In this document: piece by piece, positions 1 to 64,000 of the stretch
Position numbering within the stretch: position 1 is the first letter of the stretch
How the letters are laid out: every line of letters starts with the position of its first letter
NCBI GenBank assembly: GCA_037379345.1
Contig: CM074525.1
Location: 16,545,275 to 16,609,274 of the forward strand
Direction of reading: 5' to 3'
DNA length: 64,000 bases
From: Perna viridis
Lineage: Eukaryota
Notes under the pieces: generated by a model
Seen by the model: only the letters and a program-made list of their open reading frames with translations
What the model was told of the DNA's origin: nothing
The model's database searches: none
Translations under genes and position numbers: made by a program

Positions 1-1592
1 AGAAAATGGATAATACGAGAACATGAAGACATTGATTCTCTGCCAGAGTGGTTAAAGGCTACGATGTCTTTAATTTTGAAACGAATGAAAGTTTTAAGTA
101 GGTAAATGAGTACCTATGCTACATAAATTTTTCAAAAAACCCTGATGTAGCAAAAACATTGTCTACTATACACGACAAATATGTTGTCGTACCAGCAGAC
201 AAAGCCCAAAACAACATTGTTTTTGTCTGCAAAAGGTTTAACATCAAATGTTTATTATCAAAGGTAGACGTACAAAATAATAGCAGTGATGACCTATACT
301 GCTACCACTCTCTAAAGAAGAGATTGGGAAAAACCATAAATATGTGCTATCCCCCTTTGGTCTCTTTACCAAGGGCAATGATTGTGATTTACTGTCTATG
401 AACTGGATTTCTAAACTCCACAAGTATCCATACAAGCAACGTTACATAGCTGGATCTGCAAAATGTACCACCAAACCTCGTTTAAACTTTAAACTTATAT
501 ACTCACAGCTGTCAAAGATGGTCTGCAGTCCTACCACAACACTTATTACTCCCGTAGTGGTAGTAATGCCATGTGGATCCGGAAAAATTCAAAAGATCTT
601 TTGAAGACAAGCAGTTCAATACTATTATCAGAATATAATAGCATATGATTTGTCAACACTGTATACTTCTATTTCCATACTCAGTTAAAATCCCGACTCA
701 AAAACATTATACATCGTTGTTCTTTTTCAAAGATGGTACACCTAGATACAAATATATAGCTCTTGATGTTTACAAAATGTTGGAATTTTTAATCGACATT
801 GTATTTGTCCAGTGTGGTAGACGCGTTTGTCAACAAAAGGTCGGTATTTCAATGGGAAAAATTGTGCTCCTCTACTTGCTGACCTATTCCTTCACTCTTA
901 TGAAGCTGACTCTATAACTGATATGATTCTAAAGAAAGAATGTCGTTAAGCTAGATCCTTTAATCTCAGTTTCCGCTATATAGATGACGTATTATCTATA
1001 ACAATCCTAATTTCTGAGATCTGATACATCGCATCTACCAAAAAAAAACTTGAGATTAAGGATACTACAGACACTGTGAGGTTAGCCTCATATCTATCTT
1101 GACTACACTTAGAAATCGATGATAAAGAAAAACTTTGACAAAAACTACGACAAATGTGATGACTTTTTTTCGGAATTGGCAACATCCCTTCATCACTTGC
1201 GTATGAAGTGTTCATGTCACAACTCGTTATGCCAGAGCTTGCCGAAACTACGTAGACTTTTTGCATCGCGCTAGAATTCTAACAAAAAAGCTTCTGGAAC
1301 AGGGTTATGTTGCTACAAGATTGAAGTCATCACTACAGAAGTATGGTCGTCATCATGAACTCCTGGGTCGCTATGGTGTATCCATCTGCGTCATGAAAAC
1401 TGATTTGTTCAGCAGATGACGCTAACCCTACCGCTGCACCTGGTCCATGCCCATTCGCTTTTGTCACTTTGTATGTATGATTTTAGTTACTTTTTGTTCT
1501 CTGTTGTGTGCATCTGTTTTCCATGTCTGGTCTTTGTCCCTGGATTATATTCTTTTGATTACCGCTATAAACTTGATTCCCTTGATTACTCT
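1..1592 (+). mobile_element. Decayed Penelope-like retroelement (probably Naiad-type: RT is C-terminal, no downstream GIY-YIG), cut by window edge
   Basis: Frameshifted RT motifs: KYVVVPADKAQNN, WISKLHKYPYKQRYIAGSAKCTTKP, LEFLID..FVQCG..QQKVGISMG, FRYIDD, EQGYVATRLKSSLQK. Ends in the same 3' tail (..TTCCCTTGATTACTCT) as four other copies in the window. Confidence 0.85.
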
Positions 1593-1633
1593 CTCTGAAA
1601 AGAGAATCATGATTTAAAGTATGCCATACTTAC

Positions 1634-2191
1634 CATCACAAGTCTTAGAAATTAAGGTGTTGAAAACACTTCCTATCAGAGCACTGTAATCTGTTATATT
1701 GTAGACGTAACTACTGCTGAAAGCAATTTGGTTTAGCTGAGATATGAGAACGCCGTTCCCCACACCTACGGCATACACAAGAATACCATGTTGCCTTAAA
1801 AGGGCTCCTTCTGTGATCACCTGCCATGATCTACCATCAGTGAAGAAAAATAAAATTTTCAAGGCCGAATCACGTGCGCCGTTCGATTTTTGAAACATAC
1901 TGTTTCTTGCAAAGGCTAATGCCTTTTCAAAATCTTGACCTCCACTGGCATAGTTAATGCTGTTAACGTGATTCTTTATTGAAGTCTTGTCATTGCAACA
2001 AGAAAAGTGGAATCCATCGCCCATGACACTATGAAATGCAAATGCACTTATTTTCACTTCATTAATGCCAATATTAAACAAATCAACGAACTTATTCACA
2101 AACTGCAAATTTTTCTGAAAGTTTTCGCTTCCAACACTACCCGACTCGTCCATTAGGAATCCGATATCAGCGGGTTGTAGCTTTCCACAAC
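1634..2191 (-). CDS. VWA/EGF gene A, exon 2: VWA domain (gene continues beyond left edge)
   Basis: 558-nt open exon, TTTCAG acceptor, GTAAGT donor, phase 1-1. MIDAS motif DIGFLMDESGS...FFTDG. Paralog of 30730-31284. Confidence 0.9.
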
Positions 2192-2251
2192 CTGAAAATA
2201 ATGAAACAAAGTTTAAATTGTACATACTGCGTCCATCTTCTTTTAGTTATT

Positions 2252-2257
<6 letters not shown>

Positions 2258-2291
<34 letters not shown>
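2258..2291. repeat. (TA)n microsatellite, insertion site of the 410-bp tandem element
   Basis: Pure TA run; TA run resumes at about 3146-3158. Confidence 0.95.
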
Positions 2292-2294
<3 letters not shown>

Positions 2295-2355
2295 GGGTCT
2301 GAAAAATTCCCAACGACGTTAGAACTGTCAAATTTGCGAAGCAAATTTTTTATCG

Positions 2356-2450
2356 TTCCCTCCGCGGGACTCGAACTCGTACGGCTGTGACATCTATGGC
2401 AACACCGCCTGCACTAAGTCCAGCGAGCTAGACCACTCGGCCAGCTAGGC
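2356..2450 (-). ncRNA. tRNA-Leu(UAG)-like Pol III module in repeat unit 1 (not a canonical tRNA)
   Basis: Minus strand TGGCCGAGTGGTCTAG (A box/D arm), GCTGGACTTAG (Leu-TAG-like anticodon arm), enlarged variable-arm hairpin, GTTCGAGTCCC (B box). Acceptor stem is poor. Confidence 0.55.
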
Positions 2451-2765
2451 TATATAAAAATATAGCTTTCGCTGGCCGGGTCATTCCTCCTCGTAGGATT
2501 AATCTAGGGCTGTAACTTAGTACACGATGTATGGTAGTACGGGTCAGTTCATCTAGGTGTTATTATGTAGGATAGAGGATCAAATTAATGATGCATGTCA
2601 CAACAAATCTATATTATACAACGTCTCAGAATGTGACGACTCTATTCGCTACACTGCTCCATCGGATCAAATTGATACAGGGAAGATAACGTAAACTTAT
2701 AGAAGGGTCTGAAAAATTCCCAACGATGTTAGAACTGTCAAATTTGCGAAGCAAATTTTTGGTCG

Positions 2766-2860
2766 TTCCTTCCGCGGGACTCGAACTCGTACCGCTGTGA
2801 CATCTATGGCAACACCGCCTGCACTAAGTCCATTGAGCTAGATCACTCGGCCAGCTAGGC
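2766..2860 (-). ncRNA. tRNA-Leu-like Pol III module in repeat unit 2
   Basis: Second copy of 2356-2450 with a few substitutions; A and B boxes retained. Confidence 0.5.
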
Positions 2861-3548
2861 TATATAAAAATATAGCTTTCGCAGGCCGGGTCATTCCTCC
2901 TCGTAGGATTAATCTAGGGCTGTAACTTAGTACACAATGTATGGTAGTACGGGTCAGTTCATCTAGGTGTTATTATGTAGGATAGAGGATCAAATTAATG
3001 ATGCATGTCACAACAGATCAATATTATACAACGTCTCAGAATGTGACGACTCTATTCGTTACACTGCTCCATCGGATCAAATTGATACAGGGAAGATAAC
3101 GTAAACTTATAGAAGGGTCTAAAAAATTCCCAACGATGTTAGAACTATATATATATATGAAATGGTTTCATATGCAAAATATTATTAAAAATCGTGTCAG
3201 TTGTAACTGATTATCACCTGGTTTCAGAAGACAAATACCAGATATATTCCATTCTCCATTTTTCTTATTTTCATCGGTCGAAATTTTGGATGTATATCTT
3301 GTAACGTGTGGAATAAAAAAAAACCAGAATCACAACAAACACGAGATATTACAATAAAATACTCTCACAAGTACAAATCACTAGACCAATGACAAACTCT
3401 GCTTGATGTATTAGTTTAATTGGTCGTCATTTTGGTGATCTTTCTTTATTTCCTATCCGTTTTTTGAAATATCAGTACCACCATGCTAAAAAGAGACCTA
3501 AACTAAGGATAAATATCATTCGTTATAGAGGGACAATTAAGTTCATAC

Positions 3549-3615
3549 CTGTGGTCGAAGATACTATTTCCATGTGAAAAATGAAAAACACAAAAGCAGA
3601 TCTTAAAAGAACCAT
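3549..3615 (-). CDS. VWA/EGF gene A, exon 1: signal peptide MVLLRSAFVFFIFHMEIVSSTT
   Basis: ATG at 3615, 67 nt, GTATGA donor, phase 1 matching the VWA exon. Homologous exons at 18318-18367 and 31842-31905. Confidence 0.8.
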
Positions 3616-6091
3616 GTTGTGTTCGATATTGAAATGGATTTCAAATATGCACATATTATGTAATTACACCAGGAAGGAAACAACACAAATTGCACAATTA
3701 ACATTGGTACAGATCTGTCCATTTAAATCGCTTCTTCCTCTTTTATGATAACAGATCTTAAGTACCAGTCCATATACAATACATACAATGCCCATAGTAA
3801 AATGATTCATGGTGTAGAAAAATCCTTGGATCAGAAGATGCTTGTTTTTGTCTACATATGCTTCATTTTTATGTGACAATAGTCCTTTCTCTATTTTCAT
3901 CTGTATTTTTTACAACCTTAAATTCTAAGTTCCCACTAAAATCAAACCAAATCAAGAACAATAACTCTTGCCAAGTGCAAATTACATGTACAATCCATAT
4001 AATTTTTTATTTCAAAAGCGCAACAACCAAATAATAAACTAACAGTGCTTATGTTATCAGTAACTGCTTCTTAACAAGAAATAAAAATAAAAAATAAAAA
4101 TAAAAAAATAAAAATAATTTTTTTTTGTATAAATAAAATCAGGGGCCTAATACGTCTTTTTTTCAAAAACAAGTGTTAAATACTAGACAAAATTTGAAAA
4201 TCGTATTTTTTACAAATAAATTATTTAAGGGTAGTTGATAAGTCCAACAAATTTATCTGTAGTAAACTCACCGCTTTAATGAGTCGGTTTGACGGATCGA
4301 TGACTGATCGAAAACTGATCGGTCATCGATGACCGATCGCAATTTGTATTGCACGGATCGTTTCAGGTACTGTATATCCAGCAATCTAACAAACAATTGC
4401 AAATAGTAATTTTAATTTAATTTAATCTCACTAAAAAACAAACATAAAATGAAGAATTTTTTTTTCTAACATGAAATTGACATTTTTAAAGGAGACTATT
4501 TATATCATTGTCTTCATTCAAGTGCTTACGTCGGGTTTTTAGTGGATTGGTTTACCACTGGTGTCGTTCCACAGTTAGGGGTTGTGGCCAAAATACTGAT
4601 TTGGATAATACGAAATGGACAATGTTGCTCGATAAGGCTGAACTGTTCAGAATTAAAAGATATTAAAATATTAACGTATGGATTTGTCAAGCGTATGTAA
4701 AAATACATGCTTCCTTTTGTACAGCATAACTCAGTAGCTAGGAGGTACATGTGTAAATGTGAATTCACGTTAACTCTTTATCGATTCTTATGTTCAGATA
4801 AAAATGTAAATACTGGTGAACAAATGCATAATGGTGATTAATAGACCAGCAATGATCTTAAAAAAAACATGGTAAATTTAGGTTATCATGAAATATTACT
4901 ACGATTAAAATTTACGTTTTGCAACAGTGATTTATTTCACACACTCTTCCGGGTTAACTGTCTTGGCTTATATTTCAATTCGTCTTCAGTGACTGAATAA
5001 ATAAGTCAAGTATTAAATTATGTCTTTACGATTTAATGCTTTTATCAGCTACTACAATCGATAAAACAACTAATGACATTTTAATGGAAAAAAATGTGAT
5101 TGATTGTTCTTTCTAGTTGTAAACAAACGAGTTTATAAATTGATCATTGTAATTGATTTTATTTGCAGTTTGATACACACGTTTAAGGAGAAACTAGAAT
5201 TTTAAGCATGTTTCGTGATATTTTTTTTCTTCAAATTTTGTTTAATTGTATTTTTTTTATTTGACATTACACTGCTTTAATTAATTAAACAACGGGGTTT
5301 GACTACGTTTTCAAACTATTTTGGATGTTTTATTACATTTTCCAAACTATTTTAGAAGTTATATATGCTAATTTTTTTTAATTTATGCCTCTGAAAGTAT
5401 TATCCATGGAAGCAGCAAATGTTTTCAGGCGGGGCTTAAATATACCAAAACTTCAAATTTTCGGAATAAGGATACTTCCTCATTCCTTGAAACTTTAACT
5501 AAGAAGTGTTTGGTGACTTTAGTTTATAGTGTATGGTCGGGGACAAGCAAAACAAAAGCGAAATTCGATCATCGCTTAAAAGACACATCAGTCATTGCTG
5601 CTCCACAGTTCACTATATTGTAGCAAAATTAGCCTCAAATGCTAAAATGTCAAACGTGGAGTGGTTTTATTTTTTAACTGGATAACAATATGACTAGTTT
5701 ATTTAAGTTTGATAAATATGTTGTATAAAATAAACGAAACAAAGTTTTTACCACACTAGCCGTTAAATTCTCATGTACACCGAAATAAATTGACATTGTT
5801 TTTCGTCTCGCGATTACTGGACCTTTTGTGGCGCCAACCATATTTTGTCATATTTTATGAAGATGATTCTTATGAAATTTCTGCCATTTTAACATTTACA
5901 ATACGTAAAGTGTAATTGTATACACATATGGAAAACCTCGCTATGTTATATGTACTATATGTAACAAGACCTTTCAAGCTAAAAATATGTTTATGAAGGT
6001 CTTAAACTAACTTTACGGAAATTATTTAAAATTAAAAGAACAGATAAAGAAATATTATAAGCCGATCAACCATATATTTATCATTCATATA

Positions 6092-6402
6092 CAGTTTAAC
6101 CTGTCTTAATTTGTCCTGAATAATCCGATAATCTATTTCATCTAGACATGTTAAATGTTCTTTTGTATAACTCCAAGTATACATTATGAAACTTGATAAA
6201 TGGAATAGCAGTCCTTTTTTACAAAATCATAAAAAAATCTTAAGTGTAAAATTAGTCTTAAGCTATGACGTCATAATATATCAATTATTGTGACGTCATA
6301 ACGTACGACAGATTTTACGATTGAAATCAACCGCAGGTGTCTGAAATCAATTTAACTAATTTTAAAGTCCAAAAAAGTGTTCGGTTTAGACACGCTTCAC
6401 TG
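6092..6402. mobile_element. Degenerate TA-type MITE (Tc1/mariner-like)
   Basis: Imperfect TIRs CAGTTTAACCTGTCTTAA / TTTAGACACGCTTCACTG; similar to the ends of 31349-31528. Confidence 0.45.
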
Positions 6403-6879
6403 CACATTAATTTATGTTACCATGGTAATGTAGAGCACATCCTTTCTACATGTTAGTTAATGTACAACTTTGTGAAAGACATGCTATCATTAGTTAAATT
6501 TCTCTTCGACTTTCCAGTTTGAAAACCTTCCTTACCTGTTGGCTTACCGTGTGTAACACGCTTAGAAAGTGACGAGTACCGATGACTGAGCGTGATATGG
6601 TTATCTTAGCACGCGTTTTGAGTTCCAGATTTATGGGTTAACACTGTAAGTGCTTTAATTCTTTGTGGAATGGCTATCTCATATTGGTCATCCTTTATAT
6701 GTTATGTTTCTTTCCTTTTGTTTTTAGTTTTACTATGTAATTCGATTTCTTTCAAATCTTAATTGTTCTGCTTTTTTGAATACTTCGATATTTAAAGCCG
6801 ATATTTACATGAAGAAATCACAATCAAAACAAAACTGCAAAATCTTAAAATTGAAAATTAATACTAGCATGACAATATA

Positions 6880-7560
6880 ATAACCCATATACTTCTTATC
6901 GACGCTAGGGATTTTATCAATACTATATTCAATACCGTCGATATATCCAACAGAACTCGGGATAGAAGAGACTACAGAAGCACTTGTTCTGCAATTCGTT
7001 TGTCCTTCATTTCTAATTTGACAACACAACAATGTCATCTAAACACTAAGGTTTATGATAAAAAGAGTCGACTTTAATCTTCATATCATAAATTTTCCAT
7101 GCATGTGAAGCGATATACCTTCATCTACTGCATATTGTGTTTATATTTCAAAAACGTTTCGCTCTTAGGAGCAAGTCCTAACTAACTAACTACTTTGAAT
7201 TCCTTGAACGCCATTAATATCTGCGTAACAGACACCTGAATCAGGGGTGTGAGGAAATGAGACTCAAAAAGTATCTTACCAAATTCATTTTTAGATATCA
7301 GTCCTGGGTTGAAACAATTCTCAGTTACTTCTAAAATAATGAGTAATGATTGTTTTTTTTTCTGTAAATTGTAGTTTTTGTTGATGTGACCGCTGATTTA
7401 CCGATTATGACACAATATCAAGCAAATGTTATTTAACTAGTATGTTCACGCCAAAATAGAAGAGGGAGTTTGCGCGTTGTTAAACTATATTTAACCAACC
7501 GGTATGTTAAAAATGCCTGTACCAAGTCAGGACCTTAGCGTAACCAGCTGTTCCAGTGGT
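6880..7560 (+). mobile_element. Highly decayed Penelope-like RT 3' fragment, second divergent family
   Basis: Broken translation IYPTELGIEETTE..HLNTKVYDK..DFNLHIINFPCM*SDIPSSTAYCVYIS aligns with the RT C-terminal region of 26853-27642. Boundaries approximate. Confidence 0.7.
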
Positions 7561-8630
7561 GTAATATCTGTTTTGCTATATATAAGGTAAAGTATAAAAT
7601 ATTTAGTAAATATTTGTAATACTTGTACATGCATGAGTGGCATTTTTGTTTTACATATTTTATCACTTTTATATACTTCATCAGTTCTCCTTTCAATTGA
7701 CCGTCCTTGATATAAAATGAGGGGGATGGTTATTATCTTAAGTATTTTTACTGCCATAAGAATACTTTTGGTAGACACAAAATGCAGTCAGTATACATTT
7801 CTTATAGATTTATTTTACCTAAAAGAAGAAAAATAATACAAAACAATACACAAAAGATTGACTGATAGTGTCTCTATCAGATAACAAAGACCAAACTCTT
7901 CTAATGAAGAGGATACATTATCAAACACAAGTTTTCTTTCAAATGTTCTCTTTTATAGTACTAGTCCATATAAGATTCAGAAACTGTCAACACCAAAATG
8001 ATTCATGGCGAAGAAAACCCACCGAACAAACAATGCTTTTTTTCAATTTATATATGCTATATTTATTTTACGTAACAGTTGTCCTTTCCATATTCAGATC
8101 TGTAAATTTATTTTATCTAAAATCAACCAAATCGAACAAAATCAATTACGATAACTCTTGCAAAGTGTTAATTTCGTGTACAATCTGTATACATTTTATC
8201 AGAAAAGCGCAACACCCAAACGAAAGACTAACACTGTTTATGTTGTCGGTAACTGATTCTGAATAAGAAATAAAACTAATTAGGTGGGTTTTTGACATAT
8301 ATAAATATCTTCCTGTGTGATTTTTATAGACTGCTACTAATACATTTTTTTTACGTATTTAGATTTCAATATCAGTACTGAACACAAATATTTCGGCTAT
8401 CATCCAATAAAACAGTCAGAAGCTATCTTGAAATAAACACAACCTTCATCCCTTACATTCCAAATTGCGAAAGATTCCAGTGTTAATGATAAATAAAGAT
8501 AGATTTCGTGTATTAGATTGTTTTAGATTTGTTTTTTCTTATTTTATTTTCCTGGTATTGTTATTCCCAATTTCATCTTTGTGGCTTTTGCAAGTACTTG
8601 GTGTTTTAAAACTTGCCATGTCATATTAAT

Positions 8631-10143
8631 ATGTGGAGAGTAATAGTGCTTTCAATAGTCTACTTACCAAATGTCAACTCAACAGAAGGTAGGGTTTTAT
8701 TTAAACGATCGCCTTATTTATATCTCCACAAAAGGATAAAACAATTCGTGACAAACGAATTTATTATTCGTTATATCTAAATACCATATTCTTTTCATAT
8801 TTCTAAATTGCAAACCAACTGTTCTATTAAAACCGTGTGATAGTTTAATCGCATTTAAAATACTAGATACAGGTTGTAATAAAACACAATATATGTATTT
8901 TTTATCACAGCTATATCAAACAGAGGAAGATATTTTATTCTTGGTTTTATGAAGAACTTACCAGATAGAGAAGTGTTTCTGCGTCTCTTTGTAACAACTA
9001 ACGCAGACAAAGACGTTATGGTCACAATAACAACTCCGATATTCGATTCTTCGTTTTCTCGAATACTGCATATTCGGAAAGGGCAGATAAAGAAAATACA
9101 GCTGGAAAATACACTTGAAGGATCAATTGGTATTGAAAAGAAGGGGATATGTGTTGTAGCTGATGAAGATATCGCTGTGTATGCCACTAATGAACGTGAA
9201 GTGACAATGGATGCCTTTTTAATCCTACCGACTTCTGCACTTGGTCTGCAATATTACGTTACTTCTTTCCCTGATAAAACATCCTTCATGATTGTTGCTA
9301 CAGAGAATAATACGGTGATCAATATTTCTTTTGGGAAAAATAGTCCTTCAGTATCAATAGCGGGGTACAATATAGGACCAGAAACATCGAATACGATACG
9401 TTTGAATAAGTTTGAGACATTTTTATTCATTCAACAGCTGGTGACTTCACTGGCACTGGTGTATTAAGTGATAAATTCGTCGTAGTTTATGGTGGTAGTG
9501 TTTGCGCCCATGTTGAAAAAGGATCTTGCGACCACATGATAGAACAAATGCTTCCAGTTGATAAATGGGGAAAAGAGTTTGTAACAGTCAGTATGCCAGG
9601 GTGTGAATCTACAGACACGTATAGGATAGTTGCAAGCGTTGAAAATACTGCTCTGGAATGGCTCCACAGAAACTTACGAATCCAGGGGATTTCTACCAAT
9701 TTGTATTAAGCAATTCTTTGTCAAAATCAGTTTCAGCAGACAAACCAGTAACACTAGCACTTTTTGCAAACGGCGAATGTGGTCCAAGAAATTTCGGTGA
9801 TCCAACTATGGTACTATTTCCTGCCATTCAACAATTTTCATCCGATTATACCTTCACGACTATATCGGTTGATGGTGTTAACTTTACAAATTATATTGCT
9901 GTCATCATGAAAGACAGCCACATAAGGGGTCTACGTTTTGATGGATTGAGCATTACACAAACAAACTGGAAAGCTGCAGATGGACGATCTGGTATTTCGA
10001 GCACGGAATTCAAAATTGCAACCGGCATCCATACTATTTCTCATGTAAATCCTCAAGTTTAATTCATGGCGCTTGTAAGTGGTTTTCAGTCATATACTTC
10101 ATATGGATATATTGCCGGATTAAATTTTAGACACAGAAGTAAG
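8631..10143 (+). pseudogene. IgGFc-binding protein (FCGBP) N-terminal-domain gene, disrupted; exons 8631-8688 and 8911-about 10143
   Basis: Signal exon MWRVIVLSIVYLPNVNSTE with GT donor. Exon 2 has the hallmark motifs NRGRYFILGFMKN, DAFLILPTSALGLQYYV, GDFTGT, CDHMIEQMLPVDKWGKEF, DPTMVLFPAIQQF, SYGYIAG. Frameshifts near 9422 and 9655 and in-frame TAA at 10060. Confidence 0.8.
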
Positions 10144-10258
10144 GTAAATGAGTATTTTTCTTTTGTTTCTTTTGTTTTCTTTTATTTTCTTGTAATTTTG
10201 TAATTATTTTTTTCATTATATTTTCGTTTTCATAAGACGCATGATAATTGCATAAGTT

Positions 10259-10465
10259 AGAGGAGGCTTACCCTACCGGTGCACCTTGTCCATCCTCCCA
10301 GTTTTTAGTGGAGTCCGAGTTGCTCATTTGCTTCTGTTACTTTGTATGCATGATTTTAGTTACTGTATGTTCTTTGTTGTATATGTCTGTTTTCCATGTC
10401 GGGTCTTTGTCCCTGGATTACATTCTTTTGATTACCGCTATAACCTTGGTTCCCTTGATTACTCT
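10259..10465 (+). mobile_element. Solo 3' tail of the Penelope-like element
   Basis: Near-identical to about 27712-27917; same 3' terminus. Confidence 0.85.
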
Positions 10466-13400
10466 TACAGCAGTTATTATGTTTTAAAGTAAATGCAAAT
10501 AATGATTTATTATAATTGTCTACAACATTCATCAATGTTTCATTTTATTTAGATCGGTGTTATTACTTATCAATAAAATATAAACAAGAAATATCTTATT
10601 GTTTAAGTAATGAAATAATAAAATGTCTTAGAAAATACTTTTACTTGGCTTGGTCTGTTGTACTTATTGCATACCTGCATGTTCAATTTCATGATTAAAA
10701 TACATTTCAATTTAAATTGAAGAACTGCAGGTATGGAATTGTAAATCGATGTGAATGCAGTTCTGTCTTAGGTAATATTATAATAATATACAAGTATTAT
10801 AGTATTTAAGAAAGTGTCAATTTTTTACAATGACTACATATACTTTGATTTGTTTTGTTCGTTATCCTACTACAAAAAACATTTGATTAATTATTTAATT
10901 AAAACAAATTCTGAAAGGTTCTGATTTCGGAATAATGATTCAGAGAAACACTACATGTTTTAATTGTAACCAAATGCATACAATTTAATCGTTTTTTTAT
11001 TCTATGATATTTGCGTACTCCGATTGTTTTTATTTTACTTTATAACGCTCTTTTCTTTTATATAATAATTCTTCGCATCAAACAACACATTTAATGCAAA
11101 ATAAATAATATTCATTATAATATATCGAATTCAAGTTTGAAAACATCAGTGTGTACAAAATTTATTCTCGACAAGGACGGAATCAAACCCCGATCTTATT
11201 TTAATGTTGATTTCACGTTCGATTATATTTTAATGCCTTAGGGTACTAAATGGCGTATTTCCATAAAATCCTTACAGTGCAAAGATGAAAATATTCAAGT
11301 TCACAAAAAGCTTTCTAAGCCTTTTTATGACTTTTTATAAAAGAGTCGAAACATTGTATGGGTTACATACCATTTTACGATATAATGACAATTGGGATTG
11401 CTTATACTGGGATGGGGAACATTTAATTGTCTCAATAAAATATGTGTAAATGTTAAGAAATTAACAATTCAGTTGATTTAGTTCTGAAAAATAAAATTGT
11501 GAATTTCAGGAATAGGCGAATGGTAACATTGGGAAGTTGATACAATTTAAAATTTGTACCCATCTATGTATTTTTGAAGAAAAAATATTTTTTGTTATGT
11601 TAACGTAAAAATAGATTTGAAGCCTAAATATATATTGCTTTACAGTGTGCTTTGCTTATTCGCTATTGCTTAATCAGTTTACCATATACCTGTAATTACA
11701 TGTTTTCTTTACACTGAAGAAAATGCATATAAAAAGTTCAAAAAGGTAAGTTCAATGTTCCAAATTATAAATATATTCGATATATTGAATATCAATAATT
11801 TTTCGATATCTATATTTAAAACATATCATATAGTGAGTTTCATTTATAAATACCCATTGAACGAAATGTGATACACGTACAAAAATACAACACACCACAA
11901 TGATATTGAAAGTTTAGTATGTGTACATGCATCTAAATGAATAAGTATACATCACTCTGTAGAAGGAGAACTCTTTCAAATTTCGAATTGTCAATTAGAC
12001 ACTACTTACTTAAGTAACAGTCATTGTACAAATCAGACAGAAGGTAAAAAAAACCACCGAATTCACTTTAACTTCTTATTCTGAATCAGTAACAGAACAC
12101 ATAACAAGTCATAGTTTTTCATTTTGGGTGTTGCGCTATTGAGATGAATTTTATATTAGACTTTATATAAATTAAAGATTACAGAAGTTCTTTGCAAGTA
12201 TTGTCGTTCTTGATGTTGTTCGATTTGGTTGATTGGAGTTAAATGCATGATTTTCTCAAAAGTACAGATCTGAATATGGAAAGGACAACTGTTAAGTAAA
12301 GTTATAGCATATATAGATTGAAAAAGCATTATTTGTCTGGTGTTTTTTTCTTCACCATGAATCATTCTCATATGGACAGTGTCTGAATTTTTATACAAAT
12401 TTCTTCATCATGCCTGTAGCTTAGGGGGGAACTAGAATTTTCTATTTGACAGCTTTATTTCGACAAAAATTGACCTACTACATAGTGCCCCCTGGAAGGG
12501 GAACTGGTGCGGGCCCAAAAGTCACATTTCAGCAGTACAATAAAGCCGTAAATGCCACATACATGTATGTACGATAATAGAAATTCCAATTGTTGCTTTT
12601 AAGAGTAACGCCAGCTTGTCATATATGTAGATGATAGGTTTGCATAGTTAACGTACCCATTTATTATAGAAAAACAAAACCTGTGCATTGCCCTTGACGG
12701 AGACGAAAGAAGCGTTCAATAGTTACATATACAGTAATTTTATTGCAAATGTTGGAGGCGATTTAAACTATGAATATAATTTCATAAAAAGCGGCTACAA
12801 GTAAAAATGATTTTTTTCCCTGAACTTCAAACATAAACAAAATAAAACTCTCAGTCGGTTAATTTACCGAGATTTATCAACAGAACTGACAGAGTCCACA
12901 TTATGGCCTTTTTTTCAGCTCGAGCTTGAATCGTCGTACATTGAGGGATCAGTTAATATTGAACGTTTTCCTCGCTTCTTTCCTTTTGCGTTATTCAGGT
13001 TGAAAATGTTGAATTGCATTCATTTCATTTTTGAGAACCGTTCGCCATTCATAAACGCTGACAATGACGTAACAGGTTACTGACGTAAACATTATAAAGG
13101 CTTGTCGAACACCGGACACAACTCCGGAATCGGCGTTACATTAATTGAACTTTCATTAAACTCGCTTTATCGTTTATCCGATAATCAGTACTTATTCATA
13201 ATATCAGCATGTTCTGCATCAAAATACTTTGTATAAACAAGACATTTCCATAATTTGTTTGATATATTAACCTTAATTATGACACTTTTAGAATGTTTTT
13301 ATCATGAATACGTTTTAAATTACAAAAATATTTTTTTTAAATTCTTCATCAGTGTGTTTTATCTCTTTTGTTGTAGGTATCATGATACTTTAGTGTTTTA

Positions 13401-13867
13401 TTTTTGTTCTCTCGTCCATTCTTTTCTTAATGGAAACAACAGAATATAGTCAAACATGAAAATAACAAATAAAAAAAAACTGTCGTAGTTATTTCTGGTG
13501 TCCGAAACAACCAAAATATGTATAGCAATCGGGAAAGCCATGTATGGGATGAACGTCTCGCGAGATTCAATTCTGATTCTACTTTATCTAGGAATTCCAA
13601 GTAATGCTTATCAGATGATATATATAACTAATAAATACAATATAAAAAAAACAGTGGCAGATAAGAGAGTAATCCTTAACTTTTGACAGAAAAATAAAAC
13701 TCATCATGGATGTTTAAATTGTCAATATTGAGATAAAATGCAGCCTCCAACCATCAAGTGAATGTCCTTCAAGTAATCAGAGTTTTTACGATTCCTAAAA
13801 TACGTCCCTGAACGAACGTCAAATGTATGTATTAAGTACCATTTTGGAAAAAAAATATTTTCATTAC

Positions 13868-14055
13868 GGGTCTAGGTGTGTAAAGAATAGGCCAAGAGCT
13901 TGGCGCACAGTACCCTGGCCGGGGGCCACTGAGCAAATGGTTTGTGGTCCCATGTGGTTAAATTGGGTAACCCTGGCATGCTTCATGTTGGGGTCGTCAA
14001 GCTATAACAGAAAACACCTGACCGCAAACCATAGTGATGCAACGTGTTGGGAATG
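13868..14055 (+). mobile_element. Fragment of the SINE-like/RTE-derived family also present (split) at 28315-30642
   Basis: Shares AAGAATAGGCC, ACCCTGGCCGGGGGC and TGACCGCAAACyATAGTG..TGTTGGGAA with the reverse complement of the flanks of the 28665-30480 insertion. Confidence 0.6.
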
Positions 14056-14428
14056 CCTAAACATGTTAAGTAAACATATACTGTTCAATGAATGGTGATT
14101 ATTGCATATTTGTATTCTGACAGAGACGGAAATTTTAGCATATGAGTGATTATATAAAGTTATAAATATGATATAGAACGATAGAAAAATAATATTGAAA
14201 TGGTCCATTAAGGGATTGAATTCGTGTTACGTTTTTTTACACATAAAGTTCATACGGTCAGCTTTCAAAACGAAATGTATACCAATCTGTTAAAATACTT
14301 CTACATTCTACATTTCTATTTCAGTGAAATATAGACGAAAAACAAAATAATGAAAATATACATTACAACATTACACTATAATTACAACTAATTAAATATA
14401 AGGTTGTATCCAATATTATCTTATTTGA

Positions 14429-17400
14429 TTACTCCAGTATACAAGTTAAAGTTTTCAATTGTTCATGGAAAGATGAAACAATAGTGTCTATAGAATTAAA
14501 CGACAAACCTCCGTTAATACCAACATGGAACGCCGTATTAGTCAGTGTACTCATTATATCAAATTCGTGGTCAGTATCATGAAGTCAAATAGTAAAAATT
14601 TCAAAGTCTGCAGTTTTGTTGAAAGTGATATTATTTGGGCAGTTTTCTATAATTTTGATGAGAGTTTCCTATTAATGAGTTGTTTAGGTTAATTTTTATT
14701 ACCCCCCCCCCAAAAAAAAAAAATAAAAAATAAAAATCCCCCTTCCCAAACACATACACACAAAGTGGCAAGGGATTATGTGATACCCTCTTGAAAAGTT
14801 GTGTGTCTGTCTGTCTGTCCATATCCTTATGGTTTCATTGATTTATGATCTCGGTATAATTGATCATTGAAGCCAGAGATAATTACCAGTTTTTTTTTCG
14901 TCGCTAATGTTCGAGCTCCGTTCAATGTATCATGCATCAAACTTGATGCAATTTCAAACATAGCTGTCAAAATAGAGCAAAGTTTCAAAGATAATTCATT
15001 GATCTGTTCTCAAGTTATCATCTGGAAACCATAAGGGTATGGACAGACAGACAGACACACAACTTTTCAAGAGGGTATCACATAACCCCTTGCCACTTTG
15101 TGTGTATGTGTTTGGGAAGGGGGATTTTTTTTTTTTATTTTTTTTTTTTTTTTGTGGGGGGGGGGTAATAAAAATTAACCTAAACAACTCATTAATAGGA
15201 AACTCTCATCAAAATTTTAGAAAACTGCCCAAATAATATTACTTAAAGGGCGAGACAAAGATAAATCACTATAATCATTTGTATCGCTAATGTTCGAGGT
15301 CCGTTCAATGTATCATGCATCAAACTTGATACAATTTCAAACATAGCTGTCATATTCGCATTTGTATCGCTGTCCTGTGTAAAGAACGATAACTGTCGTT
15401 TCATATCATTCCTGTTTGTTTCGTCGAACTCATTAAAGTCAAACATAATTTTAGGTTTCTCTGAGAATGTCATCATTGGATGGTCCAAGAGCGATGCCAG
15501 ATAGACGTTTGTTCACAACGGAAGTTACGTCAGTATGTGAAGAAACATTTGACGTATCGACTACAAATATCAGATCGTTATCTTCTGTACTTGTTACGAA
15601 AGCTGTGGCATCATAAAGTTTGGACGATAAATTAAAATCTGTTCTTACTGACTTCCTGTGGATAAGACATTTTATGTGGTGAAGGCAAGTAATGTACTAT
15701 ATATACAGGAAAATGTTCATTTGATATCTATATCAAATGGATATTATAATTTTTTTCGTATATATAACATTTGACGTATCGACTACAAATATCAGATCGT
15801 TATCTTCTGACGCTTGACAAACTACAAATCACAAGTGGTTTTAAACTATTATACATTGAAAAAATACTGCTATGTCATTTTTTTAAATTTGAAGTATTGT
15901 ATCAAATATTGGGAATGTTTGTGTTTTTAAAGTGGTGAATTTAATTCTGTAAACGTTCTTCTATAAATTTAAATCAGTGCCTTGTGGTATATACCCTTCC
16001 AAAATTCCTGTCGCGTGACCCATTTTTAAGAGAGAGGGTTCGGTTGAACATTTCGGAATTGAGATATCTTGATGTTTTTTGGAGAAATTGCCACGAAGTT
16101 TTCATTTTTAAGCTGCGTCAAAATGACGTCACCCGCTTATTGTTAAACATTTTGCTGTAGAAGTCTTTTTGAAAACTGTGTGTTTTTTATTTTCATGTGT
16201 AATAATATGACAGGAGGAAGCTTAAGCGACAACCCTACAAGTCTCTCTATAATATATATTTTCTATGATTAAATATCATTACTATCAAATATTCATTCAC
16301 TATCCAACTGCTCTACAGAGAGACTTGTATAATCTGCAATGTCCATAATTGAAGCCAGACAATTTAGCAATAAGATTTAATTGAATCTTTGTCACCTTGT
16401 TAATAAATATGTACTTAAAACCCAAACATTACTGATAGTTATATGAAAAGGGTGATATTCTAACATTTCTAAGCTATGGAACAATTAATATATATTTTGT
16501 GCCTATGGATTCAGATGTTCCTTTAACACCTGAAAAGATTTTTTTTTCATATTGACTATACATCCAGAACAAAACAATTAGTATGTGTTGGGGAAATGAC
16601 CTCTTAAGTAATATCTGTAGAACTTAAAATGCTTGGCCTAAAGTGGCTAACTATAGCGACAGTGCCATCTGTTACAGTGCTTCCCAACCTTTGAACAAAC
16701 ATAAAAAAAACAAAAAATCAAAACGAAACAGAAATACAAATACAAAAAACCACCACTTTGAAAAGTGTCATCTAATAAACATATGACACTAATTTACTAA
16801 TATGAAAGTCGGGTACAAATTTATTTCACATTTGTTGCCAGGATATCCTTCTTGGCAGATGCATATATAGTTCGTATTAACGGTGTGAATGCATGTACCA
16901 CCATTATTGCAAGGTTGAGGAGTTCTTTCACATGGATTATGGAGAATTTCTGAAATAATCATTGACTGATCATTAATCATTGATTGTTTTTATCATTTGA
17001 AACTGCTCACATATTTGTCAATAAATCTTAAACCTTAAAATAACTGTACATTAAATATCTAAAGCAATTTCAAAATCTTGACTACCACCACCATAATTTA
17101 TGCTGTTAATGTTGCTCTTTATTGAAGCCTTGTCATTGTAACATCAGAAATGATGGTGCTACATGCATTCATACCTTTAATACGAACTATAAATGCATCT
17201 GCCAGAAAGAAATATAAATACACCCGTTTGTCTGGTTTGAGGAAAGACGTTTTTGTTTGAAAATAACTTTACAATCTTGATTAAAGGAACACTATTGGCC
17301 ATGCTTTTACAGTAGCAATAAGTTACAAAATGTAATATTATTAATCTTACTTCAATCAAAGCTTCCCTCTATACCTTTTTTGTTCAGACAAAATAGACGA

Positions 17401-18367
17401 CATTTTAAAAAGAAGATACAAAACCTTTTCCCCATTGAATTCTTCCAATACAAAATTAAAGAAATTGTCCTATATTTATTAAAACTTGATATCTGATATG
17501 TTGCATACGATGCGTTTATAATTTCTATATTGTAACGTTATATTACACCAAAGGGACAAACTCTTTATTTAATACCTACTATTACATGTCTTCGTAGCTA
17601 ATGCATCGAATACACTTCCCACTAGCGCACTGTAATCCATTACTATGTACACATAACTCTATTAGTGGCAATCTGATTAATTTGGCTAGAGTCAACCAAT
17701 CCCCCTATTCCTACAGCGTACACAAGTATACCCAGCTGTTGTAGTAAAACACCACCATTTTCTACTGTAGATTGTCCATCAGTAAAGAAAAACAAGTTTT
17801 TGAAGGATGAAACGCGTGCTTCGTTTGATTTTTTTGAAACATATTGTCTTTGGCAAACGCTAAAGCAATTTCAGAATCTTGACTACCACCACCATAATTT
17901 ATGCTGTTTATGTTGCTCTCTATTGAAGCCTTGTCATTGCAACATGAAAATTGAAATTCATTTCCCATAACAACGTTGAAAGCATATGCACTGATTTTCA
18001 CCCCATTATTTCCGATCTCAAACAGATCAACAAACTTTAACACGAATTGTAAGTTCTTTTGAAATTGGACCTTGTAATGCTTCCCGACTCGTCGATCAGG
18101 AAACCAATGTCAGCAGGCTGTAGCCGTCCACAACCTAAGAAACAGAATACAAAGGAAGATACATTTTATTGTTTTAGATGGGCGTTGCATGTTCTTTGTA
18201 ATTCATGTCAAATTAAACAGAAGACGGAGAAGAAATGATTACTTCTGGAATGTAAAACAGAATTGTACAATGCACAATTCGTTTAACCTTAGTAAACAAA
18301 AGAAACAGCATTCATACCTTTCCATTTGAAAGATGAATAAAAGAAAGACAGATCGTATAAATTCCAT
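14429..18367 (-). pseudogene. VWA/EGF gene B pseudogene (signal exon 18318-18367, VWA 17580-18134, EGF about 16821-16949, shattered last VWA exon 14429-15821)
   Basis: Signal exon is 50 nt (out of phase). Two frameshifts in the VWA exon. EGF donor GT changed to AT. No EGF2 or VWA2 exon seen. Terminal exon broken by duplications and inverted inserts. Confidence 0.85.
14623..15244. repeat. Inverted repeat with arms 14623-14836 and 15025-15244, derived from a Helentron/HINE-like end
   Basis: Arms are near-perfect reverse complements; contain a (CTGT)n tract and a terminal hairpin resembling 45125-45310 and 56530-56735. Confidence 0.85.
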
Positions 18368-18683
18368 CGTGTGCTCTTTGTAACTAAATCAAAATCTCAA
18401 ATGAATGTACATCATAGGACCAGGGTGCGAATAAAAAGCAGTAAATATTGTGCATTGGTAATAGGATTGTCCATTTAAACATGTATGCTACTTCCTCTAT
18501 TTGATAAATGATGATAGGTCTATACTATACATGGTGAACCTACAAAATGAATTTGGTACATATTGTACGTTTTGACTGAGTAAAATAGATTATACAAAAG
18601 AAACTTCATTGTGATGTAATATTTTAGCTCTACCGTAAACACACATCAAACAAAAACATCAGTGACATGAAATAGTATTTGAA

Positions 18684-18766
18684 AGAGTAATCAAGGGAAC
18701 CAAGGTTATAGCGGTAATCAAAAGAATGTAATCCAGGGACAAAGACCAGACATTGAAAACAGACAT
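18684..18766 (-). mobile_element. Short 3' tail of the Penelope-like element
   Basis: Reverse complement of the last about 80 nt of the shared tail. Confidence 0.85.
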
Positions 18767-19656
18767 GTCATCAACAAATAATACCCATACATGTCCAAGA
18801 CCTCAGTCACCATCATGTATTTGTCAGTACATAGGTCTATAAACACTTACCAAGTTACAAAAATAAACAACAATCTTCTGTAGTTATGAGCTAATGATAG
18901 CACACATGTGTACTGCTGAAAATATGTCTAATGATGAAGGAAAAAAATTTCTACACAATAGAAGGTGTACATCGCAAGTATGTATATAAAGCAGTGAAAA
19001 GTTTGAATATTATGGGTTGAAAATAGTGAAAATTCTTCGTTTAATACTTTTTTAAATACAAATAAGAGTAATTACCTCCTTATCTTGACGGACAGATGAA
19101 TGAACGGACGGTTTCTGGCGGTTACAAAATGTAATAGAGCTGAAGGTAAAAACAGATGAAACAGTGCAAATGACACATAAATCTCTTTTTTCATTCAAAT
19201 ACATTTCCATCGGATCTAATGATATAGGAAATAATGAACGCCAGGGAGATTTGAATGTATTTATTACATGTACGTTGCAAATGTAAGGGAACTGAGTAGT
19301 CTTTGGAAACGTTTGTCAATTAACATAGTAATGTTGCTATTTTCTTCTATTAATATCTGCACAGTTTGTTATCTTGTTATAAAAGTGCTGTAAAGCTTGT
19401 TAATTTAAGGCTATTTGCATAGTGAATATATATGTTAATGTCTCCATTTGATCTCTATATTTAAATAATACCGAAACTTTGGAATGTCAAATAAGTAAAA
19501 TACATGTGCTTTGTGTGACAGAATCAAATTGAAATTGAAAGAACTTTATATTGTCAGTATAGACGGAGGGGTAAAAAAAGTTATCTGCAAGGAAAATTAA
19601 AGCAATATCACAAATACAATCAGATATTATACTTTAATTTCCAGTTCGTATATGTA

Positions 19657-19841
19657 CTGTAAACCTATCAATTTTCGCGGATACTATCAAGTGAACATAT
19701 TTGCGAAATCTTTCGCGGTTTCAATTTATTATAAGCGTTTTGAAGTGTTAAAATCAATTTCGCGGGTACCAGTTTTCGCGCGTAAGTGTCCACCGCGAAA
19801 GAGCAAAAATAAGTACATCGCAAAAATTAATACGTTTGCAG
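19657..19841. mobile_element. MITE with TA TSD (Tc1/mariner-like)
   Basis: TA-CTGTAAACCTATCAATTTTCGCG ... CGCAAAAATTAATACGTTTGCAG-TA imperfect TIRs; internal TTTCGCG repeats. Confidence 0.75.
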
Positions 19842-21848
19842 TATTCAAATTCTTAACTTAGGTTCATTGCACTTCCAAGTGAAGAATGTAAAATTAGGCG
19901 ACATAATTTTGTCAATTTAACATACGAAAATGTACAATCGGTTGCCACATGCTTTGCAACTTCTCTTGAACTACTGACATGATTATTTCAAAAAGATTTG
20001 TTCAAGGCGCCCTTGTGCGAGTGTATACCCGCTTAAACATGACAATTCACAGCATACGACGGTTCCAATCCGACACATTCATGGTGTACAGTTAGATATT
20101 TCCGTCTTTTTATATCATGCAACCATCATTCTTACAGCGGACAAAGTCCTCATTCAAGTAATATATACGGGTTTAACCTGTGACCTCAGAATACCTGCGG
20201 GTCTAACATTATTCTGAATGAGAGGGTTTGCAGTCGAATATTACCGTTAAATCAAATACTAAAAAGAGAAAGAGTCCGTGTAGTTCCGATTGTATTCGGG
20301 ACAATTATGCATGCAGACTTATCGTTCAATATCTACTAGGACTTAACAAGACACCCAATTTCATATAAGTGACATATGTTTCGATGAGGCAAATCTAGCG
20401 CATTTTTTAATATTCTCTTGCATATTACATCTGGCTTATTTTAAACATTACAAAGTTTCGAATTCAAATTAACTGTATTTTAGTGTACAAGTTAATTTTG
20501 GTCTGTACTTAAAGCCACGGTCAGACTATGACACCGGGGGATTTTTCGTGCATTAGTGTAACACTCTATCTAAATGTGAAAGCAACTCCACTGGGCACAA
20601 CAAGAATAAACTAACTATGACAAAACGAATTTCTACTTAATATATTTAAGAAACAATAATTGCTTTTTCAGCTGAATAATAAATATATTTTAGGTAAAAA
20701 TAAAGACTGTGTATGTACTAGATAGGACATGGAAATGCATGACAACATATCTCATTTACCTTCTTAATACGATCCATCTACACAAAGGCTGTCTTTTTTC
20801 AACAATACTTTAATGCTGAATATTTCTACAATACTCTTTTGAAAATAATTTATTTTAACTGAAAACTCTAATATGTGTTACAATGAAAATAATGAAATTA
20901 TAACCCTTGTAATACGTACATACAATAGACAAATATTAAAGTGTTGATCGCACATTTATAGAGACAAATATCTTAAAATACACATGAGACATATACAGTT
21001 ACCATCTTAAATTTCAAAAGAGAATAGAAGTCACACTAAATAGACAAGTGGTAAAATCTTGTCAATACTCCAACAACTAAATAAATGTTAACACATGCCA
21101 AAGGTGCAAGGTGACTAGGGGTATGCAGTGATCAAATTATTTCAAATTACTTTGGGTAATAAAATAGACATATCAAACACCAAAATGTAATATTCAATGG
21201 TGTGAAAAATAATTTCCTTTGAAATGAACTAAAATAATAATTATTATCATTGTCAAGTTTAAACTTAATAAAGGTAATACTTTATAATCATATATATAAA
21301 AAAATTTAAAACAGATGGAATTACCTACTACAGGTACATGTATATTAAACTAAATACATGTAGCAAAACGCTCGATAGACTAAGAATGTTTGTTGCTCTT
21401 TAAAAAAAAGATTTTAATGAGTTGTGAAATCTACAAGTAATAATATCTTTCATGGTAGTAAAATATAAATGCAAATGATGGTTAGTGTGCTTGTTTTTTT
21501 TAGATATAAGCATTTGTGAACTGTCTGTCTTTCGTGTCTGTTTTCATAAAAGAAACCCATCAATTTGGGAATTTTCAAAAATTCGTCCTCCTCTCGAATT
21601 AAAAAACAACTAGCTATCTTACAATTTGACGAAAACTATATAATTTTAGGTCATCTCTCTAAAATGAGAATGTAAACAATACCATTTTTTTTAAATCATG
21701 ATTAAACGCAAATTTTAACATGACATACATGTATAAAATACAGTATTACCAGTCATATCGATATTGCAAATTTCGATATGCTGTACACGTGTTTCAAGGA
21801 ATAACCTCTCATAAATAATAATTCTGCTATAAATATCATTCATATTAA

Positions 21849-22232
21849 GTAGTAGTCTTTGTAAGAATCATGCAATATATGTAAGATGTGATACACCTGA
21901 AAAAAAGGCTCCATATTTTTATTTTAGATATTGTGTTGATTTATGGGTCTATATTATGAAATGTGTAATTATTCATTCAAATCTGCCTGCTCTTAGGAGA
22001 TAATCCAATAGATTCTATTGTATTTGAGTGTCGGTTACAGAGTTATCTCCCTTAATTTTGAAATGTACTGTACATTATATATAATTTGTATCTCCTAAGA
22101 GCACGGGTTATCTAAAAAACAACATGTTAATTTCTGTTTACTATGGCATTTTAAACAAAATATAAAAAATAAAAATATGTAGGCTTTTCACCCATAAATC
22201 ACATTTTGCATGATTTTTAGCTGGAGTGCTAC
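21849..22232. mobile_element. TTAA-flanked non-autonomous DNA transposon, copy 1
   Basis: TTAA on both sides, imperfect TIRs GTAGTAGTC..AAGAATCATGCAA / TTGCATGATTTTTAGCTGGAGTGCTAC; homologs at 47562 and 50890. Confidence 0.8.
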
Positions 22233-22251
22233 TTAATTCAGTAATATTTGA

Positions 22252-22856
22252 TTACTCCAGTTTACAAGTTAAAGTTGGCAACTGTTCATGTAAAGATGAT
22301 ACAAAAGTGTCAATTGAGTTAAACGTAAAGTCACCGTTAGTACCAATATGGAACGCCGTGCTAGCCATTGTACTCATTACATTAAATTCGTGGTCTGTAT
22401 TATGAAGTCCAATAGTAAAAATTTCAATGTCTGCACTTTTCAAATTATTTATCATTAATTCATCATCTAACGATAAATGCTCACTGAATCGTGAAATGAT
22501 TATAAGTTTTTTCTTCGCTAATGTTCGAGCTCCTTTCAATGTATCATGGATCAAATTAAATACACTGTCCAACAAAGCAGTCATGTTCATACCTGTCTCG
22601 CTGATCTGTGTAAAGAACGATAACTGTCTTTGCATATCATTTCTGTTTGTTTCGTTGAACTCACTAAAGTCAAACATAATTTTAGGTTTCGCTGAGAATG
22701 TCATCATTGATACTTTTGTTTTGGAAGGTCCAAGAGTGATCCCAGATAGAAGTTTATTCAGAATTGAAGGGATTGTATTTGTAAGGTCAGTATGCGTAGA
22801 TGAATTCGACGTATCGACTGCAATTATCAAATCGTTTTCGTCTGATGCTTGGCAGA
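22252..22856 (-). CDS. VWA/EGF gene C, exon 6: third (degenerate-MIDAS) VWA domain and stop
   Basis: TTGCAG acceptor, phase 1; DLIIAVDTSNS...KKKLIIISRF; ends LTCKLE-TAA. Confidence 0.85.
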
Positions 22857-23424
22857 CTGCAAATAACCAAAACAATGTAAAAGAGAAATGCTAAGATAAT
22901 TATCGCAACTTTACTCGTATGAGGAACAGTGTAATACTTGGGGTGCGTTTTTCGAAGTATGACATCCCATTTTTGGTGGGGGTTCATACTGCAAGTACTT
23001 GGGTTCTGTGTGTGCTGTCTTGTTTGTCTTATCATAAATTTTTATATGTAATTGTATTGTTTTTTATTGCCAATGTCGGTTTTCTGTTTCCATATTTTAG
23101 CCACGTCTTTAGATTCGATGTCTCTAAATTGTCCTTCAGTATTTCCCGGTATTTTAATAGGAACTCCGTAACATAAAACCTACTTCGTTTTTTAAAGTAC
23201 CAGAACGGCATCCACTTCAGGTCAAAATTGTTGTTTTTTTCAAAAAAAAAACATATTATGAACACATTATTGCATTATAAAGACAAGAGATTTTAACATT
23301 GTGTGTTTTGTCAAGTGCTTTTTATGCAGTCGTATAAAGAATTTATTTTTCATATCAGAGAAATAAAACTTAACATCTGCGAAACGCCAAACAGAAATGG
23401 TCCTAAAAGTCTCCTTACACATAC

Positions 23425-23976
23425 CGTTGCAAGACGTATTTACCAACTCGTTGACCATGTAGTTCCAGAGTTTATCGTTATTGTAGGGGAAAACAGAGTG
23501 AATGCTGCCAACTAATTGAGATAGCCAATAATGTGAAACGTCTTCTCCAATGGCTACAGCATAGATATTAATGTCTTCTCCAGTCATATAAATCTGGCCA
23601 GGCGTTGACGGAAGTCCGTCGGATAAAAGTATAATAAACTTCCGGACTGGTGTTTGACCTACGAGTCTGTTTCTGTTGTTTAAAATATTTCTTGCTAAGA
23701 AAACACCGTTTTGTATTGCTGAAGTGCCACCGTCCAGTTTCAACTGTTCAACGAAATTGTCAAATTTATCATTGTTCATGTTTGTGTCAAAATCTAGTTC
23801 TATTTTAGTACTTTCTGTGTATGACACAATTGCAACTTGCAACAAATTAGCAGATATTTGCCATTGCTTTGTTACCCGTTTTATTGTCTCCTTACTCATA
23901 TTAAAAAACTTGTCTCCTACACTCGTAGAACTGTCTATTACGAAAACAACATCAGATGGAAATGGTATGCACATAT
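23425..23976 (-). CDS. VWA/EGF gene C, exon 5: second VWA domain
   Basis: 552 nt, phase 1-1, AG/GT ends; DVVFVIDSSTS..GGT..ILLSDG MIDAS. Confidence 0.9.
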
Positions 23977-25336
23977 CTAAAAAGAGAATACAGTTGAATA
24001 CGCATTTTACATATATACTTGTATATGAAACAAATGCAGCACTTTTCTTTTGAAAAAAAAAATCATTTCCCGTATCTGTTATATACATGTACTGAAAGTC
24101 AGTGAAAGATGCATGGTGTAAGGGTGATACACAAATGTATCAAACAACTATGAAATTATTCTCGCATGCGCAACGATACCAATAATAGATAGTTTGTCAG
24201 TTCATTACTCTACACATCGTTTTCGCACTCTTTTTATAGACATTCGAGAGTGATTTTGATCCCTTCGTGATCAAAGAAATAGTTTTGAAATGATATTTGA
24301 GGTTCGTTATTATAAAACCAACAACCGAGTCGATGTACAAAATATAATAGGGTCAGAATTGATTAAAGCAAGGAAAAGATCGTGTAGCATATTTCCACAT
24401 ACAATTTTTTACAAATATTGTAGCTGAAGAAGACGTGATAAGGCTGAAGCAGTGTTTTCTGTTTTCTGTTCGATATCTATAAATATCTCATTACCAGTTG
24501 TTTGACCTGGTTCCTAATATGGTTTTCTAGTCAATATCATACGCAACCTAAAAATCGCGAAATGTACCTCTAAAAACAAATATTATACACATGGCTGTGT
24601 ATATTTTGTTGTTGTATGAGAACAGGAAGTTCACATCAAAAGATGAAATGATCGGTTAGCATTGAATTTATGTAATATTGCCAAGTATACGATTCAAACA
24701 CATTTGCTCGTTTACAATTGACTTTATAGGTCGCATACATTATCTATACATGCCATTTGTTTAATCTGGTTCCTGGTAACCAGTTGTTTTGATTGAAAAC
24801 ATTGGGGTCATTACGATTACGAATGAGTAATCATATTAAGGGAACCAATTTTCTAGCGGAAGTTACCGATCCATAGGCCTGCAATTTAATTATAGGTCAC
24901 TGCCCGATTTTAGAGCATACCGCATTCTTGCCATTTCGGAATCAGTGGCAGAGAATATTTGACGATTAGCGACTTTGAAGACTTCAGTCTTTTTTATTTT
25001 TATATTTGTTTTGTTAGTTCTTGTTTTTGTTTTCTAAAAAATACAGAATATATGTACATGTAATTCCAGGAATCTCAAAGTAAAATCGCCTGCATGTTTC
25101 AACATTCTCTGCACTTTCGTTAACCTAATATACAAGTAGTGATGCAATGTCATGTACTGTAAAAAGACAGCTGAACATATTTTAACCACAGATTGAAAGA
25201 AATGATCCATACATCCTTCTTACAGTACCATTTTCTCTGATAGACAGTACATTTTGTCCTAAATTTTAGAGACCTTTTTAACAATAATTGGATCGAACTA
25301 TTGTTTCTCCTGATGGAGTAGATAGGGTATACATAC

Positions 25337-25450
25337 CAATGTCACAGTGTCTGCCTGTGAATCTGTTCGGACAATGACAGGTATAATCTGTTAAACCATC
25401 CATACAGGTGCCGCCATTGTGGCATTCAACACCAACACAATAATCTATAT
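25337..25450 (-). CDS. VWA/EGF gene C, exon 4: calcium-binding-type EGF domain
   Basis: 114 nt, phase 1-1; DIDYCVGVECHNGGTCMDGLTDYTCHCPNRFTGRHCDI, six Cys. Confidence 0.88.
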
Positions 25451-25689
25451 CTGTAATAGATAGAAAATACTACTTCACCACATTCATTGGGTAGATGTTA
25501 AAATGAGTTACATGTAATTTAAAGATATAAATACAGTAAATAGAATAACGAAATGAAACAGGTGTACGCTATCACACAATTGTTCCTACATATGCATGGT
25601 ATAAACGATTTGGGCAATCTACATAACGCCACAACAAATTTTCTTTTGTCTTCCTTCCCAATATTTTGACTTTTACTTCTCTTTCAACA

Positions 25690-25930
25690 AAATCGACAAA
25701 CAGAGAAAGCATAAGATAACACTCTTCGACAAATGCAAGACTTTTCCTTTCGAATTGTTAATTTTCCATGTATCTGCTGTAACGTTTAATCTCCCGTGTT
25801 AGATGTTTTCACCTCTGTAACCTTGTTTTGTGCCTATCTTTCCGAAAGGCATTTTGAACAGGGTTATGTCACTTCAACATTTATACGGTCATTACTGGAA
25901 AAATTATACAGTCGACATTATAATCCTAAT
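25690..25930 (+). mobile_element. Old Penelope-like RT relic, third divergent copy
   Basis: DFSFRIVNFPCICCN and LSERHFEQGYVTSTFIRSLLEKLYSRH align with the RT C-terminus of 26853-27642. Confidence 0.6.
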
Positions 25931-26566
25931 CCACCAATAAATAAGGACATATATAGTATCATGTTCATACGTCATTATTTTCTTCTTTATAAATACACCG
26001 AACAAGACATGGTCAACTTTAAGCGTGATAATAGAGAGGCAGAGACTTCTTACATGTACCTTGCAAAAACATATGGCCAGTACGCGTGCTCAGGAGCTTG
26101 CTCCCAATGTCCAATATGTTGCTTGACTAGTATATAAACACGAAAATGTGGTTCTCGTAGAATTAGGAAGGGTGTCTCGCTTTAACCACTTGTTTTGGTA
26201 AAAAAAAAAAAAATATTTAATGCTCTGAAAACACTGAACAAAAGACGAATTTAATAAATAAGCATTGCTTTCACCATCAAACACTATTAGTGAAATGAAA
26301 AAAATGATTAATGCATTCAATCTCAATACTTCTAGAAGTGGTAAGACCAAAAACTACAACAACCCAGACATCGCTAGACAAACTGAGTTTGCTCGGGCGG
26401 TGTGCTATGATACTAAAAATTCAAATATTTCCGGAACTTTCAAGTTTCATACTCGATCAAACAACAAGCCTTTACCATTAAATTAAGACAAATATTTTCG
26501 ATCTTTTCGAACAAACTACATGTATGAATGAATACCAATACAAAAAACAAAATTTCGGATACGAAC

Positions 26567-26692
26567 CTATTTCACAGTTTAGTCCAGTATATCCTTCGTC
26601 GCAAATACAGATATAGTTTGTACCAATAGTTTGAACACAATCGCCATGAATGCATGGTCGAGGAGTTCTTTCACATGGATTTTTGAGAATTT
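26567..26692 (-). CDS. VWA/EGF gene C, exon 3: EGF domain
   Basis: 126 nt, phase 1-1; NPCERTPRPCIHGDCVQTIGTNYICICDEGYTGLNCEI. Paralog at 16821-16949. Confidence 0.88.
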
Positions 26693-26852
26693 CTGAAATA
26701 AAGATTTAAACCATTATCTAGATAACACTATGTGGATTATAAAGAAATATATTTATCTCACTGCATATAGTTAAAGAATGAACTGTTCAACTGTCGCGAT
26801 TACATTTGTACAAGTTTCTATATAAAATGTTTTTATATAGTATGTTCAATAC

Positions 26853-27917
26853 TTTGCAAAAAAGATGGTACACCTAGATACAAATATATAGTTCTTGGTA
26901 GAGATTCCTCATAATTTGTAAGAAAGAATTCCAAATCATCTTCCAAATATACAGAGGAAGATGTTTAGAAAATGCTGGAATTTTTAATCGACAACATATT
27001 TGTCCAGTGTGGTGGACGTGTTTTTCAACAAAGGTCGGCATTCCAATGGGAACAAATTGTGCTCCTTTACATGCTGACCTATTCTTTCACTCTTATGAGG
27101 CTGACTTTATAGCTGATCTGATCAGAAAGAAAGAATATCGTTTGGCTAGATCCTTCAATCTCAGTTTCCGCTATATAGATGACGTATTATCTTTAAACAA
27201 TCCTAATTTCGGGGATATGATACATCGCATCTACCCAAAAGAACTTGAGATAAAGGATATTACAGACACTGTGAAGTCAGCCTCATATCTTGACACTTAG
27301 GAATCGATGGTAAAAGAAAACTATTGACCGAACTTTACGACAAACGTGATGACTTTTCATTCAGAATTGTCAACTTTCCTTTCATCTGAGGCAACATCCC
27401 TTCGGCACCTGCGTATGGAGTGTTAATATCACAACTCATACGTTATGCCAGAGCTTGCCTAAACTACGCAGACTTTTTTGTATCGCGCTAGAACTCTAAC
27501 AAATAGGCTTCTGGAACAGGGTTATGTTGCTACAAGATTGAAGTCATCATTACAGAAGTTTTATGGTCGTCATCATGAACTCGTGGATCGTTATGGTGTA
27601 TCCATCTGCACCATGAAAACTGATTTATTCAACGGGTCATAGTTTTCCTTTCCTCTTTTGTCTACCCCGGACTTGACTTTTATGAGCAACTCCTCGGGTG
27701 TTTCTAGAAAAGCAGAGGACGCTTACACTATCGGTGCACCTGGTCCATGCTCCCAGTTTTCAGTGGAGTCCGAGTTGCTCATTTGCTTTTGTTACTTTGT
27801 ATGTATGATTTTAGTTACTTTATGTTCTTTGTTGTGTATGTCTGTTTTCCATGTCTTGTCTTTGTCCCTGGATTACATTCGTTTGATTACCGCTATAACC
27901 TTGGTTCCCTTGATTAC
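26853..27917 (+). mobile_element. 5'-truncated Penelope-like (Naiad-type) retroelement with 3' tail
   Basis: GIPMGTNCAP and FRYIDD RT motifs; ORF remnant ends TAG at 27640-27642 with no GIY-YIG following; several frameshifts and stops; about 275-nt tail. Confidence 0.88.
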
Positions 27918-28314
27918 GTTTTGCAGACATTGTGCAAATTGTCCATTATTCATTTTATCTGGTATGTTTTTGTATGTTACATATTAATTCCAAACAGTCG
28001 GTATGAACACGCAAGTCACCAGATCGCAATTCTGTTTAACGATTGGCCAAATACTGACAACTTGGTGGCGTTCGAAAAAAACTGTAACGAAAATTGAAAT
28101 TGCTAATCATGTGTTATTTCTGTTATTTCTTGAATGAAATATAGAAAATTAGAAGTAAAAGGAACAAAATTGTATTGCATCGGCTATCTTTTTTAAAGAT
28201 AGTACTTGTTTATTTTTTTCAGATTCGACCTGTTCTCTACGCGTTTTGAACTTGGTGGGTACCGGGAGTTCCACGGATTAGAACACCCTTTTTGATAATT
28301 GTTAATTTCGTTTG

Positions 28315-30642
28315 GTAGATTGATTAATTGATAAATTGGTGTTTAACGCCCAAGAAACAATGTTTCAGCTATATCCTGGCAATGAACATGAAATGATGAT
28401 GATGAAATAAACATAAAAACATAAAAATTGGGATGGGACACAAGGTTAATAAGGTCAACTAGTTCCGATTGCCACAGAAAAAATGAGAGAGATGGATATG
28501 GTCGGGCAATTTAGTCTCCTGCATGGAAGACAATGCTCCTTCTCCTTTCAAATACCACAACAAGGTTTTTAAGGTGCGAGAAACATGATATTTTCCCAAC
28601 ATGATGCACCACTATAGTTTGCGGTCAAGTTTTCCGTATTATTGGCAGCCAACACCAGCATGTACAGTTGCGATCACTTCTAACCTCTCTTCGATCTGTC
28701 AGGATTTGCTGTCATAGAACAGTTCTAAACTGTCAGAAACTGTTCTGACCCGCGACACACCTTGTCAGGGTCTGTCAGGACTTCGGACAAGCTCTGTCAT
28801 AATTTGTCATGGGTCCTGACACCCTCCTGTCAGGAACTGTTCTAGGTAGAACAGGTACGTGGATTAGAAGAGTTCCTGACAGATTATGACAGTCATTAGC
28901 TCGAGAATACTTCTCTGACTGAATTGCATACAGTACATGTACGTGATTTCGAAAAAAAGCGTAGCACCCGCATTCCGATTCGTACGACGGGAAAGAAGCC
29001 TTGCTATGTTTAAACTTGATGGGTTTTTTTTCAATTTTTACCCTACTTTTATGCATGGCATGCAGTACCAACAGAAATTGTTCCCTGCCGTACTTGATAC
29101 GCCCATGACTTTAAAGAATTGGACTGCATTCCTTTTGGTTGCAGATCTAGACACCGGTATGATACAGATTACCAATATATATTGACATTTTTAAACAGTT
29201 TATACAGAAATTTTAGACCTTTATGGAATTTTAAAGAGTTCACACTCATACAATTTGAACGAATAGGACATTTTGAAGAATTTTGACCGAAATATATTAG
29301 TCGAAGTCACCCACGTGGTAATTAGACTCAAACTAATGTGTCGCAGCCACCACATTATATCAATATTGAAAAATTTACCAATTTAGTCATTAATTTTAGG
29401 CCCTCATCGAAATAAAAAGTGCTGGCACTCATACATTTTGCAAGAATATGACATTTTTGTAGAGTTTTGACAAAAAATATATGAGTCAATGTCACCCACA
29501 TGATAGTTGTATTGAAAAAAATAAGCATTTTAGTCAATAATTTTAGACCCTCATGAAAAATAAAACTGCCTGCACTCATACATTTTGACTGAAATAATGG
29601 TGTCGCAGTCACTAATATGAAACTAACATTTTTAGTTACTACATTTTCTACATATAAGACTGTTATCACTCATATTCGTTGCTAAAAGTGGCATTTTGAA
29701 GAATTTTGATCGAAATATTTAGGTATCAGTTACCCATCTCATGCAAAATTGTCAATTTAACATTTTTAGAATGATTTGTGACCCTTATGTTATTAAAAGT
29801 AGCTTTCACTCAAAAAAGTACTTCGTCAATCTTGAACATCGTGAGAATTACCGTACGTCTGAAAGTTATCTGTTACGGCTTTTACACTTAGAACAGAAAC
29901 ATAGATCTTTAATTTTATAATTAAATAATTTGATTTAATTAATATCACAGGTGTATGACAAAATGTAAAAAAAAATATACATGTAAATAGTGATAATTTT
30001 TGAACGATGAGTGACTGGACCGTGATCGACGAAAATTGGAACTTGAACAACGATCGAGTGATTATGAGATGATGATCACGACGAGCTCTCTATATATAAT
30101 TGAAAATTTAATGTAAATTTTGAAATCAAAATTTGTTCCCTAACTAATCGGGTTAGCTAATTTACATTAGTCACACAGTTTCATTTATTAATCGCGCACT
30201 TCCTGTTCTAAATTACGTCACACAAAATAGAAAGATTTAGTGTCAGGAACTGTCCAGGGGTATGACAGTATAGAACAGCTTTTTGTATTTTCTTTGTCAC
30301 GACCCAGGACAGTTTCTGTCAGGATTTGTCAGAGAATATGCAAAATGTGTCCTGACCCAGGACAGCTTCTGTCAGACACTGTCAGGATCTGCCGGGATTT
30401 CTGTTCTATCTGCTGTCGTAGAACAGATATCCTGACAGATTCTGACAGAATTTAAGAGAGGTTAAAAGTGATTGCAACTGATGTATACCTTATTCAAACA
30501 CCTAGGGCACACAATGCAGTTGCTCTGTAAGCAGACCACCTTAGCCCCCGGCCAGGGTTCTAAACGATATTTGATCGCCTTTTACGAGAAGCTTAGCGCT
30601 GTTGCAGGCCTATTCTTTTGACACTCAGACCTGCACGGAGCT
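28315..30642 (-). mobile_element. SINE-like/RTE-derived element split by the 28665-30480 DNA transposon
   Basis: Minus-strand 3' tail GATATAGCTGAAACATTG..GGCGTTAAAC plus (CAAT)-like repeats (similar tail at about 42835-42890). The rejoined flanks match 13868-14055. Confidence 0.55.
28665..30480. mobile_element. 1.8-kb non-autonomous DNA transposon, CAG termini, 5-bp TSD (hAT5-like)
   Basis: TIRs CAGTTGCrATCACTTyTAACCTCTCTT; ATGTA at 28660-28664 and 30481-30485; dense subterminal TGTCAG/CTGACA motifs; no transposase ORF. Confidence 0.85.
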
Positions 30643-30729
30643 CGTTTGGTAGAGATGAGCAAATAATAACTTGGCACCACTTTTTTTCCAAATCACTGAA
30701 TCCGCTTATGAACAATATGGTATACTTAC

Positions 30730-31284
30730 CATTACAAGTTTTCGTAGCCAGCGCATCGAATACACTTCCTATGAGTGCACTGTAATTTGATACCATGTAC
30801 ACATAACTATTGTTAGTAGCTATCTGGTGCAGCTGAATGCTATTGACTCCACTACCAACGCCAACGGCGTAGACAATAACACCCTGTTGACGTAGTAAAT
30901 CTCCACCATTTTGCACTTGAGACTGCCCATCAGTAAAGAAAAAAAGAATCTTCAATGTTGCATCACGAGCTCCGTTACTCTTTTGAAACATACTGTTCCT
31001 GGCAAAGCCTAATGCCATTTCAAAGTTTTCACCACCTCCATTAAAACTTATGTTCTTCACCTCATTCTTTACTGAGGACTTGTCCTTGCAACATGAAAAA
31101 TGAAATCCATGAACATCGGTGTGATCGAAGGCAAACGCACTTATCTTAACCCCATTGTCCCCTATTTCAAACAAGTCAACAAACTTTGTAACGAACTGTA
31201 AGTTTTTCTGAAAGTTATGATGACCAACGCTTCCTGACTCGTCGATTAAGAAACCGATATCGGCTGGCTGTAGCTTGCCACAAC
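30730..31284 (-). CDS. VWA/EGF gene C, exon 2: first VWA domain
   Basis: 555 nt open, phase 1-1, TATAG/GTAAGT; DIGFLIDESGS...FFTDG MIDAS. Confidence 0.9.
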
Positions 31285-31348
31285 CTATAATTACAGATAC
31301 ACGAATCAAATGGTCTAATTTTTATACTAGGAGTACAAAATACATGTA

Positions 31349-31528
31349 CAGTAAAACCTGTCTAAACCTAACCATTAAAGATCAAATAAACTTTTAAACC
31401 AAGCAATTTTAAAGTCCCTTAAATGTATCTTCGTTTATAGGTATATCGAATCTTGGTAGTCCAAAAACCTGTCTAAACCGGCACAATTTTAAAGTCCAAC
31501 AGTAGTTAAGTTTGATATTGTTTCACTG
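31349..31528. mobile_element. Small TA-type MITE in gene C intron 1
   Basis: TA-CAGTAAAACCTGTCTAAAC ... GTTTGATATTGTTTCACTG imperfect TIRs; internal repeat of AACCTGTCTAAACC. Confidence 0.55.
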
Positions 31529-31841
31529 TTTGTCGTTAAAAGATAAAATTAAGTTAATCGTCAAGACCCAAAAAAAATGGGCAATTTGATTGATACGGAA
31601 TTAAGTGTGGTATTCATTTGATGTACAGTATATTTGCATACTATTTGTGTTTTCATTAGAATCGCCGTATAGGTCCATGTTTTAGTACAATTTAAAATAA
31701 AGTAATGATATTGTTTAAAATTATGCATACCATCACGTTACTTGAATTGTACTTTTTTAGTATACATAAATTTAAACGTACATGTATGTCAGAAATAGGA
31801 GGATCAAAAAGGAGTAATTTTGCTTATTAATAAGTTCATAC

Positions 31842-31905
31842 CTGATGAAAAAACAAAATCCATATAAAATATGAAGAACAGAAAACAACATCTTAAAAGA
31901 TCCAT
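31842..31905 (-). CDS. VWA/EGF gene C, exon 1: signal peptide MDLLRCCFLFFIFYMDFVFSS
   Basis: ATG at 31905, 64 nt, GTATGA donor, phase 1. The six exons sum to 2016 nt = 671 aa plus stop. Confidence 0.82.
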
Positions 31906-34900
31906 TCCGTTCATTATACAGGTATATGGAAATTTAAATAAAACTTTTGAAACACGGCTTAATCAGGAAGTGGATACTGTACAATATGCATGTACGTGTA
32001 AATTGATTATTGGTATGGATATCGTCCTATTACAATACCAAGTTACATTTACTTCCTCTTCTAATAATGTTTACTTAAACTCTAAGACGCACAATCCTAA
32101 TCTTTGGTCTTTCAATTTACGATTTATTAAACAAGAAAAACAAAGTTATGTACTTTCGGTAAACTCTTTTAAATGAATTCAAAAAACACAAATCCATACT
32201 AACTCTGCCTGTTGAAGAATAACCTCTTGAAACTCCAAGTTGGTACCCTATCCTTTTTAACTACAATGGTTATAATGAGTCGTGCGCGCGCGTGTGTGGT
32301 TTTCATACTAGTTTAGCCCTGAACAGTCTGGTTGCCGGGTGGGGTGCTAATTAGAGTGTATTTGACAAGTTAACCCTTTCCGTGTACATGTAAAAGGACG
32401 GAGGTGACCTGTTTTGTTGAATACTTCTCGTTCTTTTTTACTACTGCATAGAACTATTGTTCTATGCTTCACCATATAGAACTATAATGCACAATACTTT
32501 GCCTGCATCAGAAAACTGATACAAAAAAGCTTCATGTACATATTTTAGGATATTGTGGCGAAAAAAAAACCACTGAACTTGAACCTCCGTAAATAAATTC
32601 CCTTTTTCCATGTGCTGCATTTTCAACTTGTACAAATTTGTACCTCGCCCACATTGCCAACTTCTGATTGTTCCAATTCCTTTTATTGGTAGGCTTAAAA
32701 CATGGATAAGCCACTGTTTCATTTTTCTACACGTTCAAATACTAATAATTAAAATTTAACATAATACATATTATTTAAGACTGACATTGTAAGGTGTATT
32801 GGCCGATCCATACATCTACTGTCACAATAGTTTTCAATAATTTCCTAAGTTCGAGCAAAGATTTATTGTAATCATGTATCATTTTGCACTTAAGTAGTAG
32901 CAATCTTTAAAAAAAAATCAGGCAGGACTAATTCATGCATGTCGAAAACCGTACAAGTTCACTTAATTTCTAATTCAGAAAAGTGTACATAATTGTACAT
33001 TGCATAAACCACATAATGAGTCTATGTAATTCATTTGTTTCACGTTTGGAAAAAAATTGTGTAACATGTAATAGATTATGCACATGTACATGATATGGCA
33101 TTTTGTCGTTCTTGATACAGATCTGTATAGTGGAAGGCGTGTTGTTACGTAGATACGAAGGCAAAAAAATATCGTTTGTTTTGCGAGTTTTTTTTTTTCT
33201 TCAACGCCATGAATTACATTGTACCGGTACTATTGGTAATATCTACATGTCTGAAATATCAGCATTTTAAGCTTATAGTTGTTGACCTCGTCAACTAGAA
33301 TGCCAGTCAAAACGAATATAATAGATTTGTTCTAATAAAATAGAAACTATTAAAGCTGTATAAACACTGCATTGTCAGACTTTTAGACACAAAAACAACA
33401 TAACGAATTCGTACTTAACGCTTTATTTATAAATGATTGCAATACCTTTAAATAGGTGAAATTAAATCTACAACTACTGTATGCCCAATACACAATAATA
33501 TATCCTTAATTGAAAAACGTCAGGTAAAATTATACGAGAAATCGATATACAGTTAAACACTCCGGGTTTATGGGACAGTAAATATTTTGCTAGTTACCGT
33601 AGATAACTATTGAAAAGCTGTCAGGCCATGTTGAAAAGGGGAAGTAACTCTACTACTTTCCCGGACAGAAAATGTAACGGTCTATGATTAGTAGGATTAT
33701 CGGAGTTTAGCATATTTTGGACAGGTAATTACTTTACTTAAATCTCGGTTTAATTCTCCGCCTTAAACTTGAATTAAAAGGGTATTAAAAGAGTTTTGCA
33801 TGTCTACATGCTTTTAACTTAGTGGTGATTTGAGATTTCGATTTATTTTTAATATATTCCTGAAATTATTATGATTTCGTCACCGTTTGAAATGTACATG
33901 TATCAAATTGCTTCGTCAATGCGTTCAAGTGCAACACGTTTCTGAAATAAAAAAGGTCTATGAATTGTACAAATAATAATATGTTGATTTAAAACATGAA
34001 AACGGTGTTATGATCTCTTTTCACACGACTTTTTACATGTATTATTTACGTTTAAAAAATAATAACGCATGTAAACGGAAAAATTGAGAACTACCATATC
34101 TGCATGTTATCTTAGAAGTTATTAACCCATTCTCGAATACATACAGAAATAAAAAAGATAAAAAAATAATATTACGAAATACTTTTTAAAAGCGTTTGAG
34201 GAATTTCCTGAAGTAAATTATTAGTCTCTTCCAAATTAGCTATTCCAATTTTGAACAATTGTTTGCATTATCATTTATAGCAAAGATTACATCAATGATT
34301 TATTTTTATTAATATAGTAGGCATGATATCATTTGATATATTTTCTATAGAGAAATGATAAAAATAAGTGCAGCATTGTGCTTTAACAGTGGTAATGAAA
34401 ATGCTACTCAAAGCGGTATAATACATCACATTAAAAATTTAATGAAACTCTATATATTTTAAAGCGCAGGGCAGCTTACATAGATATCTTCTATATAAGT
34501 GTAAAATTAAAAATGATATCAAAAGAACTACACGCTGTAATGCCTGTGATGTCATAAATCATAAATTTCCCTTTCCTTTTGAAATTCAATATTGAAGGCT
34601 AAAAATAGGAAAAATCAAGTTCTGATTTAAGACTTGGCTTATTGAATTCTATGTGCACGGATTTACTCTCATTCAACCTATCAATGTGTTGAGTAAATGA
34701 TGTCAAACAAATTTATATTAGTTTATTGGTACACACGACCGGTACTGTTACACGGCTCGGAGATCGATTAGGTATTCATAGCGTTTTTTTTTACATTGCT
34801 AATGATGTAGCATCCGATTTTTTTAGTACTGCGAGTCAGACAGTTCGATACATATAACAAGGGTGGGGATCAGTATACATGCTCCTCCCTAATATTTTTT

Positions 34901-35794
34901 GCAAGTTGTGAGGCGCAGCTACATGTACTTCCGAAAATTATTGGTGCGTTTACTTGCCGTACAGGCCATGGTGCTCCTGATTATAGAATGTGTAATGTGC
35001 GGTTTTTTAAGTATTTGTTGAACTTAATATGCATATTATCCACAGCAATTTTTCCCTTCATATTCAAAATACATGTAAAAAAACATGTACGAATGCTGAA
35101 ACTCTGTGTGCCTTATTTGATAAATGGACATTTTCACTCTTCTAGGCATTTGAAATCGAAATTCTTTTTGCGTCAAGGAAGACTGACAAATTATTTTGTT
35201 GGAACAGTAAAACAATAAGAAGATAAGTCTTATGATCTCTATTCATACATGTACATGTGCATGGTTATAATTTAAAGATCGATATGCCATACTGTGCATT
35301 AACTTATATTTTAGAGAAAATCTTCGTTAAAATGTCAACATTGTTTTAACCGTAAAATTACAATACTCGACAGCATGTCCCCAACCTTTTTAATCTAATA
35401 AAATAGAGCAAGATTGTAAGATTGCAAGAAAATTGATAGCATATCAATAAAACTAAAGTCAAGTATATTGGCAGCATGCAGTGTTACACAACGTTATCAA
35501 ACAAGGAAGATATAACTCTGTAGAAAAGCTACACTTAATAGGTTTGTAGTATCAATTGATCCGCTGTAGGGTGCAGTAAAGTGTACATACTGTGTGATTT
35601 ATTACTTTATTGTAGTCGTATTGAATGTATATTGAAAGTTGCAAAAATGCATACTAATTTACAGTGAAACTCGTCTGAAGTGACCTTCCAAATAAGGACA
35701 AAACCATGATCAGATACATTTGTAACACAAGTGGTCTCTATAAACAGGTTATTTTATAAAGAATGTGCTTCATAGGGATATTAAATCATAGACA

Positions 35795-36104
35795 TTAAGA
35801 CAGGTTATTTGTTAGAACAGGTGGTCGTTACTACAGGTTATTTGTGAGAATAGGTGGTCATTAAGACAGGTTATTTGTGAGACTATGTGGTCATTAAGAC
35901 AGGTTATTTGTGAGAATAGATGGTCATTAAGACAGATTATTTGTGAGAACAGGTAGTCGTTAAGACAAGTTAAATGTAAGAACAGGTGGTCGTTAATACA
36001 GGTTATTTGTGAGAACAGATGGTGGTTAATACAGGTTATTTGTGAGAATAGGTGGTCATTAAGACAGGTTAAATGTAATAACAGGTGGTCGTTAATACAG
36101 GTTA
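35795..36104. repeat. 33-bp minisatellite, about 9 copies, following a MITE-like end at about 35662
   Basis: Unit TTAAGACAGGTTATTTGTGAGAATAGGTGGTCA, itself two related ACAGGT/ATAGGT half-units. Confidence 0.85.
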
Positions 36105-50377: not shown

Positions 50378-50647
50378 CAGGGGCGGATTCAGGATTTTTG
50401 ATTGGGGGGAAGGGGTGGGCGCACAGTCAAAATTTCGCCGAGCGGAGCGAGTCGAAAAAAAATTTGAGTTTTAACTTTTGAAATATTCCTCTAGATTGGG
50501 TGCAATGTAGATATCTTTTGTGGTAAAATTAGCGAGAAATTAAAGTTTCATCCTAAAACCGCCTAAATCTACCCCTGACAATCCATGCTTGGCAAATTTT
50601 TAGGAGGGGGCGCACGCCCGCCACGCCCCCGCCTGAATCCGCCCCTG
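50378..50647. mobile_element. 270-bp MITE, CAG termini, 5-bp TSD (hAT5-like)
   Basis: Perfect 16-bp TIR CAGGGGCGGATTCAGG / CCTGAATCCGCCCCTG; GAACT at 50373-50377 and 50648-50652. Confidence 0.85.
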
Positions 50648-50711
50648 GAACTGTTGGTGTATTTAATCCAGAGGCGGACCCATGATAAAAATATTCATTT
50701 TCTTTTTTCAG

Positions 50712-50833
50712 GGAGCTTACAAAAGAAGGTCCAACAAAAACATGTCCCTGTTCGTCACTTCCAACACTCGTCACAACACTGACAGTGAATAAACTTGACG
50801 GGATCACAAAACCTGCAGGATCAAAAGTGAAAA
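50712..50833 (+). CDS. CAPN5: Calpain-5-like exon 10 (start of C2 domain)
   Basis: ELTKEGPTKTCPCSSLPTLVTTLTV; phase 2-1, compatible with both neighbours. Confidence 0.85.
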
Positions 50834-50889
50834 GTAAATTTCTAATCAATGCATTCTACATCAATCTGGCACAATCTCGTATACTTTAA

Positions 50890-51262
50890 ATAGCACTCCA
50901 CATAAGAATAGTGCAACGTGTTAATATATGATAACCCCAAATACGGCTACATATTTTTATTTTTTTTATTAAGCTACCGTATGTATTCTTATTCAATTCC
51001 AGTCTGTCTGCTCTTAGGAGAAAATTTACATTAAAAATCCAAAAGTTTCTACTATATTTCAGTGTTTTTTACAGAGTTTTCTCCCTCAATTTTGATTTTG
51101 ACTGTGCATTCTATAAAGGTTTTATCTCGTAAGAGCACGGGTTTTATGAAAAGCCACACGTTAATTTCTGTTAACTATAACATTTTAAACAAAATTAAAA
51201 AAAATTAAAGTAGGTTTCCAACCATGAAACACAATTAACATGATTCTTAGCTGGAGTACTAA
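50890..51262. mobile_element. TTAA-flanked non-autonomous DNA transposon, copy 3 (more diverged)
   Basis: Collinear with 21849-22232 (CTGCTCTTAGGAGA, TAAGAGCACGGG, TTAGCTGGAGT); TTAA at both ends. Confidence 0.75.
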
Positions 51263-51551
51263 TTAATTAGAGATCTTAAATATTCAATATTTTTATTGAT
51301 TCTTCTGTAAAGCATTCAAATACCATTTTAGTTTTCTTCGTTGATTTGTGGAATTATCGGACCCAATTCAATTTTTTTTTAATTGTGAAAATACATGTAA
51401 CTGTTTTTGGGGCGGGTGAATTTGATTTCGATCAACTGGAAACTTACATGTACAATCATAACCGTGCAGTACATAATTGTACATGTATAAAAATTATTTA
51501 AAAAAAAAATTCTGCTACACAAATATATGATAAGTCAATTCTTTTATACAG

Positions 51552-51712
51552 CTTTAGATCCATATCTTGTTGTCCGGTGTGAAGGAGAGAAAGTTGTTTC
51601 TCCTGTTATAAAAGAAGAACAGCGTGGTAAACGAGTGGACACCGGAAGTGCCGAATTTAATTTCAAGGTCACCTTCTATAGAAAGAAACCGGAAGTGCCA
51701 ATCACTATTGAG
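51552..51712 (+). CDS. CAPN5: Calpain-5-like exon 11 (C2 domain)
   Basis: DPYLVVRCEGEKVVSPV...FYRKKPEVPITIE; phase 1-0. Confidence 0.9.
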
Positions 51713-52010
51713 GTAAATATCGAGCAGTAATGTTATGCAGCTGAGAGTTTGTAAATCATTTTTATCGTCCTTAAATGGTTCAAAGAGTATAGCTCAAGTA
51801 AATCAACATACTTTATAATTGTGTTGTGAATTAGTCAGAAAGTGTTCCCCTTCAGGAATCCTACAATTTTATCATCATGGTGAATAAACATACACATATT
51901 TTTTCTATTTGAAAAAAATAATAACCAAAACAGATCTATCCTTGGCATGTTATGTAAGAGCATATCACTCTGCAGACCAGGGCCATTAAGTTTCGTCATT
52001 CTGTAAACAG

Positions 52011-52193
52011 GTAGTCAATAGCAACACCATGATAGATGACTTCTGTGCCGAGGGACGACTGTCAGAAAATGGAGACGAAGATGGCAAGGAAGAGAAGCTG
52101 ACCGTTTATGGGAAAGGAAAGGAGAAAGACATGGAAAGACCGGGAAATATCATCGTCCACGTAAGATCAAGTACCGACTTGCAGTATCTTTGA
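52011..52193 (+). CDS. CAPN5: Calpain-5-like exon 12 (end of C2 domain, stop)
   Basis: VVNSNTMIDDFCAE...PGNIIVHVRSSTDLQYL-TGA. The 12 exons total 1956 nt = 651 aa plus stop; C2 tail instead of penta-EF hand. Confidence 0.88.
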   Translation, partial: VVNSNTMIDDFCAEGRLSENGDEDGKEEKLTVYGKGKEKDMERPGNIIVHVRSSTDLQYL

Positions 52194-54254
52194 TGGAGAG
52201 ACATTGAAACTACCATTTCCGGGTCAGCCATAGTGATGACCTACAAAGTATTTGAATAATCGTTGTTTGGTGGTAATTTACCACTGTTACTCAAGTGTAA
52301 TGTTATGTATACCTTGACGTGTTATAACTGTCAATACCTCTTTCAGTCTATATGATCATCAATGCTCATTAATTATAGAATTACTAAGATTAAGGAATAA
52401 TATAGTATCGGAACCATGGTTTTTTTTCAGACACTTGCACCTTTTTTTAGAAACTTTTTTATTAGTTTGCAAAATTTTGACAAAAATTAATAAATTATAC
52501 ATTCAACCTTTTTCCAAATCTCTAGATCAGCGCCTGTAATGATGCTAAACAAACTTGTATCAATGATAGTTTCTATCTTTGAACTTGTATTTTCACTTTT
52601 TTCTGACTAATTCCTCATGTTTTATCACATTTCATGTTTTGCACTAGTGCAATGTACTTGTGTGAGTGTAATATTTTAATCTTTTTGTTTTTTTGTCTTT
52701 TGTTTCCTATTCTTGCATTTCTCTATGAACGCGTCAATGAAGTATCATTTGTTTAAGACAGAGACGCCATCCATTGTGTTTTCTTTACATGTATTTCTCA
52801 ACATTTCACATATAGTTACATGTACATATCAAAGAGTTTTGTTGTGTCAAGTGTACAAAACAGTTTCCATAAGACACAACACTTGACGTGAAATTGTCTG
52901 ACCTGAATATGTGCTTTGATCAGCATGTGTCATAATGCACGTGCAAAACGTGACTTTGAAATGAATGTTCTTTAGAACTATTTATGGTGATTCCTTTGTT
53001 TAAAAGCATAACTGTGATAGATTTATTTTTGTTGTGTGTTTCTAGCGCTTTATCATGTCTATATTTATACCATTCCGTCCAACATACGTTATGTGTTTTA
53101 CAATTAGAATACATAAAACATGTTATTCTTTACAATGTAAGTATACTTTCAGTGCTGTAATGAGCCTGTACATGTACATGTACATGTATCCTGTGCATTC
53201 AAGCATATGTATTTTTATTTTCCATCAATAATTTCGTCGATATAGCAGCTTCTTAAACGAAATTCAATTCCGTCCAATGCTTAGATTTCTACACCGTGTA
53301 TCAATACCTGTACAATGTACATGTAGTCCTTGTACAAAAAGGCAAATTATATTACATATATTACAATAAAATTTTAATGTAATTATAGGTACATGTACAT
53401 TCGTATGAAAACTCTTCGAGTCCCCCCCCACCAAATGTCTATAATATTATGTTTCGTGTCGTTACAATTGGAGATATTCCAATAGTCAAGAAAAAAAATT
53501 CTTATAGATGTTTAAAGTAATTGGGAGGAAGAAACGATACGGATGACTTAATTGAATATTCATAAAGACAAAGCTCTTTATTTTTCTGATAAAAAAATAC
53601 AGAATATGAACCATGCAATCACTTTGACAATCGTATCAAGTGTCAGGGAGACTCATTTGTACATTATCAAAATTTTGGCTTTACATGTACATGTAATATG
53701 TTGACCGTATTAGATTGTGATTCTCTCTCCCGAGTTTTTTTTGTCAATTACCACATTGTCATTTTTTCCCATTCTTTCTCTGATTTTCATTTTATATGTT
53801 CTATCAATTAATTATGTTTGTTATAAACTTTCTGATTGGTTGAATTTTTAAAGCAACGTAAGTTATTCTGTTTAAATAAAAACATATATGATTAGATAAT
53901 TAACAATGTACTTGATTTTTTTTCTTAAATTTTGAATGACAAAAATATCCCTACGAGTTGAGCTTGATAGGTTGTGAAATATACTGTTATTATATTTATC
54001 CAAGGGACACTATTGTCCATTCTAAGGAAAATATCTCCATGACGGTGTTAGATAACTGCGTTTGTGATTTGGTGTTTTTTTAATAGAGGTTTTTAATGTT
54101 ATAATATTTTGTTATCTATGATAGCAGTTATATTTATTTTCTAAATAAAAATTCTTCATCGTTTGTTTTTGATACATTTCCACGGTCTTAAACTGTCATC
54201 AATCGAGCACCATTTAAATTGTTGCGGTAATCAATAAAGGCACATTTACATGCA

Positions 54255-54500
54255 AGTATAAATCAACTAAACATTGCAAGTCGAATATAATCATGATCAT
54301 ACATGCACATATAAGTTCTATGGTTATTTCGAAATCCAGCCCGTTCTCCTGAGAGAACATTCATATTTTCTAGATAATAATTAAGGCTGTTTTTTAGGCA
54401 CAGCAGTAAAAAGTTTGCCATAACAACTGAGTATTGTACAGTAATTCTCCTATAATTATCGGGGTTAGCAACATCACCTTTAAATTTATCCATTGGACAT
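54255..54500 (-). mobile_element. Decayed non-LTR retrotransposon (LINE) RT fragment
   Basis: KGDVANPDNYRRIT...LNYYLENMNVLSGERAGFRNNHRT resembles LINE RT subdomains 1-2 (NYRPI..QxGFR). Confidence 0.65.
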
Positions 54501-56529
54501 ATAATACATGTGCACGTCCAAGAACGATAAGTGGTCTAAATTTCGTAAACATACCTCATGTCAAAATTAATATATCCATGTTTCCCTTTTTACACTTTGT
54601 TCTTTGATTTACTGGTGCATCAAGTGTAATAATAAAATCCTTTGCTTGATTTAAAAAATCGTCAGGATAGAAATTAAGGTACGCAAACGTTTTCATTCAT
54701 TTTTCATGCGCATTAAAAAATGGTTCTGTCAGCCACGTGATTTCTACTTCGATCCAGACTTACAGTCACTCTTATTCTTTATGACGTACCAATGTATATA
54801 TATCATATTCATAACAATAACCTTCTCAACTGCACTCAACTCTCCCGAAAAATGCAAGAATCTTGATAAGTCGGAAAAAGTAAATATTATGATTGGTACA
54901 AACTGGGTCAATTCAGCAATGTTCATGCTCAGATTTCGTATACAAAACAGGGTCCAGACACTTTGAAAAGGTGCCAGCCCAAGTCCCCAGAAAAAGGGGG
55001 CTGATAGGACATTATTTGTTGTTTTTTGGTGTGTCAATTTTACACATGTAAATGAAAATTGTTTAAATAAAAAGGGGGGTGACAACCCCTTGCATCCTCC
55101 TCAGGATCAATCATTGCAAAAGAGGCCGACACAGAAATCGATATAATTTGCGTTATAACGCGACGTTATCATATCGTCAAACGTCGTCTGATTTGAACTT
55201 TGTCCGAGAATTTCGAAAGGCCTGTCCACAGCGGTTAGTAGGAGAGAAAATTAATGTCTGCAGTTGTTTGCAGGACTGCTTGTAAATCATTTCTAGCTTG
55301 ACTGTATTTATACTGACAAAAAATCCAATGCATCAATTGTCGTTGTAGGGGAGGTAACTGCATGTAAAATAATCGATTGCGATCGAGGGACTTTTAAATC
55401 TCGACACAAAATGAGATAATATTTGTTTTTCGTTGTTTTATTAAGAGATTACAGTATTTGGTACTTTTACCTCGTGTTTTTCGATAATCTAAAAGATATT
55501 TGTTGTCATTTCTTTATCAGGTGTGTAAAGAAAACATTTTTGTAAGGTGGAGTGATAATTTGCTTCAGGTAAAATATGTGATAAAACCATCATAATATAC
55601 CTTTTCTCTTATGTGTTTTTTGGAATTTATAGTTTAATCGGAGGGGTACAGAAAAGGGTAAGTGAAAATACTATATTTGTAATTTTGGAAGACTAGTAAA
55701 ATAAATAAACATGCATGTAAAACTTTATAATATCTAATTACGTATAAAAAGTAAATCAAGAAGACGTACATGTAAAGGTCTTCAAGAATATCAAATTCGA
55801 AAAGGACGAAGAGTACTATATATATTGTTATTAAGATTAGTGTAATTAGGGGTTTAATGCTGTTAATAACGCGTCAGTTATTGGAAAATTGGTGAAAAAT
55901 AAATTACTAGTAAATAGAAAATTAGCAAAACTATATCGCCTATGACAACGAAGTAAAGGACTCATACCCAAGACTCATGTTAAGAGAGAGTAAATACATC
56001 CCGAAGGAATTAATTACAAATAGACATTATTGTTTTAGGTCGATGAGTATGCGGAATATACACTCCCACGACGTAGGGATTAGGTAGGACAAAAGAATTT
56101 TCCCCGCGGAAGTGTATATTGAGCATGTTTTACGCATGCTTATCGACTATCGCATAGTTACATGTGCATGTATCACAGAAGGGTCTTTTACATATTGTAA
56201 AGCAAGATTATTTCAAACTGAATGCATTTAAATGAATGGTTCCATGGCCTTAAAGTTCGCATATGTACATTATTTCGAAATGAATACACTTAAATGGAAG
56301 ATTCCATGGCCTCAACGTTTGCAGATGTACATTTTTTGTCTAGCAATAGAAATTAGCGGCATGTTTCGTTCCAAGGTTATCATTAGTGCCAACTCTTTGC
56401 ACAAAATTTTCTTCCAAAAAGAATAAAGGGTCCTTGCAAACGCTGGGTACTTCATGTGTATCCGCCACGTGCTCGGTGTATAATGTACTTTGATTGACTA
56501 TGACAAATAATTCTTAGCACATTTTACAG

Positions 56530-56735
56530 TTTTAATACTCCACTACACAAAGAGACAAGGAACTATGCGATATATCATCCAAAAAGTTGAGTTCGCCGTC
56601 TGTCTGTCTGTCCATCCCTAACGGTTTCCAGAGATGATAACTTAAAGATATAGAATGACCTTTCAATCGTCATATACACATGTAGTTATTGAGTATCATC
56701 AAATACAGAATAAGTTCGAATTTCAGTTTGATCGA
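56530..56735 (+). mobile_element. Helentron-associated (HINE-like) fragment
   Basis: (GTCT)n tract then GGTTTCCAGAGATGATAACTT and TACACATGTAG..TTGAGTATCA shared with 45125-45310. Confidence 0.5.
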
Positions 56736-59700
56736 ACTGTTTCACAAAGGTAATGGAAATTTTAAGTTGTTTTTACCCAGCCACCCACCCCGCCAAATTC
56801 TCTTGCAACACTGCAGAATGTCATTGAATTTCCCAGTAGATGCCCTATATTTTAAATGGATGTGCGACATCATTGCATCTTATCACTGTCAACACGAAAT
56901 ACAACCAGTCTAAACCTCTTTAAAACTGCCCTAAATGTTGTAAGATTTATGACTGTAATGTTTATTATGAAAGGAAAAACTACTGAATTGTAAAGGAAGA
57001 GAAGTTTTAAAACAGTCTTACTTTCACTTAAACCATAGCATCAAGGTGTAATGATCCGTGGGGCTCCAAAAGGTGTTTGTCTATTCATTTAAATCTAAAA
57101 CGTAATCATGTTTGTAATATAATCTTTCATGCGATTTCTGTTAGTTGAAACGATGTACAGATTGATTAAGAGCAATTTATACAATTCGTATTGATTTCTC
57201 GTTAAAAAGGACAAATTATTACATAATTGAATAATTAATTTGAATTTCCAAATAAATAGGTTGCCCTCAGGGATCCTCAAGGATGTTCCACGGAGTCGAG
57301 TTACATTTAAACCTTCAACAGACCCTCTAAGGCACAAATGTAAATATTGGTCAAATCATTTATTACTAATTATTTTGGTAGAATTACTCATAAAGACACG
57401 GTTATTTAAGAGGAACGAAGAGAAAAGTTATATTGACACACTATCTTCATTTGCATAACTGTAAAAGGGAACCATATAAACTTACATAGTTGGATAATGA
57501 GAACTAGCGTATACGGGATGGCCAAAACTGCTCCGTAAAAAGGTAGGATTTATTGGCATACAAAGTTTTGTTTACATGTACTTGTATTGTAATGGGGTAT
57601 GTGGGTCATGTTTAAATACAATATTTGAAAAGTTGTATGTACAGTACAAAGATGAAGATGAACGGAGTTAATAAAAACAAGTATACGGGTATTTATTTTG
57701 CTTACACGTGCAGTGCATGTTGGTTTTAATTTTTGGATCGAGTTCCGGGGATTGAAAAAGAATAAAAAACGAAGCCAGTAATACACTAAGAGAAACAATA
57801 CATTGGTACAACATGCAGTATAATAATGTAGTGAATTGCCACTAGTGCGTGGAGTTGGTTGAAATAGATTAAATATACCAACAAAAAAAAAACCCTGCAA
57901 ATAGGAAAAAAACGAGAACAAGAACAAAGCAAACCACAAACAAAAAACAAAAAAACTTTTTACTTACAATTACTTAAAACACCTGCAAAGAAAAGAGTAG
58001 GGAGTCGGGGGTTAGAAAGGGTAGTGACATGAAAAGAACTTATTGATGTGAGGGAGCTAGGAATTTCGAAAAAAAAGGGAGGTACTGACTGATCTGAAGG
58101 GGCCTCACTAGTATTTAATTTGTGATGGAAAGCGAGCATATTCTTTATGTGACAATTATATTTCTAGAAAGGAGAAACGGTAAAACTTTTGGTAAACCCC
58201 ATAGTATGTAGGTATATATGTACATACATTGCATTTTCCTACTGTACGGTTATAAGTGGACACGTACCTTACATTGTATATACAATATAAGTATGGGATA
58301 CTAGTACATTGTACATGTACATGTACTCTGAGTTCATTCTACTGAGAAGTGGATAGAGTGTAGAGTCTTTATTTCAATAAGATCCGGTTATCAAACTATA
58401 TATAATAAGGTTTTATTGTAGGATAAGTCATAAACTCATTTCTATAGAGTTTTATGATAGCTTAAAATGCAAATGTGCGGTTTTGAATAAGCATAAAGCA
58501 TAATCAAACGAGTATAATGTACATACGTAGGTAGTAGGGATGTATCATTCAGAAAATGGTCATTTTCTTGACATATAGTATGTACGTTTTGAGAAAAAAA
58601 TCCAATGTTTACAGTGAAAATTATTTTAGGTACGTATGGGAGTTAACACATACATTTATACTAAAGACAGTTTTTTACGCAAAATTCACGTGAAGTAATG
58701 TTTTCATTATCTTCTTGCAAGTAAAAACTTGTTTAAAGGCGCGAAGTTTTTGTGCATCACAATTTTTCAAATGAAACTGCGTGTGAAGCAGCGACAGACA
58801 TTTTTTTCTCCTTTTAACCGATGCTAACACATCTTTCGAAATTCTCGGACATTTATTTTATTTAAATCGAACGTTAATGTACAAAAATGTACATTCAGAT
58901 AAATCGCATAAACTTCAATTTTCCCAATACTAGTATTTGGAAGACTCTTGCATTTGTCTTAGCTATCGGAACTGCTCAGTCTCTCTCATTACACTGAAGA
59001 AAAACGTAGCGAGAATGACCGAGTAGCTCCGATTGTATTCTGAAAAACCTGTAGCATCTAGAGTAAGAGTTGAACTTAAGACGCCCATCGGAGCTTGATA
59101 CCCCCGTTATATTCAAATACTCGGGACGGCCCGAACTTAGAATGCAATGCGCATTATGGTAATAGGCCGTTCAGTATATAATACATTTAAATAATATGCC
59201 CAGTAACCTTTATTTATGTTTTATTACGGGACTAAGACCTTTCTGAAATGTTTTTGGTGTATTTAATTGTGTAATATTTTTTTGTTCATTGAGGACCCAT
59301 AGGTGGACTTGCGTTGACATTTTCCTTCCCGGTGTTGTCTGTTTGACATACAATGTATTCATTATACCCATTCTCGTTATAAACGTATATACGATATCAA
59401 AGACAAAAGAACTGTTGCAACATGACGAAACACATCTGCGACTTGCATGCACATGTATTGATGGTATATTTGTCTTGAATCTGAATCAGTTCATAATGTT
59501 ACTGTAGATTCTTTCAATTCCTTTCCACAGACTCATCATCGAAGAAAAGAATTATCACTGTCTCTTTTTTTGACATTGTACAGACAGTGAATCTCCAAGA
59601 CGACTGCAAAGTGTGAGAGAGGATATTTTCCTTTTAGACAAGAGTATTCTTCATTACCCAAAGTACTAGAAGACAAATTGGATGAAAACGGACTAATAGC

Positions 59701-60357
59701 CATCGGATGTATTTGTAGAGACAAAAATATCAATTTGCTCATCCTCGTCCAACGATTGGATTTCCTTAGGTTTATGCTCAGGGTTATAATTTAAGTGATT
59801 GGCAAGCATTTTGCAATTTAACAAGATTGAATTATTGTTTTAGGATTTTTCATACAGATTGGAAAATTTCTTTTCATGTTCGAGTTACTTCAGGACTAAT
59901 AGGCTATTGTAGTTATTTACTGTGGTCATATGAGCTATCATTTACATCGAGGCCTGTATGCCTATTGTAGAATGCTGACGTTTCCCGCGCGTCTCTTTAT
60001 CAAACGTCTGGAAGTGTTACAGAAGTCATAGAAAATACACCTGAAATTGACACCTGTCTTTCAGTAGATGAATATTGGAGCTATTTTAAATCACCGTACC
60101 TGACGCCATCTGAAACAAACGCCAAACTGAAGGACAAATGCTAAAAATGACATTTCATCCGACACTGGAGCAAATTTTTAAATGAATGATATTTAACGAA
60201 TTGTTAAATAGTTCAAAGTGATATTTCATTGGCAATTAAAAATGAGTGAAGCATTTAACTTTCAGTTCAGTTCGCTTCAGTGACTCGTTGCAATAGTCAC
60301 TCACCGTGACGTAAAGTTTGAAAACAGGGAATCAGATTAGATGATTCCGTGTTTAAA

Positions 60358-60468
60358 ATGGATTCCAAAGTTGCTATCGTGTTCTCATTCTGTGTTCATC
60401 TGGCTTTTGGATATATAAGAAATTTCACTCTACAAGACGTAATTATGGACGATAATAGATTCAGAAAG
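60358..60468 (+). CDS. Probable first coding exon of an unidentified secreted protein (MDSKVAIVFSFCVHLAFGYIRNFTLQDVIMDDNRFRK)
   Basis: AAAATGG start context, hydrophobic signal-like N-terminus, strong AAG/GTAAGT donor. No downstream exon identified. Confidence 0.5.
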
Positions 60469-62853
60469 GTAAGTTTATTTTTTAACTTTTTGTCTCCCTT
60501 CTCTTTTAAATCTACTTTTGTTTATCTTTTTTTTTGTCTTGTTTATTGCTTATTGTTACTTTATAAAACGATATGTACTTTTGTCCATATTTTGAAGGGG
60601 TTGCTGTGTAGTGTACATGAACATGTACAGGTATACATAAATGTACATATGTAAATGCCATTGATGTATTTTATCAAATAGAGCTGTACGTTAGAACCGC
60701 CAGGAGTAAATGTATCACTACTAGAGCAGATTCAAATCTCTTGACACAACGATTTCTGAAAATGCCTTTCAGGGACATTCAAACAATTGTCTAGCAATTC
60801 TACCCTACTAGTAGAATAGTCATAAAATTACCGTGATATAACTGGAGAGTAGGTTTTTAACGACTGTTTACTGTATAAGTATCTACATGTATCTAGAGCA
60901 GACTCCTCCATTGAACTGTCATTAAATGGTTTATTTTTATTATTATTTCGATTCACCATGTAATGCACGTATAATCCGTAAACGTTTTTATTCTGGAACT
61001 AAGACTCTCGGCGTGATATTTTATTTTAAATTCCATGCACAATTTACTTCATGCAAATAAATAACTTGGATTACTACATGTACAATGTATATGTATATAT
61101 CCGAAAAAAAGAGCTACATGTACACTAGTCTACCCTTTATCATACACGCCAACCCTGTAGAGTCAAAAAGCGATAAGGAAGGGAAGGGGGTCACCAGATT
61201 TCATGATGCATTTTTTTGTAAGATATATTGTTTGAACAATTTATTGATACAAACTTTTAAATAGACCCTTTTGTGTTAAGTTGATGAGCATGTCAATATA
61301 TACTTCCGCGAGACAGGGCTTGCGTAGAACAAAAGAATTTCCTCGCGGAGGAGTATATTGAGCATGCTCTACGCAGTTAGCACAAAAGGGCCTATTGGTA
61401 GATCATTCAAAAAGCTTCAAATTTGTATACAATGTGCATGTACATGTATTTCATTCAAAACTTCATTTTCCTTAAAAAAAACAGAAGCAAATGTCATGAA
61501 TCACATCCCTGGTCATTAAAATACAATTTATCGGCTGTAAATTAAATTTGTAATTGTATAGTTTGTTTTCTGAGAGTTTACTCTCCTTTTTGTTATTTTA
61601 CCCGCTTTTGAAGTGAGTCATGAAAATAAAAACAAATCTGAGCCATTCATGGAGAACATCCTAAAACCATTACACCCCGATCACCGGAGACTTTTTGGCT
61701 ACAACCGCATTTAGAAAAAGGTTAATTTATACTAATGATAATATTTGAATTTAACACTATGTTAGTTTAATGGTAATATAAGCTACTCCCGAAAATCTGA
61801 AAAGGCTATTATGAGCGAGTTGGGGACATTTCTGATGATTTTTCCGCTCCTTAAATACCAAATTACTTTGTACAAACAAATGAGCATATTTAATTTGTTT
61901 TTCTTTATTAATCAAATACTTAAAAAAGGTATTAATGTGTCAATATTTATTATGACCTAATCTAGATCGGGCATATCTGTACTGACTTTTTTATTAGAGT
62001 TACAAAATGTAAATGGACAGGCACGTAAATCTTGTATATTACCAAAACAGGGCCCTTAACAAAATAGTTTCATAATCTAAGCTTGTGGAAAGGACCATTA
62101 AGTTACAGTATTCATTTTGCTAAAAATTTAGATCCATATGTATTTGACTTGTTTTATTGATGGGTTGCTGTTTTTCTTTTTTTTTCGACTGGTCCTCGAT
62201 ATTCAATCTGTCTGGGAAAAGGGAAGAGTTTTGTTATATTAACATGCATAACGAAAATACTTATTTAAAACAAACAGGGACCCTGCCTTCATAAGGCTAC
62301 ACTATGAATGTTTGTGTCCCCTGATATCCGACCCTACATGTACAGTTTGTAGCTCCTGGCTCTGGGTAGGTACTTGTAGTTAAATAATTTTTTTTCTCCA
62401 GAATTCATTTCATTCTGTAAAAACGACGATCAAAGGGGTAAAAAATGCTCCGTTGAAAATTGAAAAGAAATCTCTTGGGTAAGGCCAATGTTTAAGGTAG
62501 GTAGGGTAAGGGGTGACACACTTAATTTTAATTTTGGCGCAAGAAGTCAATCTCCGTCTGACGTTTGTACTTCACTCTTAACTCTAGTAAGTACAAATGA
62601 AAACGAAAGTCTGTCGGTACTTTGTAAATAGAAGGTGGCCACGGAGGTACTCTTGCATTTGATGACGAAGAACAAACTGACCGAGTATGACTACAAGTTC
62701 CAAACCAAAGAGCTGCATATGAAATATGCCTAACGCTAAATTAATGACGTCATTAATGTTCTGTTGAGTATTTGTCAGTAGCTTTAAAGCCACAGGCAAA
62801 TGTTTCTATTATTGACCGATTACTCTCAAATATGAGTACTTATTTTTGACAAT

Positions 62854-62931
62854 AACCGTCCCACGTCCATACTCTAACCGTCCCACGTCCATACTCTACC
62901 CGTCCCACATCCATACTCTACCCGTCCCACA
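62854..62931. repeat. 22-bp tandem repeat, about 3.5 copies
   Basis: A(A/C)CCGTCCCACGTCCATACTCT repeated. Confidence 0.85.
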
Positions 62932-63359
62932 CGTGATATTCATACAATGTCATTTAGTATAGAAAGAACAGAATTTGAAAGAAAACAGCATCTGTAATTG
63001 ATATGATAATATTGGTGTACGGTTGTGCGAGGGCTGACGAAAATATGTTTTTTAAAATATTTATGGAACTATGTCATCAAATAACAGATAGATATTGATC
63101 AGATTTGTTGTCGAGTCTTTCCAATATGAGAAATGCATTTACATGTACCCGGTACCAGATTAATTATTGAAAAGGAAAAATGTTTTTAAATTGCAGATTT
63201 CCATTCATGAATGTTATTTCTGTTTATGATCGTGATTATCTTCATCTTTCGACAAGGAATATCGGCAATATATTAAAATCAGGACAGATAATGCGTTTGA
63301 ACGATTGCATGCAGCGTTCCATGTATAATGGTAGTCCAGTTTATTTAGAGTGTTGCTCT

Positions 63360-64000
63360 ATGCTGAGGTTAAGAAGGCCCATTCTGTCATGTTGAGTGTT
63401 GGGGTACATGTAACGGCATTCAGTGTTTCACCAAGTGTTGGTCTGCGTTGAGGTATGGGATGTGTCCTCTACACTGTTGTCTAAACATTGATCGCATTTA
63501 AAGTTTTGCAGTGTTTTTTCTTTTTGTTTTTGCCCCAGTGTTCACTGTTGGTCTGCATTATGCTATGGGAGGTATTCTCTTCGGTGTTGTCGAAGGGCAA
63601 GTCTTCATTGGCGTACGGCAGGTGACCTCTTGAGTTATTTCAAATTGTTCCTTTGCGTTGCAGTATAGAATGTTGCAGTATCCTTTACAGAGTTTTCAAA
63701 GTATCGGTGGTAACTGTGGTGTTGTAATTGGTATTGTCCCAGTATCGCGTTGTGTACATGTATATGATTATGAGGTATAAGAGGTGCACTCTACGGTGTT
63801 ATAAAAATGTTGATCTGCGTTGATGTATATATATGACGTGTTCTATTCGATTTTGTGTAGGAATTGCTCTGCGTTGAGGTTCAGGAGGTGTTCTTTTCGG
63901 TGTTGTGTAAGAGTTGCTCTGCATTGAGATGTAGGATGAGTTTTTTGGGTGCTGTCCAAGTGTAGCTATGCGTTGAGGTACAATAGTTGTTATCTTCGGT
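63360..64000. repeat. Degenerate tandem array, about 50-bp unit, running off the right edge
   Basis: Recurrent GTTGnTCTGCGTTGAGGTAT..TCTTCGGTGTTGT. Confidence 0.65.

Follow-up and report, generated by a model that had tools for sequence, protein, structure and literature searches.

In Perna viridis, a high-copy, non-coding, tRNA-derived family sits head-to-tail in TA repeats, and the explanation towards which we lean is that it is likely a non-autonomous retroelement moved by target-primed reverse transcription (TPRT), probably with a Penelope-type enzyme. The window analysed here is a stretch of 64,000 nucleotides (GenBank assembly GCA_037379345.1, contig CM074525.1, positions 16,545,275 to 16,609,274 of the forward strand; coordinates below are those of the window), and it holds a tandem insertion of the family for which Tandem Repeats Finder reports a period of 410, 2.1 copies, 96% matches and a score of 1620. 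Reading on the minus strand, the insertion consists of unit 1 (2291–2700, 410 bp, A and B boxes intact), unit 2 (2701–3110, 410 bp, A box altered), which differs from unit 1 at 13 of 410 positions (BLAST and alignment of the window), and a partial third unit of 36 bp (3111–3146), which constitutes the terminal redundancy and presumably ends in a truncated 5′ end. The left flank, (TA)17 at 2258–2291, is the target microsatellite and abuts the end of the element that is 3′ in the tRNA sense; the right flank is (TA)6 at 3146–3158, a TA run of 12–13 nt. An earlier, sequence-only reading of this DNA had described two near-identical 410-bp units and a 36-bp partial unit between TA runs, and that layout is confirmed. 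Three runs of at least five TA/AT units occur in the 64-kb window, two of which flank the insert, and these (TA)n flanks make no target-site duplication (TSD) readable there. The unit is without a coding frame, its longest stop-free stretch being 65 codons. A diverged relative of about 120 bp lies in the opposite orientation at 42717–42836 on the plus strand (BLAST E 4e-11, 74% over 82 columns); it starts near the position equivalent to 3025–3030, an entry point discussed below, continues across the junction between units and breaks off close to the hairpin. It is adjoined by a (CAAA)-type tail at 42837–42900, which we take to be probably the 3′ end of another SINE.

An intron of a VWA-domain gene harbours the tandem insert, 66 bases upstream of the splice acceptor that opens the 2191 exon; the promoter strand of the insert runs in the direction of that gene. 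VWA-like exons of this multi-VWA gene are found on the minus strand at 1614–2191, 17762–18109, 22252–22890, 23267–24139 and 30593–31321 (Pfam VWA in the three scanned), and exons for an IgGFc-binding domain (8883–10062, plus strand) are apparently nested between them on the opposite strand. Calpain exons occupy 39949–46583 on the plus strand (Pfam Peptidase_C2 for 39949–40293), with the 42717–42836 relative between them. The window also contains a 33-bp tandem array of 9.4 copies (35795–36105) and an element of about 620 bp (14623–15244) whose long inverted arms are 95–98% complementary, MITE- or foldback-like.

The family was surveyed in four of the 24 listed public runs, aligned to 2701–3700 (1000 bp) at 88% likeness: two contig sets, X1 of unstated kind and X3 probably from DNA, together with two raw RNA runs sampled to about 19% and 25% of their reads. 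The 1000-bp stretch was matched by 31,364 and 11,312 contig records in the two contig sets, and both contain the right junction of the present insertion (contigs 3129–3700) with one difference each from the window. Relative to the flank, summed word depth over the unit reached 15,000–39,000x in X1 and 30,000–86,000x in X3; this measure is not a copy number, and dividing it by a worst-case 31-fold overlap leaves about 500–1000. The family thus numbers hundreds of copies at minimum and probably thousands. Exact unit motifs were found in no prokaryote genome, and three metagenome and four viral loci with exact motifs were set aside as chance (BLAST matches of at most 19–25 bases, GC 43–52%).

TA-flanked ends of these copies cluster at two sites. 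Among 24 of the 1,591 rows of loose ends, 11 are TA-rich and all 11 are on the same side, representing 189 contigs in X1 and 75 in X3; of the other rows, eight reflect the mismatch cluster of unit 2 at 2833–2843 and five the read-through of a variable junction. Among the rows listed, the TA-rich ends fall at 3025/3030 in all four runs and at 2703/2706 in three of the four. The former marks the major entry point of the family, an internal TATA at 3025–3030 (2615–2620 in unit 1; minus strand), and the latter the unit junction together with a second entry point at 2698–2706 (internal TATA 2701–2706; minus strand), which the present insertion used at 2291. Both entry points are 3′ ends on the promoter-sense (tRNA-sense) strand. 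Depth jumps at 3025–3030 in 4/4 runs (in X1 from 1.98M to 4.29M) and then declines round the unit, contigs span 2866, 3025 and 3110, and joints that go back from 3097–3104 to 2701 recur in 4/4 runs (among 15 of 340 joint rows). Since depth at 3147 is 11–19x that of the flank, some other copies also end there. The microsatellite association and the head-to-tail junction described by the sequence-only reading are traits of the family, whose entry points are permuted. Nothing found here corresponds to a single locus, or to fixed-end monomers with TSDs and without TA bias or a transcript, either of which that reading had named as counter-evidence.

Comparison of the two units with the family informs on their origin. 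Among 40 of 45 variant rows, the unit-1 letter is the family majority at eight of the 13 unit differences. Letters that are rare in the family are common to both units at 2954 (at most 1% of DNA depth), 2836 and 2837, which indicates that the two units come from one template, from which each has since diverged by about 1.6%. A one-template origin fits the repeated copying of one RNA, and it also fits a later local duplication.

The RNA runs contain 3,111 matching reads among 10,351,272 and 3,598 among 12,857,140 (about 300 and 280 per million), on both orientations at similar depth. Unlike sequence is entered by 70% of the matching reads; such a quick exit from the element points to short dispersed copies and not to arrays. 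No place with many RNA starts or ends is seen in these two runs of unstated selection, and the element's RNA looks like passive inclusion in host transcripts. Neither a circular RNA nor a Pol III RNA of about 150 nt is visible in the two runs, a result that neither shows nor excludes such molecules because libraries of unstated selection could miss short or circular Pol III RNAs. Junction reads occur in DNA-type runs as well and so do not show a circle. A T>C change at 2923, inside the long hairpin, is strand-biased in both RNA runs (58/368 versus 2/195 reads by strand in X21; at most 0.3% in DNA), which could reflect A-to-I editing of that hairpin or a single expressed locus carrying the variant allele.

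The head of the unit carries a promoter-like arrangement without a cloverleaf. In unit 1 (2360–2450, minus strand) it comprises an A box (2443–2433), an anticodon-like triplet (2416–2414) and a B box (2376–2368), and the two boxes match the strict consensus 56 bases apart, a pairing found in 3 of 5000 shuffles. A and B boxes had been claimed for each unit on the minus strand, which stands in strict form for unit 1; the A box of unit 2 is changed at its last base (2843), where 97–99% of the family has the unit-1 letter. ARAGORN found no tRNA gene and an Rfam search of the element gave no tRNA among ten weak matches at E<=10, so the head is a tRNA-like promoter and not a tRNA. A functional tRNA gene was accordingly rejected: a cloverleaf with a conserved anticodon is absent by ARAGORN, Rfam and family variation. 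We see in the head a putative resemblance to tRNA-Leu. The Leu(UAG)-like anticodon proposed earlier is not conserved in the family, where the middle anticodon base (position 2825) differs in 50–66% of depth; the Leu anticodon as a functional feature was rejected on that variation. Two T5 tracts accompany the head. T5 no. 1, a candidate Pol III terminator about 145–150 nt below the head, had been reported at plus-strand 2302–2306 and is found there (minus-strand 2306–2302). T5 no. 2 (2460–2456, minus strand) lies in a palindrome centre at 2449–2466, six bases above the head, and had been overlooked, as had the inverted copy of the head next to it.

This inverted, degenerate copy of the tRNA-like head (about 2460–2553, plus strand) is predicted by folding to base-pair with it. 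Its alignment score of 56.5 exceeds the maximum of 56.0 among 500 shuffles, none of which reaches 56.5, making its presence significant by a margin that is not wide. With such a copy present, the unit is predicted to fold as a long rod (z -3.8 and -3.1 for the linear unit; z -4.4 and -3.5 for the circular form), and the folding strength would be largely due to the inverted head. An RNA from one head to the T5 no. 2 of the next unit would have unit length, and both its ends are predicted to pair as a panhandle. Predicted accessibility of the entry sites is mixed: the 2698 site appears unpaired (0.61–0.84), the TATAs of the palindrome paired (0.02–0.18), and the major entry site paired in unit 1 (0.03–0.05) and unpaired in unit 2 (0.68). 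A smaller hairpin of 8 bp (2330–2348) also exists, as the sequence-only reading had noted, but its GCGAAGC reads on the plus strand instead of the minus strand and its loop is variable, with another base at position 2750 in 58–72% of family depth (4/4 runs). Variation of this order in both places shows that neither loop nor anticodon is conserved, and the GCGAAGC mini-hairpin was rejected as a functional feature, being a minority form within the family.

From the 3′ ends fixed on the promoter strand, the variable 5′ ends, the TA on both sides and the TATA at the points of entry, we infer TPRT with internal annealing. The tRNA-sense strand would be transcribed from tandem source loci, either by an internal Pol III promoter reading through T5 or passively. 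It counts against this scheme that read-through must be assumed: an RNA terminated at T5 no. 1 would contain neither entry point. Also against it are the RNA on both strands at similar depth, without discrete ends, and the mixed accessibility of the entry sites. A partner endonuclease may then nick (TA)n and the DNA end anneal to an internal UAUA of the RNA, after which the RT would copy a variable length, mostly less than one unit but 2.09 units in the present case; the products would be permuted, 5′-truncated and partial-tandem copies. A multimeric or circular RNA could serve as template, as could a monomer to which the RT returns by template jumping. Tandems may be favoured, since a unit could be transcribed from the internal promoter of its neighbour, as described for Sm-alpha.

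A Penelope-type partner is suggested by the likeness of these outcomes to those of known elements. The passages of PMC8557442 on Naiad Penelope-like elements describe partial tandems, adjacent inverted copies, 30–40-bp extensions, (TA)n targets and no hammerheads. The 36-bp partial unit corresponds to a partial tandem with a truncated 5′ copy or a 30–40-bp extension, and microsatellite targeting is seen in the TA-rich loose ends of 4/4 runs. The window itself contains a frameshifted Naiad-like Penelope relic (1–1595, plus strand) with a DKA motif, an RT core and a short 3′ UTR and no endonuclease after the RT, and other Naiad-like pieces lie at 10259–10465, 18681–18763, 26861–27917 and 46650–46859. 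It counts against a Naiad-like partner that none of the five 3′ ends is TA-flanked or followed by a TA run and that BLAST found no sequence match between the 410-bp unit and these relics. The relic at 1–1595 was considered as a part of the element or a demonstrated partner and rejected, having no match and no TA-flanked end. A homologue search with a piece of the RT returned five proteins. Mobilization by a Penelope-like RT, as the earlier reading proposed, is consistent with the partial tandems and TA targets, but no partner was recognised in the window; no Penelope-like ORF adjoins the element either, for the relic ends at 1595, beyond a host exon, and shares no sequence with it. Two unit motifs had no match in the PMC8557442 consensus files, where line breaks can hide matches.

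A more familiar explanation would be a tRNA SINE of the ordinary kind, about 245 nt long and dependent on a LINE, with its head near 2865, its 3′ end at 3025 and a TA tail; nested insertion, and unequal crossing-over at the 36-bp repeats, would then have made the 410-bp unit and the present dimer. We consider this rather unlikely. Depth does drop by 37–47% across the head's 5′ end and jump at 3025–3030, from which it follows that many copies may begin near the head; the claim that the tRNA module is internal and thus unlike a SINE is correct for the present locus, and internal only in the present permutation. Rare letters shared by both units also fit local duplication, and the sections of PMC11481361 on bivalve arrays describe tandem and palindromic SINEs and TSD crossover. 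A SINE, however, has a 5′ head and one fixed 3′ tail, whereas here the head is internal at the locus, there are two 3′ entry points and the junctions are read through, with other diverged copies spanning each of the three internal junctions. The inverted arm is covered by about half of the depth, a T5 lies inside the proposed SINE, and a pure TA tail is listed for none of the entries in the bivalve SINE table (PMC11481361). Least probable of all is a satellite monomer spread by DNA recombination or extrachromosomal circles without a dedicated enzyme, which we regard as highly improbable: cyclic continuity and permuted ends are what it predicts, but the ends are clustered on one side at two sites and joined to (TA)n, and the exit of 70% of matching RNA reads from the element within the read length speaks against arrays. 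Fixed plus-strand starts, dispersed stops and head-to-tail junctions fit rolling-circle polarity, and Helitrons end in 5′ TC and 3′ hairpin-CTRR. All three of these polarity traits are present in the family, and next to the hairpin lie the stops of the partial unit as well as of the 42.7-kb relative, as could be expected of a non-autonomous, Helitron-like rolling-circle DNA transposon with a captured tRNA-like head, whose plus-strand starts are fixed, whose stops vary and whose tandems come from DNA circles. Neither entry point, however, has 5′ TC or 3′ CTRR, both being TATA that matches the target, the GCGAAGC loop is a minority form, and the fixed ends lie where reverse transcription of the promoter strand would place them, which together make a Helitron-like origin quite unlikely.

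The retroelement reading itself can be drawn closer to the retrozymes, in two ways. That the element is truly retrozyme-like, its 410-nt RNA being covalently closed by a host ligase or by a ribozyme that escaped recognition, appears very unlikely to us, even though the unit is near in size to the 350–390-bp retrozyme families of Mytilus galloprovincialis in the part of PMC7229834 that covers them, is strongly self-paired in both linear and circular form, and matches an HDV-like pattern once, on the plus strand, under relaxed settings. A hammerhead search allowing one core mismatch gave no match on either strand, no strict HDV fold occurs in the unit, and no ribozyme family, hammerhead included, is among the ten Rfam matches at E<=10. 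The relaxed pattern, of a kind found in 2 of 200 shuffles, was rejected for its joiner of about 220 nt, an extra base before GG, mismatches in P1 and P2 and its position on the strand opposite the promoter, and the self-pairing derives mostly from the inverted head. Although 410 bp is counted as agreeing with the 170–400 bp of retrozyme tandem units, being slightly longer, the retrozyme-like set of traits claimed by the sequence-only reading lacks the type I hammerhead in each unit on both strands, and without a hammerhead the element is not a retrozyme as defined. Alternatively, it might be a ribozyme-free counterpart of a retrozyme, a doubtful but conceivable model in which the terminator above the promoter would cut out a unit-length RNA with paired ends and a TA-primed, Penelope-type RT would circle on it, entering at an internal UAUA and either jumping from end to end of the RNA or following a ligated circle. 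Such elements would form a class of tRNA SINEs that are circularly permuted and depend on Penelope. TPRT of a tRNA-derived, non-autonomous element by a probably Penelope-type enzyme is the reading we retain.

Wherever the published table names a partner for a bivalve tRNA SINE, that partner is a LINE (PMC11481361), and known Pol III tandem parasites depend on the hammerhead; a ribozyme-free, Penelope-using tRNA element would, if true, add to the known SINE partners. Priming by Penelope RTs on microsatellites, and their formation of partial tandems, are named as unresolved in the discussion of these elements in PMC8557442, and the two internal entry points would, if the reading is true, be a testable natural substrate for both processes. 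Should the element be a SINE with nested duplications, it would represent one more unannotated repeat family. In the literature searched, no tandem element was found that is at once tRNA-derived, hammerhead-free and TA-targeting, and PMC7998251 and PMC10294476 contributed nothing decisive; Repbase and Dfam lay outside this search, and either could already contain the family.

Bivalve tRNA SINEs (Meta, V, Deu, Core, MD and unclassified) resemble the 410-bp family in their A and B boxes, a length of 200–700 nt, intronic position and occasional tandem or palindromic arrays, as far as the relevant passages of PMC11481361 describe them, PMC4758252 being a further source on bivalve SINEs; they are set apart by descriptions of 5′ heads, single tails, TSDs in 181/201 and no pure TA tail (PMC11481361). 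Helenus TRIMs, also from bivalves, have an internal tRNA-like promoter and possible tandem arrays, yet the account of their structure in PMC10886601 gives an LTR-internal-LTR layout with tRNA-containing LTRs, PBS, PPT and a 4-bp TSD, whereas the terminal repeat here is 36 bp and contains no tRNA part. Non-LTR retrozymes share unit size, tandem layout, self-paired RNA and a proposed dependence on Penelope-like elements (PLEs) in the passages devoted to them (PMC7229834; bioRxiv 10.64898/2026.07.22.740005), which also set them apart by a type I hammerhead in each unit that the 410-bp unit is without.

Closer likenesses are offered by two other groups. Naiad and Chlamys PLEs and the non-autonomous Chlamys derivatives (MRC1) combine partial tandems, 5′ truncation, an inverted copy, an extension and (TA)n with the absence of a canonical hammerhead in the portions of PMC8557442 concerned; the 410-bp unit, in contrast, has no ORF and shares no 3′ end with any PLE seen, and those passages describe no tRNA-derived promoter. 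The Naiad table lists (TA)n in 18 of 54 rows overall and in none of the 11 bivalve rows, so bivalve Naiads appear there without the (TA)n preference, whereas the 410-bp family is TA-flanked (PMC8557442). The SINE-like retroposons Sm-alpha and Sj-alpha of Schistosoma are likewise tRNA-derived and of very high copy number, with a Pol III promoter in a tandem unit such that an upstream unit drives the next, according to the passages on them in PMC6765202 and PMC2770079. Sm-alpha comes nearest in layout. In Sm-alpha a hammerhead cuts the multimer (same passages), and the 410-bp unit has the Pol III promoter and no hammerhead; the Sm-alpha descriptions, in these passages, state no TA targeting and no pair of permuted entry points, both of which are features of the 410-bp family. 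The family works like Sm-alpha or like a non-autonomous Penelope-like element, as a candidate member of either kind, and does without the hammerhead of Sm-alpha.
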